64,000 nt of DNA from IMG/VR virus record IMGVR_UViG_3300013121_000025, positions 89,653 through 153,652 of that record; one strand, given 5' to 3'. A program made the position numbers and the translations under genes. The notes under the pieces are model-generated. The model was not told the DNA's origin and searched no databases. It worked only from the letters and a program-made list of their open reading frames with translations. Below are positions 1 through 64,000 of the stretch, piece by piece. Positions within the stretch are counted from its first letter, which is position 1, and the number at the start of each line of letters is the position of its first letter. This DNA comes from a virus. Its lineage: Duplodnaviria > Caudoviricetes.

Positions 1-2275
1 GAATGACAGAGTTTCTATCATCACCCGAATCAGGGTTATGATGAAAGATTTGTTGATCCACCTTAAGATTTTCAACTAACCATTCTGCTATACTGAAATT
101 AGCTGTATGAATAATTCCTTTATCTTTTTGATGTAAATTGCAAATTGTCTTTACGCCTTTTAGCATGTGCTCACGAGATTTAGTATTTTGAGGCTTATCC
201 CAATCAACATTCATCTTCATGTGTGGAATGAATCTCACCTTTCTGTTTTCAGGTGGGAATTCAGAAACAAGTGAAATATAAGCTGCTTCTTCTTTTGGAA
301 TGCCTAATTTCTTACAATAACCCTCAAAACTTGGAATTGTAGCAGACATAAAAAGAAACTTATCCGCATATGGACCAAGATACTTACTAAAGATTTGATC
401 AGCGTGTAGACGTTTGAATTTGATATTCATCTTATCATGTACTAATACCCAATCCTTATCCAAATCATGTTTAGATACAGATTCAAGAGATGTTACAGAT
501 GTTAAATGTTCACATAATTCTGTGTATTCTTTAATTAGATCAATCTCATCAGGGGCTAAATGTTTTTGTTCAAGCAATGGAGTTACAGTTTGTTCCATTG
601 TATTGACGGTTTGATCTAATGCAGGTAGATATGTATCTCTCACCCATTGATATGCTTTATTTTTGTCAGAAAAGTAAGTCCATTTTAGATGAACTTGTTC
701 CATTCTAGATTTGGTAATATGGATTGCATTATATTCACATAGAATATTTTCTAAAGAATGTGCTTCATCACATATCATTAATTGTCTTCGTTCGAAGTCA
801 CCAACAACGGAGAATTGCAAGAGTGCTAATTCGTAATTAAGAACCATATTGGAAGAAGTTGCAGCTTTTGATTTTGCATTTTTATGGTTACAATCATTGC
901 ATTTTGGTTTAATTAATCCGCCAATTGCACAATTAGTTCTTTTTGATTTGCATTCATAATTTGACTTGCCATATAAACCAATCAAGTTGGTCAAAGGATT
1001 ATTATTGAAATCATTTTCATATTGCTTTTGTAATATGCGTTGTGGTGTCAATATGAATGAATTACCGAATCCGTTTGCTAAGAAGCGGGAAAATGTTATA
1101 CCTATATCACTTTTCCCACTATTGTGAGTAACAGTGAAATCGTCCAACATATATAAATGATCTTTATCTAACAAAAAACCGTAAAAATTGTCGTTGTTAA
1201 CATACTCTACAGAAAATCCTGTCACATGTGGTCGCTTCTGTTGCTGTCGAATAGAAGCTTGTTTTCTTTTTATTTTAGTTGGTATTAAATGGGTGTGCCC
1301 TGAAATACATACATCATAATATATATTTCCTTTGACCATTCTATCATAAATGGTTACAGTAAAACCTACACTGTGTGCAATAAAGGAGACATCATCACGT
1401 AATTTAGATGACTTAGTGGTATATACAAAGCAGTTTGATGAATTGTGTCCATCTGTATCGATTAAACCAGCTAAAATATTCAAGCGAGAGTCGATCGATG
1501 ATATTTTGTATACATGTGGAATAAATTTATTTTCAGATGTTAAACCATACAACTGTAGATTTTTAAGTTTGTTGATTAAATGATTAATTCTTGGTATGGA
1601 ATTGATACGCTCTGATACAAAGCGGTATGTATGGGCCTTTGATTGTGTTTTATATTTTTTAATAGTACAATCAAAATGCTCTGCTATATTGTTTAGATAA
1701 GATTCGATTTCTGGATCCATAGAAGTAACATCAATGCTGTGTGTTATTGATCCATCACCCAATAACACACCTAATAAGTACGGATCTATTGGTAATTCCA
1801 ATCCTTCGGTTGTAAATGAAATTGATTGTGGTTTGTATAATTTCACATTTCGTTTAAAGTCATTGCTTTGATTTAGATAATCATGCACAGATATATTGAT
1901 AATATTTTTTCCGTCAAAACCATATCTTCTAGCTGGCGTGGTAATCACTGATAAAATATGATCTTCATTTACATAGAATGATTTTCCTTTGATTGGTTTG
2001 ATTCTGTATATTTTGCCATATCCATTGAATAATTTAAGAACACGACGTGGTGACGAATCAGGTCCCATTAATATGTCATTTGGTTGCACATCTTCAACGT
2101 TGCGTAATGTTCCATCGAACATTACGACTTTGGTCCCTTTTGTATGGCAACCAACAGGTGCATTCAATATGAAATATTTCTTATCTCTATTTGCTTCAAG
2201 CCATTCCAGTGCTTGTATTTGCGGATCTCTTGGTTGTTTTGATTTATCTGGCCAATAACTAAGTATATTTGACAT
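1..2275 (-). CDS. DinG/Rad3-family helicase, intein-containing (3' end runs off the window)
   Basis: Not in ORF track (no stop in window). Manual translation from ATG 2275: MSNILSYWPDKSKQPRDPQIQALEWL..NAPVG[intein]SGKS (Q motif, Walker A), Cys cluster ECKSKRTNCAIGGLIKPKCNDC (Fe-S), ICDEAH (motif II), FMSAT (motif III). Confidence 0.88.
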   Translation of the reverse strand, partial: MSNILSYWPDKSKQPRDPQIQALEWLEANRDKKYFILNAPVGCHTKGTKVVMFDGTLRNVEDVQPNDILMGPDSSPRRVLKLFNGYGKIYRIKPIKGKSFYVNEDHILSVITTPARRYGFDGKNIINISVHDYLNQSNDFKRNVKLYKPQSISFTTEGLELPIDPYLLGVLLGDGSITHSIDVTSMDPEIESYLNNIAEHFDCTIKKYKTQSKAHTYRFVSERINSIPRINHLINKLKNLQLYGLTSENKFIPHVYKISSIDSRLNILAGLIDTDGHNSSNCFVYTTKSSKLRDDVSFIAHSVGFTVTIYDRMVKGNIYYDVCISGHTHLIPTKIKRKQASIRQQQKRPHVTGFSVEYVNNDNFYGFLLDKDHLYMLDDFTVTHNSGKSDIGITFSRFLANGFGNSFILTPQRILQKQYENDFNNNPLTNLIGLYGKSNYECKSKRTNCAIGGLIKPKCNDCNHKNAKSKAATSSNMVLNYELALLQFSVVGDFERRQLMICDEAHSLENILCEYNAIHITKSRMEQVHLKWTYFSDKNKAYQWVRDTYLPALDQTVNTMEQTVTPLLEQKHLAPDEIDLIKEYTELCEHLTSVTSLESVSKHDLDKDWVLVHDKMNIKFKRLHADQIFSKYLGPYADKFLFMSATIPSFEGYCKKLGIPKEEAAYISLVSEFPPENRKVRFIPHMKMNVDWDKPQNTKSREHMLKGVKTICNLHQKDKGIIHTANFSIAEWLVENLKVDQQIFHHNPDSGDDRNSVI
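1121..2149 (-). mobile_element. Class 1 intein with LAGLIDADG endonuclease (343 aa) in helicase Walker A
   Basis: Begins CHTKGTKVVMFDG, contains PYLLGVLLGDG and LAGLIDTDG, ends FTVTHN followed by Ser; removal restores APVG-SGKS. Confidence 0.93.
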
Positions 2276-2304
2276 GTATATTTCTCAAAAATGATTATTC
2301 GGTG

Positions 2305-2333
2305 ATTTTACGCGATTTATCGCGTAATGTCAA
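2305..2333 (-). promoter_or_regulatory. Sigma70-type promoter for the helicase, with palindromic spacer
   Basis: TTGACA-17nt-TAAAAT, 30 nt upstream of ATG 2275; TTACGCGAT-nn-ATCGCGTAA at 2308-2327. Confidence 0.8.
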
Positions 2334-2372
2334 CCGAATCGAGTTCCTGTTGGAACTCGCGTGATTTGTGTT

Positions 2373-2762
2373 CAAAAAATGAATAATTAATATATTCATT
2401 CACTTCGTTCATTCATATATTAATTATTAGCGCTTTTAAATCCATTGAAATCCTAGAATTTGATCCCCCGTTTAGAGTAGAGTACACACACTACTCAGGG
2501 GTATGAAACGGTAACACGCCCCAGTCACTCATTATGACCATAGAGATTAGAATTAAAATTCATTTTTGAATATATCAATGGATAATGGTCTCATAAAGAT
2601 AGCACCACCCGTTCACAAGGAAGATCATCTAATCCTCTTCCAAGGCATGACGACGATATTGTGAAATCCATCACTTAATACGCAAACAACGTACCACCGC
2701 CCAACGATTCGTATCAATTATTACAGATTAGATGTGTAATAATCGAATTGTAAAATTCATGA
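2373..2762 (-). ncRNA. Candidate structured non-coding RNA (or replication-origin region)
   Basis: ORF-free, several stems, upstream promoter at 2768-2796 and a 14-bp stem plus U tract at the 3' end; no recognisable tRNA/tmRNA/RNase P/intron motifs. Confidence 0.45.
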
Positions 2763-2767
2763 AAATA

Positions 2768-2796
2768 AAAATACTTCGGTTTAAAACGAAAGTCAA
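2768..2796 (-). promoter_or_regulatory. Sigma70-type promoter pointing into the non-coding region
   Basis: (G)TTGACT-17nt-TATTTT; -10 is imperfect. Confidence 0.5.
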
Positions 2797-2800
2797 CGAA

Positions 2801-3400
2801 TTATTTTTTACCTTTTTTAGTAAGCATTTTATTTTTTATTGTGTCTACTTTTGATGAAATGGTTAACCATTCTTGAATGCTATCATAAGAACGTTCATTT
2901 CTGGCTTGAATAACTTTCGCTAATTTAAAGAAAACAGAAGCATCCACTATCATAAATTCTTCATGATAGCGTAAGAAATTATTCATTTCAGCGTTTGTAA
3001 TATCCATAAAATGATAAGGCAACACACAATATGTACCTTTTCTTGATGTTCTGAAAAATAATAATGGAGTTCGTTTGGAATTAATAGCATCAAATAATGC
3101 TTCACCAATCCATCCATCAAGATCAGTATCATAATCGTTTATTAATTTTCCGAGATTTGGTTTGTCACCATAATTCTTACATTCAATACTAAATCTGAAC
3201 CACGATGGACAGATAATATCCGAACCGAGGGCCTTTTTTGTAGAATCTTCTAAGTTTTGATTTTTTTCGTAATTTGACAAACCCATAATAGCACCAGAAC
3301 TTGGTGTACGAGCGAATTCTTCTGTTTCGAATGCTTGATTGAGCAAATCTCTCATCTCACGTTCGAGACGATTTCCCTTTGCTTTACTTTTACTAGTCAT
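2801..3400 (-). CDS. Holliday junction resolvase (Hjc-like PD-(D/E)XK nuclease)
   Basis: SKAKGNRLERE...GSDIICP...SIECK motifs; next to gp46/gp47. Confidence 0.8.
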   Translation of the reverse strand: MTSKSKAKGNRLEREMRDLLNQAFETEEFARTPSSGAIMGLSNYEKNQNLEDSTKKALGSDIICPSWFRFSIECKNYGDKPNLGKLINDYDTDLDGWIGEALFDAINSKRTPLLFFRTSRKGTYCVLPYHFMDITNAEMNNFLRYHEEFMIVDASVFFKLAKVIQARNERSYDSIQEWLTISSKVDTIKNKMLTKKGKK

Positions 3401-3651
3401 ATAATACCCATCGCACGTTTATATGCTTCATCAGGATCGACAGTTGTGCCTGATGAATTAACGATTTGTTTCATAACATCAAATAATTGATCTATTTCAA
3501 CATCAGTAATAAACAAATCTATTTGCACTTGTGACGACAAATTTCGTATATTAACTTCGTTATCAATATAATGCTTAATTTCGTCGATGGTAAGAGCACA
3601 TTCATTCAATAAGAATTCCCTTAACTCATCATCAGTTACATTTGTGCTCAT
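3397..3651 (-). CDS. Hypothetical protein
   Basis: 84-aa ORF with AAGGA RBS; ATGA overlap with the resolvase start. Confidence 0.7.
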   Translation of the reverse strand: MSTNVTDDELREFLLNECALTIDEIKHYIDNEVNIRNLSSQVQIDLFITDVEIDQLFDVMKQIVNSSGTTVDPDEAYKRAMGII

Positions 3652-3675
3652 ATTATATCCTTATTTTGAAAATAT

Positions 3676-6480
3676 TTATGTTTCTTTAATTTGCGAGAAA
3701 CCATTACTCATTTGTACAGTGAGAATATTCTCGAAGATATTCTCCACTTCGTCTCTATGTGAGATAATATATACAGATAAGTTTTCTTGTTTTGCTTTGC
3801 GTTTGATTAATTTCGCAGCAGCTTGAATGCCTAATGCATCTAAGCCCACATCCAACACTTCATCAAACATACAAATATTGATAGGATCATGTAATTTCTG
3901 TAACAAATCTCTAAATGCTAATGATAATGATAAGTTAACACGAGCTCTTTGTCCATTAGATAAATTACCAAAGTCGATCTCACGACCATAACTAGATATA
4001 CGAGCTGTGAGTTCTGAGGTAAATTCAACTTTATGTGGCAATCCTAATTCGTTAAGGTATTCTTTAAGTTGTTTATTAAGATATGGTAAATTCTTTTCGA
4101 GCAATACCTTTCTCACGAAAGAATCTTTTTTGGTTAAAATCTTTTGTAAGAATTTTTGATGTTCGAGTAATTTTGTCAATTCATTAATCTCATCATAATT
4201 AATAGATGGCAATGCAATACTTTCTAATTCTTTTAAAGGTTCGATGAAAGGATTTACAGCTGTTTCAAGATCTGCGAGTTTCTGTTTAGCAGAATTAACC
4301 TCTTGTTGTTTAGCTGATAAGTCTTTCATATTATCGAAATGTGCAAGCTTATATAATGCTTCTAATTCTTTTACTATTTTAGTAGATTGTTTTTCCATTA
4401 TATCTACAGCAATTGAATACTCTTTAATTTTAGGAGTATTTGTTTCAATTGCTGCTAATAATTCATTTAATTTTGTCTTCGTATCAGCATAATGTTGATG
4501 ACAATATGGACACTCATGATTATTAAGTTGTTTAATTTCATTCTTCCATTTTGTTTCGTTTGTGAGCAAAGTATTTAAATCCTTTGCGATAACATTCTTT
4601 TCTGATTTTAATTTAGTGAGTTGGTTTGTCTTTTCACTAATGGAGTTAATGATTTCTAATTCAGCTTCGAAGTCAAAATCTTTGAATTTCTCTAAAGTAT
4701 TTTGAATTGAAACGCGTTGGTTATTATTCGTATCTTGCCAAGTCTTAATTCTATTCTTAGCAGATATTAATTGTTGTTCATGACGTTGATGTTCACCTTT
4801 AACAGCTTCTATTTTAAATTCAGCTTGTTTAATAGCTACTTGTGTATCTTTAATTTTTTCCTTAAGAACATCAGCCTTAACAGACAATTCTGTTAACCCA
4901 TTTAAATGTTCCATAATTGCAGTTTGTTCAGCAGACGTTAATTCTAAAAATGGAACACGTGTAGCAGAGAATACAACAATATGAACAAACATATCATACG
5001 GAATTCCTATAATTTGTTCGATATAAGCATTAGTATTAGCTATACTATCTCTTGTAACATCTTTATCGTTAATCCAAAGTTTAACATAGTTACCATCTTT
5101 CGCTTTTCGAGCACGTTCTATTTTAATAACATCTTCGCCTTTCTCAAATGTTGTAGTAACAACCATGTTCTTTTTATTGATATTATTAATTAGGTTATCT
5201 TTTGAGATGTTAGATAATGCTTTATCATATGCAGCAAAAGTAAGAGCATTAAGCAACGTTGTGTTATGAGTTACAATAAAATCATTTGTAATATATAATT
5301 TATCAGGATGATCAACTGAAATACACTGTGCTTCTTTTTTTCCTACATATTCAACATTAGAAATGCGTAATCCACTATTTCCGTATTGAGATATCTCATT
5401 AAGTAAACTTTTCTTTCGAGAGCATTTAACTAGATTTGTTTGATTTTTATATCTTATAGTAATATCGTATGCTAACTTACCTGGAATTTTAATTCTGTCT
5501 TTATTATAATAAAAAGGACGTCTAATACGTACAGACGCAATACCACCTAATGATCTAACAAGATATTGTACTTGTTCAGATAATTGTTTACTAGTCGTAC
5601 AAAATGAAAGTCCGTGTGTTTTTGAGACGAAACCATCAGTATCAATAAGTCCTGCAAGTAATTCTTCTTTTTGTTTAACACTAGTATTCATCATGTATAT
5701 TTCAGGAATAAATTTCTCATGGGAATATACGTCTTTTAATCCTAATTCTGTTATAATTCGTGTTAAGTGTTTAAAAGACCCTTTAATTCTCCAATTTAAT
5801 CCATCTTCACCACTTAACGTGGCTTGTAATGTGGTTAATTTATTATTAATTGCATTTATTACATCATGATCTTTGTTTGTAAATGTTATACCTTTATCAG
5901 TAAAGCCACCATCTCCTAATAAACATCCTAGTAGATAAGGATCTAAGGGTAAATCAACATCAGGAACATCAGGATGTGTTACCAACGGAACGAAAATATT
6001 ATACCAAGCTTTCTTTTTTTCTTTTGCTTTCGATAAAAGAGGAATAAGATCTTTTGTGGATAATAGTTTCGATTGTCTCGATTTTCCATCTTTAACCCAC
6101 ATATGACTTTCTACTTTCCATAAATGCTCGGAACAAGCCTCTACATATCTTCCATCTTGAAATGTTACTTTATAAATGTCGACTGCTCCTTGAGGATACA
6201 CACCTACAACGCTACATATTTCACCTGAAGGCGTAGTTACTTTATCATTAACTTTTATTTCTCCCATGGTTGTCCAACCTGAAGGAGTTTTAATTTTACT
6301 ATCGAGAGTTAATGCTTTTCCCAATCCATTGCTCGTTACTCCAAATACAGTACTATCTAAGTTTTCACCTAGAATTAAAGTAGTACCAATATGATCAAAT
6401 GTAAAGGTGGTAGTATTATTACCATATGACATGAAATTACGTAATGTAACTTCTTTGAATTTTATTATTTTTCCACTCAT
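3676..6480 (-). CDS. SbcC/Rad50/T4 gp46-like recombination ATPase, intein-containing
   Basis: LRNFMSYG, Walker A NGLGK[intein]TT, zinc hook CPYC, signature LSNGQ, Walker B MFDE, IISH. Confidence 0.93.
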   Translation of the reverse strand: MSGKIIKFKEVTLRNFMSYGNNTTTFTFDHIGTTLILGENLDSTVFGVTSNGLGKALTLDSKIKTPSGWTTMGEIKVNDKVTTPSGEICSVVGVYPQGAVDIYKVTFQDGRYVEACSEHLWKVESHMWVKDGKSRQSKLLSTKDLIPLLSKAKEKKKAWYNIFVPLVTHPDVPDVDLPLDPYLLGCLLGDGGFTDKGITFTNKDHDVINAINNKLTTLQATLSGEDGLNWRIKGSFKHLTRIITELGLKDVYSHEKFIPEIYMMNTSVKQKEELLAGLIDTDGFVSKTHGLSFCTTSKQLSEQVQYLVRSLGGIASVRIRRPFYYNKDRIKIPGKLAYDITIRYKNQTNLVKCSRKKSLLNEISQYGNSGLRISNVEYVGKKEAQCISVDHPDKLYITNDFIVTHNTTLLNALTFAAYDKALSNISKDNLINNINKKNMVVTTTFEKGEDVIKIERARKAKDGNYVKLWINDKDVTRDSIANTNAYIEQIIGIPYDMFVHIVVFSATRVPFLELTSAEQTAIMEHLNGLTELSVKADVLKEKIKDTQVAIKQAEFKIEAVKGEHQRHEQQLISAKNRIKTWQDTNNNQRVSIQNTLEKFKDFDFEAELEIINSISEKTNQLTKLKSEKNVIAKDLNTLLTNETKWKNEIKQLNNHECPYCHQHYADTKTKLNELLAAIETNTPKIKEYSIAVDIMEKQSTKIVKELEALYKLAHFDNMKDLSAKQQEVNSAKQKLADLETAVNPFIEPLKELESIALPSINYDEINELTKLLEHQKFLQKILTKKDSFVRKVLLEKNLPYLNKQLKEYLNELGLPHKVEFTSELTARISSYGREIDFGNLSNGQRARVNLSLSLAFRDLLQKLHDPINICMFDEVLDVGLDALGIQAAAKLIKRKAKQENLSVYIISHRDEVENIFENILTVQMSNGFSQIKET
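5263..6315 (-). mobile_element. Class 3 (Ala1, WCT) intein with LAGLIDADG endonuclease (351 aa)
   Basis: Starts ALTLDSKIKTPSGW; block B ACSEHLW, block F AQCISV, block G VTHN then Thr; LGCLLGDG and LAGLIDTDG motifs. Confidence 0.9.
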
Positions 6481-7553
6481 AATTCTGAATATATCCTAAT
6501 CAATAATTGGTTATCTAATTGTTCGTTGTCAATATTATTAAGAAGTTTAACCACTAAATCGTCGATTGTTGTAATATCATCTATTTCTACAGATATATCT
6601 TCAGACTCAGTATTAGTTAACGAATCCTCTTTTGCACCTGATTCTTCTAAAATTAAATCACGTGGTTTAAATACAGCACTAAAATTATGTTTTAATGTTT
6701 GAATTTCTTCGTATGATGTTTCAGTATCGATTATACACTTAACATAAGAGTTAGTAGGTATATCTACTTTTACAGCACGCATATCTGAAAATGATAATTT
6801 GAAATATTTTGGGCAATCTTCCCAATTATGAAATACCATATTATCAGTATCATGATCGTATATCATACAACCACGATCGGTGTCATTTACGTCACCGAAG
6901 TTTGTCGGAAACGTATTTCCGATATATGTGATATTATTAATAGTTTGACGTTTATGAAAGTGTCCTGAAAAAATATGTTTCGGACCTTTGAAATCTTCTA
7001 CATCAGGACCAGACATCATTCTATTAGTTGATCCTGTTACTACGAAACCTTTAAACTCAAAATGACCCCACCATGTTTTATATTTGAGGTATTGTTTAAG
7101 ATTCTTATATTCCTCGTGGAATAAAAACGGTGAAAGGAAAGCTCCACCATTCCCTATTTCAGGAAATACAGTAGGTTCATCGATTAGGATGAAATTTTCA
7201 AATTCTTTGAAGTGAATTAATGAATGAATATCTCTAGTATTTCTATGATATAAATCATGATTTCCGATAATAAAGTATATTGGCAATCCTAATTCATTCA
7301 ATAAAGAAGCACTTTTATAAGACCAATTCATTGTAGCAATATTAAGAGATGAACGACACTCAAACCAATCACCCATGAAAATGATAGCTTGAATGTCATT
7401 GTTAAATTTAATTATGGATATTAACCAATTAATATAATTATAACAATCAATGTTGTGTTGTTCTTGGTTGCTTTTTGCTCCAAAATGTATATCTGTGAAA
7501 CAAATTACTTTGTTAATATTTGTTTTTTTAATTGTTTCCATTCTGATTCCCAT
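6477..7553 (-). CDS. SbcD/Mre11/T4 gp47-like nuclease (start may be ATG 7541)
   Basis: Metallophosphoesterase motifs TDIHFG, GD, GNHD, GHF, SGHFH. Confidence 0.92.
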   Translation of the reverse strand: MGIRMETIKKTNINKVICFTDIHFGAKSNQEQHNIDCYNYINWLISIIKFNNDIQAIIFMGDWFECRSSLNIATMNWSYKSASLLNELGLPIYFIIGNHDLYHRNTRDIHSLIHFKEFENFILIDEPTVFPEIGNGGAFLSPFLFHEEYKNLKQYLKYKTWWGHFEFKGFVVTGSTNRMMSGPDVEDFKGPKHIFSGHFHKRQTINNITYIGNTFPTNFGDVNDTDRGCMIYDHDTDNMVFHNWEDCPKYFKLSFSDMRAVKVDIPTNSYVKCIIDTETSYEEIQTLKHNFSAVFKPRDLILEESGAKEDSLTNTESEDISVEIDDITTIDDLVVKLLNNIDNEQLDNQLLIRIYSEL

Positions 7554-7748
7554 ATAGTTATTAAGTTATATCCTAAATTTTGTATTTGTTGTTCTTTGGA
7601 TAAAGTTTGTTTATATAAAAAATCTGCTGTTTATAGTTATAGGAGTTGTCATATTAATAAAATTAATATTTTGATAGTTATACTTGTCACCATGACGAAT
7701 CTTACATCGTGTAAGAAAAACATCTAATGATATTTTAGTTTTAATCAT
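7505..7748 (-). pseudogene. Internally deleted homing-endonuclease remnant
   Basis: 5' part MIKTKISLDVFLTRCKIRHGDKYNYQNINFINMTTPITI; after a frame change at ~7631, TADFLYKQTLSKEQQIQNLGYNLITIWESEWKQLKKQILTK*. Confidence 0.7.
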
Positions 7749-8232
7749 CACTACCCCATCCATGATACATTGAATCTACGCATGTAGAATCTGAATCCGA
7801 ATGTGCATGATCTATTTGGAATGTAAAAGATGGATTCAGACCATTTTCAATAAGAAGAGTGTCACGAATATCACGTTGTCTCTTTTCAGCGTTAAGATAT
7901 TGAGAAAAACTATGTTTAATACATTGTGTATAGAAAGCGAAAGGATTATTACTTTTTTCAGGATCGAATGCTTTCCACGTACGACACAACATCATCATAG
8001 CGTATGCTTGCATATCAGTATTATATGTATAATTTACATAATTACCTTTGTTAGCATATCTATAACATAAAAGTTGCAACATTTTTGCAAGTTCGTTGGT
8101 CATTTTATTCTGTTCTTTGCTTAATTTGATTTGGGTCATCAAATCTTTGTTGTTTAGGTAGTTTTTCTTCTTTGCTGGTTTTGGTTGATTGATATCAAAC
8201 TCTACTTCTTCTAAATTATTGTTATCTGTCAT
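7741..8232 (-). CDS. Late-transcription sigma factor, T4 gp55-like
   Basis: KNYLNNKDL, YTYNTDM, FDPEKSNNPFAFYTQ, EKRQ; position upstream of gp47/gp46 as in T4-like phages. Confidence 0.82.
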   Translation of the reverse strand: MTDNNNLEEVEFDINQPKPAKKKNYLNNKDLMTQIKLSKEQNKMTNELAKMLQLLCYRYANKGNYVNYTYNTDMQAYAMMMLCRTWKAFDPEKSNNPFAFYTQCIKHSFSQYLNAEKRQRDIRDTLLIENGLNPSFTFQIDHAHSDSDSTCVDSMYHGWGSDD

Positions 8233-8274
8233 TTTTTAACTCTTTGATACCTTTAGGTATCACCTTCATTCATG

Positions 8275-8303
8275 ATTATATACGAAATTTTACTTAAGGT
8301 CAA
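8275..8303 (-). promoter_or_regulatory. Sigma70-type promoter for the gp55-gp47-gp46 operon
   Basis: (G)TTGACC-17nt-TATAAT. Confidence 0.8.
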
Positions 8304-8308
8304 CCTGG

Positions 8309-8315
8309 ATAAATA
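8309..8315 (+). promoter_or_regulatory. T4-type late promoter
   Basis: ATAAATA 23 nt upstream of the first baseplate gene. Confidence 0.7.
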
Positions 8316-8338
8316 AAGAAAATAGGTTTTAAGTTATT

Positions 8339-8959
8339 ATGGCTGACGTATTGTCCAACATTACCATGAAAGTAAGTCTCCGTGAAATTGGAGCTACTTC
8401 TATGGATCGTATATTTACTTATAAGACTACTCCGACTATAAGTGAAGCCCAAACAGTCGAATATAAACAATTCAATCCTGTACACGCTCCAGGATCTATT
8501 AACACGTTCGTAAATTCACCTTCGAGAACCTTTTCGTTTGGTGATGTAAAGTTAATTTCAAGAACTCAACGAGAGGCCACGGAAACTCTTAAAAACATAC
8601 GTTTATTGAGATCATGGACAAAGCCTGTATTTGGATTAGGGGTAACACCAGATGCATTCAAGAATGATCCTAATTCATTTTCTAATGAAGACATATTAGG
8701 AGCACCACCACGTGTATTATTTTTAAGTGCTTACACAAATCATGGCGATGTAAATGGAATTCTCAAAAATATTCCTGTTGTAGTTACTTCCTTAACATTC
8801 AATTATCCAAACGATGTGGATTATATGATTTTACAAGATGGATCAGCAGTGCCTGTGGTTATGAATGTTGAAATTTCTGTTACAGAAACTCACTCTCCGA
8901 TTGAGTACACAAAATTTAGTTTAGCAAAATATCGTAACGGCGATATGGTGAGGTTCTAA
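8339..8959 (+). CDS. Baseplate/tail-tube initiator-like structural protein
   Basis: GAPPRVLFL...NIPVVVTSLTFNYPNDVDY; first gene of the baseplate cluster. Confidence 0.55.
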   Translation: MADVLSNITMKVSLREIGATSMDRIFTYKTTPTISEAQTVEYKQFNPVHAPGSINTFVNSPSRTFSFGDVKLISRTQREATETLKNIRLLRSWTKPVFGLGVTPDAFKNDPNSFSNEDILGAPPRVLFLSAYTNHGDVNGILKNIPVVVTSLTFNYPNDVDYMILQDGSAVPVVMNVEISVTETHSPIEYTKFSLAKYRNGDMVRF

Positions 8960-9300
8960 TGACTGGTAAAAGTTCTGTAGACGATTTTAATAGTCGTTAT
9001 GTACAAGGTGGATTAACAGATGTGTTCCCTAATCGTTTAGGGTGGTGGGAGAGAAGAACATTTGCATCACATCCTACTGATAAGGAGTTTGTGATACCAG
9101 CAGAGTATCATCAACGTCCTGACAAATTAGCTTACGATATATACGGTAGAACAGATTATTACTTCTTTTTACTCCAACGTAATAACATAATTGATATTTT
9201 TGATGAATTCGTAACAGGCAAAACTATCTTTTTACCAACCCCGACAAGAATGTCGTTGGAATTCATGAGTAAACAACCTGGCGGAAACAAGAGAACATAA
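8959..9300 (+). CDS. Baseplate wedge protein, gp53/LysM-like
   Basis: YHQRPDKLAYDIYG...RN...F..GKTIFLP pattern. Confidence 0.75.
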   Translation: MTGKSSVDDFNSRYVQGGLTDVFPNRLGWWERRTFASHPTDKEFVIPAEYHQRPDKLAYDIYGRTDYYFFLLQRNNIIDIFDEFVTGKTIFLPTPTRMSLEFMSKQPGGNKRT

Positions 9301-9306
9301 TATAAT

Positions 9307-11637
9307 ATGTCAACCCCTGAAAATCCACTTAATTTTTACAGATCATATGCATATCAGCATATTTTGTTTGCAGCTAATAGTACTTCTGCATTGAAACAAT
9401 TAGTTAATGATAATAACTTTGATGTTGCTTCAACATATAACCAAAAGTCACCACGTAAGCTGAATGACATAAAGGCTAATGTACGTACAGTGACAGGTAC
9501 ACGGGGTGAGAAAAATGTTACCCTAGGACAATATGTGGTAATGTTAAATTCCACTCAAGATGTAGATTTCTTTATTGAAGATTTGTCATGGAGTTCAATT
9601 ATGATTCCGACCACTAACACTGGTTTAAGTCAAAGAAGTGTTGGTACCGAAGGAGTAATGACTATTATTGAACCCAATGGTGCAAGATTTTATAATTATT
9701 TGAATAATGTGTTTAATGCTTTAGATTGTGATCCAGCGGGCATTGTGTTCGCAATAAAAACGATTTTCATTGGATATCCTACAGAAGGCCATCCTGATAT
9801 TAATTCAAATATACCTCATGCGATTACTACTATTAGACCATTTTTATTTTCAATTTATGATATCACAAGCAAATACGATGAAACAGGTGGTACATATACT
9901 ATATCATTTTTAGGTAATGCAAACGGAACTGCTAACATCAGTGCATTTTCAACTATTCCGCCAGGAACTAATGGAGCATTAATAGGATATAACCCTGGTG
10001 AAAATAATTCATCAGGTAAAACCTTAGAAGAAGTGCTTGATACTTTTCAAAAATTTATGAATAAGAAGTCAATAGAAGCAGCTCGTGAATATCGTGATTA
10101 TATTACTAAAAAAACACCAAGAGAAGTTGACGATAAACGTTATAAAAATCGACCTGTAACATATAGAATTATTTTAGATGACGAATATAAAAACGACACA
10201 TATGTGGTTGATAATTTACCAGAATATCTTACTGACGCAACTCCAGATCAAGGGTCAGTCGTATTTTCACCAGACGAAAGTATTCAACATGCTATTGAAA
10301 CTATTATGATGATGTGTTCGAAAGTAAATGATGAGGCATCAACTGGAGTTACTAATGATTTAGGGTTAGTAGATCATTATGATTTCAAAATATTAACAGT
10401 CGTTGATTCTGCTGTCAACGAATTATCGCTAGATGAAATGTTACAATTAACAAATGAAAATACAGCTTTACCTGATGGACAATTACCTCCAGGTTTATTC
10501 GAAATTATATTCTATATTAAACGTCAACGTGTAGCAAAACACGGGCCGCAAGATATATCAAAATTAGATCAAGCTACATTACAAGCAAATACTATTGAAT
10601 TTGATTATTTGTATACAGGAAAGAATATTGATATTGTTGAATTTGATATGACTTTGAATATGGGATTTTTAATGTACATGTCATTACATCCTTATTCAAC
10701 ATTTAATACTCAATCTGAACAATTAAAGAAAAAAAGTAACATTGATGAACCAGTTGTAATTAACGGAACACAAGGTCATCAGACTTTAAGAGGTCAATCC
10801 CCTATTCCTGTCGCGAAGCCAGGAACAGACGCGGTTACTATGAGTAATTTACCAAACGGTTTAAAATATGGTAGTGCAAGAGCATTATTAAACAAAATTG
10901 CAACATTATCTGCAATTGATTGTAAGATAAAAATTCGTGGTAATCCAGACTTGTTAAATGATTATTCAATTGACCCTTTTGAAAATGTTAATGTGGGCAA
11001 GGTCCACAATAATATCTATAAGCAACCAGGGCTGGTTAAAGTTAATATAAGAATGCCTGTTGATGATGAGAAGGAAGATCCAACAGACATGTTAATGAAT
11101 GCTCGTCCTATTACTGAACCTTTTTGGTTTGAGGGTAGATATATTATTTTTGAAATTCTCCATGAATTTAAAGGTGGAGAATTTACACAAGAATTGAGTT
11201 TGATAGCATTAGTCGAAGACGATCCGTTTAAAGAGGCATTAGGAATTACTGAGAAACCAGTACCTACCACAAGTCTTACTCCTTATACTGATGTTTATTT
11301 TATTCAGAAACGACAAGTTGATTTTGAAATCGAACAAGCTGAACGTACAGCAGAAGATAAATTAACAGATGATCAAGTTGCCCTTCTTGCAGCTAAACCA
11401 GTATCATTAGAAGAAGTACGTAGAACCACAGAAGGATTTGATAAATTAAGTAAACAACAACAAATAGATAAAGTAGTAGAAAGAAATAAAGCATATAATA
11501 ACGAAATCGTAAACCGAATGAAAGCAACAGGAATTCAAGGCGAATATAATGATATAATGAAAAAAGTTAATAGTGATCGAGTCGAACAACAACAATCTAT
11601 TGAACAAGATAGAATTAAACAAGGATTATCGAAATAA
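9307..11637 (+). CDS. Putative baseplate hub protein
   Basis: 776 aa between gp53-like and gp5-like genes; IKIRGNP...FEGRYII..ILHEFKGGEFTQEL hub-type C-terminal motif. Confidence 0.6.
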   Translation: MSTPENPLNFYRSYAYQHILFAANSTSALKQLVNDNNFDVASTYNQKSPRKLNDIKANVRTVTGTRGEKNVTLGQYVVMLNSTQDVDFFIEDLSWSSIMIPTTNTGLSQRSVGTEGVMTIIEPNGARFYNYLNNVFNALDCDPAGIVFAIKTIFIGYPTEGHPDINSNIPHAITTIRPFLFSIYDITSKYDETGGTYTISFLGNANGTANISAFSTIPPGTNGALIGYNPGENNSSGKTLEEVLDTFQKFMNKKSIEAAREYRDYITKKTPREVDDKRYKNRPVTYRIILDDEYKNDTYVVDNLPEYLTDATPDQGSVVFSPDESIQHAIETIMMMCSKVNDEASTGVTNDLGLVDHYDFKILTVVDSAVNELSLDEMLQLTNENTALPDGQLPPGLFEIIFYIKRQRVAKHGPQDISKLDQATLQANTIEFDYLYTGKNIDIVEFDMTLNMGFLMYMSLHPYSTFNTQSEQLKKKSNIDEPVVINGTQGHQTLRGQSPIPVAKPGTDAVTMSNLPNGLKYGSARALLNKIATLSAIDCKIKIRGNPDLLNDYSIDPFENVNVGKVHNNIYKQPGLVKVNIRMPVDDEKEDPTDMLMNARPITEPFWFEGRYIIFEILHEFKGGEFTQELSLIALVEDDPFKEALGITEKPVPTTSLTPYTDVYFIQKRQVDFEIEQAERTAEDKLTDDQVALLAAKPVSLEEVRRTTEGFDKLSKQQQIDKVVERNKAYNNEIVNRMKATGIQGEYNDIMKKVNSDRVEQQQSIEQDRIKQGLSK

Positions 11638-13193
11638 TGTTTGGCATACATAATGAAATACATAGACAGAAAGCATCCTCAACTTCCCTCTTTGCGTTAA
11701 CAAGAGGGATTGTTGTTGATACTGATGATCCTCAACAGAAAGGACGTCTTCGTATATGCTGCCCTCGTCTAGGTGATGATCCTAAATCTCTTACCACGCA
11801 AGATGGATATCCAATTCCGTGGGCAACTTACGTATCACCATTTGCTGGTATGTCTGATGATATTGTAAGAGGTCCTAACTCTATACCATCAGATGGTCCT
11901 GTTGAATATGGATTATGGGCCGTTCCTACTGTAGGAGCAGTTGCGATCGTTGCATTAATAGATGGATATGTTGGTTCAAGAGTATGGATTGGATGTGAAC
12001 ATGGAGATAAATTATCCCACACCTTACCTCATGGACGTTATTTTAGAAGTGAAGATGGTGTCACGGGTCCTTATACTTCAACAGAACAACCTATTAATCC
12101 ATTATCTGAATCTATTAAACGAGCGTTTGGTGATCAATATGAATACATAACTCGTGGTGCAGATTATACAGTATCTGCATTGCCTGAAGGATTTATGGAT
12201 AGAGTTATTAGTGAGCGTGTTGACGATAAAGACGCTGCTATTCGTTTACCGAACGGCACTATTATTGATTACAATCAAGGGTATGGTCATCCACGAAGAG
12301 CAAATAACAAAAAAGACAGTCAAACAGTATCATTAACAACTCCTGGTTTTCACTCATTATCAATGGATGATCGAGCTGAAAATTGTCGTATAAGAATTAG
12401 AACAACGTCAGGACATCAAATTTTATTAGATGATACTAATGAACGCATATTAATCAATACTGCTGGTGGAAAATCATTTATTGAGATGGATTCAAATGGT
12501 AATATTGATATTCATGCAGAACGTCAATTATCATTTCACAGTAATAAAGATATGTCTTTTACTACTGATGGTAAAATGAGATTTAGATCACAAAAAGGTA
12601 TGCATTTTATATCAGCAAATGATGATATTCGTTTTAATACATCAGAAGATGTTCATTTCATTTCTAAAAATATGAGAACATCATTATCAGAATCTATGTA
12701 TGTTAGCACAAATAAAGAAATCAATTTTAAGAGCAATGAGAATATTAATGTCCAATCAGGATCATCAATTAATATAAAATCTACTGAGAATACAAATATA
12801 CAAGCATCTTCTACATTAAATGCAAAAGGTGGTATATTAAATCTTCAATCAAACGAAGTAACAAATGTAGTAAGTGGTGGATTAATATTACAAACTGCTC
12901 CTATTATTCACTTAAATGGACCGACAGCTGCACCAGCTGATTCTGCAGACTCTGCTAGTGACGCTGATTCTAAATTTGCGTATTCAACAATAAGAGTACC
13001 ATTTAGAAAGAATGGTAACGGTCAGCCGTGGTCACATGGTATGTTAAATTTAAGTGTTACTGATAAGGATACATCAAATAACATGATTGATTATTATGTA
13101 TATGACAATTTCGAATTTTCGTATGAAGACAGTAGAGTTGGTAAGTATGAACACGGTGAATTAATTATCCGTGGAGGCAATTGGCGTAGATGA
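11637..13193 (+). CDS. Baseplate central spike, gp5/VgrG-like (no lysozyme domain)
   Basis: OB-fold GIVVDTDDPQQKGRLRI, RIRTTSGHQILLDD, beta-helix repeats ending IHLNG. Confidence 0.85.
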   Translation: MFGIHNEIHRQKASSTSLFALTRGIVVDTDDPQQKGRLRICCPRLGDDPKSLTTQDGYPIPWATYVSPFAGMSDDIVRGPNSIPSDGPVEYGLWAVPTVGAVAIVALIDGYVGSRVWIGCEHGDKLSHTLPHGRYFRSEDGVTGPYTSTEQPINPLSESIKRAFGDQYEYITRGADYTVSALPEGFMDRVISERVDDKDAAIRLPNGTIIDYNQGYGHPRRANNKKDSQTVSLTTPGFHSLSMDDRAENCRIRIRTTSGHQILLDDTNERILINTAGGKSFIEMDSNGNIDIHAERQLSFHSNKDMSFTTDGKMRFRSQKGMHFISANDDIRFNTSEDVHFISKNMRTSLSESMYVSTNKEINFKSNENINVQSGSSINIKSTENTNIQASSTLNAKGGILNLQSNEVTNVVSGGLILQTAPIIHLNGPTAAPADSADSASDADSKFAYSTIRVPFRKNGNGQPWSHGMLNLSVTDKDTSNNMIDYYVYDNFEFSYEDSRVGKYEHGELIIRGGNWRR

Positions 13194-13202
13194 TACGTTT
13201 TA

Positions 13203-13209
13203 ATAAATA
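13203..13209 (+). promoter_or_regulatory. T4-type late promoter
   Basis: ATAAATA 21 nt upstream of ATG 13231. Confidence 0.7.
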
Positions 13210-13230
13210 TTGGATATATGAGAAACATCA

Positions 13231-13599
13231 ATGGCACGTTATAAAGGTTATTCTTCATCAAATTACGAAACAAATGGCACATTCTTATTAACTGATGTGC
13301 AACTTGTTAAAACAGATTTATTAAATCATTTGTTTACACGTCGTGGTGAACGTGTAAGGATGCCTGGATTTGGTACAACTATACCTGATTTGGTATTTGA
13401 AATGTTGGATGAGACCTTAATTGATGTTTTGTATGAACAAATTACTAACGTGGTCAATTACGATCCACGAATTTCGATGGTATCATTGAATATCACTCCA
13501 GATTTTGATACTAATTCTGTTGCTGTAGCATTAGTTGTTAGGTATGTGGAATTGAACACAACAGAAGTAATAAATTTTAATATTGAGTTCACAGGTTAA
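13231..13599 (+). CDS. Baseplate wedge subunit, gp25-like
   Basis: DLLNHLFTRRGERVRMPGFGT...YDPRI. Confidence 0.9.
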   Translation: MARYKGYSSSNYETNGTFLLTDVQLVKTDLLNHLFTRRGERVRMPGFGTTIPDLVFEMLDETLIDVLYEQITNVVNYDPRISMVSLNITPDFDTNSVAVALVVRYVELNTTEVINFNIEFTG

Positions 13600-13610
13600 G
13601 AGGAAAGCAA

Positions 13611-16600
13611 ATGACAAGACAGATAGCAAGAGCAGAAAGTTGGCAACGTGTATACGAAGCTTTCCAAGACATTAATTTTGCTGGATTTGATTATTATACT
13701 ATCAAATCTGGTATGCTTGATTATTTAAAACTACACTTTCCTGAATCATTTAATGATTACATTGAATCGAGTGAGTTAATATCAATCATTGAAATGTTCG
13801 CATATGTGTGCGAAGTGTTAGCATATCGTTTTGATATGAATGCTCACGAGAACATTCTTTCTTTAGCAGAGAGAAAGAAAGGTGTATTGCGTCTTGCTAA
13901 GTTACTCTCATATACAGCATCCAGAAACATCCCGCTTCGTGGATTAGTTAAAATAACTTCAATTTCTACTACAGAAACGTTATATGATTCACGTGGTATT
14001 AATTTAGCTAATAAGAAGATCTCATGGAATGATACTAATAATATTAACTGGAAAGAACAATTTATTCTTGTAATGAATAAAATCTTACAGCAACAATTTG
14101 GTACAGTTTATCCATCTGATAGAGTGCAAGTTGATGACATTTTGTTTGAATTATACAAACTAAACAATAATCCTCTTTCGAGCGGCGTACTAACATATAA
14201 TGTTACGGCTAATAGTAAATCAGTACCGATGGAATTGGTGCCTGTCTCATTAACAGAGTCAGGTCCTATCGAACGTAGACCAGAGCGTTCGAGTAATTTT
14301 AGTGTATTATATGCATCAGATGGAATTGGCGACTCGTCAGACTTTACTGGTTTCTTTATGTATACCAAACAAGGTTCCTTACAGCGTATTACCACAACCT
14401 TCGACGGAATTACGCCAAATCAAGTTTATAATATAGATGTTTCTAACATTAACGATATTGATGTATGGGTTAATAATGTAAACAGCGAATCTGGTGCAGT
14501 ATTAAAAGAGCGTGTTGTAGATTTATTAGGTCGTGATCTTGGTTATTTTGGTGAATGGGAGCAAGTTGATACTTCTAATTCAAAAAACATTTTATTCAAT
14601 AATAATCCTAAGCGTAATAAATTTGAAATCGAAACATTAGAAGACGATAAGGTTAAGTTAATCTTTGGTGACGGGGAATTTGCTGACATTCCTCAAGGAA
14701 CATTCGACATATGGTTCAGAACATCTTTAAACGAAGAAATTGTCGTTCCGAAATCAGAAATCGTAAACAAAACTGCTACACTTAAGTACCAAAGTGAATT
14801 AAATGTACCACAGACACTTACTATTACATTTAGTGCTGTCAATGCATTAGCAAATAATGCTCCGTCTGAATCTGTTGAATCAATTAAACGTTTAGCATCT
14901 ACAGTATATTATACACAAGATCGTATGGTAAATGGAGTAGATTATAATTCGTATATTTTACAAGATCCTTCTGTGTTAAAAGTCAAAACTGTTAACAGAA
15001 CGTTCGTTGGAGATTCAAAATATATTAAGTGGCACGATCCATCAGGATCATATGAAAATGTAAAAGTTTTTGGTGATGATTTAAGAGTATTTTATATTGA
15101 TGATACTGTTCAAGTATCAATACCAGCCTTTACACCACGCGAAGAAGTTGTTAATAATTACATTCAATCTAAATTAGGCGAATCTGGTGTACAATTGTTT
15201 CATATTACTAATAACATTCCGACAAACAGAACAACATTTACTGCTAGTGAGTTAACACAAATTAATAATACTGTACAGCAAGCGATCGATACAAATGCAG
15301 GATTTCCAGTATTAGTAGCATTTATTAAAACTGATACTAAAGGTTATTCTGGAATTAGATTTAATCCTATACCTGAATTTGCCAATGAGGACAGTTTAGA
15401 TAATGGATTAGTAACATATTTAGAATCTAATGATATTGCATGCTCTATAACGATCGACGGTATTGAATACAATTTTGATATTACAACAACAGATTTTAAT
15501 AGTACTGATCTCCCAACATTATTACGTATTCGTGACGTGTTACAAGAAAAAATAACAACTGCAATTCTTTCTACAGACAATGTGGAAATAATTGATAAAA
15601 CGATTTTCATAAAGAGTACAACAACTGGAAGCACTTCTAGTATTGTTTTAAACTTACCATTTTTACAACTTCTTACTAACGATCCTGAAGTAACTACTTC
15701 TGTTAATGGGGTTAACTCAGGAACTTGGATAGCGTACTCTACTGATGTTGAGTTATTAACTCCTTATACTTTTAGTATCGCATACACTTCGCCAAATTGG
15801 GATGTAACAAGTAGTGAAATTTCAATGCAGTGTGAAAGTCCAACTACAAAGTTTTGGAATACTAATAAGACTACAACAGTGAGTGAATTCACCTACGATG
15901 TCGAACGTGATAAGATTGTGTTACTTAAGGCAAACTATGATAAAACAGGAGAAGCATTACTTTCTTCATACATTGAATTAGATGTTGTGGGAATGGTAAA
16001 TGAAACAGATACTGAAAATATCGGATTGCCTAATATTAATCGTTTACAAGTAATATCACAAGATTTAAATAATGATTTAATTCCTGATGATCCGTATTTG
16101 TATAATGAATTATTGAATAAAACCATTTATACTCATACTGTTGCAAGTACCCCAGCTGTTGTGTATGGTCCAGTTATGATAGGGGATGAAGTATTTGAAT
16201 GGAAAGCAGGATACGATAATGTTGAAGTGTATTTAAATGATACTAAACTTAATGCTACTCAGTTTATCGAATGTGACGAAAACGGTGATCCTGTTAATAA
16301 TGGTGATCTTGTATCGTATGTTAAGATTCCTGATGCAGTATTCGAGGATAACATTGAATTGAAAAAAATCGATTATTTGTTCTTCAAACGTGATAACGTA
16401 AATTCCCCTTATGTATATTATTGTGCTGACAACGAGATTTCTTCTGATGAAGAAGATACTTGGTTTACTACACACGAAGATGATGAAGCACTAATACAAC
16501 GTTATCGTGGTCGTAATGGATTAAACTTTGCGTGGTACTATATTGCTCCTAATTATACTCTCGTTGATCCTGCTCCAACGAATATTCATGATATGTTTAT

Positions 16601-17132
16601 TCTTACAAGAGGATACTACCAACAATATAAACAATGGTTATCAGGGGCAATCTCAGAACCAACTAAACCATCAACATATGAGTTGCGCACATCTTATTCA
16701 ACATTACTTAAAAGTAAGATGTTCTCTGATACTGTAATTCCGTATAGTGGTAATGTGAAATTAATTATCGGATCTAAAGCGATACCAGAGTTACAATCAA
16801 AGATTCGCATTGTTAAATCACCAACGTCTAGATTAACTGATAATGAAATTAAAACGCAAGTGGTTAGTCACGTCAAAGATTTCTTTGATGTTAACTACTG
16901 GGAATTTGGTGAGACTTTCAGTTTCACAGAATTGTCAGCTTTGATTCATTCTAGAATGTCAAGTGATATTAAGACTATTGTAATTGTGCCATTATATTCA
17001 ACTACTGTATTTGGCGACTTGTATGAGATTAATGCTCGTGAAAATGAGATTATACAGCCTGATATATCTGTAACAGATATAGAGATCGTTGAATCCCTTA
17101 ATGCTCGCACATTGAAACAATATCCGTACTAA
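13611..17132 (+). CDS. Baseplate wedge subunit, gp6-like
   Basis: FNDYIESSE, LAERK..VLRLAKLLSY, LIFGDG, ES.ESIK..A...YYTQDRMV...DY. Confidence 0.85.
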   Translation: MTRQIARAESWQRVYEAFQDINFAGFDYYTIKSGMLDYLKLHFPESFNDYIESSELISIIEMFAYVCEVLAYRFDMNAHENILSLAERKKGVLRLAKLLSYTASRNIPLRGLVKITSISTTETLYDSRGINLANKKISWNDTNNINWKEQFILVMNKILQQQFGTVYPSDRVQVDDILFELYKLNNNPLSSGVLTYNVTANSKSVPMELVPVSLTESGPIERRPERSSNFSVLYASDGIGDSSDFTGFFMYTKQGSLQRITTTFDGITPNQVYNIDVSNINDIDVWVNNVNSESGAVLKERVVDLLGRDLGYFGEWEQVDTSNSKNILFNNNPKRNKFEIETLEDDKVKLIFGDGEFADIPQGTFDIWFRTSLNEEIVVPKSEIVNKTATLKYQSELNVPQTLTITFSAVNALANNAPSESVESIKRLASTVYYTQDRMVNGVDYNSYILQDPSVLKVKTVNRTFVGDSKYIKWHDPSGSYENVKVFGDDLRVFYIDDTVQVSIPAFTPREEVVNNYIQSKLGESGVQLFHITNNIPTNRTTFTASELTQINNTVQQAIDTNAGFPVLVAFIKTDTKGYSGIRFNPIPEFANEDSLDNGLVTYLESNDIACSITIDGIEYNFDITTTDFNSTDLPTLLRIRDVLQEKITTAILSTDNVEIIDKTIFIKSTTTGSTSSIVLNLPFLQLLTNDPEVTTSVNGVNSGTWIAYSTDVELLTPYTFSIAYTSPNWDVTSSEISMQCESPTTKFWNTNKTTTVSEFTYDVERDKIVLLKANYDKTGEALLSSYIELDVVGMVNETDTENIGLPNINRLQVISQDLNNDLIPDDPYLYNELLNKTIYTHTVASTPAVVYGPVMIGDEVFEWKAGYDNVEVYLNDTKLNATQFIECDENGDPVNNGDLVSYVKIPDAVFEDNIELKKIDYLFFKRDNVNSPYVYYCADNEISSDEEDTWFTTHEDDEALIQRYRGRNGLNFAWYYIAPNYTLVDPAPTNIHDMFILTRGYYQQYKQWLSGAISEPTKPSTYELRTSYSTLLKSKMFSDTVIPYSGNVKLIIGSKAIPELQSKIRIVKSPTSRLTDNEIKTQVVSHVKDFFDVNYWEFGETFSFTELSALIHSRMSSDIKTIVIVPLYSTTVFGDLYEINARENEIIQPDISVTDIEIVESLNARTLKQYPY

Positions 17133-17135
17133 GAA

Positions 17136-17163
17136 ATAGGGAGTTTTTAACAGAACTCCCTAT
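17136..17163. terminator. Stem-loop between gp6-like gene and the giant wedge gene
   Basis: ATAGGGAGTT...AACTCCCTAT 10-bp inverted repeat; no clear U tract. Confidence 0.5.
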
Positions 17164-17165
17164 CC

Positions 17166-17172
17166 ATAAATA
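17166..17172 (+). promoter_or_regulatory. T4-type late promoter
   Basis: ATAAATA 25 nt upstream of ATG 17198. Confidence 0.7.
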
Positions 17173-17197
17173 CATCAAATAATTTAATTGGATAGTT

Positions 17198-20100
17198 ATG
17201 TCTAATACTACAGATTACACTAAGAACAATATTAATTTGTTTGATATGCTCCCTTCGCGCCACAAAACAAACTTCAATAGAAGCTTGTTTAATAATACAT
17301 TTAATCGTGCGCTTACAAAAACAGAATTAACATATGTGTCAGGTAACATTGGCAACACAACTGTCAATCGACTTTCTGAAGACTCCCCACATAGACAAGC
17401 ATTTCAATTACAGCCGTTAGTATCAGCTATTGTATCCACTGTAGACTATACCTTGTCTTTCGAAAATTTACTTAATGAGTTATCAATGATTGGGGTTGAT
17501 ACTTCTGTATACAATCAGTGGGGTGATACAACAGTATTCAATTATGCACCACCTATTGACACGGATAAATTAATTAATTACTTAGATTATTATTGGGTGG
17601 ATTCAACTACCGCTAATCCAATTCCTCAATATATTACCATTAAAAATATTGAGAACACAATTCAAGCATTAATTTATCAGAAAGAACGTGAACTCGAACA
17701 ATTTAGTACACGTGCTATTGTTGAATTAGCATCTTCTCCATCAGCATTTGTGATTGAAGGAGACTTTACCTCAGTGTTTACCCCTTATTCTCCTTTTAGA
17801 ATTACAGGATCTACATCTAATAATGGGTTATGGGCTGTTAGTGAGAGTTATTTACTTGATAATAAAACTTATATTGTTCCTACACAAAACATCTCGTTTG
17901 TTGGAACAAATTACGGAACTATAAACTTAAATGTTCAGAGAACTCTTTTAAGAAATTTGTTAACAATTTACGGATTCTCAACTCAAACATTAACTACATT
18001 TGCTAATACAAATGCTCTTAATGATATTATTACCTATAGAAAGCAACTTTTAACAGACAAAGGAATTTCGTCTGATACCCTCGCTTCACAAGATCCATTG
18101 TTGTTAAGTTTGATTATTTCAAACTCAGGTACATTGTCAACAGAAGAACAAGCACATTTTGACACCTTTAGTAATTATTATTTAAACGATTGGTCTACAG
18201 ACAATAAATGGAAACATAAACTTGATTTAACAGTAGCAGACGCCGCTGTAGGTATTCAAGCGGTTATGCCTATTATTGAATATTCACATACTCTTGAATT
18301 GAACGAGTGGTCTTTTACTGTTCATAAGTGGAAACATAGAGAAACAGTGAACGATCCATGGGTCGAAACAACTGTGCAACCAACTCTAACACAATTAAAT
18401 AGTCCTTCATTTCAATCATTATGGTTATATGTCGGAATCGATGATGTGTATCCTGTATCACAACCTGAATTATTATCTTCACCAATAGAATTACACTCTA
18501 TTAATACAGAATTAAACTTTACAGCACCTCCTGTAAATCAATTGTATTCGTTTGTAATCAATAATCTATCAGTATTATATGGTTTTAATGATGTTAGTGT
18601 GTATATTGATGGTGAACGTCAATATGGTAATTATGAAGAAGTATACGCTCCGACGTCTCCGAGATATGTAACAGGAATTTTATTTGATGATACTATTGAA
18701 CCTCAATCTACTGCTGAAAGTGTAACTATAATTTTAGGCGCGCGTGCACAGGCTGATCAAGGTAGAAATATTCGTGTTGTAAAAATGGAAGACGGTTCTA
18801 CAAAACGTGTTAGCTTAGTGCAATATAGAAAAATTGAACAAGTAAAACGTCCAGGTGAAATTAAATATCCACAATTTAATTTATACAATCCCGATGGAAC
18901 CCACAGTAACAAAACCTCTTCTTTATTTGCATTTAAAGAAGATGCAACTTATTCGTTAAACACAAATATTAACAAACGAATTGTTAATGTTGGTAATTTG
19001 TATTCATTTGTTCAATCAATGACTGATAGTAATACATTGCAATTATATGCCTGCAAAGATTTAAATTCTGTGACAACTGATAATCCACAAGGATTTCAAA
19101 CTATATGGAGAACAGGTGTAACACCAACTACATATACTCCTACAGTTGTTGATGAGAATAGAAATTCAGCAACCTTAGATAACGGTTTTTGGGAAATGCC
19201 ATCGCAATGGACAAATAATATTGCGCATGAAAATCGTATTGATATAACATCTATTGAATTGTTGAATCATTTTAGTACAATGAATAAGCAACAAGTTATT
19301 CCACCTACTTTCTTTAGCAACAATCAAAACGCATGTCGTTTACAATTTAATATTGATTATAGTGTTGGTGGAACGATTAAAGAACATAATTTAAGTTACG
19401 ATCGTTTAATCTCGTCAATTTTTACAACAGCTAACACTCCTGTAAGTGTTATTCGTTTTGGTCAGCTACAATATGAAGGATTGTTATCATTAATTAGAAA
19501 TAGTTATGAAGATACAATTAATAGTTTGTTGTTAGAAACTTCAGAATCGTATATTACTGATCTTTCAACTTCAGTTGTCGATTATCTTATTAATGCGTTT
19601 GAGACAAATTCATTCTATTCTCAAATCTTTGGCGACACAACGATGTATAATGATGGTGTCGGAATTAAAAACTGGGTACAAACCTTGCCTGGTGCAAGAT
19701 TGAAGAATGCTGTACATCCTGTTATTTTACATGATGAGACGCGTGGTGTTTATAAATTACGTCATCACGATGATCATCTTTCAGATATCCATATCGATCA
19801 AGCAACATTGAATGATATTAAGCGCAGTTTAATTAATACTAGAATAGATGTTAGTCCGACACGTAAACGTGGATGGACTCCTTCAACTGCTGCCGATTAT
19901 GGTACTCCAGAAAGCACGTTCGGAGCAATTTCGTATACACGTTTATTGCAGAACGATTATTGGTTAGAGAATAATGGTGATTTATATCGTTTCGAAGTTG
20001 TTGCGATTCAAACAACACCTCCAAACCCTGCACTATACGAAAACAAATATTATCTTGATAGTAGTACTGGCGATGTTTACGTAAGTGATGGTACATCATG

Positions 20101-23100
20101 GATTCTCGATAGTATCGAGAATGCTTGGACATTAATTGATCTTGTTGATATGTATGCTTCTTTGTTATTAGAAGTTGAAACACGTTTATATGAAGCATCA
20201 AAGGATGAAGAAGTTGTTTGGGATAATGATGAGTATAATATCGAAAACGTTGAACGAGACTTTTTAACATATATGAAGAGTAGAGGAATTTCTTCACCAT
20301 ATGTAACTGATTTTAGTGCAAGTGATCCATTCACATGGAACTATACAGGAGCAATTCCACAAAATTTACCTTATACAGAAGCAGCATCTTTATGGGCAGC
20401 TAGATGGCATACCATATATCAGAATATTTTTAATACTCCATACCCACATTTAGAGCCATGGAGATTACAAGGTTATACTGACAAACCAATATGGTGGGAC
20501 GACGAATACGCAGATCAAACAAACACTCGTCGTTGGTCTACTACAATGTGGAATAGAATCAAACAGAGAAAGATTCCTGTTGGGAAAGAATTGCCTAACG
20601 GAACGATTTCCACAAACACTAATTTTCAACAGCCGTCATTACAAGCGTATAGTTTTGTTTGTGTTAATATTTCAGGAACAACTTATAGCGGATATGCACC
20701 TGATGATTTGCTTCCGCCATTTGTATCAGACGTTAACTTAGCTTCTTACACATTCATTAACGATCAAACAGTGATGGATGGTGTTGATATTGATGCTGGA
20801 TATTCATTTGGGGAAGAAGGACCATATGAATGGGATTGGAAAAATTCTGCTGCATATTATTACACTCAGATTATCAATGGATTTATTAATCAACCAGTAC
20901 GTTTTATGCATAAGACCTGGGGATATGATTATATTGATGTTGGTTATTTAAATATCGAAACAACTTTGAATAAAGTAGTATCACATACGGATGATGTATT
21001 TCATGGGGATGTTGTTAACAATGAAGTAAAGAAGTTCAAAGGATTAAATCAATGGTATGTTAACCAGAGTCGTTACCAAAATAATGATTTAAAGACATCG
21101 GACTTTTTACATTTATGGAAAAATTGGGAACCTAAGTATGGTTACCAAACTAATTCATTCGTTGATACAAATTCTATTGTTGCAAAAACAAAGAATTTTG
21201 AAATCGATTCACACAATAAATATGTTGTGATTAAAAGAAACCAAGCAGCAAAAACACATTGGTTAGATTCTCTTAAAATAACTGTGAGTGAATATGGTTC
21301 ACTAAGAAACAATAGTGATATTAAAACTCCTAAGGGCGATGGTCACGACTGGACGTTTACAATTGATAACTTTATTAATGAATCACGTGAAATAAGTTAT
21401 TATGGGGTCAAGGATTTTGATTTCGTTGTATCTGATTTGGAAGAAAGTTTATTAGAAACAGAAGGAAACCATACTTTCGAAACTGGTGATGTTGTTACTT
21501 TCTACACAACACGTAAACTTCCTTCACCTTTACAGTATTATCAAGAATATTTCATTATCAAAATTTCTGATAATGAATTTAAAGTTGCTGATACTTATGA
21601 AGATGCGTTAATTGGTACATATATTGTTTTGAATAACATAGAGACTTCTGGTATTCATAGAGTACATTCATATACTCAGCAATTCTATGCATATGGTGGA
21701 GAACAAACATCAGAAGTTTGGTTTCACAATGAAATCGACAAAACAGTGATAAACACTGTTTCGTTTCCTTTCACTATAACAGGTATTCAGAACGTAATTG
21801 ATTTTATAGATGGTTATTCATCATATATGACTGATGATGGTTTTGTGTTCAATCACACTGATGTATTAGAAGAAGATTTTAATACAGGAACCACTATATC
21901 TTGGCAAACAGAACAAGAACGTTTTATTAACAATGTGTATAAAGGCATTGGGGTTAATAATACTCCAAAAACGAAAACTATTAAGGCACACGAATATACT
22001 GTAGATTTACAGTTAAATCAGATTGTATTGAATAATCCTAACATTAGTTTCGAGGATGGGGACGAAGTTTACATAATTTCGGGACAAGTACCTCCGCAAG
22101 GACTTGTCATGAATCATCCATATTACCTTATTACGATTGAACCATCATTGGGACGTTATAAATTAGCAACAACATATAGTAATGCTATTAATAATATTGC
22201 AACATTGATCTCATCTATTGGAGCTGGTAAACACTATATTTCAACACGCGTTGGTACAACAGTTGAAAGTTTTGATTATTGTGAAGTTAATCCTTTTAAG
22301 AATAATATTTGGATTAATACTCCGACTGGTATCGTTTCTGATGTCTTACAAGGACCATATGAAGAAATCAAAATGGATTATACCTTGTATGATCAACACG
22401 GGAAGGTATTCACACAAGATGACATTCAAGTTTATCGTGAAGATACCATCACACGAGTACATGTGTTTCCAAATCTAATCAATCCTGACTTACAAGTTGT
22501 TGATGAAACAAATTACAACAATCTTCATATTAGTGGTTGGAAAGTTTATATTGATGAATATGAACATGTTATTTTGTTTGATGATTATATGGATGATGGT
22601 ACATTAATTCATGATTCATATCTTGGTTTATACGTCCCATACGTTTCAATCGAAATGGATAAGCAAACACAACTTGTAAAACGTCCGTCTGTTGGAGGAT
22701 TCATTTTACACGATGGTGAATTAATAAGAAACTTGGAAGGTTCTGTAGAAGACCATGCTAATATGTTTAGTGTATACGATGCACGCGAAACGAACGAATT
22801 AACTCGTCGTGCACGTGAGTCAATTGGATTTAGTAAAAATACCAATTTATCACTTGTCGGTTCTAACAAGAAGTCCAACTTCGTATTTTGGAGAGGAGCA
22901 ATTCAGCAGAAAGGTTCTGTTGCGTCAATCGAAGCATTTAACAATTCTTCTAACTATGTTAATACTTTTGTTGATGAAGTTTGGGCATACAAGCAAGCAA
23001 CTTTTGGAAACATTACTGAAGAACAATATCCAAGAATCAAAATGCGTGTAACTGATGAATTCAGACATGATTTGCGTTATGAATTAAATTACGATGCAGA

Positions 23101-26032
23101 TGGAAATTATCAATCACATTTTAATCCTATTCATTTTAATGATCGTTCACGTTGGATGAACTTACCTGATATAACTCCAGGATTGCCACTAACGAACACA
23201 ATTCGTCTCGAGGCTGATGTTCATAGTATTCAAACGTTTGATACAGTAAGTGCTGATGATTATGTAGTATTAAATGCATTCTGTGATAATGTAAAAGTAT
23301 ATGGTAACAATGTATTATTAGTTGAAGGAATTAACTATCGTGTAGTAACTAATAGATTATTACAATTTATCACAAGTCACACAAACGTAACTTTATATAA
23401 CATAGTTCCATCTAGAACTAAACATTCGCCAATGTATATCGAAGATACGGTTGCGAATACAGTTTCTGAGCGTCCGTTCTTATGGGATCCTGCACGTGGA
23501 TATCATAATCATAAAGCGTTAGCATATATTGATTTGATTTCAGATGCTAATCCAACAAAACAAATTATTGAATCTAAAATTAGTGCAAGTAAAGATATGT
23601 TGTTTGATTATGCAACATTTACTGCTGCTGATATTCATGTTAATACTTTAACAGTAGGACAACGTTTAAAAGAAACAAGTTTAGTTGTTGTCAACGGTGT
23701 AGTAATGCGTATGGGAGCTGACTACGATTATACAATTTCTGATTATGATATTGTATGGAGTGATGATGTAATAGAGCAAATTAACTCTACAGATCAAATT
23801 ACTGTTATTAATGTATTAGGAAATGGAACAATATTAATTGATTTACAAACAGGAGCAGATGTTAATAATGGCATTGTTACATTACCACAATCTATGGTAT
23901 ATGTACCATTTACTAATAGTATTTTTGTAATGGTCAATGGTAGTACTTTAGAGTCGGGTGTTGATTTTGATGAACAAGATCAACTTACTTTCAAGTTAAA
24001 TGTTGAACTTGAACAAGACGATGAAGTATTAATTATGGTTGTTAATACCATAATCGACAAGTATGAATATGATGTTTCCTCTATTGTCGACAATACGATC
24101 GAATTTGAGTTCTATCATGATGTATATTCATACTTGGTATTAATAAACGGTAAGATTTTAACACCTGGTATTGATTACGAAGAAACAGCAAAGTTGACAG
24201 GAATTGTTATAAATTCTGATATTGTTTTAAATGATATTACAGATAAGATAACAGTATTTGCGAACAGAATCATCGATACTACTGAGGTATATGATCAAGC
24301 ATGGACAAATAAACGTGTAGGAACAGTATGGTGGAATACCAATTCTCTTAACTATAAATTATATCATGATCCAAAGTTCTTTACAAGTACTGAAGAGCAA
24401 TTAATCAATTGGGGTGCCTTAGGTCTCGATTCGACTGTTGAATTATTAGAATGGACAAAATCTTCTGTTCCGCCTGAAGAGTATGATGCTCTTGCGTTAA
24501 AACAAGAAGGTGATATTACTATTCCTGCGAACGATCGTGCTACAGGAACAGCACGTAAGTTTGCAACATATAACGGTGAGTTCTTCGATGAGCGCAAATT
24601 TAAAATTGAGTTTTATCGTGCGACAGTGAATAATTTTGATGATGATATTATATACAATTTAAGTGGTATACAGAAACAATTATTTGTTCCTGATGCCAAT
24701 GTAATTGTATACGTTAACAATCAGACCAGATCATGGATGAAATTACGCAATTTTGATATCAATGATTATTTGCCATATGATTTGGTAAGAATTGAATTAA
24801 ACATTCGTAAAATTACATTCCCAAGAATTGTTGTGGATGTTAATAGCGATAAAACTCTTGAATCAGATACCGGGTTGCTTCCGAACACTGTATACTCATT
24901 CCAAGTATTATACAACAAGACCATTTACACATTTACATTTAAGTGGACAGTAGAAGAAACTATCACATATCAGATGTTAACTGATTATTTAAATGGGTTT
25001 ATGCCTTCGTTCTTAGAAGTTGAAATGACTGATGATGGTAATATTAGTATTAAAGGAATTAAATCGTCTCCTGAGACCACGATGTCTATTGTTAATGATT
25101 TATTGTTTAAGAAATTAACAGACTATGTTACCATAAATGATATGGAAGCATTTGCTTTATCTAATGAATATCTCGACAACTTTGATGAGCAATATGATTA
25201 TGTTGAAGTAACACGTTCGAACAATGGAGTTCCTCAAACAGAATATTATTTCTGGGTATCGAATAAGAAAATTGCACAACATAAGAGAAAAATATCATTA
25301 ACAGAAATGGCAAGTATTTTAACTTATCCAACAACCTCTTATTTTGTGCTCAAAGATTTTGTTAAGACTGTAAGTGATAATGAGTTATTAAATGATAGAT
25401 ATACCAGCTTAATTGTTAGAAATCTTCAGAATCAACTTGTTGTGGATAATCGTAATGTGTTAATTGTAACACAAAATAAGACATTGCGTGACATGGGATC
25501 ATTTAGAATTGATACTACTCGTAAGAATCAACACGAGCAATGGGGATTATTTAGACAACATTCTACAGCACGTATTACTGAAACGTTGTGGAATAAGTTA
25601 AAAGATACTATTGTCGGATTTAAGGTAACTGATAGTAATATTGCAGACACAAATACTCCTGTTCCATCTTATGACAGAGTATTGTTTGATCAAACAAATA
25701 ATACTGCGACTCGTTATGGAATTCGTGAAGGACAAGCGTTCGGTGATAAAGAACAATTATTAAATACTATTAAACAATTTATCATGAAACACGATGTTGA
25801 TACATATCCTGTTGATAAGTTTACATTAATAACAACAACAGACTTTGAAGATAATGATAGTTTAATAGAGTTTATGGACACCATTTATAATGATTTTCCA
25901 ATAAAGACTGTTAATGCTTTGTTCTTTGAATGTTTAATGGATGCGGTATCTGTTCAGCCTCATTTAACAGATCTAATGAAAACATCGTTTATATCAATAC
26001 ATACAGTTAATACTCTTTTGGATGGTGAATAA
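17198..26032 (+). CDS. Giant virion structural protein (baseplate wedge/fibre platform), 2944 aa
   Basis: Follows gp6-like gene; PPIDTDKLINYLDYYW, PFTWNY, PHLEPW motifs; internal repeated beta modules. Confidence 0.7.
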   Translation: MSNTTDYTKNNINLFDMLPSRHKTNFNRSLFNNTFNRALTKTELTYVSGNIGNTTVNRLSEDSPHRQAFQLQPLVSAIVSTVDYTLSFENLLNELSMIGVDTSVYNQWGDTTVFNYAPPIDTDKLINYLDYYWVDSTTANPIPQYITIKNIENTIQALIYQKERELEQFSTRAIVELASSPSAFVIEGDFTSVFTPYSPFRITGSTSNNGLWAVSESYLLDNKTYIVPTQNISFVGTNYGTINLNVQRTLLRNLLTIYGFSTQTLTTFANTNALNDIITYRKQLLTDKGISSDTLASQDPLLLSLIISNSGTLSTEEQAHFDTFSNYYLNDWSTDNKWKHKLDLTVADAAVGIQAVMPIIEYSHTLELNEWSFTVHKWKHRETVNDPWVETTVQPTLTQLNSPSFQSLWLYVGIDDVYPVSQPELLSSPIELHSINTELNFTAPPVNQLYSFVINNLSVLYGFNDVSVYIDGERQYGNYEEVYAPTSPRYVTGILFDDTIEPQSTAESVTIILGARAQADQGRNIRVVKMEDGSTKRVSLVQYRKIEQVKRPGEIKYPQFNLYNPDGTHSNKTSSLFAFKEDATYSLNTNINKRIVNVGNLYSFVQSMTDSNTLQLYACKDLNSVTTDNPQGFQTIWRTGVTPTTYTPTVVDENRNSATLDNGFWEMPSQWTNNIAHENRIDITSIELLNHFSTMNKQQVIPPTFFSNNQNACRLQFNIDYSVGGTIKEHNLSYDRLISSIFTTANTPVSVIRFGQLQYEGLLSLIRNSYEDTINSLLLETSESYITDLSTSVVDYLINAFETNSFYSQIFGDTTMYNDGVGIKNWVQTLPGARLKNAVHPVILHDETRGVYKLRHHDDHLSDIHIDQATLNDIKRSLINTRIDVSPTRKRGWTPSTAADYGTPESTFGAISYTRLLQNDYWLENNGDLYRFEVVAIQTTPPNPALYENKYYLDSSTGDVYVSDGTSWILDSIENAWTLIDLVDMYASLLLEVETRLYEASKDEEVVWDNDEYNIENVERDFLTYMKSRGISSPYVTDFSASDPFTWNYTGAIPQNLPYTEAASLWAARWHTIYQNIFNTPYPHLEPWRLQGYTDKPIWWDDEYADQTNTRRWSTTMWNRIKQRKIPVGKELPNGTISTNTNFQQPSLQAYSFVCVNISGTTYSGYAPDDLLPPFVSDVNLASYTFINDQTVMDGVDIDAGYSFGEEGPYEWDWKNSAAYYYTQIINGFINQPVRFMHKTWGYDYIDVGYLNIETTLNKVVSHTDDVFHGDVVNNEVKKFKGLNQWYVNQSRYQNNDLKTSDFLHLWKNWEPKYGYQTNSFVDTNSIVAKTKNFEIDSHNKYVVIKRNQAAKTHWLDSLKITVSEYGSLRNNSDIKTPKGDGHDWTFTIDNFINESREISYYGVKDFDFVVSDLEESLLETEGNHTFETGDVVTFYTTRKLPSPLQYYQEYFIIKISDNEFKVADTYEDALIGTYIVLNNIETSGIHRVHSYTQQFYAYGGEQTSEVWFHNEIDKTVINTVSFPFTITGIQNVIDFIDGYSSYMTDDGFVFNHTDVLEEDFNTGTTISWQTEQERFINNVYKGIGVNNTPKTKTIKAHEYTVDLQLNQIVLNNPNISFEDGDEVYIISGQVPPQGLVMNHPYYLITIEPSLGRYKLATTYSNAINNIATLISSIGAGKHYISTRVGTTVESFDYCEVNPFKNNIWINTPTGIVSDVLQGPYEEIKMDYTLYDQHGKVFTQDDIQVYREDTITRVHVFPNLINPDLQVVDETNYNNLHISGWKVYIDEYEHVILFDDYMDDGTLIHDSYLGLYVPYVSIEMDKQTQLVKRPSVGGFILHDGELIRNLEGSVEDHANMFSVYDARETNELTRRARESIGFSKNTNLSLVGSNKKSNFVFWRGAIQQKGSVASIEAFNNSSNYVNTFVDEVWAYKQATFGNITEEQYPRIKMRVTDEFRHDLRYELNYDADGNYQSHFNPIHFNDRSRWMNLPDITPGLPLTNTIRLEADVHSIQTFDTVSADDYVVLNAFCDNVKVYGNNVLLVEGINYRVVTNRLLQFITSHTNVTLYNIVPSRTKHSPMYIEDTVANTVSERPFLWDPARGYHNHKALAYIDLISDANPTKQIIESKISASKDMLFDYATFTAADIHVNTLTVGQRLKETSLVVVNGVVMRMGADYDYTISDYDIVWSDDVIEQINSTDQITVINVLGNGTILIDLQTGADVNNGIVTLPQSMVYVPFTNSIFVMVNGSTLESGVDFDEQDQLTFKLNVELEQDDEVLIMVVNTIIDKYEYDVSSIVDNTIEFEFYHDVYSYLVLINGKILTPGIDYEETAKLTGIVINSDIVLNDITDKITVFANRIIDTTEVYDQAWTNKRVGTVWWNTNSLNYKLYHDPKFFTSTEEQLINWGALGLDSTVELLEWTKSSVPPEEYDALALKQEGDITIPANDRATGTARKFATYNGEFFDERKFKIEFYRATVNNFDDDIIYNLSGIQKQLFVPDANVIVYVNNQTRSWMKLRNFDINDYLPYDLVRIELNIRKITFPRIVVDVNSDKTLESDTGLLPNTVYSFQVLYNKTIYTFTFKWTVEETITYQMLTDYLNGFMPSFLEVEMTDDGNISIKGIKSSPETTMSIVNDLLFKKLTDYVTINDMEAFALSNEYLDNFDEQYDYVEVTRSNNGVPQTEYYFWVSNKKIAQHKRKISLTEMASILTYPTTSYFVLKDFVKTVSDNELLNDRYTSLIVRNLQNQLVVDNRNVLIVTQNKTLRDMGSFRIDTTRKNQHEQWGLFRQHSTARITETLWNKLKDTIVGFKVTDSNIADTNTPVPSYDRVLFDQTNNTATRYGIREGQAFGDKEQLLNTIKQFIMKHDVDTYPVDKFTLITTTDFEDNDSLIEFMDTIYNDFPIKTVNALFFECLMDAVSVQPHLTDLMKTSFISIHTVNTLLDGE

Positions 26033-27858
26033 TGTCAAAGACAGATAAAACTAATGATTTATTAACATATGTAAATGATGTTAAACCATATAGTTCAAAA
26101 GTATTAGATGTTACAGAAGAATATATTCATTCTGAAACAGCGACTTCAACTGTTTCAGATCAATATACTATTGCAGTAGCTCGTGATTGTAATTATAATA
26201 TTGACTTCTTTAAACCATATGACGTGGTCGAAGCATTCACATATACCGATAATGATGGTACTGTCACTCAAGATTTGCTTCCTAAAGTGACACAAGATTA
26301 TGTTGTAGCAAAAGTTAACTTATGTGTGGACGCTGTAGAAGGATGTTCAACTTATTACAGCCCTGGAATTAGTCCTACAGAAAATGTATATTATATTGAT
26401 TTTTACTTGCATGATGTTAACGTATTGCCGGGAGAGTTAGCAGTAGGTATTATCGAATACACTGATGAATTATTAGATTTACCATGGACAATGCCTTCAA
26501 ATAATAACCAATTAATTGGTTATTATCCGACAGATTATGGATATAAGTCTGACGGTAACGGATTTAATAATAACGTTGATACATTATTTGCTGAAACATA
26601 CACAAGTTGGGATGTAATTCGTGTCGAAATTGATTTTGATACAGCAAGAGTTAATTTCTATAAATTTAATGATCCATCATATGATTTGATGGGTTATTAT
26701 ACAATCGATCCAGATTTAAAATATTGTTTTGCTGTAAGTATGAAAAATGAAAACGGCGAGAGTCCCTTCGGAGGAACAACGATTAGTCTTATTGCTCCTC
26801 CTGCACCACCGCCTGTTCCGTATGCAAATGCTTATTCAACACAATTACAAAATCAAGTTATTATTTGTACTAATATTGTAACACTAACAGGATACGTTGA
26901 AGTTGGTAATGGGGCACCTGCACCAACTTCTTCAGACGTTTTGTGGGAATTATTAGTAGGAAGTGGTATTACGTTTATCGAAGCCACTGACCCTGTATTA
27001 GCAACAGATATTGATCCTAATACAACAACAATATATAAGACTACTTATCGATATAGTTCTAATAACACAGATCCAAAAACGTTTAAAGTAACGTTCTTCG
27101 ATAATACTTCATTAGAAACATTTGCGATTTATACAGTAAACCATACACCATCAGACACGATGGAGATGAATGCTAGATTATCCTCTGACACTAATCCTGT
27201 AGATAATATCGACACCATAGGGTTTGCTACTGTAACTAGTATAGATTGGTTAGATTATAACTATGATCCATTATTATACCAAGGTGAAGTACCGGAGCCG
27301 GTGGGCGGGTTTAAGTCATCAATTCAAGCATTGTATAATTTATCGACATTTCCATATGTTAGACCAGATAAAGCAATGTATATTGCTGAGTCAAAATTAT
27401 ACGAAATTGCCACATATGATTGGGAAAAAGTATATCAATCCTTTTCTGCAACAGACGATCCTGTGTTCACGGATTTAGGAGAAGGAACGTTTAGAGTTGA
27501 TACTCTTTATAAAACCTTAGATGATATAGAATCTATTGAGGTAGTTAGTAGTGTAACCTTTACAAATACCAATCCCGACAAAATCACTAATATAGTAGAA
27601 GAGATTGAGTTGGGTGCAGCATATTCTATCTCTCTTTCTACCTCCAATTCTTTGGGATGGTTTGTATATGATGATAACGCTGAATATGAATATATGACAT
27701 CAATGCCTCAACTTAGTGATGGAGACGTGGTTTCCAATTTATCACAATCGAGAGGGTATGCTGTGACTGGTGCTGAGGAATTAATAATTAATATACCGAA
27801 AGTTGCAACAAGGCAAGTGTTTGTAGTTGTTCATAACGAACAAATTTTTATCGGATAA
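26032..27858 (+). CDS. Virion structural protein with SPRY/B30.2-like domain
   Basis: N-terminal YVNDVKPYSSK; central YYIDF...AVGI...DVIRVEIDFDTARVNFYK...YCFAVS. Confidence 0.55.
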   Translation: MSKTDKTNDLLTYVNDVKPYSSKVLDVTEEYIHSETATSTVSDQYTIAVARDCNYNIDFFKPYDVVEAFTYTDNDGTVTQDLLPKVTQDYVVAKVNLCVDAVEGCSTYYSPGISPTENVYYIDFYLHDVNVLPGELAVGIIEYTDELLDLPWTMPSNNNQLIGYYPTDYGYKSDGNGFNNNVDTLFAETYTSWDVIRVEIDFDTARVNFYKFNDPSYDLMGYYTIDPDLKYCFAVSMKNENGESPFGGTTISLIAPPAPPPVPYANAYSTQLQNQVIICTNIVTLTGYVEVGNGAPAPTSSDVLWELLVGSGITFIEATDPVLATDIDPNTTTIYKTTYRYSSNNTDPKTFKVTFFDNTSLETFAIYTVNHTPSDTMEMNARLSSDTNPVDNIDTIGFATVTSIDWLDYNYDPLLYQGEVPEPVGGFKSSIQALYNLSTFPYVRPDKAMYIAESKLYEIATYDWEKVYQSFSATDDPVFTDLGEGTFRVDTLYKTLDDIESIEVVSSVTFTNTNPDKITNIVEEIELGAAYSISLSTSNSLGWFVYDDNAEYEYMTSMPQLSDGDVVSNLSQSRGYAVTGAEELIINIPKVATRQVFVVVHNEQIFIG

Positions 27859-27865
27859 CTTTAAC

Positions 27866-27872
27866 ATAAATA
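27866..27872 (+). promoter_or_regulatory. T4-type late promoter
   Basis: ATAAATA 22 nt upstream of GTG 27895. Confidence 0.7.
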
Positions 27873-27894
27873 TGAATATCGTCGGAGAAAGAAC

Positions 27895-30800
27895 GTGAGA
27901 AATAAATTTAAAGGTGAAATTGAACTTACAATACGTAATATTGATGACAATAGCATCGTGAGTTCTGAAACAATTTACAATGTGTGCACAGATGTTTTAG
28001 ATTTATTGGTATACAATCCAAAACATTCGTCATTGTCAATAGGGTTATCAAACGAATCATACAATCCTTCAACAGGAGCTGGTGTTGGTGGAGTATTCGT
28101 ACACACTTCTCCACTTCCGTTTACAAACGGAAAAACATGGATAACAAAACCTCTCGATGGCTCAACAGCATTAAACTACGCGTCATTATACGGTCGTACA
28201 TCGAATAGTGAATATGTCGATACTATTCAACGTAAAGTTGGTCCTCTCACGATTAAATCTATTGGTTTATATGGGGTGGTTGCACCTCAAACGAGCGATA
28301 CTAGAAACATTAAAAATGTTCTGTATGCATATAGAACATTAACAAATGCAGTCGAAGTATCCTCTTCACAAATAGTAGATATTAGATACAGAATTTATCT
28401 TCCTGTATCTTATACAGGTGCAAATATTAGTGAGTCGTTAGCCGAAGCATTATTTCCAACATTATGGAAGCAAGGAACGACTAGTTTATTGTCAGCAACG
28501 TTGACCCCTTTTTATTGGGAAGATGCAACAACATTACGATACAAAGGAAACGTGTTCGGAAATGTATGCAGTATAAATTCTATCCAAGGTTCAGCTATTT
28601 CAAAAGTATCACTAAGTTTATTAGCAAACGTTAATACCACTGGAATTGGTCAAGCGTTTAGAACTTCAGCAGTTAATATGAAGTACAACAGTGCATATGT
28701 ACCAATGATGAGTAATCCGCTCCATACAACAGGGGCAGAGTTAGTTTCATGCATATATGCAAAGAAAAATACTTCATTAACTCCATTTACCGCACGTCCT
28801 GAATCTATTTGGATGGACGGAACATCTATGGTAGGAACAGTTACTCCGATTGTGGATGAAGCAGCATATGACGCTTCATATGGTCTTGATCAATTACCGA
28901 GAATTGTAAGATTAATAGTAACAAATCCATCTGGAAATTACAAATATCATTTTAAAACAAGACCATTTATTTCTTTTAATGGTAATACATATAAAGAGGA
29001 TCCAATAACTCTTGGTTTCACAAATAATTATCTTACAGCGTTTAGTGAAGATGTAGTAGATCAATCAACAATTCCATCTTTTACGATTGGAACTCCATCA
29101 GCAGCGTTACGAACATCACTTACTGATGTTGTAGTACAAAAAATAAGTAACAAATATGCAATTTCATTAAATCAAAATGAATTTGCAATACATGACGTAA
29201 TTAAAAATGATGTGTATCCTGTTAATATGTATACAACAAATACAGATGTTACACATTCATTCGCAAATATAAGTAAACAGCGTACTGTTGATACTGTTAA
29301 TATATTGAGTAATAAAATAGAATGTACATCTCATGATTATTCCAATGGTGATACATTATGGTTTGATTCTGATGACACAATGCCAGGCGGTATTTCAAAA
29401 CGTACAACATATTATGTAATTAATGCTACTGCTAATGATTTCCAAATATCCACCTCTTCTGGTGGCACAGCAGTGACAATTACAAGTGAAGGGGCTGGTA
29501 CAATTACTTTCCAAGCAACACACTCTTTTGTCCAAGCAACAGAAATGTTTACAGCGACAATTGTCAACGAAGGAATTTCAACACCGACAGAAATGTTTTT
29601 AATAGCTGACAAGTCAACCACAGTTGGTGGATTATATGCTGTTATTATTGATGATGTTACATCAATTAAAATCGTTCCTATTACAACAGGAGGAAGTCCT
29701 GCATCCTTCCCTAACGATGGCGTAAGACCAATTCATGGTGTTTATATTACTGTTGATACATCAATCCCAACTAGTCCATATAGTCCTTCAAGAAGTATTT
29801 GGGTTGCATATCGTGATGGTTTGACAACAGACGGTGGATTCTTAGTTACAGCTGATGTTGATTCTTCTCCAGCATTAGATTTGTCAGATGAGTTAACATG
29901 GGATAGTACAACTTATACTACAGTAACTGTAAGCAACAACGTAAAAACATCATTAGGTGGCACTACTCCTACTCGTACATGGGCAAATTTACATTCTATT
30001 AAAGTTTCTCCAAATCAAAACTATGTAGCATTTTTGAATGCTAATACTGCACAAATTACAGCTGGAGATAATTATTACAATCACCGTACATATTCTTTTA
30101 ATACGAGCACAAGTGCAGTTACAATGGCTGGTTCAAAATGCACAACAGGAGTTGTCGGAAGTTATGATATAACTAATAGTTATGTTCTTTCTACAACTGA
30201 TTTTGCAGGTGATATTGGATCTGTTAAACGTATGACGCATGGTACCTCAACTATTACTTCTACAGCTTCTATCGGAACTGATAGTAATTTAGTGTTATTG
30301 AGAGGCGAAACAGAAGATTATGTTTTAAATAGAACAGGATATGTAAAAGTATCAGATTTAACTGTGTCATCTTTTGCGACTGTTAATGGTAACTGGAGTT
30401 CAACAGGCACTTCTATGTGCAAAACAGCATATCTTGGTAATGGACTCATATTTACAATGACCTCTACGTCAACGTTGCTTTCTGTAATTCCTAACCCTAA
30501 TACTGCATCTTCTAACCATGGTGCAACTGGTGCAACATTAGCAGAAGGAGTATTTGAGGAATTTGTTTGGACAACATATGCATACGATGGAAGCGATTGG
30601 TATGTAACATCATTAAACGAACCTGCTACGGCAAACAAGAAGTTTTTATCCGCTCCATCTCATGATCTTATTGATGGTATATCAGTAACATTTGATCAAT
30701 TTGGTACAACACCGACAAACTATCTTGCCACAGGTGGTAGATATTATGACATTTATGTATGTCCAGGTGTAATTCGTGACGATTTAACAGATATTTCTAT

Positions 30801-31977
30801 CGAGCAACCAGTTTATAACTTTACAACTGAATATGTTGATACATTTAGTGATGAATATGCTGTTGCAATTTCTCAAGTACCACTAAGTGGTAATATGAAA
30901 TTCCATGATAAAACTGTTGGATCTAGAATGACAATTCAAAATAGTTTAAGTTCTGGTTATCAAATTGCAGGAGCATATGGAAATTCTGTGAGTGGGGCAA
31001 TTGAACCAAATGTAGTAATAAGTGATGTTCCGTTTCCTGCTACAACAACTGCTACTAATTATGGAGTCGCGTGTACAGTAAATGCTAACAGTATTACTGC
31101 TACAGGTCATCATTTTGAAGAAGGGGATCCAGTATATTTCACCTCCACAGATATTAACGTTGAAACAGGATTAGTAGCAGGAACTGTGTATTATGCTAAG
31201 AATGTAGCCTCTTCACCAATGACATTATCTGCTACTGCGAATGGCCCAGCGTTGTCCTATTCTGCAAGCACTGTGTCAGGTAGTGTTTTACGTGGATTAT
31301 ATCAAACATTGAAATTTAAAACCGTGTCTCCAGTTATTAATATTATACCAATGACAGGTATTGCGACAGCAGCTATTGCCACTTTGAATGTAGCTGTCAC
31401 AGCATCAAATAAATGGACCATGACTGGATGGGTTGTTAATGCTTCAAGTACTGATGATTATGATTTAGATAATGATATTATTTTTGTTCGTAGAAATACA
31501 TTAACTAATAAATTAGAAGCAGGAGTAATCCAATCTTCTGGTGTTCCACAAATGCTTGCTTATACGACAGGAACTGCAGGAACAGTCACAAGTGAATTGT
31601 TCATATCAGTATTCAATTCTTGTGGAGTTTATGATCAAACATTAAAATTACCAATGTTCAGATATCCTGTTGTTCATGTTGGTAATGAAGCATTCTCGCA
31701 AGGGGTGTTTGATCCTTTATTCAGAAGTGTTGAAGATTTAACAGCATCGACAGAGCGTGAAACTACAAATGGTCCTACAATATCATTCACAACACTTCCT
31801 CATACAATCGTATTAGATGGTAATACATTAACAACAAGTTCGATAAACAGAAGATGTTTAACATTACCAACAGCTGCAAATACTGTTAGTATTGCATCAG
31901 GATCAGGATTGTTGATTTTCCATCCAAATAATGAAGGTGATTCATTAACTGTAAATATATTATGTCTAAAGAAGTGA
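27895..31977 (+). CDS. Tail fibre/receptor-binding-like structural protein, paralogue A
   Basis: Thr/Ser-rich, 1360 aa, GGAG RBS; colinear similarity to the next ORF. Confidence 0.6.
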   Translation: MRNKFKGEIELTIRNIDDNSIVSSETIYNVCTDVLDLLVYNPKHSSLSIGLSNESYNPSTGAGVGGVFVHTSPLPFTNGKTWITKPLDGSTALNYASLYGRTSNSEYVDTIQRKVGPLTIKSIGLYGVVAPQTSDTRNIKNVLYAYRTLTNAVEVSSSQIVDIRYRIYLPVSYTGANISESLAEALFPTLWKQGTTSLLSATLTPFYWEDATTLRYKGNVFGNVCSINSIQGSAISKVSLSLLANVNTTGIGQAFRTSAVNMKYNSAYVPMMSNPLHTTGAELVSCIYAKKNTSLTPFTARPESIWMDGTSMVGTVTPIVDEAAYDASYGLDQLPRIVRLIVTNPSGNYKYHFKTRPFISFNGNTYKEDPITLGFTNNYLTAFSEDVVDQSTIPSFTIGTPSAALRTSLTDVVVQKISNKYAISLNQNEFAIHDVIKNDVYPVNMYTTNTDVTHSFANISKQRTVDTVNILSNKIECTSHDYSNGDTLWFDSDDTMPGGISKRTTYYVINATANDFQISTSSGGTAVTITSEGAGTITFQATHSFVQATEMFTATIVNEGISTPTEMFLIADKSTTVGGLYAVIIDDVTSIKIVPITTGGSPASFPNDGVRPIHGVYITVDTSIPTSPYSPSRSIWVAYRDGLTTDGGFLVTADVDSSPALDLSDELTWDSTTYTTVTVSNNVKTSLGGTTPTRTWANLHSIKVSPNQNYVAFLNANTAQITAGDNYYNHRTYSFNTSTSAVTMAGSKCTTGVVGSYDITNSYVLSTTDFAGDIGSVKRMTHGTSTITSTASIGTDSNLVLLRGETEDYVLNRTGYVKVSDLTVSSFATVNGNWSSTGTSMCKTAYLGNGLIFTMTSTSTLLSVIPNPNTASSNHGATGATLAEGVFEEFVWTTYAYDGSDWYVTSLNEPATANKKFLSAPSHDLIDGISVTFDQFGTTPTNYLATGGRYYDIYVCPGVIRDDLTDISIEQPVYNFTTEYVDTFSDEYAVAISQVPLSGNMKFHDKTVGSRMTIQNSLSSGYQIAGAYGNSVSGAIEPNVVISDVPFPATTTATNYGVACTVNANSITATGHHFEEGDPVYFTSTDINVETGLVAGTVYYAKNVASSPMTLSATANGPALSYSASTVSGSVLRGLYQTLKFKTVSPVINIIPMTGIATAAIATLNVAVTASNKWTMTGWVVNASSTDDYDLDNDIIFVRRNTLTNKLEAGVIQSSGVPQMLAYTTGTAGTVTSELFISVFNSCGVYDQTLKLPMFRYPVVHVGNEAFSQGVFDPLFRSVEDLTASTERETTNGPTISFTTLPHTIVLDGNTLTTSSINRRCLTLPTAANTVSIASGSGLLIFHPNNEGDSLTVNILCLKK

Positions 31978-31983
31978 TAACGC

Positions 31984-34900
31984 ATGAATATTAAATTCAA
32001 AGGTGAAGTACAAGTTGATATTTTCGAAGAGAAAAACAATGAAAGAGTGTTAGTTGACAGTAAAGTATATTATAACACTTGTACAGAGTCATTATTAACA
32101 ATGTGGTTCACAATGACTCTGTATAATTTATTTGATGCAGAGATTGCTCTTTCGACTGAAAAAATTAAAAGCGGACAAAAAGGCTTTACGTATTTAAAAT
32201 ATGTCAACGAAGCAGTTAGTGGAGGTAGTGGAGTAGGAGCTAACCCAGCTATTTTAAGTCAACTTGGAATTGATAACACTGGTACGCAGGTATCAGGGTT
32301 TCCTGTTGTAGTAGGAGATGAATATATAAGTTTCAAAACTATATTCACTGCTCCTACTGTTCAACGTACTATCCAAAATATATTGTTGATTAATAAAAAT
32401 ACTTTTACAGACATAAATGGATTTAAAGTATATGCGTATCTTGATCTTATCACACCGTGTTATCAAAATCCAGGACAGCAAGTTCAAGTAACTTATAATA
32501 TATACTTTCCGACTTCTATTCCAGCTGGTAATTATAACGAACGGTTGATTTCAACTGCTATTAAAAATCATACTAGTAATGTGTACAGAAAACGTAAATC
32601 GGGATCACAAGTATATGAGATTGGGCACACATTAAACATGGTTTCTCAATTCCAGAAGCCATTTAGTGAACGTAGATTATTTTCAGAACAAAATACAAAT
32701 TGCACTCAATCACCGACAGGAAAATATTTTCCTGCTTCGTACGTTGATAATAATGTAACATATGTAGAACCGATGGAAACTCCTATCAGTCTCACGTTTA
32801 ATGATCAAATTGGTAATTTTTATAGATCAGCACATATTCCAGCTGTGACAAGTTATTCAAATCATATTCCGATGTTACAACAATTATATTACACTTCAAC
32901 AGACGATGCTGTTAAGAGAGTTTTCCCAAAGACAAATGCGTCAACTCTTCCATTTATTGATCCTGAATCAGTATTAACAACACCGACTATGACAGCAACT
33001 TCAGATAATACATTTAATGCTGCTGATCCTTATAGTTTTCCACAAATTTATAAAGTGGAGATGTATAATGATGGATATAATTTTAAACAACGTAAAACTA
33101 CAGGATTGATTGAAAATACATATAAAGAACGGGCAATTGCATTAAATTACCCATCTGCAATAATGAATGCTAGTACGCCAGTACCAGATCCACAACAATA
33201 TATGTGGTATGAAACAAATTATTTAACAGATCAATCAAAACAATTTGTATTTGATCAAAACGCAACAAAGATTTATAGATTAAGCGATACAAAAGTATTG
33301 TTTCTAAAATCATCTGAAATGATGGTGTATGATGTAGTGGAAGACGATGCAATAATGATTAATTATTATTGCAGTAATGTTACAGGAATTGGTTTAACAC
33401 ATGAATTTCGTCAAGCAACTCCTATTTTCGAATCGGCAGCATCTCCACAAGGAACAATGACATTCCTTGTGGCTGACAAGTCTACAACAACAGGTGGCTT
33501 ATATGTTGTTGATATTTCTGATATAGAAGATATAACAGTGACTAAAATTACATCTGTTCCTGAATTAGATAATCCTATCCATGGTGTATATCTTCGTAAC
33601 GATGTTGTTTATGTTGCATACCGCACAGATACGTCAGCTAATGGTGGATTAATTAAAAGTACATCTGTCGGACCGTTATGGGATCCAAACGATTCTTTAA
33701 GTTGGGACACAAGTATTAACTTAGGTGGTACAAACGCAAGTATTCAAGGCGCGATTACGTCATGGGCAAATGTAAACACGATAAAAGTTTCAGAGAATGA
33801 AGATTTTATTGCATTTAGATCATCAGCTCATAATAATGTGTATGTATATGATATTTCTCTTGCAACTACTACTAATAAAGGAGCCTTAGCTTCTGGTGGT
33901 GCAGTTAATAATACTAAGTATGGAGTCGAACATTATTACGATGTAACTGATACATATGTTTATTACATTACAGGAAGTGCTTCAGGTAAAGCAGACACTC
34001 TTAAACGTGTAGAATTATCGGGGGCAACGGCTGAAACAGTTTTGTTAGGAACAGACGTTAACACAAACATACTTACAACTGTTAAAATCAATAGTGATTA
34101 TTATGTATTAAGTTCTTATAGAACAAGTTATGTCGAAGGAACGCCCCCAAGTCAAGTAACATACTATGATAATAATATTATTGCTGTTAATGTAAATTCA
34201 GGTTCACCATTAACCACAGATGATATAATTTCAGTTTCAACTAACAGCAGTGTATGGTATGAATTGAAAAATAGACAGGACATGTTTAAACATTCGACCC
34301 TTAATAGATTCGAATCGAATTCATTAATGTCAAATTTCCCAGTATATCTCGGAAATGGTTTAATATGTTCAATTAATCATGTTTACTATGGTACATTAGG
34401 TAGTACTATTAATGCAACAACGTTTGTTGTATCATATCTTCCATCGCCAAGCGAAGATCCAATGCATGGAATATTTGAAACAGAAATGTGGGATGAGTAC
34501 GGGTGGAACAGCGGTTGGGTATTAGATGATCCTAATCATAAAACAATTCATGCGACTTCAGAAGAATTAATTAATGGGATATATGTATCCTTCCCGGAGG
34601 ACGCAGGAGATTATGTTCCTGGTGTAGATGGAAAATATTATTTGATTTATGCCTGTGACGGTATATTTAAATTTAACCACCATAAAGTAACAATTCCACC
34701 ACCGAGAGTAATGTTATCTTCTGAGAATACTTATTCAACGACTACAACTATTCCATCAACTAATACATTTGTTGTTCGTGATTTAGAAGTTGGTTCTATT
34801 AGAACACGACCTTCAGCACCCAATACTACATGGTACAGAGATGGTAAAGGTACAGCAAACCCTGATACGTACATATGCGACATTCCGTTTGCTAATTACG

Positions 34901-35832
34901 GAGCTCCAACCGTTACATTTGATAATAGTAACAGTAGATTATTATGCACGGGACATCAATTTGAAGATCGTGATATCGTTAGAATTGTGTTAGGAACTGG
35001 AGCAACAATTCCAACAGGATTGAACACAACAACTGATTATTATATTCGTGTAATTGACGATAATTATATTACATTGACTACAAGTCAAGGCACATTAGTT
35101 ACGTTTACTACCAATGGATCTGGAACTATTAGTCTACAACCGAAATACATGACTTTGACTTGTAAACCATATGCTGATGTATTATCATTTAGTACTCCTA
35201 CATATTATGGTTTATCATTATCAACATTATATTGTTTGATAACTACTGATAAAAATACAGATAGATGGACCACTCAGATACAAGTTGGAGGAGATCCTAC
35301 TATTCCAGCCCCTGTAATTTCTTCAGTACAAAATTTAAAAGATGAAGGAGGAAACACGCTTTCGTTGTTTAAGTTTAAATATAACATATTTACATCACAA
35401 TTAGAGATTTATATTGTGAATGATTCAAGAGTAAGTGAAGCAAATCAAGTGGAAGTATTAGTAAGAACTATATCAATGCTCAGTTCACAATATTTAAAGA
35501 TCGAAAACGGTGGTGTGTATGATATGCGATTAACTATACCACATGTATCATCACATATTATTGTACCTGTTGGTGATTCGAATTTATTAACTGGTTTTTA
35601 TAATGAAAACTTCTTTAAAGTAACTACATGGAAATATACTGATAACTATATTAATATTGAACAACCTTCATCTCCACCAGAATTTTATCCATCAAATTTC
35701 TTATCGAGCACAGGCCCGTCTACATCCGTAACTTCAGCATATGTTGCTGCTGGTACAGGGTTAATATTCTTTAGTCTTGCTGATGCTGGTAAGGACGTTG
35801 AGATAAATTTAAATTGGGTGGAGACCTTTTGA
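31984..35832 (+). CDS. Tail fibre/receptor-binding-like structural protein, paralogue B
   Basis: Shares KFKGE, ADKSTT.GGLY, PIHGVY, WAN...IKVS, YLGNGLI with paralogue A. Confidence 0.6.
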   Translation: MNIKFKGEVQVDIFEEKNNERVLVDSKVYYNTCTESLLTMWFTMTLYNLFDAEIALSTEKIKSGQKGFTYLKYVNEAVSGGSGVGANPAILSQLGIDNTGTQVSGFPVVVGDEYISFKTIFTAPTVQRTIQNILLINKNTFTDINGFKVYAYLDLITPCYQNPGQQVQVTYNIYFPTSIPAGNYNERLISTAIKNHTSNVYRKRKSGSQVYEIGHTLNMVSQFQKPFSERRLFSEQNTNCTQSPTGKYFPASYVDNNVTYVEPMETPISLTFNDQIGNFYRSAHIPAVTSYSNHIPMLQQLYYTSTDDAVKRVFPKTNASTLPFIDPESVLTTPTMTATSDNTFNAADPYSFPQIYKVEMYNDGYNFKQRKTTGLIENTYKERAIALNYPSAIMNASTPVPDPQQYMWYETNYLTDQSKQFVFDQNATKIYRLSDTKVLFLKSSEMMVYDVVEDDAIMINYYCSNVTGIGLTHEFRQATPIFESAASPQGTMTFLVADKSTTTGGLYVVDISDIEDITVTKITSVPELDNPIHGVYLRNDVVYVAYRTDTSANGGLIKSTSVGPLWDPNDSLSWDTSINLGGTNASIQGAITSWANVNTIKVSENEDFIAFRSSAHNNVYVYDISLATTTNKGALASGGAVNNTKYGVEHYYDVTDTYVYYITGSASGKADTLKRVELSGATAETVLLGTDVNTNILTTVKINSDYYVLSSYRTSYVEGTPPSQVTYYDNNIIAVNVNSGSPLTTDDIISVSTNSSVWYELKNRQDMFKHSTLNRFESNSLMSNFPVYLGNGLICSINHVYYGTLGSTINATTFVVSYLPSPSEDPMHGIFETEMWDEYGWNSGWVLDDPNHKTIHATSEELINGIYVSFPEDAGDYVPGVDGKYYLIYACDGIFKFNHHKVTIPPPRVMLSSENTYSTTTTIPSTNTFVVRDLEVGSIRTRPSAPNTTWYRDGKGTANPDTYICDIPFANYGAPTVTFDNSNSRLLCTGHQFEDRDIVRIVLGTGATIPTGLNTTTDYYIRVIDDNYITLTTSQGTLVTFTTNGSGTISLQPKYMTLTCKPYADVLSFSTPTYYGLSLSTLYCLITTDKNTDRWTTQIQVGGDPTIPAPVISSVQNLKDEGGNTLSLFKFKYNIFTSQLEIYIVNDSRVSEANQVEVLVRTISMLSSQYLKIENGGVYDMRLTIPHVSSHIIVPVGDSNLLTGFYNENFFKVTTWKYTDNYINIEQPSSPPEFYPSNFLSSTGPSTSVTSAYVAAGTGLIFFSLADAGKDVEINLNWVETF

Positions 35833-35839
35833 GTAAATA
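35833..35839 (+). promoter_or_regulatory. T4-type late promoter
   Basis: GTAAATA 24 nt upstream of ATG 35864. Confidence 0.55.
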
Positions 35840-35863
35840 TAATATCAGTGGAGTAAAATAGTC

Positions 35864-36088
35864 ATGAGTGAGTATAAGACATCTGATATTGTTTTAGCAG
35901 CCTCCCTTAAAATCAAAGGTTACGATTTGTCGAGAATCGATTTAGATGGGAACAAAGGGATATTTGTGTTTAACGATGTCGATCAAACATTTTTGTTAGA
36001 TTTCGACTTAGGTAAAATAACTGTTGAGCCTGTATCTTTTAATAATACAATTAGACAATTAACAACGAGTGTTAGACGATTAATATGA
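35864..36088 (+). CDS. Small conserved protein (DUF5659-like)
   Basis: YKTSDIVLAASL...G...FVF pattern; GGAG RBS. Confidence 0.55.
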   Translation: MSEYKTSDIVLAASLKIKGYDLSRIDLDGNKGIFVFNDVDQTFLLDFDLGKITVEPVSFNNTIRQLTTSVRRLI

Positions 36089-37086
36089 AAATTAATAAGA
36101 CATACAATGATAAACCTAGTGTTACCGTATCAGGTCATGTTACAGCACATGACGATTTAGGTAATCTCTTGTTAGATGACCACAATGACATTCATCCAAG
36201 AAACTTCGCACGAATTTTCGCAAGAGCATTAGCCGGGGAACAAAATTCTTCTGTATATAGAATGGCTTTTGGTAATGGTGGCACTACTACAGATGCATTG
36301 TATACTATTACATACAAAACTCCTAACACTGGCGAAGATCCTGATACAACACGTTGGGCATCAAGATTGTATAACGAAATTTATAGTAAGACAATTTCAG
36401 ATATTTCAAGCATGGTTAATTCATCCAACCCACTTGAATCCAAAGTTGTCATTACAGTTACATTAGAAAATGATGAACCTCGTTCACAGTCACAAACAGA
36501 TAACTTACCTCCGTCACAAATTCCATCAGAACCTGTAGTTATTGATGAGATTGGATTATATACATCTGGTGCACCAAATTTAGCTACTAATGGCACATTA
36601 CAAATTAATTTTAACACTCCGACATTAACAGAAGATGATGTAATTGTTGGAGTCACATCATTGGCAAATTCATTTGATGTTAATGTAGACTCTGAAACAC
36701 CGTCATTTATTACAGTAACAGCTACAATTGTTGGTCCAGTAACAATAACCTATGGTAATTTAATTGATGAATTGAATAATCAATTTACTAATAACGAATT
36801 ACCTATTACTGCTTCATTTGAGAACGGTAGTATTATTTTAACAAATAATACATATGGTAGTACATCAATAATTGAAATAGATAATGATGAATTGTTTAAT
36901 GTATTGCCTGCTTATATTGAAACATTGGATCCTGTTCCAGGTGAAGATGCTGGAGTCGAAGACAATTCGAGCGATCAATCATTAGAACGTGAACGTTTAT
37001 TGACTCATATTATATTTTCACCAATATTAAAATCATCAAACAGAACAATTATTATTAATTATACATTGACTATAAGCGTCGAATAA
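36085..37086 (+). CDS. Virion structural (baseplate/fibre-associated) protein
   Basis: NDIHPRN, MAFGNGG, DEIGLY, LLTHIIFSPILKSSNR. Confidence 0.65.
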   Translation: MKINKTYNDKPSVTVSGHVTAHDDLGNLLLDDHNDIHPRNFARIFARALAGEQNSSVYRMAFGNGGTTTDALYTITYKTPNTGEDPDTTRWASRLYNEIYSKTISDISSMVNSSNPLESKVVITVTLENDEPRSQSQTDNLPPSQIPSEPVVIDEIGLYTSGAPNLATNGTLQINFNTPTLTEDDVIVGVTSLANSFDVNVDSETPSFITVTATIVGPVTITYGNLIDELNNQFTNNELPITASFENGSIILTNNTYGSTSIIEIDNDELFNVLPAYIETLDPVPGEDAGVEDNSSDQSLERERLLTHIIFSPILKSSNRTIIINYTLTISVE

Positions 37087-37098
37087 AGTATACTAATA

Positions 37099-37105
37099 AT
37101 AAATA
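37099..37105 (+). promoter_or_regulatory. T4-type late promoter
   Basis: ATAAATA upstream of the NlpC/P60-like gene. Confidence 0.6.
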
Positions 37106-37138
37106 GTCATAAGCACAATTGTAGTAGTGGGGGTGTTT

Positions 37139-37669
37139 ATGGAAGAACGAATACCATATGAGCACGCTCGTGAACTCATTCAAAATGGTGATATAATTTT
37201 TATTCGTAATAAAGGATTATTTCATCATAAACTTATTACTTGGTTTACTAAATCTGATCACATCCACGTTGGAATAGCATTTTGGGCTACATTTGAGTGC
37301 GGACCTCATTTAATGATATCTGAGGCAAATGGAGGAGCACAACGTCGTATTGTTAATTTAAGTCACTATAAAGATCATTCTATGGATATTATTAAAGCTC
37401 CAAGACCATGGAACGAAATATCCTCGCGTGCTTTAGAAAGATTAGGGCAAGTACAATATAATTGGATTCAAGCAGGATATATTGGAGTAAGTGAACTATT
37501 TCAAAATACGTTCGGAATTAATATGCCTGATGTAGACATGCCTGGAGAGATTTGTTCAGAATTTGTTGCGAATGTTTTAGAATTACCATACAATCATATG
37601 AGTCCTGCAGCGTTATTTCGCCATCTTCATTATGATTTAAGTCACGAGATAAGAGTTAGAACACAATAA
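37139..37669 (+). CDS. Permuted papain-like NlpC/P60 (YiiX/YebB-like) hydrolase
   Basis: GDIIF...HVGI...Y...CSEFVA...SP order (His before Cys). ATG 37139 preferred over GTG 37127. Confidence 0.75.
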   Translation: MEERIPYEHARELIQNGDIIFIRNKGLFHHKLITWFTKSDHIHVGIAFWATFECGPHLMISEANGGAQRRIVNLSHYKDHSMDIIKAPRPWNEISSRALERLGQVQYNWIQAGYIGVSELFQNTFGINMPDVDMPGEICSEFVANVLELPYNHMSPAALFRHLHYDLSHEIRVRTQ

Positions 37670-37695
37670 AAAAGGGCGCTCATAGCGCCCTTTTT
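37668..37695. terminator. Bidirectional intrinsic terminator
   Basis: AAAAAAGGGCGCT-CAT-AGCGCCCTTTTT between convergent genes. Confidence 0.9.
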
Positions 37696-37706
37696 CTGCT
37701 TAGTTA

Positions 37707-38081
37707 TTAAGCACTATTTTGACCTGTTTGATCTACTAATGCTACTGCTAACCCACCACCAGCAATACCAAACTTAGGTTTGATAATTTGGCCAGACGGA
37801 GTAATCATTTTAACTAATTGATGGAAGTATACTAACGCATTCATTCCATTTCCGAGAGTGATTTGTGACATTAAATCCCAAAGTTCGTAATTCTTAGAAT
37901 TACGGTTGTTAATAATGTCAAACATTCTTGAAAGATCAATAGAATCAAGATCTTGTAATTTTACAAAGTAAATATTACCACGATGATCTTTTTTCATAAT
38001 TGCACATTCAACGAAAAGACCGTTTTGGTTTAAATCAATCCATTCAACGTGATTGTATTTTGATTTTTTTGTACTTACCAT
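37707..38081 (-). CDS. Hypothetical protein
   Basis: 124 aa, AGGAG RBS, CTAAATA late motif at 38110-38116. Confidence 0.75.
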   Translation of the reverse strand: MVSTKKSKYNHVEWIDLNQNGLFVECAIMKKDHRGNIYFVKLQDLDSIDLSRMFDIINNRNSKNYELWDLMSQITLGNGMNALVYFHQLVKMITPSGQIIKPKFGIAGGGLAVALVDQTGQNSA

Positions 38082-38143
38082 GATATAATCTCCTAATATG
38101 GTATAAAACTATTTAGGATATAAAAAAATAAGGATACCAATAG

Positions 38144-39325
38144 TTATGCTATTCTGTGTAGTCCAGAAGGATATGAGCCTGGTTTTGACGAAGTATTAAC
38201 AATTCTTCTATTCTGAGAGGCATTATAAGAGAAATGATACCATGTAGAAGGACCACCACGTGTCTCAAAAATAAACTGATCGTAACCAATGTCTTTTAAT
38301 AAAAAATCTCTTGCAAATATATATTTGCTATCTTTAGTCATTTTAATATTTGGACCTTCTTCTTGTGGTTCTGTTAGGAATTCAATATCAACAGCTTGAC
38401 CTTTACAATGTTGACTTACTCTTCCTGTATCTGTTAAAGCAAGATGTCTAAACCCTGAATTTATTCTCCAAGTATGATCAGGATATAAATCATACAAACG
38501 TTCTATTATATTAAGAGCAACTTGGCGAAGATTAAACACAATTTGCTGTTCTGTAAGATTTGCTTGAGCACGCACTGCATAATTACTAACCGCTGTGTTG
38601 GTTGTAACGTCTTTTAATTTTACATGAGGAGAAAGTTGAAAGTCCCCACTAAATGGTCCAACATGACTGAAAATATCATCATTGTCAGCAGGAATTTCAG
38701 CAGGTGGTGGATTTGTTACAGGAGGAGCAATTTCTATAGTAACAGGTTCTTGTGTTCCACCGATTGATCTACTCATAATTTGATATCGTGGTGGAGGAAC
38801 AACATTCGCAGGTGGTGGAGGATACACAAATAATCCCTGACTGTTATCTGAATCCTCATCATCAGTAAATGTTGTAGCAGCTAATAAGTATGACGCTCCT
38901 TCATTCACTTCGGGTACATATTCACGATAATCCTCAGCAATTTCAAATTCTGCAAGTTGTTGTTCTTCTATTGTACTAACAAATAATGCAGCATTTATTC
39001 CTTCATCAGCAAAAACATCAGGAGAACCAGTGATAGCATTCGACGGTCCTTCAGGGATTGGTGGTATAATAGTTATTAAGTGAGTGTTAATTTGATCTCC
39101 AGGAAACTTTCCTGTCAACGCTCGTGCAACACCTATACCACCTGCAAATACTGTTGCAGACGCTGTAAACACTGGCGTGGATTCTCCTGTGGGATGTTTT
39201 GCTGTGTCTCCCATGACTGCAATTGGAATATTATTAACAAACACTCCATTGGTTGTGGGTAATTGCTCCATTGTAGCACCACAAGTGAATGTATCTATTA
39301 CTGTTTTTCTAAGTATTTTTGGCAT
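38144..39325 (-). CDS. PAAR-like spike-tip domain fused to Zn peptidase M15 (peptidoglycan hydrolase)
   Basis: N-term VFVNNIPIAVMGD..H, ASATVFAGGIGVAR, GSPDVF; C-term INSGFR...SQHCKGQAVD...WYHFS. ATG 39325 preferred over TTG 39331; CTAAATA at 39358-39364. Confidence 0.8.
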   Translation of the reverse strand: MPKILRKTVIDTFTCGATMEQLPTTNGVFVNNIPIAVMGDTAKHPTGESTPVFTASATVFAGGIGVARALTGKFPGDQINTHLITIIPPIPEGPSNAITGSPDVFADEGINAALFVSTIEEQQLAEFEIAEDYREYVPEVNEGASYLLAATTFTDDEDSDNSQGLFVYPPPPANVVPPPRYQIMSRSIGGTQEPVTIEIAPPVTNPPPAEIPADNDDIFSHVGPFSGDFQLSPHVKLKDVTTNTAVSNYAVRAQANLTEQQIVFNLRQVALNIIERLYDLYPDHTWRINSGFRHLALTDTGRVSQHCKGQAVDIEFLTEPQEEGPNIKMTKDSKYIFARDFLLKDIGYDQFIFETRGGPSTWYHFSYNASQNRRIVNTSSKPGSYPSGLHRIA

Positions 39326-39374
39326 TTCCAACTCAATAAAATAAATATCAATATAAGTATTTAGAAGGTTTTAT

Positions 39375-39860
39375 ATGTCAAAAGATCACGAAGAACTAGA
39401 TTATGTTGAGAAAACAGTGAACACAGAAAGAATTAAAAGATTAGCGTGGGCAGAGCTATTTGATGCATGGCGGGTAATGCCACGTTTTCTTGTAACTATG
39501 TATATGGTATTAGTTGCCTATGTGGTAAAGTCGTTTTTTGAGGTTAAGACGTTTGCAAAAATTGAATGTGATGCTGCGTTATTCGAAAAATTAATCCAAC
39601 TAAATATTCCTATAGATCAAGTACAAGCTGTAGCATGTAGAGCTGTCGATGTTGTCGGTGGACCTACTACAACACATACTGTATTAGTAACTACTATATG
39701 TAGTTTATCTGCTGCAATTTTTGCTTTTTATACTAGCAGTGGTAGAGAATGGGCAAAAGGGGCAAAGCCTTGGCAATTTAGAAGTATAGACGATGACAAT
39801 AAAGTAGTTGATGAGCCAACACAACATTCGGTTGAGGAAAATATAGATGAAAGTAAATGA
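39375..39860 (+). CDS. Two-TM membrane protein (holin-like candidate)
   Basis: Hydrophobic segments FLVTMYMVLVAYVV and VLVTTICSLSAAIFAFY; ATAAATA at 39341-39347. Confidence 0.5.
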   Translation: MSKDHEELDYVEKTVNTERIKRLAWAELFDAWRVMPRFLVTMYMVLVAYVVKSFFEVKTFAKIECDAALFEKLIQLNIPIDQVQAVACRAVDVVGGPTTTHTVLVTTICSLSAAIFAFYTSSGREWAKGAKPWQFRSIDDDNKVVDEPTQHSVEENIDESK

Positions 39861-40485
39861 GGTGTTGATTTTTGAATCTGATAAAACAAATGAATATTAT
39901 CAGATTGCTCGGTATATTAACGAGATGTGTCAGCCATATCTTACAGAAATTGACTTTTCGCCTGAACACAATATTTTGTTTAGAGGGATGAAGAAAGTAC
40001 CAGAGATTATAAGTGTTGAGAAAACTAGGAAGGATAGACGTCCTACTGCTACTCCACAAGCAATCCACGAGTTATCAGACAATTACTTTTACGAGAAATT
40101 CGGAATTAAGCCAAGATCAGAAGGCACATTTGCAACTAGATCTTATGGTCAAGCGAAAGGGTTTGGAGTGCCTGCTGTAATATTTCCTGTAGGAGAATTT
40201 AAGTATGTTTGGTCTCCAAAGGTTGCAGACATGTATGGTATTTGGAGACAAGTACAATTTGAACAAATAACCAGATTGTATTCTGAAGGTAAAAAAGGGG
40301 CAGCTCAAGATATAGTAAACCAAATTTTAGATGCTAGAGGGTTTAGAACAGACGGATTACCGTTAGCAATGTCAAACCAAGTAGAGATTTCAATCATATG
40401 CGATGAGTATTTGGTATTAAATGAACATGCATTTTCCGCGATGGTCAAGTTGAATGTTTTCGAGGATGTTTTATATAATAAATAA
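39847..40485 (+). CDS. Hypothetical protein, ADP-ribosyltransferase-like family member 1
   Basis: LFRG...RSEGTFAT...A..FG...IFP...VEI pattern; function is inference. Confidence 0.45.
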   Translation: MKVNEVLIFESDKTNEYYQIARYINEMCQPYLTEIDFSPEHNILFRGMKKVPEIISVEKTRKDRRPTATPQAIHELSDNYFYEKFGIKPRSEGTFATRSYGQAKGFGVPAVIFPVGEFKYVWSPKVADMYGIWRQVQFEQITRLYSEGKKGAAQDIVNQILDARGFRTDGLPLAMSNQVEISIICDEYLVLNEHAFSAMVKLNVFEDVLYNK

Positions 40486-40504
40486 CTAAAAGTAATTATA
40501 TTAT

Positions 40505-41128
40505 ATGAGCAAATCTCCTTTTTATATTGTACCTAAATTTATTTCTCCACTGTTATGTGAACAAATAGTAGATGGATTAAATTTTATCGAACCAGATGTG
40601 GATAGCAATGACAATCCTGTTCTTACCATTAAAAGTCATCAGAAATTCGAACAAGTGTTATTTCATTATACACAACGTCTAACAAAGGATTTAGAGAAAT
40701 ATTACAATGTAGAATACAAAGGAACAAAACCCTTTGAATTTAAATGGTATCCTACAGATTGCAAAGAAGATCCTATCACATGCGATAATGCAATTTATCT
40801 TAAAGAAACAAACGCTTGGGTTAAAAATAAGGATAGAGATTTATCAGGTATTATCTTTCTAAGTGATTATAATGACAAAGTTCCCTTCGATTCAATGTAT
40901 GAAGTATATGGTGGAAAGTATGAATTTCCATCTTTCAATTTTGGGTTTCAAGCACAACGTGGAACATTGATTATATATCCAAGCGGACCGAATTTTAGTA
41001 ATGCTGTGTCTTCAGTGTTGTTTGGTGATTTATTTCTTGCAAAGTTTCATATAGCAACGAAGCAATCATTTATATATAATCCGACATTGTTTCCGGGCAA
41101 TCCGGCCGTATGGTTTAAAAATCTGTAA
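40505..41128 (+). CDS. 2OG-Fe(II) oxygenase-fold protein (metal ligands degenerate)
   Basis: RDLSGIIFLSDY, GGKYEF, GTLIIYPS; ATAAATA at 40478-40484. Confidence 0.7.
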   Translation: MSKSPFYIVPKFISPLLCEQIVDGLNFIEPDVDSNDNPVLTIKSHQKFEQVLFHYTQRLTKDLEKYYNVEYKGTKPFEFKWYPTDCKEDPITCDNAIYLKETNAWVKNKDRDLSGIIFLSDYNDKVPFDSMYEVYGGKYEFPSFNFGFQAQRGTLIIYPSGPNFSNAVSSVLFGDLFLAKFHIATKQSFIYNPTLFPGNPAVWFKNL

Positions 41129-41131
41129 CCG

Positions 41132-41160
41132 TTGAAAAACAATTATAAATCGTTTAGAAT
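41132..41160 (+). promoter_or_regulatory. Sigma70-type promoter for the replication operon
   Basis: (G)TTGAAA-17nt-TAGAAT. Confidence 0.75.
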
Positions 41161-41191
41161 ATTACTTTGAATTTAACTATGAGGTAATATT

Positions 41192-41476
41192 ATGTCAGAT
41201 GAAACAAGTAATGTTGTAATTCCATCAAGTCCTGCTGATCGTCAAAAAATCAAATCTATGATTACAGAGATGACTTTTGCTATGCAACGCATAGCTGATG
41301 AACGCTCAGCTCTTAAAGATATGGTTGATGCTGTATCGAAAGATTTCAACATTCCTAAAAAGCAAGTAAAATTATTAGCAAAAACGATGTTTAATCGTGA
41401 TTTCGATAATGTTAAAGCAGAGCATGACGATTTTGAAGTGTTATACGAAGCTGTTATTGAAAACAATAAGCAATAA
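41192..41476 (+). CDS. dsDNA-binding protein, T4 DsbA-like
   Basis: 94 aa; ALKDMVDAVSKDFNIPKKQVKLLAKTMF...FEVLYE. Confidence 0.6.
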   Translation: MSDETSNVVIPSSPADRQKIKSMITEMTFAMQRIADERSALKDMVDAVSKDFNIPKKQVKLLAKTMFNRDFDNVKAEHDDFEVLYEAVIENNKQ

Positions 41477-41488
41477 TTTGGGGGTTTG

Positions 41489-44053
41489 ATGAGTTATATC
41501 AACGCCGAACGTAGTAATGGTAAAATGTTTGTGTGGGAACGTAACAGTCCCACACAACGTTCATTGAAAAAATACGACGTTCCTCTGTTCTTTTATGTTG
41601 AAGATCCGAAAGGGGAATATACAAGTCTTTATGGTGACAAGTGTTCGAAATTAGAATTTTCGTCATTGGATGAGTTTCATTATTCCAAATCACAATTTGA
41701 ACGATCAAGTTTAAAAGTATTCGAATCAGATTTATCTTTAGAATATAAAGTGCTTTCAGAGCACTATATGGATCAACCAACACCAACTTTAAATGTAACC
41801 TTCCTTGATATTGAGGTGGATTATAATAAAGAATTTGGTTTCTCAAATACAAAGAATCCTTATGCTCCTATTAACGCAATTGCTATGTATCATTCGTGGA
41901 GCAATAGAACTGTTGTATACGCAGTTCCCCCTAAATCATGGGGAACAGATACAACAAAATGGGATCAAATGCTCGACAAATCTTTACTTGAATTAAGTGA
42001 AATACATTTGTGTTATTCAGAACGTGATTTGTTGTTACGTTTATTAAATGAAATTCAACCATCAGACGCATTAGTCGGATGGAACAGTAATTTCTTCGAT
42101 ATCCCATATATTGGAATGAGAGTCGAACGTGTATTAGGAAGTAGTTATCTTAAAATGTTGTCTTTTCCAGAGGCACCGGCTCCAAAATATCGTGAAGTAG
42201 AATTGTATGGTAACATACAAATTGCACTCGATCTTGGAGGCAGACTTAACATTGATTATATGGATTTATTTAAAAAATTCGAAGCAGAAAATAGACCCAG
42301 TTATAAATTGGAATATATCTCAAATGAAGTTCTTCCTGAATTACCAAAATTAACTTATGAAGGAAGCTTAGCAGATCAATACAATAATGATTTTAATTTC
42401 TTCTTACGATACAACATTCGAGACACAGAATGTTTGAGAGGATTTGAAAAGAAATTAGGATACGTTGCTCTTGCAAATGAATATTTTCATGCTTCAACAG
42501 GTCTTTATAAGAACATTTTAGGTACCATTAAACTTGCCGAATATTCAATTACTAATTTCTGTCATAAGACATTAAATGTTGTAGTTAATAATTTACCTCC
42601 CGCTGCAACCACAGAAGAAGCTGCGGACGGTGCTTATGTTATGGAACCGAAAGCAGGATTTCATAAATGGATTGGATCGATTGATATTAATTCACTATAT
42701 CCAAACACGATTAGATCCATTAATATTAGTCCTGAGACACTTCTCGGACAGTGTACATATACTGAGACGGATTTTGATCACATACGTAATAATACAAATC
42801 ATCCTATTACCATTAAATTCGACACGGGCGAATCTGTAACAAAACCAGCTAATGAGTGGAAATCTTATCTCAAGCAACGTAAGTGGAGCATTAGTGGTTA
42901 TGGTACTATTTTCGATCAAAATAAAATTGGGGTAATTCCTGCTATTTTGGCTGAATGGTATACATTACGTAAAAAATATCAAAAAATGTATAAAGAAAGT
43001 AAAGCAAGTGGTGATACTGAAAAGGCAGATTATTATTATCGTTTACAATATTGCTATAAAATCAAACTTAACTCTTTATATGGTGCATTATTAAATTCAC
43101 ATTTCCGTTTCCATGATAAACGAATGGGTGAATCTACAACAGCGACGGGCAGAAACATTGTTAAACATCAATGCGCTCAGGCCAATTATGAGCTCACAGG
43201 TGAATATGATTACCTTGGTGAAGTAGTAAAGTATTCTGATACAGATAGTACCTACTTTACAACGATGTGTGATAATAAACAGATGGCAGTTAAAGTAGCA
43301 GATGCAGTAGCAAAACAAGTTAATGCATCATTCCCTAAGTTTATGAGAGAAGTGTTTCTATGTAATGAAGGGTATGATACTCTTATTGCAGCTGGTAGAG
43401 AAATCGTAGCAGCATCGGGTATATTCGTAACTCCTAAGAAATATGTTCTTCTTGTTGTTGATAAGGAAGGTGAGGCAAAAGATGAATTAAAAACAATGGG
43501 TCTTGATATTAAAAAGACAACCTTACCTAAGAAGTTTCAAGATCAACTTAGTGGATATATCGAGAGATTGCTCAAAGGAGAAGATTGGCTCGAGATCTCA
43601 CGTGACATTGTAGCATTTAAAGATGACATTCTTAAAAATTCTGACGTTTCGATGTTAGGATTACCAAAGAACGTCAAAGGTGTAGAAAAATATACACAAG
43701 AATATACAATCCATGGTAAAGGCGCAAGACTGCCAGGACACGTAGCAGCGAGTATATATTACAATTTGAAATTGAAACATTATGAGGATAAAGAAAGTTT
43801 CCCTATTGTTTCCGATATGAAAATTAGAGTATATTATTTAATGAATCAAGATGGAAAGTTTAAAAGTATTGCTTTACCTACAGATTTAGATATAGTTCCA
43901 AAATGGTTTTATGATAATATTGAAGTAGACAGAAATGCTCAAATTCTAAGATTAGTTGATAAACCATTAGGAAATATTTTAAAAGCAATAGGAAAGAAAG
44001 CACCAACAAAAAAATCAATTTTCATTTCAGACATGTTTGAAATGGATGAATAA
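41489..44053 (+). CDS. DNA polymerase family B (gp43-like)
   Basis: Exo motifs DIEV, GWNSNFFDIPY, YNIRD; polymerase motifs DINSLYP, KIKLNSLYG, YSDTDS. Confidence 0.97.
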   Translation: MSYINAERSNGKMFVWERNSPTQRSLKKYDVPLFFYVEDPKGEYTSLYGDKCSKLEFSSLDEFHYSKSQFERSSLKVFESDLSLEYKVLSEHYMDQPTPTLNVTFLDIEVDYNKEFGFSNTKNPYAPINAIAMYHSWSNRTVVYAVPPKSWGTDTTKWDQMLDKSLLELSEIHLCYSERDLLLRLLNEIQPSDALVGWNSNFFDIPYIGMRVERVLGSSYLKMLSFPEAPAPKYREVELYGNIQIALDLGGRLNIDYMDLFKKFEAENRPSYKLEYISNEVLPELPKLTYEGSLADQYNNDFNFFLRYNIRDTECLRGFEKKLGYVALANEYFHASTGLYKNILGTIKLAEYSITNFCHKTLNVVVNNLPPAATTEEAADGAYVMEPKAGFHKWIGSIDINSLYPNTIRSINISPETLLGQCTYTETDFDHIRNNTNHPITIKFDTGESVTKPANEWKSYLKQRKWSISGYGTIFDQNKIGVIPAILAEWYTLRKKYQKMYKESKASGDTEKADYYYRLQYCYKIKLNSLYGALLNSHFRFHDKRMGESTTATGRNIVKHQCAQANYELTGEYDYLGEVVKYSDTDSTYFTTMCDNKQMAVKVADAVAKQVNASFPKFMREVFLCNEGYDTLIAAGREIVAASGIFVTPKKYVLLVVDKEGEAKDELKTMGLDIKKTTLPKKFQDQLSGYIERLLKGEDWLEISRDIVAFKDDILKNSDVSMLGLPKNVKGVEKYTQEYTIHGKGARLPGHVAASIYYNLKLKHYEDKESFPIVSDMKIRVYYLMNQDGKFKSIALPTDLDIVPKWFYDNIEVDRNAQILRLVDKPLGNILKAIGKKAPTKKSIFISDMFEMDE

Positions 44054-44064
44054 GAGAGAAAAAT

Positions 44065-44781
44065 ATGATATTAGAATCCAGTTTAATTCAGTTTATACAA
44101 ACGAAACTTATTAAAACAGCTAATCTTATGGGAATAGAAAATGTTATTATAGAGCAGGATAAAGTTCGTGGTATTGATGAAAAACAAACCACCATCATGC
44201 TCCACGAACATGGGTTATCTATTCCTTTTACAGCAATGGGATTAACAAGATTGTCATTACTTAATTCTCGTTTATCACTTAGTGATAAACAAGTGACAGT
44301 GAATGCTGTGGAGGATGAGAAGGTACCAGGCGTTATTTCACGACTAGATATTAAAGCAGAGAAATATAAAGTGGACTTTCGAGCTGCCAATCCCTCGACA
44401 ATCAAAGCACCAAAAGGATTAAAAGCATCATCAGAATTATTAGCCACAATAACATTTTCGGATGATGATTTATCTTTGTTCTTGAAGGCATCTAGTAGTA
44501 TGCCTCAAAGAACTGAAACAGGGTCAGTGTGTTTAGTAGTAGATCCTGATTTGCGACAAGTCACCTTAGTATTATCTGATACTAATAGTGATGATTTTGA
44601 GATGACGTTGGATGGCAATGTAGAGTATCTTACGTCTACAAAATTAGTTGTTAATTATCCGTTAAAGCAATTTATTGTAATGATGAAAAATAATGACGAT
44701 AACACAATTAATATTTGTGAAAAGAATTTATTGAAGACTAAGATTAATGATATTTCAATAATTATGTTGCCTGTTTTATGA
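44065..44781 (+). CDS. Putative sliding clamp (gp45-like)
   Basis: 238 aa directly after the polymerase; DFRAANPSTIKAPK linker resembles clamp interdomain loop. Confidence 0.55.
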   Translation: MILESSLIQFIQTKLIKTANLMGIENVIIEQDKVRGIDEKQTTIMLHEHGLSIPFTAMGLTRLSLLNSRLSLSDKQVTVNAVEDEKVPGVISRLDIKAEKYKVDFRAANPSTIKAPKGLKASSELLATITFSDDDLSLFLKASSSMPQRTETGSVCLVVDPDLRQVTLVLSDTNSDDFEMTLDGNVEYLTSTKLVVNYPLKQFIVMMKNNDDNTINICEKNLLKTKINDISIIMLPVL

Positions 44782-44791
44782 GGAATTTAAA

Positions 44792-45070
44792 ATGACAAAA
44801 CCATGGTATAAAAGGATCTTCGATGATCAACCAAATGCTCTTGAGCAAAAAAACGTTACAGAACCAACATTCGTAATGACGTACACAATCCTGTCCGATG
44901 GTCAAGTAAAATTAGACCAACAATGGAACCCTGAATTCATAAAAGAATTACGTAAGAAAGGATTCATGGGAACGTCAGACGAACAAATAATTGACCGTTT
45001 TATTACAATGATTAATACACAACAACAAATACTTGATATGGAACAGGACCGCCCTAATGAATATAGATAA
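44792..45070 (+). CDS. Hypothetical protein
   Basis: 92 aa, GAGG RBS; WNPEFIKEL...G..G.SDEQII. Confidence 0.7.
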   Translation: MTKPWYKRIFDDQPNALEQKNVTEPTFVMTYTILSDGQVKLDQQWNPEFIKELRKKGFMGTSDEQIIDRFITMINTQQQILDMEQDRPNEYR

Positions 45071-46022
45071 ACTAAGAGAACTTGGTGTAGACGTTAAAGA
45101 AACATACTTAGTATTAGATATTAGTAATCTTCTTTATCGTTCCTTTTATGCCAATAAAGAACAAGATGATATGACTTCTGCGGGATTAGCACATCACTCT
45201 GCGTTGGCATATTTAAATAAGTATTACAAGAAACATAAGCCAAGTAAAATGATCATGACATTTGATAGACCAAATTGGCGGAAAGTGTATACGTTATCTG
45301 ATGAATGTTATTCGAAACGTATCTATAAAGGTCAACGCAGACAAAATCTAACACCAGCAGAGCAAATTAAATATCAAAAATTCTGTGAGCATTTGAAAGA
45401 TTTCGAACAAATTATGAGAGATCATACTTCAGTAGTATGTTTAGCCGCAGAAGGCACTGACAATAGAGGGTTAGAAGCAGATGATTTGATTTCTGGAATT
45501 GTTCAAAAATTTCATAATACCCATAATATAATTGTAGTAAGTTCAGATAAAGATTTAATGCAATTGTTACGTTATGAAAGTGTTACATTGATTGATCCTG
45601 CTACAGACACCCCTCGTTCTTTAGCAGAACATGATAATGATGTTAATTATTTTTTGTTTGAAAAATGTATTAGAGGTGATGCTGGGGATAATGTTGGTAG
45701 TGCATTCCCACGTGTTCGTTCAACTAAAATTAAAGCTGCTTATTTAGATCCATTTGAACGTGAAAATATGATGCAAACAACATGGACTGATGAAGAAAGC
45801 AACGAGCGTTCTGTCAAAAAGTTATTTAATGAGAACAAATTATTAATGGATTTAACATGTCAGCCTGATGATATTAAAGAGTTAATAGAAAAAACGATCA
45901 CAGAAGGATTAGCAAATCCAGGTAAGTATTCTCATTTTCATTTTTTGAAGTTTTGTGGTAAGTATGAATTAAATCGTATCTCTGATCAAATTGATAGTTA
46001 CGTACATATGCTTAGTTTATAA
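45057..46022 (+). CDS. rnh: 5'-3' flap exonuclease / T4 RNase H-like
   Basis: LDISN, YKGQR, LEADD, SSDKD, RGDAGDNV; ATG 45057 preferred. Confidence 0.88.
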   Translation: MNIDKLRELGVDVKETYLVLDISNLLYRSFYANKEQDDMTSAGLAHHSALAYLNKYYKKHKPSKMIMTFDRPNWRKVYTLSDECYSKRIYKGQRRQNLTPAEQIKYQKFCEHLKDFEQIMRDHTSVVCLAAEGTDNRGLEADDLISGIVQKFHNTHNIIVVSSDKDLMQLLRYESVTLIDPATDTPRSLAEHDNDVNYFLFEKCIRGDAGDNVGSAFPRVRSTKIKAAYLDPFERENMMQTTWTDEESNERSVKKLFNENKLLMDLTCQPDDIKELIEKTITEGLANPGKYSHFHFLKFCGKYELNRISDQIDSYVHMLSL

Positions 46023-46907
46023 AACAGTTGTAAGAATTTCTTTGGCTGCTTTAAAAATAGTTGGGGCTTCGTGTTCAGATAAAGCATAACCACGGTAATC
46101 AGTCCACGCTTCGCGTGGACTTTTACTTGCATCTAGTTTTGATGTTATTTCTGTTGCTGTAGCAGTATCAAAACCGTTTTTATACGGATCTATTCCATCG
46201 TAGATTAAATCGTACAAAGTATCATACTCACTCCATTTTTTCCAAATGTCGTTAGGTATATGAAAGAGTGCTTGTTTTGCATGGTTTATAGCTTTTTTTA
46301 GTCCACCATTGTCTTCAATGAGATCACTCATTTTCTTTATCTCTTCCCATGTAACATTTCTCCACATTATATCATCAGCTTTGCGGCCAGCAACTGAATG
46401 TGTTAATTGATATAAGGGAACAGAATATACCTTGTTATATGTCCATGTTGAAATATTATTAAAATCTTTACTACCGTCTGGTGACAACCCAAAAATAGCA
46501 TTGTTGACAGGTATACATACAGAAATGGAACTACCAAAATCACCAGCATGTGTTCTATCATTTGTATAGAATAATGAAAATTTACGATTGGGAAAATTTG
46601 TCCAATTGGTATGATGTGATGAAGATACAAGATTTAATATTGTATTATCGCCTGTGAGAGATCTATCTCTCATTGTCGGTGTGAAAACAGTAATAGAATT
46701 TAAATGTTTATTAGATCCTCTATATAAACGCGATTCCTCATAAAACTCAGCATTATCAGGGTGTAAAATATATTGTGAACAATCCTTACAGAGAGAAATT
46801 ATTTGATCAGGGTCAATTAACTGATCAAGTTGATGCTTACGTAAGATTTCTAATACATTGTTGTGTACTTGATCGTTGGCTTCTTTAATGATATCGTACA
46901 GTTTCAT
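46017..46907 (-). CDS. Hypothetical protein, ADP-ribosyltransferase-like family member 2
   Basis: LYRG...RKFSLFYT...A.DFG...CIP...REAW; ATAAATA at 46931-46937. Confidence 0.45.
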   Translation of the reverse strand: MKLYDIIKEANDQVHNNVLEILRKHQLDQLIDPDQIISLCKDCSQYILHPDNAEFYEESRLYRGSNKHLNSITVFTPTMRDRSLTGDNTILNLVSSSHHTNWTNFPNRKFSLFYTNDRTHAGDFGSSISVCIPVNNAIFGLSPDGSKDFNNISTWTYNKVYSVPLYQLTHSVAGRKADDIMWRNVTWEEIKKMSDLIEDNGGLKKAINHAKQALFHIPNDIWKKWSEYDTLYDLIYDGIDPYKNGFDTATATEITSKLDASKSPREAWTDYRGYALSEHEAPTIFKAAKEILTTVL

Positions 46908-46913
46908 AATACT

Positions 46914-47609
46914 TTATGGTTTGATAGTATTATTTATGTTAAAAAGATCTATTTGCTCAAGTAATGGCTTTACGTATGGTAATATAGGCTTCTTTACAAT
47001 TTGTGGAGAGGTTCCTCTTTCGACTGCAATCATAATAACCATATTTTCAATATCAACGTTATAAACTTCTTTTGCCATTAAGGCATATGCTGTACATTGT
47101 AAGAAATAGTTTTGTATTTTGTTGTGATCTTTATAATTATTAGCTGTTTTGAAATCGATTATAGATAGTGTTCCTTGATATTCTGCTATTAAATCTACTC
47201 TACCAGCTAGACCAAGAATCTCACTCCACAGTGCTGTTTCTTGTAATTTAATATTGTTAACTCGATTTCTTAATATCATCCGTAATTGATTAAACATTTC
47301 GATATCGGACGCTTGATGGTTTTTTGTAACTTCGGATAGTTCCAAATTCTTTACATATTTTTCACACATGTCATGAACTGCAGTTCCTCTATCACCACAA
47401 CGCTTTGTTTCTTTTTCTGCCTTTTCAGCACCAAGATTTTGTTTCCATTCTTCTAACCATGGTTTATCACCAAAATTGACTACAGTGGTCACAGAAGGCA
47501 GGAATTTACCAGACGGAGTCTGGTAAAATCGCATATTGTTTTTTTCTATTGTAGATAAATCGTAGAGGGGATAGAACGGGGTATGGTTAAACTGTAGCTC
47601 GTTTTGCAT
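46914..47609 (-). CDS. PD-(D/E)XK exonuclease
   Basis: PSVTTV, RGTAVH, E, LAGRVDL, IIDFKT, Q..AY. Confidence 0.85.
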   Translation of the reverse strand: MQNELQFNHTPFYPLYDLSTIEKNNMRFYQTPSGKFLPSVTTVVNFGDKPWLEEWKQNLGAEKAEKETKRCGDRGTAVHDMCEKYVKNLELSEVTKNHQASDIEMFNQLRMILRNRVNNIKLQETALWSEILGLAGRVDLIAEYQGTLSIIDFKTANNYKDHNKIQNYFLQCTAYALMAKEVYNVDIENMVIMIAVERGTSPQIVKKPILPYVKPLLEQIDLFNINNTIKP

Positions 47610-47862
47610 CTGCGTCTAATTTCGCCTGTTTTTTCTGTAATAATAACGCTATTTGACGGCGCAAGGCAAGGATTTGACGGTCAATTGGATCTTGACTTTG
47701 AGATAAATTAGTTAATTGTTTTTGTTTTTCTTTTGTTTTCTTTGCAACAACTGCTTTATTCTGCTCAAGATCAGTAAACCCTGAGTCAGCAAGTTCTTTT
47801 TTAGTTTCTAATTCTGCTTGCTTATTAAGATCGAATTCAAGCAGTTGTTTCAAAAAATTCAT
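47587..47862 (-). CDS. Hypothetical coiled-coil protein (possible head/core protein)
   Basis: 91 aa, AAGG RBS, N-term MNFLKQLLE. Confidence 0.65.
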   Translation of the reverse strand: MNFLKQLLEFDLNKQAELETKKELADSGFTDLEQNKAVVAKKTKEKQKQLTNLSQSQDPIDRQILALRRQIALLLQKKQAKLDADAKRATV

Positions 47863-47871
47863 AGAAAATCC

Positions 47872-48942
47872 TTATTTTGGTTGTTGAGCTAATTGCTGTT
47901 CAATTAACACATTGAACTTGCTGAATGTAATACTACGAATCTTTTCGATACTTTCAGCCTTCATGCCGGATACTGCATCTTTAACTTCACCTTTTTTCTT
48001 CTTGTGGCGAAACTTCTTGACGAGTTCACGTTCACGCTTTAATTTCTGTCTTTCTTTTTCTTTCTTATCCCATTCTTGCGCGTCAAGGAATTCTTCTTCC
48101 TCTTGTGTTGCATCAGGATATTTCTTTTTGTTTGGGTCCATGTTCATACTTTCTCCTAAATCTTTATCTGTAGAGTTTTTAAGTTCGTGTCTGTATTTAA
48201 TGAGTTTGTCCCTTGTGTCGGACATTTTTTTCTCTTCATCTTTACGTTTATTATGATCTTCCATATCAAGAACTTCTTCTTCTTGAGCTGCTCGCATTTT
48301 TGCTGATTTATTTGCTTCAGACGCAATTTTTACTTCTGCTTCAGCCTTACGTGCTTCAGCTTCTGCTGTCTTTGCTTCTGCATCTGCTTTTAACATATCT
48401 AACACTTGTGCTAAAGCAGACATGATATCTTGTTCATTTGATCCTGAAGCAGCAACATCATCACTACCAGCCATAGCATCGTCCATGCCTAACTCAGAAA
48501 TTTCATCTGCACTATCGTCGCCTTCAGAGGAATCGTCATCACTCTCGAGATCGTCCAAGCCTTCAAGATCATCACTTGATGATTTTTTATCTTTTGGCTG
48601 CTCGAGAGACATATCAGTTTCTTCATCTTCAGGAATGCTCTTAGGACCCCATTCAACGTCCACAATCTCGAAGTTTTTGCGTAGATTAAAGAGAACCTCA
48701 GGCACTTCTGTTCCGTCCTCTTCAGCATCATAAAGGGCTCTTGCAAGAGCATTTTGGAATTCTTCAGCTTGTTCAGCTTTTACAAACACTTTCACGATAC
48801 TACCATCGTCATTTTCGAGGGCAAATCCTTCAGTGTTTCTACGTGTCTCATTTGCTGATTTAGCGTTCTTGACTAAAGTGCTAATATCGTGCACAGTCTG
48901 TTCACTTTTTGCAAATTCAACTAGTGATTTAATAAAATCCAT
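47872..48942 (-). CDS. Acidic/coiled-coil protein, possible prohead core component
   Basis: Long D/E/S-rich tract and charged helices; N-term MDFIKSLVE. Confidence 0.55.
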   Translation of the reverse strand: MDFIKSLVEFAKSEQTVHDISTLVKNAKSANETRRNTEGFALENDDGSIVKVFVKAEQAEEFQNALARALYDAEEDGTEVPEVLFNLRKNFEIVDVEWGPKSIPEDEETDMSLEQPKDKKSSSDDLEGLDDLESDDDSSEGDDSADEISELGMDDAMAGSDDVAASGSNEQDIMSALAQVLDMLKADAEAKTAEAEARKAEAEVKIASEANKSAKMRAAQEEEVLDMEDHNKRKDEEKKMSDTRDKLIKYRHELKNSTDKDLGESMNMDPNKKKYPDATQEEEEFLDAQEWDKKEKERQKLKRERELVKKFRHKKKKGEVKDAVSGMKAESIEKIRSITFSKFNVLIEQQLAQQPK

Positions 48943-48943
48943 A

Positions 48944-49096
48944 TTATTTTACTGCCTGTTGTTTGCGTTTTTTCTTTTTCTTAGGTTCTACGCGACTCAC
49001 CATGCCACCACCAAATAATGAACCAGGAGCACCAGCTATTGCAGCTCCTCCTGTTGCACCACCGAACGCATTTTCGAATAAGTCGCTAACTTTCAT
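48944..49096 (-). CDS. 50-aa microprotein (not in ORF track)
   Basis: MKVSDLFENAFGGATGGAAIAGAPGSLFGGGMVSRVEPKKKKKRKQQAVK*; ATAAATA at 49123-49129; stop 1 nt before next ATG. Confidence 0.75.
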   Translation of the reverse strand: MKVSDLFENAFGGATGGAAIAGAPGSLFGGGMVSRVEPKKKKKRKQQAVK

Positions 49097-49149
49097 ATAA
49101 AGTAAACACAATTAGTATGTTCTATTTATGCTTAAAATAATAAAAGCAT

Positions 49150-49173
49150 AAAAAAACGCTCATAAGAGCGTTT
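49150..49173 (-). terminator. Intrinsic terminator after the helicase operon
   Basis: Minus strand AAACGCTC-TTAT-GAGCGTTTTTTT. Confidence 0.8.
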
Positions 49174-49417
49174 AATCATCTCCATCTTCTATTTTTTGTT
49201 CATTAAGATGTTTAATGTATTCATTCATAGCGTTAGAAATTTTTGTTGTTAAATCTGCCAATGCTGATTCACATTTGATTTTTTCAATACGATGTTTTTC
49301 ATGATCCTTGCGAACCTCGTCATATACATCAACCAATGTCTTAATGTTGTCTGGAAGAGCGACCACATTATATGTTGTGTTATCTACTGTTATTACTTCT
49401 GTTGGTTTAATTTTCAT
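49172..49417 (-). CDS. Hypothetical protein
   Basis: 81 aa, AAGGA RBS, directly downstream of the helicase. Confidence 0.7.
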   Translation of the reverse strand: MKIKPTEVITVDNTTYNVVALPDNIKTLVDVYDEVRKDHEKHRIEKIKCESALADLTTKISNAMNEYIKHLNEQKIEDGDD

Positions 49418-49426
49418 ATAATATCC

Positions 49427-50716
49427 TTAATCTACGAAAGTGTCCATAAAATTTGTTTTGTCGAGCTGTTCTTTGGGAACAAATGTTAACTTCTGATTAT
49501 TTACTTTATTACTTGTGATGCGTAACGATTTAGCGGACCATCCTAAATGTACAGTTTTTCCTACACCATCACTTGAACGTGTTTTAAGGAACTGGAACGC
49601 AATCTCCCCACGAGCCCTCATAGCATCATTCATAATGATCGACATATAAATGTCGGTAGTGTTGATTTTACTGATACCGCCAGAAATGTGGCTCTGATTG
49701 AGTTCAGGAGCATCGATAGCAGATCTATTTTGTTGTGCAGCAGTTATAAGGACCATATTATAATCATGAATAAGATCACGTAATTGTTCTGATGCTTTCT
49801 TATCTTTATCGAACACATCTCCTGCTTTTGTATATTCATTAGCACCCATTAAGTCAAGATAATCAACTAATAGTACATCTGGTACGAAGTTATATTTGAG
49901 TTCGAATTCTTTTAAGTATGATCTAAAGGAATTTGTATTAGATCCTGTTGGCATTCTAACAACAAATAATTTACCATAGTTTTGTTGTTTTGATTGAATT
50001 ACTTGTGCTACTTCTTTTGCACGAGGTAAAATCTCTACAGATCCGATACCAGTAATCATAGAATCGAATCGTTTTGCAATCATTTCTTCTGACAATTCTA
50101 ATGAGATATACAATACATTTAATCCTTGCTCCATCATATTGAGTGCAAGATTGCTCATTGTAATAGATTTACCACCACCTGAGTTTGCTGAAAGTAACAA
50201 CATTTCTTTACGACGAATTCCGCCACCGAGACAATCATCAATTTCAGGATATCCAGTAGAAATTGCATTATCTGTATTTTTAAGTGCATTTAAACGTTGG
50301 AGAGGATTTTGAAAGTAATCTAATCCCATGTTACGTTGTAATGATATCGTTAATGCTTTTTTAACTAATTCTTCAACATCTCCATATTTACCTTCACGTA
50401 TAAGATCTGGAGACTTTAAAATGGCCTTTTCTAAACCTCTGCGTTTACAGAATGATTCAATTTCTTTTGAACAATATTCGATTTCTGCTCTTGTTTTTAC
50501 TTCTCTAAGTTTGTATGCTGTTCCTGTTTCAACTGCAATAATTTCTGTTGTAGGAATTGAATGATAAGAATCAAAATATTGCTTTAAGAAAGTAACTGAA
50601 TTTCTAAGTTCTGGATCGAAATATTCTGGTTCTATGATACTTGAGCACAGTGCGTAAGTATCAGGGGATGCTAACATGTATTCTACTAATAATTTTTGTT
50701 TTTCTAGATTGCTCAT
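49427..50716 (-). CDS. Replicative DnaB-like helicase (gp41-like)
   Basis: ANSGGGKS, YISLELSE, VDYLDLM, TAAQQNR, KTR. Confidence 0.93.
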   Translation of the reverse strand: MSNLEKQKLLVEYMLASPDTYALCSSIIEPEYFDPELRNSVTFLKQYFDSYHSIPTTEIIAVETGTAYKLREVKTRAEIEYCSKEIESFCKRRGLEKAILKSPDLIREGKYGDVEELVKKALTISLQRNMGLDYFQNPLQRLNALKNTDNAISTGYPEIDDCLGGGIRRKEMLLLSANSGGGKSITMSNLALNMMEQGLNVLYISLELSEEMIAKRFDSMITGIGSVEILPRAKEVAQVIQSKQQNYGKLFVVRMPTGSNTNSFRSYLKEFELKYNFVPDVLLVDYLDLMGANEYTKAGDVFDKDKKASEQLRDLIHDYNMVLITAAQQNRSAIDAPELNQSHISGGISKINTTDIYMSIIMNDAMRARGEIAFQFLKTRSSDGVGKTVHLGWSAKSLRITSNKVNNQKLTFVPKEQLDKTNFMDTFVD

Positions 50717-50736
50717 TAATTTACCTCAAATATAAT

Positions 50737-51702
50737 CTACGATATTATAATAGGAGGATAAGTCGATTTCAATAAGGCGGTATTAATTTTAATTTCACCA
50801 TCGTCGACCAATAAACACGAAGCAGCAGTTGATGCAGTCATTGTATATGTTATACCATATTTTGTTAAGTTTCTATCAGATGAACTAGTATATGGTGAAT
50901 TAGATATTAAAAATACTGCTTCTCTTTCATTAAACAACGATGAGGAAGTATGATCGACATATCCTACACTACCATTTATGATGGAAGTATTTTCAAAGAT
51001 TGTTGAAATGTCTAATTCATAAACAGTATATTCTTTTCCATTTACTACAACACGATAACCATCCCCATTAAACCAAATTGATGAGGTGGATGGTGATGTT
51101 AATGTATCATCTGTCGTGGAGTATTCTATTCTTGTTTCAAATGCGGTCTTAAGTGGTGATTTAAAATTAAATCCTATTTTTTTATTACTTAAAATAGATG
51201 CCAAACCAATCACAATTTTACCATTTATACTTAATGGTACGAAATTCTGTGTAGATGTACTTGTTGTAACAGAAGTCGTTAACGGAGTAGTTTTAGAGAC
51301 ACATTGTGCTATTCCATAATATGCTTGATCAAAGCTTACAATCATATTATCATTATCAGTATATGATATTGATGTTGGTTCTACAATTTGCAACTCCTTG
51401 TTTTCATCATAGTAATAACAGTATACATCTGGATGGTTATTTAATTTATGTTTAATAAACCAACTAGTGTTAGGAAGTTGTTGAGTATGATTAGCAAGAA
51501 TTTTACGTTGAGCCCAATCCTCCAATTGTGAAGGAGCTGGTACAGAAGGAGTATTGTATCCTTTCTTCATTTGCACTTTACGTAAGATACCCTTACAACC
51601 ATCAGAAATATTACATCTACCGAAGTTATCTACAGTATATTTGTCAAATGTTTTTTCTATTGTTCTTTTACATGTGTCACATTCAAAAACTTGTAAGCTC
51701 AT
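50737..51702 (-). CDS. Hypothetical protein with N-terminal Cys4 motif (probably structural)
   Basis: CDTC...C....C; HTQ...W.IKH.LN..P.V. Confidence 0.55.
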   Translation of the reverse strand: MSLQVFECDTCKRTIEKTFDKYTVDNFGRCNISDGCKGILRKVQMKKGYNTPSVPAPSQLEDWAQRKILANHTQQLPNTSWFIKHKLNNHPDVYCYYYDENKELQIVEPTSISYTDNDNMIVSFDQAYYGIAQCVSKTTPLTTSVTTSTSTQNFVPLSINGKIVIGLASILSNKKIGFNFKSPLKTAFETRIEYSTTDDTLTSPSTSSIWFNGDGYRVVVNGKEYTVYELDISTIFENTSIINGSVGYVDHTSSSLFNEREAVFLISNSPYTSSSDRNLTKYGITYTMTASTAASCLLVDDGEIKINTALLKSTYPPIIIS

Positions 51703-51704
51703 AG

Positions 51705-52250
51705 TTACGCTCTTAATTTTTCGTACAAAGTATTGTAATTAGGATATGCTGAAACAGGAACTGCATAAAAGAAAGGAATGTTATATATAAGGATTTCAGC
51801 CTCTTGTTTGAGCCCTTCATCTATTTTTGTATCAGTATATGAAAATTTAAGCATATCAGTTAAAATAGTGAAAGCACTTTCCTGTTGCATGTTCTCTTTT
51901 AAAGTGTTAAACACCTCTTTATAATCTTCCGCTGAACATGTTACATCTTTTGAATATAAGAATTCATAGCCATCTTTTGGGAATATATAAAATGCATTTG
52001 ATGAGCTTTCACACAACTTAATGTTTCCGTGCACAATCACACTACGTTCGCGTAATTTGGGTTCGAATGCAGCACTATATAATTCGTTTAACGTTGGTTC
52101 AGATGTGGTATTTTTGTGTCGTACTTTAATTTTGTACAGCTGTTGTATGAGAGGTGGAGAATTAACGTGAATAGTTTTATAAGCAGGAAAGCCTCTCGAC
52201 TCTGCTATAAAAGCGGAACAATCACGTTTAATATAAGAATGGAACAGCAT
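51705..52250 (-). CDS. Hypothetical protein, diverged member 3 of the ART-like family
   Basis: DCSAFIAE, LRERS, YIFP...EFLYS..V, AEI...YAV shared with 39847 and 46017 ORFs. Confidence 0.45.
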   Translation of the reverse strand: MLFHSYIKRDCSAFIAESRGFPAYKTIHVNSPPLIQQLYKIKVRHKNTTSEPTLNELYSAAFEPKLRERSVIVHGNIKLCESSSNAFYIFPKDGYEFLYSKDVTCSAEDYKEVFNTLKENMQQESAFTILTDMLKFSYTDTKIDEGLKQEAEILIYNIPFFYAVPVSAYPNYNTLYEKLRA

Positions 52251-52251
52251 T

Positions 52252-52292
52252 AAAAAACCTCATTGATCCGTTATTTATGGATCAATGAGGTT
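52252..52292 (-). terminator. 14-bp stem-loop with U tract; late promoter in loop, RBS in 3' arm
   Basis: Minus strand AACCTCATTGATCC-ATAAATAAC-GGATCAATGAGGTT-TTTT-A-ATG. Confidence 0.8.
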
Positions 52293-52297
52293 GAAGA

Positions 52298-52522
52298 TTA
52301 TACTCGTTTGATAGATTTAATAAACTCACGACAAGCATTAACATGCTCATATACCATACAACTTGGTCCAATCGTAATCTCATGAATGTACCATGCAAAA
52401 TCGCTTTGAATCTTATAAGTATCGTTACCACGTTGGGCATCAGGATATCCTTTAGTGGCATTTCGGAATTGATTAGTTAAATCTTTCACAAGTTCTTTAA
52501 CAGGAATTGTACTAATTGTCAT
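52298..52522 (-). CDS. Hypothetical protein
   Basis: 74 aa, AAGGAG RBS, promoter TTGATT-17-TATAAG at 52552-52580. Confidence 0.75.
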   Translation of the reverse strand: MTISTIPVKELVKDLTNQFRNATKGYPDAQRGNDTYKIQSDFAWYIHEITIGPSCMVYEHVNACREFIKSIKRV

Positions 52523-52624
52523 TACTTTGTTCTCCTTATAGTGAATAGTGACTTATATATGATCCCTTAATTAAAATCAAAAATCAACATCTAAAAAAAT
52601 TGTTATAATTACCTGAATTCACTG

Positions 52625-52653
52625 TTGTTTTTAAATCGATTTTAATATATAAT
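52625..52653 (+). promoter_or_regulatory. Sigma70-type promoter for nrdA
   Basis: (G)TTGTTT-17nt-TATAAT. Confidence 0.6.
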
Positions 52654-52752
52654 GTCCTTCTTAACTATCAGTAGTAAATAGAAACACATTCGAAGTTTCA
52701 TTGATGCAACGTCAATGAATGAAAATATATTTATAATAATCAAGGAGTTACA

Positions 52753-55116
52753 ATGGGTCGTTCTGATATATACGTTATAAAAAGAAGTGGAAGAAAAGAA
52801 CCATTATCAGTAGAAAAGTGGCAAGAACAAGTAACAAAAATATGCAAGGGAATCGCAGATGTAAGCCAAAGTATGATAGAAATTAGTGCACAACCTCATT
52901 TCTATGATGGTATCACGACTAAAGAAATTGATGAAATAACCTTACGTGCAATTATTGATTTAATTGATGTGGAATCAAATCCTGATGTTGGACACACTAA
53001 TTATCAATATGTTGCAGGTAAACAACGTTTAACGATGTTACGTAAAGATGTATACGGTGGTTACAATCCTCCTCATCTTTATCAAATCGTAAAAAGAAAC
53101 GTCGATCTCGGAATGTATACACCGGAATTATTAACATGGTATACAGAAGATGATTGGAACAAAATGAACGAGTTTATCGATCATGAGAAAGACGAGCAAT
53201 ATAGTTACGCAGCAATTGAGCAATTGATAGAAAAGTATCTAGTTAGAAACAGATCAACTAAAGAAGTCTACGAAACCCCGCAAGTACGATACATGGTAGC
53301 AGCAGCTACAGTATTTCATAAAGAAGAACCCAATACAGCACGTTTACGTTTTATTAAAGAATATTATAATGCTGCTTCTGACGGACTCTTTACTCTTGCG
53401 ACTCCTGTGCTAGCGGGTCTTGGCACTCCAACAAAACAATTTAGCTCTTGTGTTCTTATCAAGAGTGATGATAATTTAGATAGCATTTTTGCGAGCGGTG
53501 AAATGATGGCAAAATATGCTAGTAAACGTGCTGGTATTGGTTTAGAAATCGGAAGACTTCGTCCACTTGGCAGTCCGATTAGAAAAGGCGAAATTATGCA
53601 CACAGGGTTAATTCCGTTCTTAAAGAAGTGGTTCGGAGACTTGCGCAGTTGTTCTCAAGGCGGCATTCGAAATGCATCTGCAACTATGTTTTATCCTATT
53701 TGGCATTATCAATTTGAAGATTTAATTGTTCTTAAAAACAATCAAGGAACAGATGAGACACGTGTACGTCATTTAGATTATGGTGTTGTTATGAATGCTA
53801 TGTTCTGGCGTCGATTTAAGAACAAAGAAAACATTACATTTTTTGATCCAAACGAAGTACCAGATTTGTATGAAGCATTTTATCAAAATACTGCTTTATT
53901 TGAAGACCTATATGTAAAGTATGAAAAGCAAAAAGGTCTTCGTAAAAAGACCATGTCTGCTGATGAAGTTATCAAAAGTGGTCTTTTAAAGGAACGTTCA
54001 GATACTGGTCGGATTTATATTGTAAACATTGACAATTCCATCAAACAAGGTCCTTTTGAACCTGATACACATACAATTTACCAATCAAATCTTTGTGTAG
54101 AAATTTTACTTCCTACAAAACCATTTAAACGTTTAGATGACGAGAACGGAAGAATTGCTCTTTGTACATTAGGGTCAATCAATTGGGGAGCTTTTAGGAA
54201 TCCTGAAGATATGCGTAGAGCATGTAGAATTTTGCATCGTAGTTTGTGCAATATTCTCGACTACCAAGATTTCCTTTCTATTCAAAGTAGATTGAGCAAT
54301 GATGAAATTCAACCATTAGGAATTGGAGTGACAAACTTGGCATATTGGCATGCAAAGCGTAATATGCAATACGGACAATCTGATGCATTAGCAGAAGTAA
54401 AATCTTGGATGGAACATCAGGCTTATTACCTTACAGAAGCTACAGTAGAATTAGCAAAGGAGAGAGGACCTTGCAAGCACAGCTCCTTGACAAGATATGG
54501 CAAAGGAATTTTTCCATGGGAATTACGTGCAGAAGGGGTAAATGAGTTAACAGATTTCGCACCAGAGTTGGATTGGGAAACATTACGTACTAATATGAAA
54601 CAGTATGGTGTTCGTAATGCTACATTAATGGCAATTGCTCCTGTAGAATCAAGTTCTGTAGTTATCAATTCAACGAATGGTATTGAGATGCCAATGCAAT
54701 TAATATCAGTCAAAGAATCCAAAGCTGCGTCCTTGGTTCAAGTGGTTCCTGAATATCAAAAATTGAAAAACAAATATCAATTACTTTGGGAACAAGAAGA
54801 TTGTATTGGATATTTAAAAACTGCGGCAGTACTTGCAGCTTATATTGATCAAAGTATTAGTACTAATACTTTCTACAATCCTGCTAATTATAAAGAAAGA
54901 AAGGTTCCTGCAACCTTAATTGCAAAGAATCTTATGTTAGCCCATCAATATGGGTTAAAAACGTTGTATTATAGTTTGATTAATAAAATTGGAAGTAAAG
55001 ATCAACCAGACGATGTAAAATATCCTGCTCTCCAAGGACAATATAGTATTACCACAGATGTAATACATGAAGGGTACTCACAATTAGAAGACGATTGTGA
55101 GGCTTGTAAATTATGA
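52753..55116 (+). CDS. nrdA: Ribonucleotide reductase class Ia alpha subunit
   Basis: ATP cone VIKRSG, SSCVL, SNLCVEI, LCTLG, AP.ESSS, C-terminal CEAC. Confidence 0.97.
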   Translation: MGRSDIYVIKRSGRKEPLSVEKWQEQVTKICKGIADVSQSMIEISAQPHFYDGITTKEIDEITLRAIIDLIDVESNPDVGHTNYQYVAGKQRLTMLRKDVYGGYNPPHLYQIVKRNVDLGMYTPELLTWYTEDDWNKMNEFIDHEKDEQYSYAAIEQLIEKYLVRNRSTKEVYETPQVRYMVAAATVFHKEEPNTARLRFIKEYYNAASDGLFTLATPVLAGLGTPTKQFSSCVLIKSDDNLDSIFASGEMMAKYASKRAGIGLEIGRLRPLGSPIRKGEIMHTGLIPFLKKWFGDLRSCSQGGIRNASATMFYPIWHYQFEDLIVLKNNQGTDETRVRHLDYGVVMNAMFWRRFKNKENITFFDPNEVPDLYEAFYQNTALFEDLYVKYEKQKGLRKKTMSADEVIKSGLLKERSDTGRIYIVNIDNSIKQGPFEPDTHTIYQSNLCVEILLPTKPFKRLDDENGRIALCTLGSINWGAFRNPEDMRRACRILHRSLCNILDYQDFLSIQSRLSNDEIQPLGIGVTNLAYWHAKRNMQYGQSDALAEVKSWMEHQAYYLTEATVELAKERGPCKHSSLTRYGKGIFPWELRAEGVNELTDFAPELDWETLRTNMKQYGVRNATLMAIAPVESSSVVINSTNGIEMPMQLISVKESKAASLVQVVPEYQKLKNKYQLLWEQEDCIGYLKTAAVLAAYIDQSISTNTFYNPANYKERKVPATLIAKNLMLAHQYGLKTLYYSLINKIGSKDQPDDVKYPALQGQYSITTDVIHEGYSQLEDDCEACKL

Positions 55117-55745
55117 GTACTAGTAGAACAAGTTTCATCGAAACTTGGTTAGAAGAATCTCCGTCGGGGTTAGGATCATTTGAGACATTTGACGGGTTAC
55201 AGTATACTATAGAAGATATGAAAAAAGCTGGTATTGATGTTATTCGTGTGTCAGATAAATTGTTCAAAATAGAGGGTAATACAATTTTATTGTATTGGTA
55301 TCAAGATAATAATCAAACTATCACTTTAGGGGTTGAATTAAAAAAACGACCAGAAGGTATCGTGGTGTCATTATTAGGAAAAAATCCAAAATATAAAGGA
55401 AAACCACCATATGCTTCAGATTTATATAGTGATGTACTAAAGGACACAAATAATAATATTCGTATTCTCAGTGATAAGCAATTAAGTGATGAGGGGTATA
55501 ATTTATGGAAACGAATGGTACAGAAGGGACATAAAGTATCTGTATATGATAGTAAAGATCCTGGAAGAACATTTAAAACATTTACAACTGATGAAGAAAT
55601 GGAACAATATTTCAAACATGATGATACAACGTTTATGAGATATCAATTTGTATTATCTGAAAATGTGTTGAGTTATTGTGAACTCAAAGCATCATTTAAT
55701 TTACGAAGAATGAGAGAGTTAAGTGGGTTAAAATTAGAGGATTAA
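55113..55745 (+). CDS. Hypothetical protein between nrdA and nrdB (possible GNAT-like fold)
   Basis: G...ASDLY...LSDKQLSDEGYNLWKRM; C-term LRRMRELSGL. Confidence 0.5.
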   Translation: MSTSRTSFIETWLEESPSGLGSFETFDGLQYTIEDMKKAGIDVIRVSDKLFKIEGNTILLYWYQDNNQTITLGVELKKRPEGIVVSLLGKNPKYKGKPPYASDLYSDVLKDTNNNIRILSDKQLSDEGYNLWKRMVQKGHKVSVYDSKDPGRTFKTFTTDEEMEQYFKHDDTTFMRYQFVLSENVLSYCELKASFNLRRMRELSGLKLED

Positions 55746-55757
55746 CAGAGAACATAT

Positions 55758-56858
55758 ATGTCAAAGCAACAATACGATTTAAACACAAAAACAGATTATT
55801 TAACACGCAAAATGTTTTTGGATCCACAAGGTCCTGTAACTATTCAACGTTTCGAAGAGGTAAAATATAAGAAAATTGCTGACTTCGAGACGACAGCAAG
55901 AGGATTCTTTTGGGTTCCAGAAGAGATTAGTTTAACTAAAGACGCAAGTGATTTTAAAGATGCAAGTGAAGCCGTAAAACATATTTTCACTAGCAATTTA
56001 CTTCGTCAAACAGCATTGGACAGTTTACAAGGTAAAGCTCCAAGTCAAATTTTTGCTCCTGTAGTATCATTACCCGAACTTGAAGCATTAATGTATAATT
56101 GGACATTCTTTGAAACAAACATTCACAGTCGTTCATATAGTCATATCATAAGAAATATCTATAATGTACCTAAAGAAGTGTTTAATACAATTCACGATAC
56201 TACAGAAATTGTACAAATGGCGAGCACTGTGGGCAAGTATTACGATGCTCTTCATTTGTTAAATTGTAAAAAAGAAGTAGGAATGACTGTATCAGAACAC
56301 GAACACGTGAAAGCAATATGGTTAGCATTACATGCTAGTTATGCTCTCGAAGCATTACGTTTTATGGTATCTTTCGCTACCAGCTTAGCAATGGTTGAAA
56401 ACAAAATATTTATTGGTAACGGGAATATTATTAGTTTAATTCTTCAAGACGAAGTTCTTCATAAAGATTGGACTGCATATATCATTAATCAAGTTGTTAA
56501 AGAAGACGAAAGATTTGCTAATATTAAGCATGAGTGTGAAAAAGAAGTATATGATATGTATATGGATGTATTACGTGAAGAAAAAGAGTGGGCAAAATTC
56601 TTATTTAAGAAAGGTCCTGTTATTGGATTAAATGCAAATATTCTCAATGACTTTATGGACTTTACAACGTTCCATTCGTTAAAGGAAGTGGGAATTAAGT
56701 ATTTGTCACCAGCTCCTAAAACAACACCAATTCCTTGGTTCAATAAACATAGTGACCCAAGTAAGAAACAAACAGCATTACAAGAATCAGAAAGTACAAA
56801 CTATGTGGTTGGTATTATGTCTGATAGCATCAATTATGATGAATTACCTAATTTATGA
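55758..56858 (+). CDS. nrdB: Ribonucleotide reductase class Ia beta subunit
   Basis: FWVPEEI, LDSLQG, ETNIHSRSY, LEALRF..SF, DEVLH, QESE..NY. Confidence 0.97.
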   Translation: MSKQQYDLNTKTDYLTRKMFLDPQGPVTIQRFEEVKYKKIADFETTARGFFWVPEEISLTKDASDFKDASEAVKHIFTSNLLRQTALDSLQGKAPSQIFAPVVSLPELEALMYNWTFFETNIHSRSYSHIIRNIYNVPKEVFNTIHDTTEIVQMASTVGKYYDALHLLNCKKEVGMTVSEHEHVKAIWLALHASYALEALRFMVSFATSLAMVENKIFIGNGNIISLILQDEVLHKDWTAYIINQVVKEDERFANIKHECEKEVYDMYMDVLREEKEWAKFLFKKGPVIGLNANILNDFMDFTTFHSLKEVGIKYLSPAPKTTPIPWFNKHSDPSKKQTALQESESTNYVVGIMSDSINYDELPNL

Positions 56859-56870
56859 TAAGAGAAACAC

Positions 56871-57104
56871 ATGAAAGCAGAAGTATGGTCAAAAGATAAT
56901 TGTTCTTATTGTGAACAAGCAAAGAAGTTATTAAGTTCTAAAAATATTGAATATGTTGAAAAGAAGATAGGCTATGGATACACTAGAGAAGATTTACTTG
57001 CAGTAGTTCCAACAGCAAGATCAGTACCACAAATTTTTATCGATGGAAATTATGTGGGTGGTTTTGAGCAACTAACCAAACATCTGTCAGATGTTGCAGC
57101 ATGA
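56871..57104 (+). CDS. Glutaredoxin
   Basis: CSYC, SVPQIFIDG, VGGF. Confidence 0.93.
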   Translation: MKAEVWSKDNCSYCEQAKKLLSSKNIEYVEKKIGYGYTREDLLAVVPTARSVPQIFIDGNYVGGFEQLTKHLSDVAA

Positions 57105-57159
57105 ATTATGAAGATGCAATGAGTATTTTTGATAAATAATATACATTGAGGAAATTATC

Positions 57160-57840
57160 ATGGATATTGCACGTCTTAAAGAATTAGCAGGTCTTCCATT
57201 GACAGAAAGCGACGAAGTCAAACCAGTAAAAAAAGAAGAAGAAAAGAAAGAAGAACAACCTAAAGCTGCAGAGGAAGACGAAGAAAAACAAAAACTTCCT
57301 GTAGTCGCTACTAGTGACGTCATTGCACCTGCTCCAATATCACAACCAGCTGTTGTACCTTCTACTGATTCACCAGTGTCTACAGGTACTCAACCAGTAG
57401 TTGACGAACAGAAGCCTGACAGTACAGTTACTCCTGCTGCTACAGAACAACCTGCCCAACCTGCTGCACCTGCTCAAGCAATGTCGCCATCAGAAGTTGT
57501 AAAATTGTTAATGGGCATGAGAGATCAAATTCATTATTATCATTTACAAACTGAAAAGTATGCAGAGCATAAGGCTTTGAATGATTTTTATGATACCATT
57601 CTGGATATTGCTGATAAGTTTATTGAATCTTATCAAGGAATCTTTGGGAGAGCATCTGGTGATGTATCGATTACACTTAAGAGTTATACAGAAGATAGTG
57701 CAGTCAATGACATTAAGATGTTCTCCACGAACATAAAAACATTACAATCACAAGTCACTGCTCATACAGATTTAGTTAATTTGTTGGATGAATTACTTAA
57801 TGCTTGTAATAAAACAATTTACTTACTCACGTTGAAGTAA
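57160..57840 (+). CDS. Ferritin/Dps-like domain protein (DUF5856-like) with low-complexity N-terminal extension
   Basis: HYYHLQT..YAEHKAL..FYD...DKFIESYQG...NLLDE...YLLTL; ATAAATA at 57132-57138. Confidence 0.7.
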   Translation: MDIARLKELAGLPLTESDEVKPVKKEEEKKEEQPKAAEEDEEKQKLPVVATSDVIAPAPISQPAVVPSTDSPVSTGTQPVVDEQKPDSTVTPAATEQPAQPAAPAQAMSPSEVVKLLMGMRDQIHYYHLQTEKYAEHKALNDFYDTILDIADKFIESYQGIFGRASGDVSITLKSYTEDSAVNDIKMFSTNIKTLQSQVTAHTDLVNLLDELLNACNKTIYLLTLK

Positions 57841-57883
57841 CTCGAAATATAATGTAAAATAAGCCTCGATAAGAGGCTTATTT
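57832..57883 (+). promoter_or_regulatory. Sigma70-type promoter overlapping a terminator/RBS hairpin
   Basis: (G)TTGAAG-17nt-TAAAAT; stem AAATAAGCCTC-GATAA-GAGGCTTATTT at 57857-57883. Confidence 0.7.
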
Positions 57884-57888
57884 ATTTT

Positions 57889-58443
57889 ATGACATTAATT
57901 GTTAATATATTTGCTGGTCCAGGAACAGGAAAATCTGTAGCTGCTGCTGGTACTTTTCATCTTTTGAAATCACAACATTATCATGTAGAACATGTAGTTG
58001 AGTATGCTAAGGAAAAAGTTTGGGAAGAATCTCTCTCTTTACTTTCGAATCAAATTTATATATTTGCTAATCAACATCAGCGCATTAATCGTTGCTTAGG
58101 TAAGGTCGATGCTGTTATAACCGACAGTCCAATTAATCTTGGATTAATATATGGAAACATGTACGGAAATGAAATGAGCAAACCGCTTGATGCTCTAATT
58201 CGGTATGAATTTTCGAAAAATGAAAATTTAAATATTGTTCTGGAACGTACTGGTCCTTACGATCCGCGTGGCCGTGTTCAAACTTTTGAGGAAGCCATAG
58301 AAGTTGATAAGAAAATAATTGATATATTAGAGCAAGATGGCCACAAGTATATTAAAATTCCGGTTGATGATTGTACACATGTTAGAATTTCTGATTTGGT
58401 AAAAGAATGGATAAATAATAATAATAAACAGTATTGTGTATGA
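57889..58443 (+). CDS. P-loop ATPase/kinase (NadR/AAA_28-like)
   Basis: IVNIFAGPGTGKS, EYAKE, ITDSP, GRVQ. Confidence 0.78.
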   Translation: MTLIVNIFAGPGTGKSVAAAGTFHLLKSQHYHVEHVVEYAKEKVWEESLSLLSNQIYIFANQHQRINRCLGKVDAVITDSPINLGLIYGNMYGNEMSKPLDALIRYEFSKNENLNIVLERTGPYDPRGRVQTFEEAIEVDKKIIDILEQDGHKYIKIPVDDCTHVRISDLVKEWINNNNKQYCV

Positions 58444-58577
58444 AATCCTTTAACCCAGTTGCGAAGCATGCTAGAAAATTCAATAAAGCTGCTAAATTTA
58501 AAAACAAGAAAAAGCTAAGCAAACTTGGGTTCAAGAAACACATGAAGCGTGAGTTAGTTACAAATGAAATTGAGTAA
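58440..58577 (+). CDS. 45-aa highly basic microprotein (not in ORF track)
   Basis: MKSFNPVAKHARKFNKAAKFKNKKKLSKLGFKKHMKRELVTNEIE*; ATGA overlap with upstream stop and overlap with next start. Confidence 0.7.
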   Translation: MKSFNPVAKHARKFNKAAKFKNKKKLSKLGFKKHMKRELVTNEIE

Positions 58578-59355
58578 TCTTGTTGAATCTTCCAATGAAT
58601 GGCATTTTAAGGCTCACGCTCCTGATGCTGTATGGGATGCTATCGAACAAATTGGCATTTCTGACATGGGGAAAATTCTTGCGATTTGCAATATATTACG
58701 ACGTACAGAACGATATGAAGATGTCGAGCAATGGATACTATCAAGTAATAATTACCAATTAATAGCAAAATATGTTAGTGAAGTATTAGGCCATCAAAGA
58801 TGGTTAGAAGCAGAGCCTATCATGAGTATTACAGTCGATGGTGCCGAAGCTTACGCTGAAGCAATCAACAGTAATTTTCCTAAAGGTGAACCAGTTATTT
58901 GTCGTCATGAACAAAGTTTAAGAAATTATATTCGCTATTCCATGTCTGATCGTTCTTCATATATCGAAAATTTAATTAATCAAGGTAAAATATCAATAAA
59001 CAATGTATGTGTTTATATGGAAAGAAATAAGAATAAAGCATTTCCAAAATTTGAACAAATATTAATAGAGAGAATTAAAAATCATCAAGTTCTTATGACT
59101 GATATTATTACATATGCTCTTAATACAAAAAGCACTGAAAAATATGCGACCCCTGATGGTGGCCATGAGTGGCCAGAAGTAGAACATTATATAGTAACTA
59201 CTTATGATGTAGATGATTGTTTACGATATTGTACCCAATATAAAGAAGATAGATGGTTTGAGTTAGAAGAGAGACTGTCGAAATTACCTGCTGATAATGA
59301 AAACAGACAATATTATTTGAATCATATCCACAATTTTTTGAGCAGTAAAAAATGA
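58564..59355 (+). CDS. Helical-repeat hypothetical protein, paralogue 1
   Basis: Repeats Y....(R/E)W(L/P/F)E(A/V/L)E. Confidence 0.65.
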   Translation: MKLSNLVESSNEWHFKAHAPDAVWDAIEQIGISDMGKILAICNILRRTERYEDVEQWILSSNNYQLIAKYVSEVLGHQRWLEAEPIMSITVDGAEAYAEAINSNFPKGEPVICRHEQSLRNYIRYSMSDRSSYIENLINQGKISINNVCVYMERNKNKAFPKFEQILIERIKNHQVLMTDIITYALNTKSTEKYATPDGGHEWPEVEHYIVTTYDVDDCLRYCTQYKEDRWFELEERLSKLPADNENRQYYLNHIHNFLSSKK

Positions 59356-60137
59356 AATTAAATGAAATTGCTCCTCCTTTTATTGAACGAGTGCCTACCT
59401 TTCCTTATTGGAAAGATGTATTAAATTCTGATGGTAATTTTATATATTCTGAACTGTATTCTATATTAGAAACACTTAAACAAGAGGAAGGTACGAGAAG
59501 AAGACGTTTTACAGATTTGGAAGATCGTCTATTAGAAGAAGATACTTTTCCATATATGTTACTTAAATATGCATTATATCTTGACACGAGATGGATAGAA
59601 GCGGAATCAAGAATCGCGTTAGATGCTAGTGTTGCTTTAGAATATGCTTATTATGTGATTAAAGGGAGATTTAAAATTGCCGAAAAGACAATTTTAAGAA
59701 GTAGTTCATGGAAAGAATACATATTGCAGATTATCTTCGATAAGCAAATTGAAGCACCAGAAATTGAACAGTTTCTCGCTAAAAAAGACGTTTCAATGTT
59801 AGTACAATATTGTCTTAAAATTAAGAAAAGATTACCACAATATGAAGATATAATTGTAAAAACTAAATTACATACTGCATATTCATATTGTATCAATTTA
59901 ATTAAAGAACCGTGGCCAGAACTTGAGGAACGTATATTATCAGAACCAATTCCATCTGTTCCTTCACAAGCTTACGATTGGTTCGAGGTAGTCGGTCTTT
60001 ACAATTATATGGTTAAAAAAGAATATTGGCCAGAAGTGATTGAGAAAGTCGAGAGCCACTATGGTCCAAATTCTGATAAACCGTATGCCGTTTCAGGTCA
60101 TTTTAGTAGAATGCAATCGTTGAAATACAAAAATTAA
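59352..60137 (+). CDS. Helical-repeat hypothetical protein, paralogue 2
   Basis: Repeats RWIEAESRI, GRFKIAEKTI, PWPELEERI, YWPEV. Confidence 0.65.
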   Translation: MKLNEIAPPFIERVPTFPYWKDVLNSDGNFIYSELYSILETLKQEEGTRRRRFTDLEDRLLEEDTFPYMLLKYALYLDTRWIEAESRIALDASVALEYAYYVIKGRFKIAEKTILRSSSWKEYILQIIFDKQIEAPEIEQFLAKKDVSMLVQYCLKIKKRLPQYEDIIVKTKLHTAYSYCINLIKEPWPELEERILSEPIPSVPSQAYDWFEVVGLYNYMVKKEYWPEVIEKVESHYGPNSDKPYAVSGHFSRMQSLKYKN

Positions 60138-60148
60138 TATGATATAAT
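60120..60148 (+). promoter_or_regulatory. Sigma70-type promoter for the Thg1-like gene
   Basis: (G)TTGAAA-17nt-TATAAT. Confidence 0.8.
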
Positions 60149-60172
60149 TACTCTTTAATAGGAGTAATTTTT

Positions 60173-60934
60173 ATGTCTAATGATTCATTGGGCGATCGCA
60201 TGAAGAGGTATGAAAAGGTTTCTGAAAACTATCTTATCCGTCGCACCCCTGTTGTAATAAGAATTGATGGTAAAGCATTTCACACATTAACTGCATCTTT
60301 GCCAGAAAAATTTGATAATAGATTGCATTACTGTATGGTTCAAACTATGCGGAAAACGTGTGAGAAAATGCAAGGTGCTGTTCTTGGTTATACGCAATCA
60401 GATGAGATTTCTATTATCTTACGTGATTGGGATACTATTAGAACTGAGGCGTGGTTTGATTATCGTCAAAACAAAATGGAATCTGTTGCTGCGAGTATGG
60501 CTACAGCGTTCTTTAATGATATTGCAAAAAGCATACCTGAATTTAAATTAAACATGGCATTTTTTGATGCCCGTGCTTTTAATCTTCCTAAAGAGGAAGT
60601 AACAAACTATTTGAGATGGCGTCAACAAGATGCTGAACGAAATAGTGTTCAAACATATGCTCGTGAATTTTTTAGTAATAAAGAATTACATGGTAAATCA
60701 AATAGAGAAGCCATAACTATGTTAGATAATATTGGTAACTCGTGGCAACAACTAGACACATGGAAGAAACGTGGAACGTGTTGGATAGGAACAGATATTA
60801 GAAAAGGAACAATAGACAATGGTCGATTTAGTTCCGTTGATTTAATTTCTGGATTAGATGAAAATATCCCTGTCTTTACACAAGATCGTGAATATACTGA
60901 AACAGCGTTAATGTATATTAAAGAAGATAAATAA
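60173..60934 (+). CDS. tRNA(His) guanylyltransferase Thg1-like protein
   Basis: RMKRYE, IRIDGKAFHT, YTQSDEIS, FDAR, WRQQDAERNS. Confidence 0.93.
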   Translation: MSNDSLGDRMKRYEKVSENYLIRRTPVVIRIDGKAFHTLTASLPEKFDNRLHYCMVQTMRKTCEKMQGAVLGYTQSDEISIILRDWDTIRTEAWFDYRQNKMESVAASMATAFFNDIAKSIPEFKLNMAFFDARAFNLPKEEVTNYLRWRQQDAERNSVQTYAREFFSNKELHGKSNREAITMLDNIGNSWQQLDTWKKRGTCWIGTDIRKGTIDNGRFSSVDLISGLDENIPVFTQDREYTETALMYIKEDK

Positions 60935-60939
60935 TGGAT

Positions 60940-61023
60940 GGTTTACTGGAGCTATTCCAGCCAAGGCCGTCGGTCCTTGCCTCCTTCCACCGACAACGAC
61001 ATAATAACATGAAGGAGAAATAC
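60940..61023 (+). promoter_or_regulatory. Candidate cis-regulatory RNA (pseudoknot with SD) in folE2 leader
   Basis: Stem GTCGGT/ACCGAC with CTCCTTC in the loop, complementary to SD GAAGGAG at 61011-61017; ATAAATA at 60927-60933. Confidence 0.55.
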
Positions 61024-61950
61024 ATGTCAATACAACATCAAAAAACAGAGTTAAAACCATTTGATTGGGATTTAAAAATTACAAAAGATGATATTCCTGA
61101 TCCTCAAAATCTTCATTTCAATGAACACGCAAAAATAACTTTACCAAAAGTTGGGATCACAAAGTTAAGTTTACCAATTAATATCAAGCGTAGATCAGGA
61201 GACGTAATTACTGTTAAAGGAACTATGAGTGCATATGTATCTTTAGATAGTACGGAATCTCGAGGCATTAATATGTCTAGATTAGCAAGATGTTTTTATG
61301 AACATGTTGATGGTAAAGGTTCTGTTGAACTTTTAGAACTAATAAAAGTAGTGGATGATTATCGTAATAAATTACCTGCGAAAGATGGTTATTTAAAAGT
61401 AAGATTTGATTATCCATATAAACAAAAACATTGGCGTGAACCACATCAAGGATGGATGTATTATCCTGTGGAGTTTGAAATCGAAAATAGAAACGGTAAT
61501 TTAAAAACATTTTTAACTATAAAATATACATATAACAGTGCATGTCCGTGTAGTTTAGAGCTTGGGCAATTTTCACGTAATGAGTTAGATACTATTGCAG
61601 TATCACATTCTCAACGCAGTGAAGCCACTATAAAGGTTCAATTTAATCCTTATAGTGATGATTTACTTTGGATTGAAGATATTGTTGACTTGTGTCGAAA
61701 GATACAACCGTCAGAAGTGTTATCTGGAATTGTAACACGAGTCGGAGAATTTAGCATGGCTCAGATGATGGGATCGACAGATGCTGTAGGATTTATCGAA
61801 GATTTGTTACGTAAATTTTGGGCAGGATTTAATAACGAACCGAGAGTATTGGATTTTAGTATTGGATTGGTTCATTTTGAAGCATTAAATGATAATTACG
61901 CTGCAGGATTTATTAATAAATCTAATAATTATGGTGAAGGATTGTCTTGA
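61024..61950 (+). CDS. folE2: GTP cyclohydrolase I, FolE2 (type IB) family
   Basis: PDPQ, KVGI, RGINMSRL, SACPCS, HSQRS; ATG 61024 has a GAAGGAG RBS (the ORF track's 60934 start reads through the leader). Confidence 0.88.
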   Translation: MSIQHQKTELKPFDWDLKITKDDIPDPQNLHFNEHAKITLPKVGITKLSLPINIKRRSGDVITVKGTMSAYVSLDSTESRGINMSRLARCFYEHVDGKGSVELLELIKVVDDYRNKLPAKDGYLKVRFDYPYKQKHWREPHQGWMYYPVEFEIENRNGNLKTFLTIKYTYNSACPCSLELGQFSRNELDTIAVSHSQRSEATIKVQFNPYSDDLLWIEDIVDLCRKIQPSEVLSGIVTRVGEFSMAQMMGSTDAVGFIEDLLRKFWAGFNNEPRVLDFSIGLVHFEALNDNYAAGFINKSNNYGEGLS

Positions 61951-62684
61951 TCTTTAAATTTAAAAATATATCCTTTGTGGGACTTGTATGGTGCAGAGAC
62001 TCCTGTAGGAGTCTCTGAGAACCAATCTCCTCTGCAAATTTTCCATATAGCACTATGATCACATTTTAATTCCTTAGCACAAATGCTAATCGATTCCCAT
62101 TCACCTACGAATTCCATTGTTTCTTTTAAATAAACTAATATTTTTCTTGCGGTAGGTTTACGACGTTTTGCTTGTCGTGCAGCAGTAGACCATTGTTTTC
62201 CTTTTCTTGATTTACTCATATTTTCTGACGTTTCAGGACTACATCCTTTGCCATATAATTGTTTATTTTTTTCTTTAATTTTTAATTGCGCTTCTCTCAT
62301 ATTTAATTTAGCTTGTTCACTACGTTTCATCCCTCTATGTTTTTCGGCTCTTTGTTGTATTGATAGCGGAGTAAATCTTGCTCCTTCGCCTCCTTCAGTT
62401 AAATTACATAGTATTCCTGTATTAATGTCCTTGCGTCCATACAATGTTATAAGTTGTTTTTCACGCTCAAATGCTTCATGTTCAGTATCAAAAAATTCTT
62501 GTTCATATATAATAGTTCCGCCTTTGTTTATTATACTTACAATTTTTCGATGAACAGATCTTTTATACTTGTAAGAGTCTCTTAATGCTTCTGAAGCATG
62601 AGCATACATTCTGGATCCTTTTCCTTTTCCGACATAAAACGGTTGATCATCTAATGAATTTTTTAAAATATAAGTATAAAACAC
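61929..62684 (-). mobile_element. Free-standing GIY-YIG homing endonuclease with NUMOD3/NUMOD1-like DNA-binding tail
   Basis: FYTYIL...FYVGKG...R...H, E..LI..YGR, LCNLTEGGEG, EWESISICAKEL...IWKICRG, HKGYIFKF; CTAAATA at 62714-62720. Confidence 0.85.
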
Positions 62685-62746
62685 GTTGACTTCCTCGATG
62701 TTTTGTATGAAAGTATTTAGTCATGGACAGCAATGAGAATCATAAT

Positions 62747-63621
62747 ATGCAACAAAACTTTATTTTGAATTATAAACACGATCATTGTTTAAAGCAAATG
62801 ATTGATAATCAAATTTGGTATTTTACTGATGCAAGACAACGTGGAATGAAACATGATTCGAAACTGATTCGAAACTGATTCGAACCATTCTTTCTGCTAT
62901 TGTCCATTATTATCATGAATTAAATAAGATGGGTGGATCTGTTGTATCTATACAATACATGAGTTGTCCAGTACGAATAGGATATTTACAAAGATTAGAG
63001 AAAATTACTGGACCGGATGTACATTTTAGTTCTACACCAAGATCATATGCAATAGACGCAGGTTCGAGAAAATTAGTATCAGGACTGACGTTAGAAGTAA
63101 TGCAAGACATACGTTATTTTGATATTTGTAATGAAGTAGCTCAAGCCCTTGGATATGAAGCTGCTGTCGAAACGACGAATGAAATAATGGCTGATATTAA
63201 TCATCTAGCTACTAATCTTGATGTTTTATTCAAACCAAGTAATCAAGAATTAATTGATACAATTAATAAATGTTCAGTCACTATTGCTCACACCACACAT
63301 CAATTATATGATCAAATATTATTAGTAACAGACGATAGATTATGTGCTAGATTATTAAATATTCCGGCATTATCTACTTACACGATACAATATTGTCCCG
63401 ATCGTTTATCTCCTCCTCGTATTTATATGGCTGCTAAGCGCATAGACCATTTAGCAGGTATGATATATGCGCCTTATATTCCTTTTATGATAAGCGATGT
63501 GCCAGTCATCAATCCTGTAACATATCAACCTTATTATACTTTAATGACAAGATATGGAAAAGTAGTAGATGAGCAGTCAGCAAATTTTTATGGTGTAATT
63601 ACTGTGCAAGGTATCGATTAA
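62747..63621 (+). pseudogene. gp23/gp24 capsid-protein paralogue, frameshifted by an 11-bp repeat (3' part intact from ATG 62929)
   Basis: C-term GMIYAPYIP...PVTYQP...LMTRYG is gp23-like; upstream ORF 62747-62878 joins it in frame if one repeat unit is removed. Confidence 0.7.
62854..62886 (+). repeat. Tandem repeat TGATTCGAAAC x3 (third copy TGATTCGAACC)
   Basis: Read directly from the sequence. Confidence 0.95.
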
Positions 63622-63662
63622 AAATACATAGATAAGTATATTAGAATATAGGGAAATAACAT

Positions 63663-64000
63663 ATGACACATACAAATATAGGGAAATTATTAACACAGTG
63701 GTATAAAGTTGAACAATATTTTTTAAAGTTGTTTGGATTAACAACAAAACAACAAATTGAAAAGTATATCGATGCTACTATTCCATCTCTGGCAGATGCT
63801 GATAAGACGACAAGGACCATTTATAAGACATTATTGCAAAATAGTGCTGAACAAGGTAGTAGTAATTATTTAAAAGCATACGATGAACGATTTATGAAGT
63901 TTAAAGATCGGACAGCGCATGTTGAGGAAGTTTGTTCTAATGTTTCATTTACAAAACAAGTGTTAGATAAATTATTACCACCAACGAGAGCATTAGTGGG
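63663..64000 (+). CDS. Hypothetical protein, partial (runs off window)
   Basis: Open frame from ATG 63663: MTHTNIGKLLTQWYKVE...KTLLQN...DKLLPPTRALV; ATAAGTA upstream. Confidence 0.7.
   Translation, partial: MTHTNIGKLLTQWYKVEQYFLKLFGLTTKQQIEKYIDATIPSLADADKTTRTIYKTLLQNSAEQGSSNYLKAYDERFMKFKDRTAHVEEVCSNVSFTKQVLDKLLPPTRALV

What the first reader, a model, noticed from the sequence alone, without database searches (positions are those of the whole stretch)
2336..2800. ~390-nt ORF-free structured region with its own promoter and terminator-like end
Seen: the largest intergenic gap in an otherwise tightly packed window. A minus-strand promoter (TTGACT-17-TATTTT, 2768-2796) points into it. Stems: ATTATTACA/TGTAATAAT (2717-25/2735-43), GGAAGA/TCTTCC (2619-24/2636-41), TTATGACCAT/ATGGTCTCATAA (2532-41/2585-96), GAGTAG/CTACTC (2475-80/2491-96) inside CCCC/GGGG with competing CCGTTT/AAACGG (2468-73/2506-11), a perfect 14-bp AT stem (2382-95/2415-28) around TCATTCACTTCGTTCATTC followed by a U tract, and CGAGTTCC/GGAACTCG (2340-59). 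The core is GC-richer than its flanks. Inference: an undescribed phage ncRNA, or an R-loop-primed replication origin like T4 oriF/oriG, placed between resolvase and helicase genes.
Basis: partly seen in the sequence, partly recalled or inferred. Interest (0 to 1): 0.75.

Follow-up and report, generated by a model that had tools for sequence, protein, structure and literature searches.

The report
Uncatalogued pseudoknotted RNA of jumbo phages
The gene-free gap holds a real, roughly 400-base folded RNA with a conserved hairpin-plus-pseudoknot core that at least 20 related giant-phage contigs keep just upstream of the same helicase gene and that matches no catalogued RNA family; what it does is untested, and my best guess is that it helps start DNA replication.

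Summary
Observation confirmed. Window 2276-2800 is the largest ORF-free gap in the window, closed in all six frames, and lies on the minus (gene) strand between a PDDEXK resolvase-like gene and an intein-bearing Fe-S DinG/XPD-like helicase.

It is not a chance fold. Two metagenome loci (L010, L011) keep all nine helices I defined with different letters. A covariance model of the 3' core finds the same domain in 20 loci. Every hit is in the sense orientation, 100-450 nt upstream of the orthologous helicase. The core is a hairpin Px, stem S1, pseudoknot S2 and hairpin Pv at window 2445-2552. Covariation is strong: 93% of cells paired against 75% in shuffles, and 11 of 18 pairs changed on both sides. 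The nested core pairs contain G.U pairs but no A.C pairs.

Rfam, tRNA and tmRNA searches find nothing. Downstream of the core, relatives carry sense-strand GCGNAGC or GCGNNAGC "mini-hairpin" motifs at 5 times the background density. The window has only a relaxed form, GAACGAAGUGA, on a 14-bp AT stem followed by U6. A near-consensus sigma-70 promoter for the helicase follows.

Function is inferred only. I favour a replication-linked pre-primer or origin RNA, and a free-standing ornate ncRNA is nearly as likely. Two earlier reports of this scan, on other genomes, describe what is probably the same RNA.

The parts
2768..2796 (-). Promoter-like site TTGACT-17-TATTTT at the 5' edge. It overlaps a weak hairpin (2773-2793) plus U-rich tail directly after the resolvase stop codon.
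   Evidence: 9/12 match, with 40 such sites found and 49 expected in 8 kb. The hairpin was read. RAS14 has TTGACT-17-TATACT at the matching edge, but L010/L011 have no such site.
2716..2744 (-). H2, the first conserved hairpin (GAUUAUUACA / UGUAAUAAUU).
   Evidence: kept as UUACCCUAACUUC/GAAGUUAGGGUAA in L010 and UUACCCGAAUC/GAUUCGGGUAA in L011.
2650..2700 (-). Three-way junction. Pa is GCGGUG/CGUCGU, Pb is GUACG/CGUAU followed by the invariant UAUUAAG, and Pc is GUGA/UCAC.
   Evidence: Pc is GACA/UGUC in L010/L011. Pa changes on one side only (U.G to C-G, G-C to G.U).
2606..2647 (-). Pe-Pd arm. Pe is UGCC/GGUG and Pd is GGAAGA/UCUUCC, with the conserved internal loop UUGUGAAYRGG.
   Evidence: Pd has three different Watson-Crick versions in the three sequences. 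Pe changes G.U to G-C.
2553..2605 (-). Middle segment. No fold could be assigned. It is about 100 nt longer in L010/L011.
   Evidence: no alignment or covariation support.
2445..2552 (-). Conserved core, with these parts.
- UAUGG.
- Px hairpin, 2524-2538.
- S1, 2519-2522 with 2498-2501.
- Loop GCGUGUUACCGUUUCAUA.
- Pv hairpin, 2475-2496.
- Pseudoknot S2, 2506-2511 with 2468-2473.
- G run, 2463-2469.
   Evidence: Model R2 scores 68.4 bits, E 1.5e-21, and there is one copy in the record. The nested pairs show 192 Watson-Crick, 9 G.U and 0 A.C.
2382..2428 (-). Perfect 14-bp AT stem. Its apex GAAUGA-AC-GAA-GU-GAAUGA (2400-2410 = GAACGAAGUGA) can close through tandem G.A pairs and a C-GAA-G triloop.
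   Evidence: The same 11-mer sits at hairpin apexes upstream of the helicase in L224, L238 and L258. Strict GCGNAGC/GCGNNAGC motifs occur in relatives.
2374..2379 (-). U6 tract after the AT hairpin. This is a possible 3' end of the RNA.
   Evidence: Read. The scan tool did not call it a terminator because the stem lacks G-C pairs.
2340..2359 (-). Hairpin CGAGUUCC-AACA-GGAACUCG.
   Evidence: Its conservation was not assessed.
2305..2333 (-). Helicase promoter TTGACA-17-TAAAAT. A 20-bp palindrome TTACGCGAT-AA-ATCGCGTAA (2308-2327) fills the spacer, nested in a longer inverted repeat (2297-2339).
   Evidence: 11/12, the best site in 8 kb. Matching consensus promoters precede the helicase in XacN1, Xoo-sp13, RAS14, L218, L223, L225 and L238.
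2..2275 (-). Fe-S DinG/XPD-like helicase gene, 870 aa in the full record. A Hint+LAGLIDADG intein is inserted in the Walker A motif.
2801..3400 (-). PDDEXK_15 resolvase-like gene upstream of the RNA.

Best explanation
SHOWN. The minus strand of about 2375-2745 encodes a member of an uncatalogued family of large structured RNAs of T4-like jumbo phages.
- The 5' half is lineage-specific: H2, a three-way junction and the Pe-Pd arm.
- The 3' core is widely conserved: Px hairpin, stem S1, pseudoknot S2 formed between the S1 loop (GUUACCGUUU) and CUAAACGGGGG, and an inserted hairpin Pv.
- The core always sits in sense orientation 100-450 nt upstream of an orthologous Fe-S DinG/XPD-like helicase gene that has its own sigma-70-type promoter.

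INFERRED (mechanism). The RNA is made early and acts in cis at a replication start site, as a folded pre-primer in the way ColE1 RNA II works.
- Its fold and G run would govern whether the transcript stays hybridised to the AT-rich DNA just downstream.
- The displaced sense strand would then fold into the very stable GNA/GNNA-capped hairpins found there. That would hold the bubble open and offer a loading or priming site for the lagging strand.
- The neighbouring helicase could build or dismantle the R-loop, as UvsW does at T4 oriF/G.

None of the mechanistic steps has been tested.
For: RNA family.
- L010 and L011 have homologous gaps between the same two genes. All nine helices are kept with different letters, and L010 against L011 alone shows 9 compensatory pairs.
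- Models R1 and R2 find the core in 20 loci, all on the helicase strand.
- Covariation: 92.9% of cells paired against 75.1% in shuffles; 11 of 18 pairs changed on both sides; score 0.47 against 0.16 (0 of 500 shuffles reach it); slid controls at most 0.125.
- The pseudoknot changes between subgroups: CCGUUU/AAACGG, CCCGAUU/AAUACGGG, CCCCUUC/GAAGGGG and CCCGUC/GACGGG.
- The nested core pairs contain 9 G.U and 0 A.C, so the fold belongs to the sense strand.
- Rfam gives no hit.

Replication link.
- The element sits in the recombination/replication module, with gp46/47-like genes, the resolvase and the helicase around it.
- Sense-strand GCG(N)1-2AGC runs at 1.27 per kb upstream of the helicase against 0.24 per kb elsewhere, with 28 sense and 8 antisense copies. 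These are the DNA mini-hairpin motifs reported at the phage G4 origin, RSF1010 ssiA and N4 promoters, and they are much less stable as RNA (PMC13037366).
- A sense-strand run of five or more G occurs in 34 of 66 loci, against 6 with such a C run, at a median of -180 from the helicase start.
- In some relatives the helicase mRNA is leaderless (-10 box 6-8 nt before the ATG), so the RNA is not its 5' UTR there.
- T4 precedent: R-loop origins whose non-template strand is used by the primosome and whose R-loops a helicase unwinds (PMC3016281).
Against: - No transcript, 5' or 3' end, R-loop or origin activity has been observed.
- T4 oriF/G needs no specific RNA sequence or fold (PMC3016281). A deeply conserved pseudoknot with invariant loops therefore fits an RNA with a job of its own better.
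- The G run is itself paired in S2, so its enrichment may only reflect the fold.
- In this window the mini-hairpin is only the relaxed ACGAAGU, not GCGNAGC.
- Eight relatives carry the motif on the other strand.
- The AT hairpin plus U6 could simply be a terminator.
- Cumulative GC skew shows no global extremum at the element in the window's own contig, Xoo-sp13 or RAS14. There is only a local minimum at a strand switch 3-6 kb away, which transcription direction explains equally well.
Confidence: 0.38

Rival explanations
1. A free-standing, trans-acting 'ornate' ncRNA gene. It would be transcribed from its own or the upstream promoter and end at the AT hairpin plus U6. The folded RNA would act as a ribonucleoprotein partner, scaffold, decoy or catalyst, possibly with the neighbouring helicase. 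The GNA-capped hairpins would just be stable 3' end or terminator structures.
For: - The conserved core has invariant loops and covarying stems, as in functional RNAs.
- The peripheral 5' domains differ between subgroups, as in ribozymes and other large RNAs.
- Promoter-like sites lie at the 5' edge in this window and in RAS14.
- A hairpin plus U6 lies at the 3' side.
- There is a single copy per record.
- Other large phage RNAs of unknown role exist, namely GOLLD and ROOL (own knowledge; cited in earlier scan notes).
Against: - L010/L011 and group 2 have no sigma-70 promoter at the 5' edge.
- Most relatives lack a U tract after their hairpins.
- This phage's clear terminators are GC-rich with GAAA loops, unlike this hairpin.
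- The loop motifs are the DNA-type GNA/GNNA set rather than RNA-favoured GNRA or UNCG (PMC13037366).
- No partner or target is identified.
Confidence: 0.36
2. A cis-regulatory RNA for gene expression. It could be a long structured 3' UTR or stabiliser of the upstream operon, or a processive antitermination or attenuation element that controls read-through into the helicase and downstream genes.
For: - It is always in the same orientation and immediately upstream of the helicase.
- L010/L011 have no promoter at the 5' edge, so it may be co-transcribed with the resolvase.
- Hairpins lie between the core and the helicase.
Against: - The helicase has its own near-consensus promoter in all subgroups, and a leaderless start in several.
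- The upstream gene differs between subgroups.
- The size, 300-500 nt with a pseudoknot, far exceeds known put/EAR-type elements (own knowledge).
- It matches no riboswitch or leader in Rfam.
Confidence: 0.14
3. A DNA-only element, such as a cruciform, protein-binding site or decayed mobile element or pseudogene, with no functional RNA.
For: - Both strands of the whole gap fold better than shuffles.
- The region is rich in palindromes.
- The genome is full of inteins and homing-endonuclease relics.
Against: - The nested core pairs have 9 G.U and 0 A.C, and the pseudoknot covaries, so the fold is strand-specific.
- There is no coding potential in any frame.
- There is no second copy or terminal repeat.
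- The element keeps its position across phages whose flanking proteins are only 40-50% identical.
Confidence: 0.05

Closest known systems
GOLLD (RF01998) and ROOL (RF03087), large ornate RNAs of phages and prophages
   Same: They are large (hundreds of nt), multi-helix, pseudoknotted, phage-borne non-coding RNAs of unknown biochemical role that were found by comparative genomics.
   Different: There is no sequence or structure match: Rfam E-value searches up to 10 give nothing. Those RNAs typically lie near tRNA genes (own knowledge). This one lies in the replication/recombination module next to a helicase and is followed by GNA/GNNA mini-hairpins.
ColE1 RNA II pre-primer (own knowledge)
   Same: A folded RNA of about 500 nt is transcribed towards a replication start. 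A G-rich segment and the RNA fold decide hybrid formation. This is what the proposed mechanism works like.
   Different: There is no homology, no antisense RNA I-like partner and no demonstrated RNase H site or origin. The host replicon is a phage genome of about 350 kb.
T4 oriF/oriG R-loop origins (PMC3016281)
   Same: The host is a T4-like phage. The region has a promoter followed by AT-rich DNA and a nearby helicase that could act on R-loops. The non-template strand could serve primosome loading.
   Different: T4 origins are about 100 bp, need a MotA middle promoter and no specific RNA sequence. Here there is a conserved structured RNA of 300-500 nt, and no MotA-type promoter was established.
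G4-type and ssiA single-strand initiation hairpins, N4 hairpin promoters: mini-hairpin DNA (PMC13037366)
   Same: GCGNAGC, GCGNNAGC or CCGAAGG loops sit at the apex of longer hairpins in regions where replication or transcription starts on single-stranded DNA.
   Different: Those act on ssDNA phage or plasmid strands with known primases or the N4 virion RNA polymerase. Here the motif is only statistically enriched, relaxed in this window (ACGAAGT), and untested.
Large pseudoknotted RNA behind the resolvase gene reported earlier in this scan (e1-5764946, e1-5348862)
   Same: It occupies the same spot, a gene-free gap behind the resolvase gene of uncultured T4-like jumbo phages. Its size is similar (350-550 nt), it has pseudoknots, and it is absent from catalogues.
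   Different: I could not compare sequences: look-ups by sequence returned nothing. Identity of the family is therefore probable, not shown.

Membership tests
Uncatalogued jumbo-phage RNA family defined here (model R2) | Px hairpin preceded by (G)UUAUGG | tested here: met
   Window 2524-2543. All 4 pairs covary and 96% of cells are paired.
Uncatalogued jumbo-phage RNA family defined here (model R2) | S1 stem enclosing the loop GCGUGUUACCGUUU | tested here: met
   Window 2498-2522. All cells are paired and 3 of 4 pairs changed on both sides.
Uncatalogued jumbo-phage RNA family defined here (model R2) | Pseudoknot S2 between the S1 loop and CUAAACGG | tested here: met
   Window 2506-2511 with 2468-2473. 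There are four different complementary versions across subgroups.
Uncatalogued jumbo-phage RNA family defined here (model R2) | Sense orientation, 100-450 nt upstream of the orthologous Fe-S helicase gene | tested here: met
   All 20 hits with E below 0.06, including the window's own, lie there.
Any Rfam 15 family (including group I intron, tmRNA, RNase P, HDV-like, pistol, GOLLD, ROOL, HEARO, riboswitches) | Match to the family covariance model | tested here: not met
   The window has no hit at gathering score. The 900-nt stretch around the gap gives only noise at E up to 10. Relatives give nothing. ARAGORN finds no tRNA or tmRNA.
T4 oriF/oriG-type R-loop origin | MotA-dependent middle-mode promoter | tested here: inconclusive
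   Only a 9/12 sigma-70-like site was found. No MotA box was established, and whether the phage has MotA was not examined.
T4 oriF/oriG-type R-loop origin | [quoted passage not shown] | tested here: inconclusive
   An AT-only 14-bp palindrome lies at 2382-2428, but the genome is 34% G+C and such stretches are common.
T4 oriF/oriG-type R-loop origin | Persistent R-loop and origin firing | not testable with these tools
   GC skew is uninformative.
Mini-hairpin DNA initiation signals (G4 ori, ssiA, N4 promoters) | GCGNAGC or GCGNNAGC at a hairpin apex | tested here: inconclusive
   Relatives carry the motif at 1.27 per kb against 0.24 per kb, in 21 of 64 loci on the sense strand. This window has only ACGAAGT with flanking G.A pairs.
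Mini-hairpin DNA initiation signals (G4 ori, ssiA, N4 promoters) | Recognition by a primase or polymerase on single-stranded DNA | not testable with these tools
   This needs biochemistry.
Intrinsic (Rho-independent) terminator | Stable G+C-rich hairpin followed directly by a U tract | tested here: inconclusive
   The 14-bp AU stem has a U6 tract 2 nt after it, but no G-C pairs, so the scan did not call it. The phage's clear terminators are GC-rich with GAAA loops.

The most novel reading that the evidence does not exclude
A conserved pseudoknotted RNA and a set of DNA-type GNA/GNNA mini-hairpins together form a new kind of phage replication origin. In it, an RNA fold, rather than an initiator protein or a bare promoter plus unwinding element, licenses R-loop priming next to a dedicated Fe-S helicase, across a whole clade of jumbo phages.
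Probability: 0.25. Interest if true: 0.85.

Novelty: new variant of a known kind. Interest (0 to 1): 0.66.

Why it matters
Jumbo phages are abundant, yet their replication start sites and non-coding RNAs are almost unknown. This report defines an RNA family with a searchable model, a firm core fold and a fixed genomic address.

Cultured phages (Xanthomonas XacN1 and Xoo-sp13, Stenotrophomonas RAS14 and CM1) carry an equally large, covarying, unannotated region at the same address. The question can therefore be taken to the bench.

If the RNA primes replication, it would extend RNA-fold-controlled initiation, known from ColE1-type plasmids, to large viruses. It would also give the DNA mini-hairpin motifs a new natural role. 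If it is a free-standing RNA, it joins GOLLD and ROOL as another large phage RNA awaiting a function.

Tried and rejected
- Rfam at gathering score and at E-value thresholds, on the window and on relatives: nothing.
- tRNA and tmRNA search: none.
- Coding potential or stop-codon recoding: all six frames closed.
- Group I intron: rejected. There is no Rfam hit, the flanking genes are complete and separate, and the helicase N-terminus aligns from Met1.
- HDV-like or pistol ribozyme: the order of strands resembles them, but there is no room for P3/L3 and no model hit.
- Repeat or mobile element: only the self hit in the record.
- BLASTN of the gap and of L010's gap against GenBank phages: no match.
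- The window's resolvase protein alone against viral contigs: nothing. The resolvase alignment found only relatives of 33-34% identity, in which the RNA model found nothing.
- Motif scans of viral contigs and of GTDB genomes with 5'-domain motifs: chance hits only.
- nhmmer profile of the XacN1-group region against the other loci: no match.
- R1 (default filters) and R2 (filters off) on XacN1, Xoo-sp13 and RAS14, and R2 (filters off) on L224, L238 and L009: no match. Those regions are analogous, not shown to be homologous.
- GC skew as an origin test: uninformative.
- DNA and RNA energy models do not separate the two strands of the AT hairpin well.
- Short complementarity of GUUACCG to the 16S 530 loop was considered and dropped as within chance (own knowledge of the 16S sequence).
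- A boxA-like CGCUCUUA in XacN1 is not conserved in RAS14.

Full report
**Setting.** The window is bases 89653-153652 of a 153.6-kb IMG/VR virus record, estimated 44% complete, with 34% G+C. The genes around the finding lie on the minus strand.
- 2801-3400: a PDDEXK_15 resolvase-like protein.
- 2275 leftwards: an 870-aa helicase with a Helicase_C_2 domain and four invariant cysteines. A Hint+LAGLIDADG intein splits its Walker A motif.
- Further upstream: an intein-bearing SMC/Rad50-like (gp46-like) gene.

The gap 2276-2800 is the largest ORF-free stretch of the window and is closed in all six frames by several kinds of stop codon.

**Single-sequence evidence is weak.** The whole gap folds better than shuffles on both strands, with z = -4.1 and -4.8. 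The core alone does not, with z = -1.1. Rfam and ARAGORN find nothing. The best promoter-like site of the 8 kb scanned is TTGACA-17-TAAAAT at 2305-2333, directly in front of the helicase.

**Comparative evidence decides the matter.**
- Homologues of the resolvase led to metagenome loci L010 and L011. In L010 a 603-nt gap separates the resolvase from the orthologous helicase. In L011 the contig ends about 510 nt into the gap, before any helicase.
- Those two gaps are about 85% alike and show 9 compensatory pairs between just the two of them.
- They share blocks with the window's minus strand: GGUACG...CGUAUUAAG, GCCUU, UUGUGAAYRGGYGGUGC and CUAAA(C)GGGGGAU.
- Nine helices can be written for all three sequences. 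Every one is kept, and most have different letters.

**The helicase reaches further relatives.** A helicase alignment recovered 80 IMG/VR loci with 25-45% identical orthologues, mostly 36-45%. Most have a 300-800-nt ORF-free stretch upstream of the helicase. Several share with the window a hairpin followed by a pseudoknot.

**Covariance models.** R1 was built from 6 sequences and R2 from 12.
- They find this core in 20 loci at E below 0.06. Every hit is on the helicase strand, 100-450 nt upstream of its start. The window's copy is at 2445-2552 and scores 68 bits.
- There is one copy in the window's own record.
- On the alignment of hits, 92.9% of cells pair against 75.1% in shuffles. Eleven of 18 pairs have changes on both sides. 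The covariation score is 0.47 against 0.16 (0 of 500 shuffles reach it), and slid partners give at most 0.125.
- That alignment was fitted to the model, which favours the structure. The compensations are nevertheless plain in the raw rows.
- The pseudoknot S2 is nearly invariant within subgroups and differs between them: CCGUUU/AAACGG, CCCGAUU/AAUACGGG, CCCCUUC/GAAGGGG and CCCGUC/GACGGG. The last is presented on a small hairpin.
- The nested pairs contain 9 G.U and no A.C, so the fold belongs to the sense strand.

**What lies between the core and the helicase.**
- In the window there is a perfect 14-bp AT stem whose apex reads GAAUGA-AC-GAA-GU-GAAUGA. A U6 tract follows, then a second hairpin, then the helicase promoter with a 20-bp palindrome in its spacer.
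- In relatives the same zone holds long hairpins capped by ACGAAGU, ACGCAGU, GCGAAGC, GCGCAGC, GCGCCAGC, GCGACAGC and the like.
- The strict motif GCG(N)1-2AGC occurs 28 times on the sense strand in 22 kb of upstream sequence (21 of 64 loci, 1.27 per kb). Elsewhere in the same loci it runs at 0.24 per kb, and only 8 copies lie on the other strand upstream.
- These are the "mini-hairpin DNA" motifs reported at the phage G4 origin, RSF1010 ssiA and N4 early promoters. They are far more stable as DNA than as RNA (PMC13037366).
- A sense-strand run of at least five G occurs in 34 of 66 loci, against 6 with such a C run, at a median of 180 nt before the helicase start. In the modelled family this run is part of S2.
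- In L218, L223, L231 and L238 a -10 box lies 6-8 nt before the helicase ATG. That implies a leaderless mRNA, so the RNA is not the helicase's 5' UTR there.

**Cultured relatives.** By helicase similarity (about 44% identity), Xanthomonas phages XacN1 and Xoo-sp13 and Stenotrophomonas phages RAS14 and CM1 are related.
- The three examined (XacN1, Xoo-sp13, RAS14) each have a 680-820-nt unannotated gap at the same place.
- That gap is highly conserved among them, with 98 predicted pairs, 25 of them compensatory. They include a 13-bp pairing of AAUAAACCCCCCG with CGGGGGGUUUAUU.
- A consensus sigma-70 promoter precedes the helicase.
- My models and an nhmmer profile do not connect this region to the window's family. 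I therefore call it analogous, not homologous.

**Function.** Nothing here measures function.
- I weigh a replication-linked, cis-acting pre-primer RNA slightly above a free-standing ornate ncRNA. The reasons are its address in the replication/recombination module, its constant link to a helicase, the DNA-type hairpin motifs on the strand an R-loop would displace, and the T4 precedent (PMC3016281).
- Against this, T4 origins need no specific RNA, the G run is explained by the fold itself, the hairpin plus U6 may be a terminator, and GC skew is uninformative. In the window's own contig, Xoo-sp13 and RAS14 the element lies 3-6 kb from a divergent strand switch and local skew minimum, not at a global extremum.

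**Known or new.** I found no description in Rfam 15 or in the papers I could search. Two earlier follow-ups of this scan on other genomes (e1-5764946, e1-5348862) report a large pseudoknotted RNA in the gap behind the resolvase gene of T4-like jumbo phages. That is very probably the same family, but I could not compare sequences.

**Limits.**
- The middle of the RNA (2553-2605) and any long-range closing helix remain unassigned.
- The 5' and 3' ends are inferred.

Noticed in passing
window 2-2275 (-) and 3676-6480 (-): Both the DinG/XPD-like helicase and the SMC/Rad50-like (gp46-like) protein carry Hint+LAGLIDADG inteins. The helicase intein sits between APVG and SGKS of the Walker A motif. 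L245's helicase also appears to be interrupted.
   Followed up: partly
window 2297-2339: A 20-bp perfect palindrome TTACGCGAT-AA-ATCGCGTAA fills the spacer of the helicase promoter. It is nested in a longer inverted repeat (ATTCGGTGA...TCAACCGAAT) and looks like an operator for a dimeric repressor.
   Followed up: no
L218, L223, L231, L238 (about 10 nt before the helicase ATG): A TATAAT-like box lies 6-8 nt upstream of the ATG with no Shine-Dalgarno sequence. The helicase mRNA is probably leaderless in these phages.
   Followed up: partly
window 52251-52752; record 1225-1809, 8103-8678, 13772-14265: There are four more ORF-free gaps of about 500-585 nt in the same record. They were not examined and could hold further RNAs.
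   Followed up: no
record 67647, 38193, 762 (- strand): This phage's clear intrinsic terminators are GC-rich stems capped by GAAA tetraloops and followed by T runs. They are unlike the AT hairpin in the finding.
   Followed up: partly
L009 1221-1743: In this GC-rich relative, two small ORFs sit between the resolvase and the helicase. One is a CxxC...CxxC zinc-ribbon protein. A further 340-nt gap follows that the RNA model does not match.
   Followed up: no
L298 (XacN1) 2766-2927: The annotated 53-aa 'predicted ORF313' on the opposite strand lies inside the conserved, covarying non-coding region and is probably not a gene.
   Followed up: no

Follow-up and report, generated by a model that had tools for sequence, protein, structure and literature searches.

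A conserved pseudoknot that buries the Shine-Dalgarno of folE2 in T4-like phages: a riboswitch candidate

The 78 nt 5′ of folE2 in a phage from sludge constitute an RNA pseudoknot leader in which the ribosome binding site is buried. Judged from comparative sequence analysis, this leader is a credible phage riboswitch candidate, and the reading that we tentatively favour is that it may act in cis as an effector-responsive translational switch, built on a pseudoknot that sequesters the Shine-Dalgarno (SD). Riboswitches have been reported as very rare in phages: McCown et al. 2017 (PMC5473149) found none but c-di-GMP-I in prophages of Clostridium difficile and cyanophage glutamine aptamers. Our literature searches, including PMC6884629, found no mention of RNA-level control for phage 7-deazaguanine DNA modification.

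Architecture of the folE2 leader

The window, by which we mean the whole 64,000-nt stretch of phage DNA that was analysed, carries the following features around the leader.

60173..60934, + strand: thg1 (tRNA-His guanylyltransferase family; Pfam PF04446, E 7e-28)
60946..60960, + strand: P1, a 5-bp hairpin with loop GCUAU (CTGGA 60946-50 / TCCAG 60956-60)
60961..60966, + strand: CCAAGG, which can pair with loop CCUUG 60975-79 to give the helix 'Palt'
60969..60974, + strand: P2 5′ strand, GTCGGT, pairing with 60989-94
60975..60988, + strand: P2 loop, 14 nt, consisting of C-CUUGC, the anti-SD CUCCUUC (60981-87) and a closing C
60989..60994, + strand: P2 3′ strand, ACCGAC, covarying with 60969-74
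60995..61010, + strand: linker, 16 nt, A-rich and little conserved (alignments A3 and A5)
61011..61017, + strand: SD GAAGGAG, the P3 3′ strand, exact complement of CTCCTTC 60981-87 (7 bp)
61024..61950, + strand: folE2 (GTP cyclohydrolase I type 2), 308 aa (Pfam PF02649, E 4e-45)

A first-pass annotation of this DNA had located P1, P2, the loop, the SD, the linker, the CAAGG/CCTTG pairing and the folE2 ATG, and all of these positions proved correct when checked against the sequence. Its description of the leader as GC-rich also holds, positions 60940-60999 having 58% GC against 34% for the genome. So does its reading of the element as an H-type pseudoknot, in which the hairpin loop pairs with the folE2 SD by way of an A-rich linker: both P2 and P3 pairing are kept in relatives.

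The thg1 stop codon (TAA, 60932-34) lies 11 nt from P1. The motif ATAAATA (60927-33), which had been proposed as a late promoter, is present, but a promoter role is unsupported, given 11 and 8 copies on the window's two strands; the full T4 late-promoter consensus TATAAATA is under-represented, occurring twice in the window against 14 expected. A sigma70-like TTGAAA-17-TATAAT sequence with a TG extension is found at 60120-60148, ahead of thg1. The window's leader probably lies within a thg1-folE2 transcript.

Recurrence upstream of folE2

The same element immediately precedes folE2 in four more distinct phage sequences from metagenomes, L025, L026, L099 and L014/L103/L105/L106, making five distinct leaders in all. 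It occurs in two gene contexts, thg1-folE2 and queD-HAD_PNKP-folE2-queC, always with folE2; the phages are uncultured, T4-like and known from metagenomes of sludge and sediment. The linker measures 16 nt in the window, 18-19 nt in L025, L026 and L099, and 8 nt in L014. There is one copy only in 153 kb of phage genome; regular-expression and covariance-model searches found no second copy in that genome or in three related IMG/VR records.

Among ~20 further folE2 loci (12 exact-protein look-ups plus a metagenome scan), most are without the element; at one, P0049, gene layout alone gives a 14-nt gap upstream. Pattern scans of IMG/VR for the core returned chance matches only, none with a complementary P2 or SD, and a pattern scan of bacterial and archaeal genomes returned at least 120 matches, all of them chance among the matches listed. 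Against GenBank phages, the leader as blastn query gave short, insignificant matches only. The contigs of four runs showed no differences in the leader, and so added no covariation.

The leader is not part of the FolE2 reading frame

Translation of folE2 from the ATG at 61024, rather than from 60934, is upheld by comparison. The record's own gene call is also 308 aa, and ~64 FolE2 homologues, mostly of 308-313 aa, have N-termini matching a start at 61024. The 30 codons upstream are not conserved in homologues, and L026, L025, L014 and L099 have in-frame stops. In addition, the distance from CCAAG to the ATG is 63, 67, 64, 66 and 52 nt in the five leaders, differences that are not multiples of 3. 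By these sequence comparisons the leader is non-coding. We give almost no credence to the alternative that the stretch codes for an N-terminal FolE2 extension from ATG 60934, or that its pairings arose by chance: the frame is indeed open from 60934 to 61950, but in the window alone, and the stops, the unequal leader lengths and the starts of the homologues oppose an extension, while the covariation described below argues against chance. A thg1-to-folE2 frameshift or read-through was likewise considered and rejected, since no leader but the window's keeps this frame open.

Covarying stems and invariant loops

The first-pass annotation had called for covariation to be sought in homologous leaders, and it is found there. 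Five of the six P2 pairs show compensatory double changes, and no P2 pair is broken among the four thg1-linked leaders. P3 is kept in every leader, with one compensatory double change and two one-sided wobble changes; in L014 one P3 pair has passed from C-G to U-A and two have become U.G, and these U.G pairs mark the + strand as the functional strand. P1 is equally placed in all five leaders although its sequences differ (3-7 bp, with a C-G/U-A exchange at the second pair). Standard pairs fill 95% of pair cells, compared with 30-50% in slid controls, and the observed covariation was matched by none of 500 column shuffles. For Palt (CCAAGG/CCUUG), no covariation was seen in the five leaders: CCAAG is invariant (columns 18-22 of alignment A5), extending to CCAAGA in the L014 lineage and to CCAAGG elsewhere.

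Thirty-two leader columns are invariant, among them CCAAG, CCUUGC, UUCC and UGAA, as are 11 of the 14 P2-loop positions and, across all lineages, the G61011-A-A of the SD. Between element-bearing sequences, folE2 synonymous sites are 25-48% identical, which is near saturation. With neutral sites in this state, the invariant columns point to a constraint beyond SD occlusion, and this speaks for a switch; the invariance of CCAAG, CCUUGC, UUCC and UGAA exceeds what simple SD occlusion requires. The leader shows one of the generic marks of a riboswitch, conserved structure in which stems covary while unpaired nucleotides stay invariant.

Strength of SD sequestration

Folding energies bear on whether an effector is needed at all. 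The anti-SD/SD duplex is calculated at -9.1 kcal/mol, compared with -7.6 for the 16S 3′ end with the SD, and for the window lineage the nested ensemble puts pairing of the SD at 99%. The window's P3 is ~2 times as stable as that of 21 genuine preQ1-II RNAs (-4.1 to -5.3), and the pair C60987-G61011 lengthens it to 7 bp, abutting P2. All of this would suit a constitutive attenuator, in which the pseudoknot always hides the SD to hold FolE2 translation low and fixed, or shields both the GGAG and the mRNA from nucleases, with no effector and with G61011 filling in cis the layer held by preQ1 in class II. That the element is dispensable, being missing from most related folE2 loci, would also fit. 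We nevertheless rate an attenuator, the chief rival, as less likely than a switch. Occlusion needs the anti-SD only, yet CCAAGG, CCUUGC and two flanking C's are invariant near saturation, and 'Palt' is unvarying where P1 and P2 covary freely. In L014, moreover, Watson-Crick pairing in P3 is down to -0.4 kcal/mol, so that anti-SD pairing is nearly lost, while the nine nucleotides proposed for the triplex are all still present, as are CCAAG/CCUUG.

The Palt duplex (-5.0 kcal/mol) is present in both the nested MFE and the RNAalifold consensus. Folded singly, the leaders have unremarkable z-scores (-0.3 to -1.4; L014 +0.7), as expected of key helices that cross.

The leader falls outside catalogued RNA families

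The first-pass annotation saw no match to the preQ1, THF or ZTP consensus sequences. As a statement of membership this stands, but preQ1-II (RF01054) is the top Rfam match, at sub-threshold scores of 25.1 bits for the window and 22.1 bits for L026 by cmscan, where the Rfam gathering threshold is 47 bits and genuine members lie at 73-101 bits. At E up to 10, L025, L099 and L014 gave no preQ1-II report, and 60000-62000 and the four other leaders gave no Rfam match to preQ1-I, preQ1-III, THF-I/II, ZTP or SAM-II/V; an Rfam scan found no known preQ1 or THF riboswitch at the relatives' loci. In the reciprocal cmsearch, a model built from the phage leaders recovers genuine preQ1-II RNAs, correctly placed and in the right register, with 17, 14.6 and 12.9 bits. 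Chance matches of 21-22 bits occur in a 2.2-Mb Lactobacillus genome.

We regard it as very improbable that the leader is a true preQ1-II member binding preQ1 by the known mode, for all that the top match, the register of the reciprocal matches and the pathway agree with this. The scores lie far under the cut-off while chance matches reach 21-22 bits, three leaders go unreported, and the window owes part of its score to GGU/ACC, a coincidental identity within a P2 that covaries freely. The preQ1-II family is confined to queT (COG4708) leaders of Bacillota, with a pocket formed by C30, U31, U32, U39, U40, U41, A70, A71 and A72 (PMC11625349). Seven of the nine mappable positions are kept in the phage element, but all five leaders have U41>C and A70>G, two bases able to pair together; U41 and A70 are invariant in 21 Lactobacillales preQ1-II examples, and A70G lowers preQ1 affinity 195-fold in class II (PMC11602147). 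Folding and alignments found no P4-like hairpin in the phage linker, which is 8-19 nt, A-rich, unconserved and stemless; deleting P4 in class II has a minor effect only on preQ1 binding (PMC11625349). Lacking P4 and carrying U41>C and A70>G, the phage element is therefore not a preQ1-II member, and by sequence it belongs to no catalogued RNA family.

Pathway context

FolE2 catalyses the first step towards 7-deazaguanine bases. The same phage genome encodes queD and queE, and in L103 queC and a glutamine amidotransferase adjoin folE2. Given queD and queE in the phage and queC in relatives, we conclude that folE2 feeds 7-deazaguanine synthesis and belongs to a phage 7-deazaguanine (preQ0-type) pathway. 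The DUF7487 genes beside the relatives' folE2 were considered as pathway genes and rejected, being endonuclease-like.

A proposed translational switch

We propose that the 5′ C-U-U of the loop would lie in the P3 major groove over the invariant G-A-A / U-U-C, giving layers C.G-C, U.A-U and U.A-U comparable to the class II/III preQ1 core. CCUUG could alternatively pair with the upstream CCAAGG, so that there would be two competing folds, with the loop C-CUUGC a candidate both for the major-groove strand and for the Palt 3′ strand. An effector, for which some small molecule from the 7-deazaguanine/GTP-pterin pathway is the most plausible candidate, would shift the balance between these folds and so determine how readily the 30S subunit reaches the SD; the invariant loop-flanking cytosines 60975 and 60988 are candidate recognition bases.

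Counting for a switch are recurrence in two contexts, covariation, the invariant columns, the triplex nucleotides kept in L014, the pathway, the weak preQ1-II likeness and the slight cost to preQ1 binding of losing P4 in class II (PMC11625349). Counting against it, the window's P3 is strong alone and compatible with both alternative folds; with the SD 99% paired, there is therefore no clear 'on' state. The C60987-G61011 pairing would shut what in class II is the preQ1 site, and the loss of affinity with A70G (PMC11602147) also weighs against a switch, as do the small set of five distinct sequences at one gene, the related phages that mostly lack the element, and a Palt without covariation.

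We give a lower probability to a more specific form of the switch: an uncatalogued, phage-specific riboswitch class sensing a 7-deazaguanine intermediate (preQ0, CDG or another base). It would combine a class II/III-like triple-helical core, a remodelled pocket (C/G at U41/A70 and two flanking cytosines) and a CCAAGG/CCUUG competitor helix throttling GTP cyclohydrolase at the entry to DNA modification.

Invariant unpaired motifs on covarying stems suit a protein site and an aptamer equally, and the leader might instead be an operator at which a translational repressor or activator, from phage or host, reads the single-stranded motifs on a P1/P2 scaffold. Translational operators are used by T4-type phages, as in the gene 32 leader pseudoknot, the RegA sites and the gp43 operator, which favours an operator here. 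We consider one improbable, however, since no partner gene travels with the element: its contexts share folE2 only, the neighbours being thg1 or HAD_PNKP upstream and GIY-YIG, DUF7487 or phrog_19058 downstream. We also know of no RNA-binding activity of FolE2.

Whichever reading applies, the leaders form a natural mutant series, P2 being fully exchanged between them and P3 strong in one lineage and nearly lost in another. The element makes it testable whether phages meter entry to DNA hypermodification by sensing a pathway metabolite, and in what ways a class II/III preQ1 pocket can be remade or shut. If ligand-independent, it would be a clean example of a triplex-type pseudoknot serving as translational attenuator in a T4-like phage.

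Comparison with known systems

The closest comparison is with preQ1-II (RF01054; L. rhamnosus 4JF2, S. pneumoniae), which has a likewise dispensable-looking P1. Both RNAs have a P2 loop of the form CUU-N6-UU whose U-U pairs with A-A in the SD, and cmscan and the reciprocal cmsearch place them in one register; both hold the entire SD within P3, and both precede a 7-deazaguanine-related gene under translational control (putative in the phage). Besides lacking P4 and differing at U41 and A70, the phage element has a C.C 'ceiling' in place of a G-C or G.A pair and an additional CCAAGG between P1 and P2, and it serves folE2 in an activated-sludge phage rather than queT in Bacillota.

PreQ1-III (RF02680) shares with class II a pocket logic of ten nucleotides, with C-U-U, U-U-U and A-A-A layers and U.A-U triples (PMC11625349). 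The phage element again keeps 7 of 9 mappable pocket positions, but its SD is the pocket-side strand, whereas the class III SD is remote from the pocket.

With preQ1-I and SAM-II/SAM-V the element shares the plan of a small, SD-burying H-type pseudoknot made of a hairpin, a loop-to-3′-tail helix and an A-rich crossing strand. Its invariant C just 5′ of the stem's 3′ strand resembles the class I specificity cytosine, and its proposed major-groove triplex resembles that of SAM-II. Its loop-tail helix (7 bp) and linker (8-19 nt) are both longer than in preQ1-I, and it has no conserved G-C closing pair.

Lastly, the pseudoknot in the T4 gene 32 leader is the nucleation site for the encoded ssDNA-binding protein and makes no pairs with the SD. 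It, too, is an H-type pseudoknot of a T4-type phage followed by an unstructured A-rich stretch into the ribosome binding site; in the folE2 leader, by contrast, the pseudoknot takes in the SD, and the gene encodes a metabolic enzyme.

The folE2 leader and its coding status

Reading the sequence from 60600 to 61300, we found each element of the leader at the position assigned to it in the first-pass annotation:

60932-60934, + strand, thg1 stop codon (TAA)
60946-60950 / 60956-60960, + strand, P1 hairpin
60961-60966, + strand, CCAAGG motif
60969-60974 / 60989-60994, + strand, P2 stem
60975-60988, + strand, P2 loop, 14 nt
60981-60987, + strand, anti-SD within the P2 loop
60995-61010, + strand, A-rich linker, 16 nt
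61011-61017, + strand, SD, exact complement of the anti-SD
61024, + strand, folE2 ATG

The leader is also GC-rich, as had been claimed (58% over 60940-60999, against 34% for the genome). The virus record is 153.6 kb long (IMG/VR; CheckV completeness estimate 44%) and the window is its 3′ part; the phage carries a T4-type gp23, and the window sequence was seen again in activated-sludge, sludge and sediment runs.

A start at 60934, with the upstream codons conserved as protein, had been named as the observation that would count against a leader RNA. The frame 60934-61950 is indeed open in the window, but in the homologous leaders of other metagenomic phage loci it closes after 4 (L026, L014), 10 (L025) or 23 codons (L099). 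FolE2 is called at 308 aa in the record itself, and ∼64 close homologues, mostly of 308-313 aa, have N-termini starting at the residues encoded from 61024. The CCAAG-to-ATG spacing is 63, 67, 64, 66 and 52 nt across the five leaders. L004, a relative at 77% identity that has no such element, has an SD, spacer and ATG-TCA almost as in the window. We conclude that the folE2 leader is non-coding.

Two further observations concern coding sequence nearby. In L025 (1440-1450) the thg1 frame crosses P1 and CCAAGG to end at a TAG within the P2 5′ strand, such that ribosomes completing thg1 would leave the SD helix intact but unwind P1, P2 and the CCAAGG helix. In the homologue alignment, P0025, P0027, P0028, P0031, P0035, P0039, P0040, P0044 and P0048 have a Cys-rich N-terminal extension of 15-25 residues (type MSC..C..C.C; likewise L004:2930-3000), which suggests an added metal-binding module; the window's FolE2 has no such extension.

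Distribution among folE2 loci

The element occurs in five distinct sequences among ∼24 folE2 loci of this clade (IMG/VR, JGI, ENA, Logan). To the thg1 context belong the window, L025, L026 and L099 (FolE2 93%, 87% and 85% identical, respectively); thg1 lies upstream of the leader in the first three, while L099 begins just 20 nt before P1, leaving the upstream gene outside its sequence. In the queD context (L014, L103, L105, L106; FolE2 78% identical) the order is queD, HAD_PNKP, leader, folE2, phrog_19058, queC, glutamine amidotransferase. The remaining loci lack the element, having instead a plain SD in a gap of 14-35 nt, and an AAA_28 gene precedes most of them. Given two upstream contexts and absence at other folE2 loci, the element is tied to folE2 rather than to the upstream gene, and is optional.

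A GIY-YIG (LEM-3-like) endonuclease ORF (61929-62684, − strand) is convergent with folE2, the two sharing the final 22 nt of folE2. Relatives have another GIY-YIG gene in this slot, or else DUF7487 proteins (TnsA-like or REase-like endonuclease plus HTH matches). The surroundings of folE2 resemble a hot spot for homing endonucleases, and this may be the reason for the leader's patchy presence. Also near folE2 are a tRNA gene (L100:373-444, 68 bits) and a sub-threshold tRNA-Sec-like match (L004:4559-4647, − strand; 44.6 bits, cut-off 47).

Covariation and constraint

Covariation among homologous leaders, proposed earlier as a check on the structure, is present. Pairs of P1, P2, P3 and the CAAGG/CCUUG helix were counted on a model-guided alignment of the five distinct sequences: 95% of pair cells are paired, against 30-50% in partner-sliding controls, and none of 500 shuffles matched the observed covariation. 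Five of the six P2 pairs are altered on both sides (G-C/A-U, U-A/C-G, C-G/U-A, G-C/A-U, U-A/A-U/C-G), with pairing complete in the four thg1-linked leaders. P1 varies in sequence and length but not in position. In P3, the anti-SD/SD helix, three pairs are invariant, C-G is exchanged for U-A at one, two change from C-G or U-A to U·G, and the L014 lineage has one A·A mismatch; the U·G pairs indicate that the + strand is functional. The alternative CAAGG/CCUUG helix is invariant except for a G to A change in L014. It is favoured together with P3 by single-sequence MFEs and by the RNAalifold consensus, RNAalifold being unable to draw crossing helices, and P2 crosses both. P2, P3 and CAAGG/CCUUG are thus each supported, by different kinds of evidence.

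Fourfold-type third positions of folE2 are just 25-48% identical between leader-bearing sequences, so neutral sites are near saturation. Against this background the leader has 32 invariant columns, among them CCAAG, CCUUGC in the loop, a single U, UUCC and the UGAA opening the SD; divergence has been free in P1, P2 and the linker. The SD lies inside a pseudoknot under selection. A coding stretch, for which the open frame in the window might speak, or chance pairings, which the shuffles address, we regard as extremely improbable.

Energetics and proposed mechanism

In the window, P2 is predicted at −7.2 kcal/mol, P3 as a long-range helix at −8.1 and the anti-SD/SD duplex at −9.1, against −7.6 for pairing of the SD with the 16S 3′ end. 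In the nested ensemble the SD is 99% paired, with crossing helices and triples outside the energy model. From these values the window lineage looks closed by default. The P3 duplex is −7.5 kcal/mol in L025 and −0.4 in L014 (genuine preQ1-II RNAs, −4.1 to −5.3); closing of the L014-lineage leader would need tertiary or ligand support.

We envisage that the pseudoknot would reduce 30S access, and that the invariant CCUUG would be divided between pairing with CCAAGG and a groove-binding or SD-proximal role. Such a dual role would create competing folds, between which a putative effector would choose. Since P3 can form in both folds, the window lineage has no evident 'on' state. A constitutive attenuator, closed as the window leader appears to be, is a possibility to be taken seriously, albeit not the favoured one; the weak L014 duplex speaks against it. 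A protein operator seems rather unlikely.

Transcription and pathway context

The upstream ATAAATA had been read as a late promoter, a reading that finds no support: the motif is frequent in the window (11 copies on one strand, 8 on the other), and the T4 late-promoter consensus TATAAATA is under-represented there (2 copies, both on the minus strand, against ∼14 expected). A near-consensus sigma70-type promoter (TTGAAA-17-TATAAT with TG, 60120-60148) lies just before thg1 (60173-60934), and one fragment in a sludge metatranscriptome library spans 60882-61018 with no differences, which fits read-through from thg1, contaminating DNA also being possible for a single fragment. L099 has a perfect candidate TATAAATA 12 nt upstream of P1, and L014 a candidate TG-extended TATAAT upstream of the leader. 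Counted with its complement, GAAGGAG is found 13 times in the window against ∼3 expected, which makes it the favoured SD of this phage.

The phage's genome has adjacent queD and QueE-like radical-SAM genes; no queC or TGT/DpdA was found in the 153.6-kb record (estimated 44% complete). The relative L103 has queD, folE2, queC and amidotransferase in a single block. Such gene sets are those described for phage 7-deazaguanine DNA modification (PMC6884629), which makes FolE2 the entry enzyme of the 7-deazaguanine pathway. RNA-repair-type genes adjoin 7-deazaguanine genes in both lineages (upstream thg1 versus a PNKP-type HAD phosphatase). A minus-strand block in L003 (G000:C1:14111-17533) comprises NUDIX, QueE-like radical SAM, QueD, a 344-aa unknown and a phosphoribosyltransferase-domain ORF; a 20-nt overlap with the upstream ORF leaves its queD without a separate leader.

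Comparison with preQ1-II

The first-pass annotation saw no match to preQ1, THF or ZTP consensus sequences. This stands in that the one match is below cut-off, but preQ1-II is the top resemblance: among 4227 Rfam models it alone matched the window element (25.1 bits, E 0.22, cut-off 47). It also matched the L026 leader (22.1 bits), while the L025, L099 and L014 leaders gave no Rfam match; by-chance preQ1-II matches reach 21-22 bits in one Lactobacillus genome. Conversely, the phage-leader model finds genuine preQ1-II RNAs in true place and register, weakly (17, 14.6 and 12.9 bits).

We mapped the published preQ1-II pocket (PMC11625349) onto the phage element. C30-U31-U32, U39-U40, A71-A72 and the 6-nt spacing are identical, whereas all five phage leaders have C for U41 and G for A70, positions that are unvarying in 21 Lactobacillales members. 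An A70G change costs preQ1-II 195-fold in affinity (PMC11602147). The phage C and G are mutually complementary (C60987-G61011); this pair would extend P3 as far as P2, and C60976 could then be placed on G61011 as a C·G-C layer with two U·A-U layers beneath. The nine nucleotides of this proposed triplex are exactly those invariant in L014 while the remainder of P3 changes. In a Logan contig of the L014 lineage (L104:737-810) one base of the loop U-run is deleted, giving UUAUUCC in place of UUAUUUCC; this reflects either misassembly or natural variation, and in the latter case the proposed triplex would be shorter.

The phage element also lacks P4, a deletion that preQ1-II binding tolerates (PMC11625349). 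True membership of preQ1-II is very improbable. With the pocket partly kept, U41 and A70 changed and P4 missing, we regard the element as similar in build to the class II/III core rather than as a member of the class.
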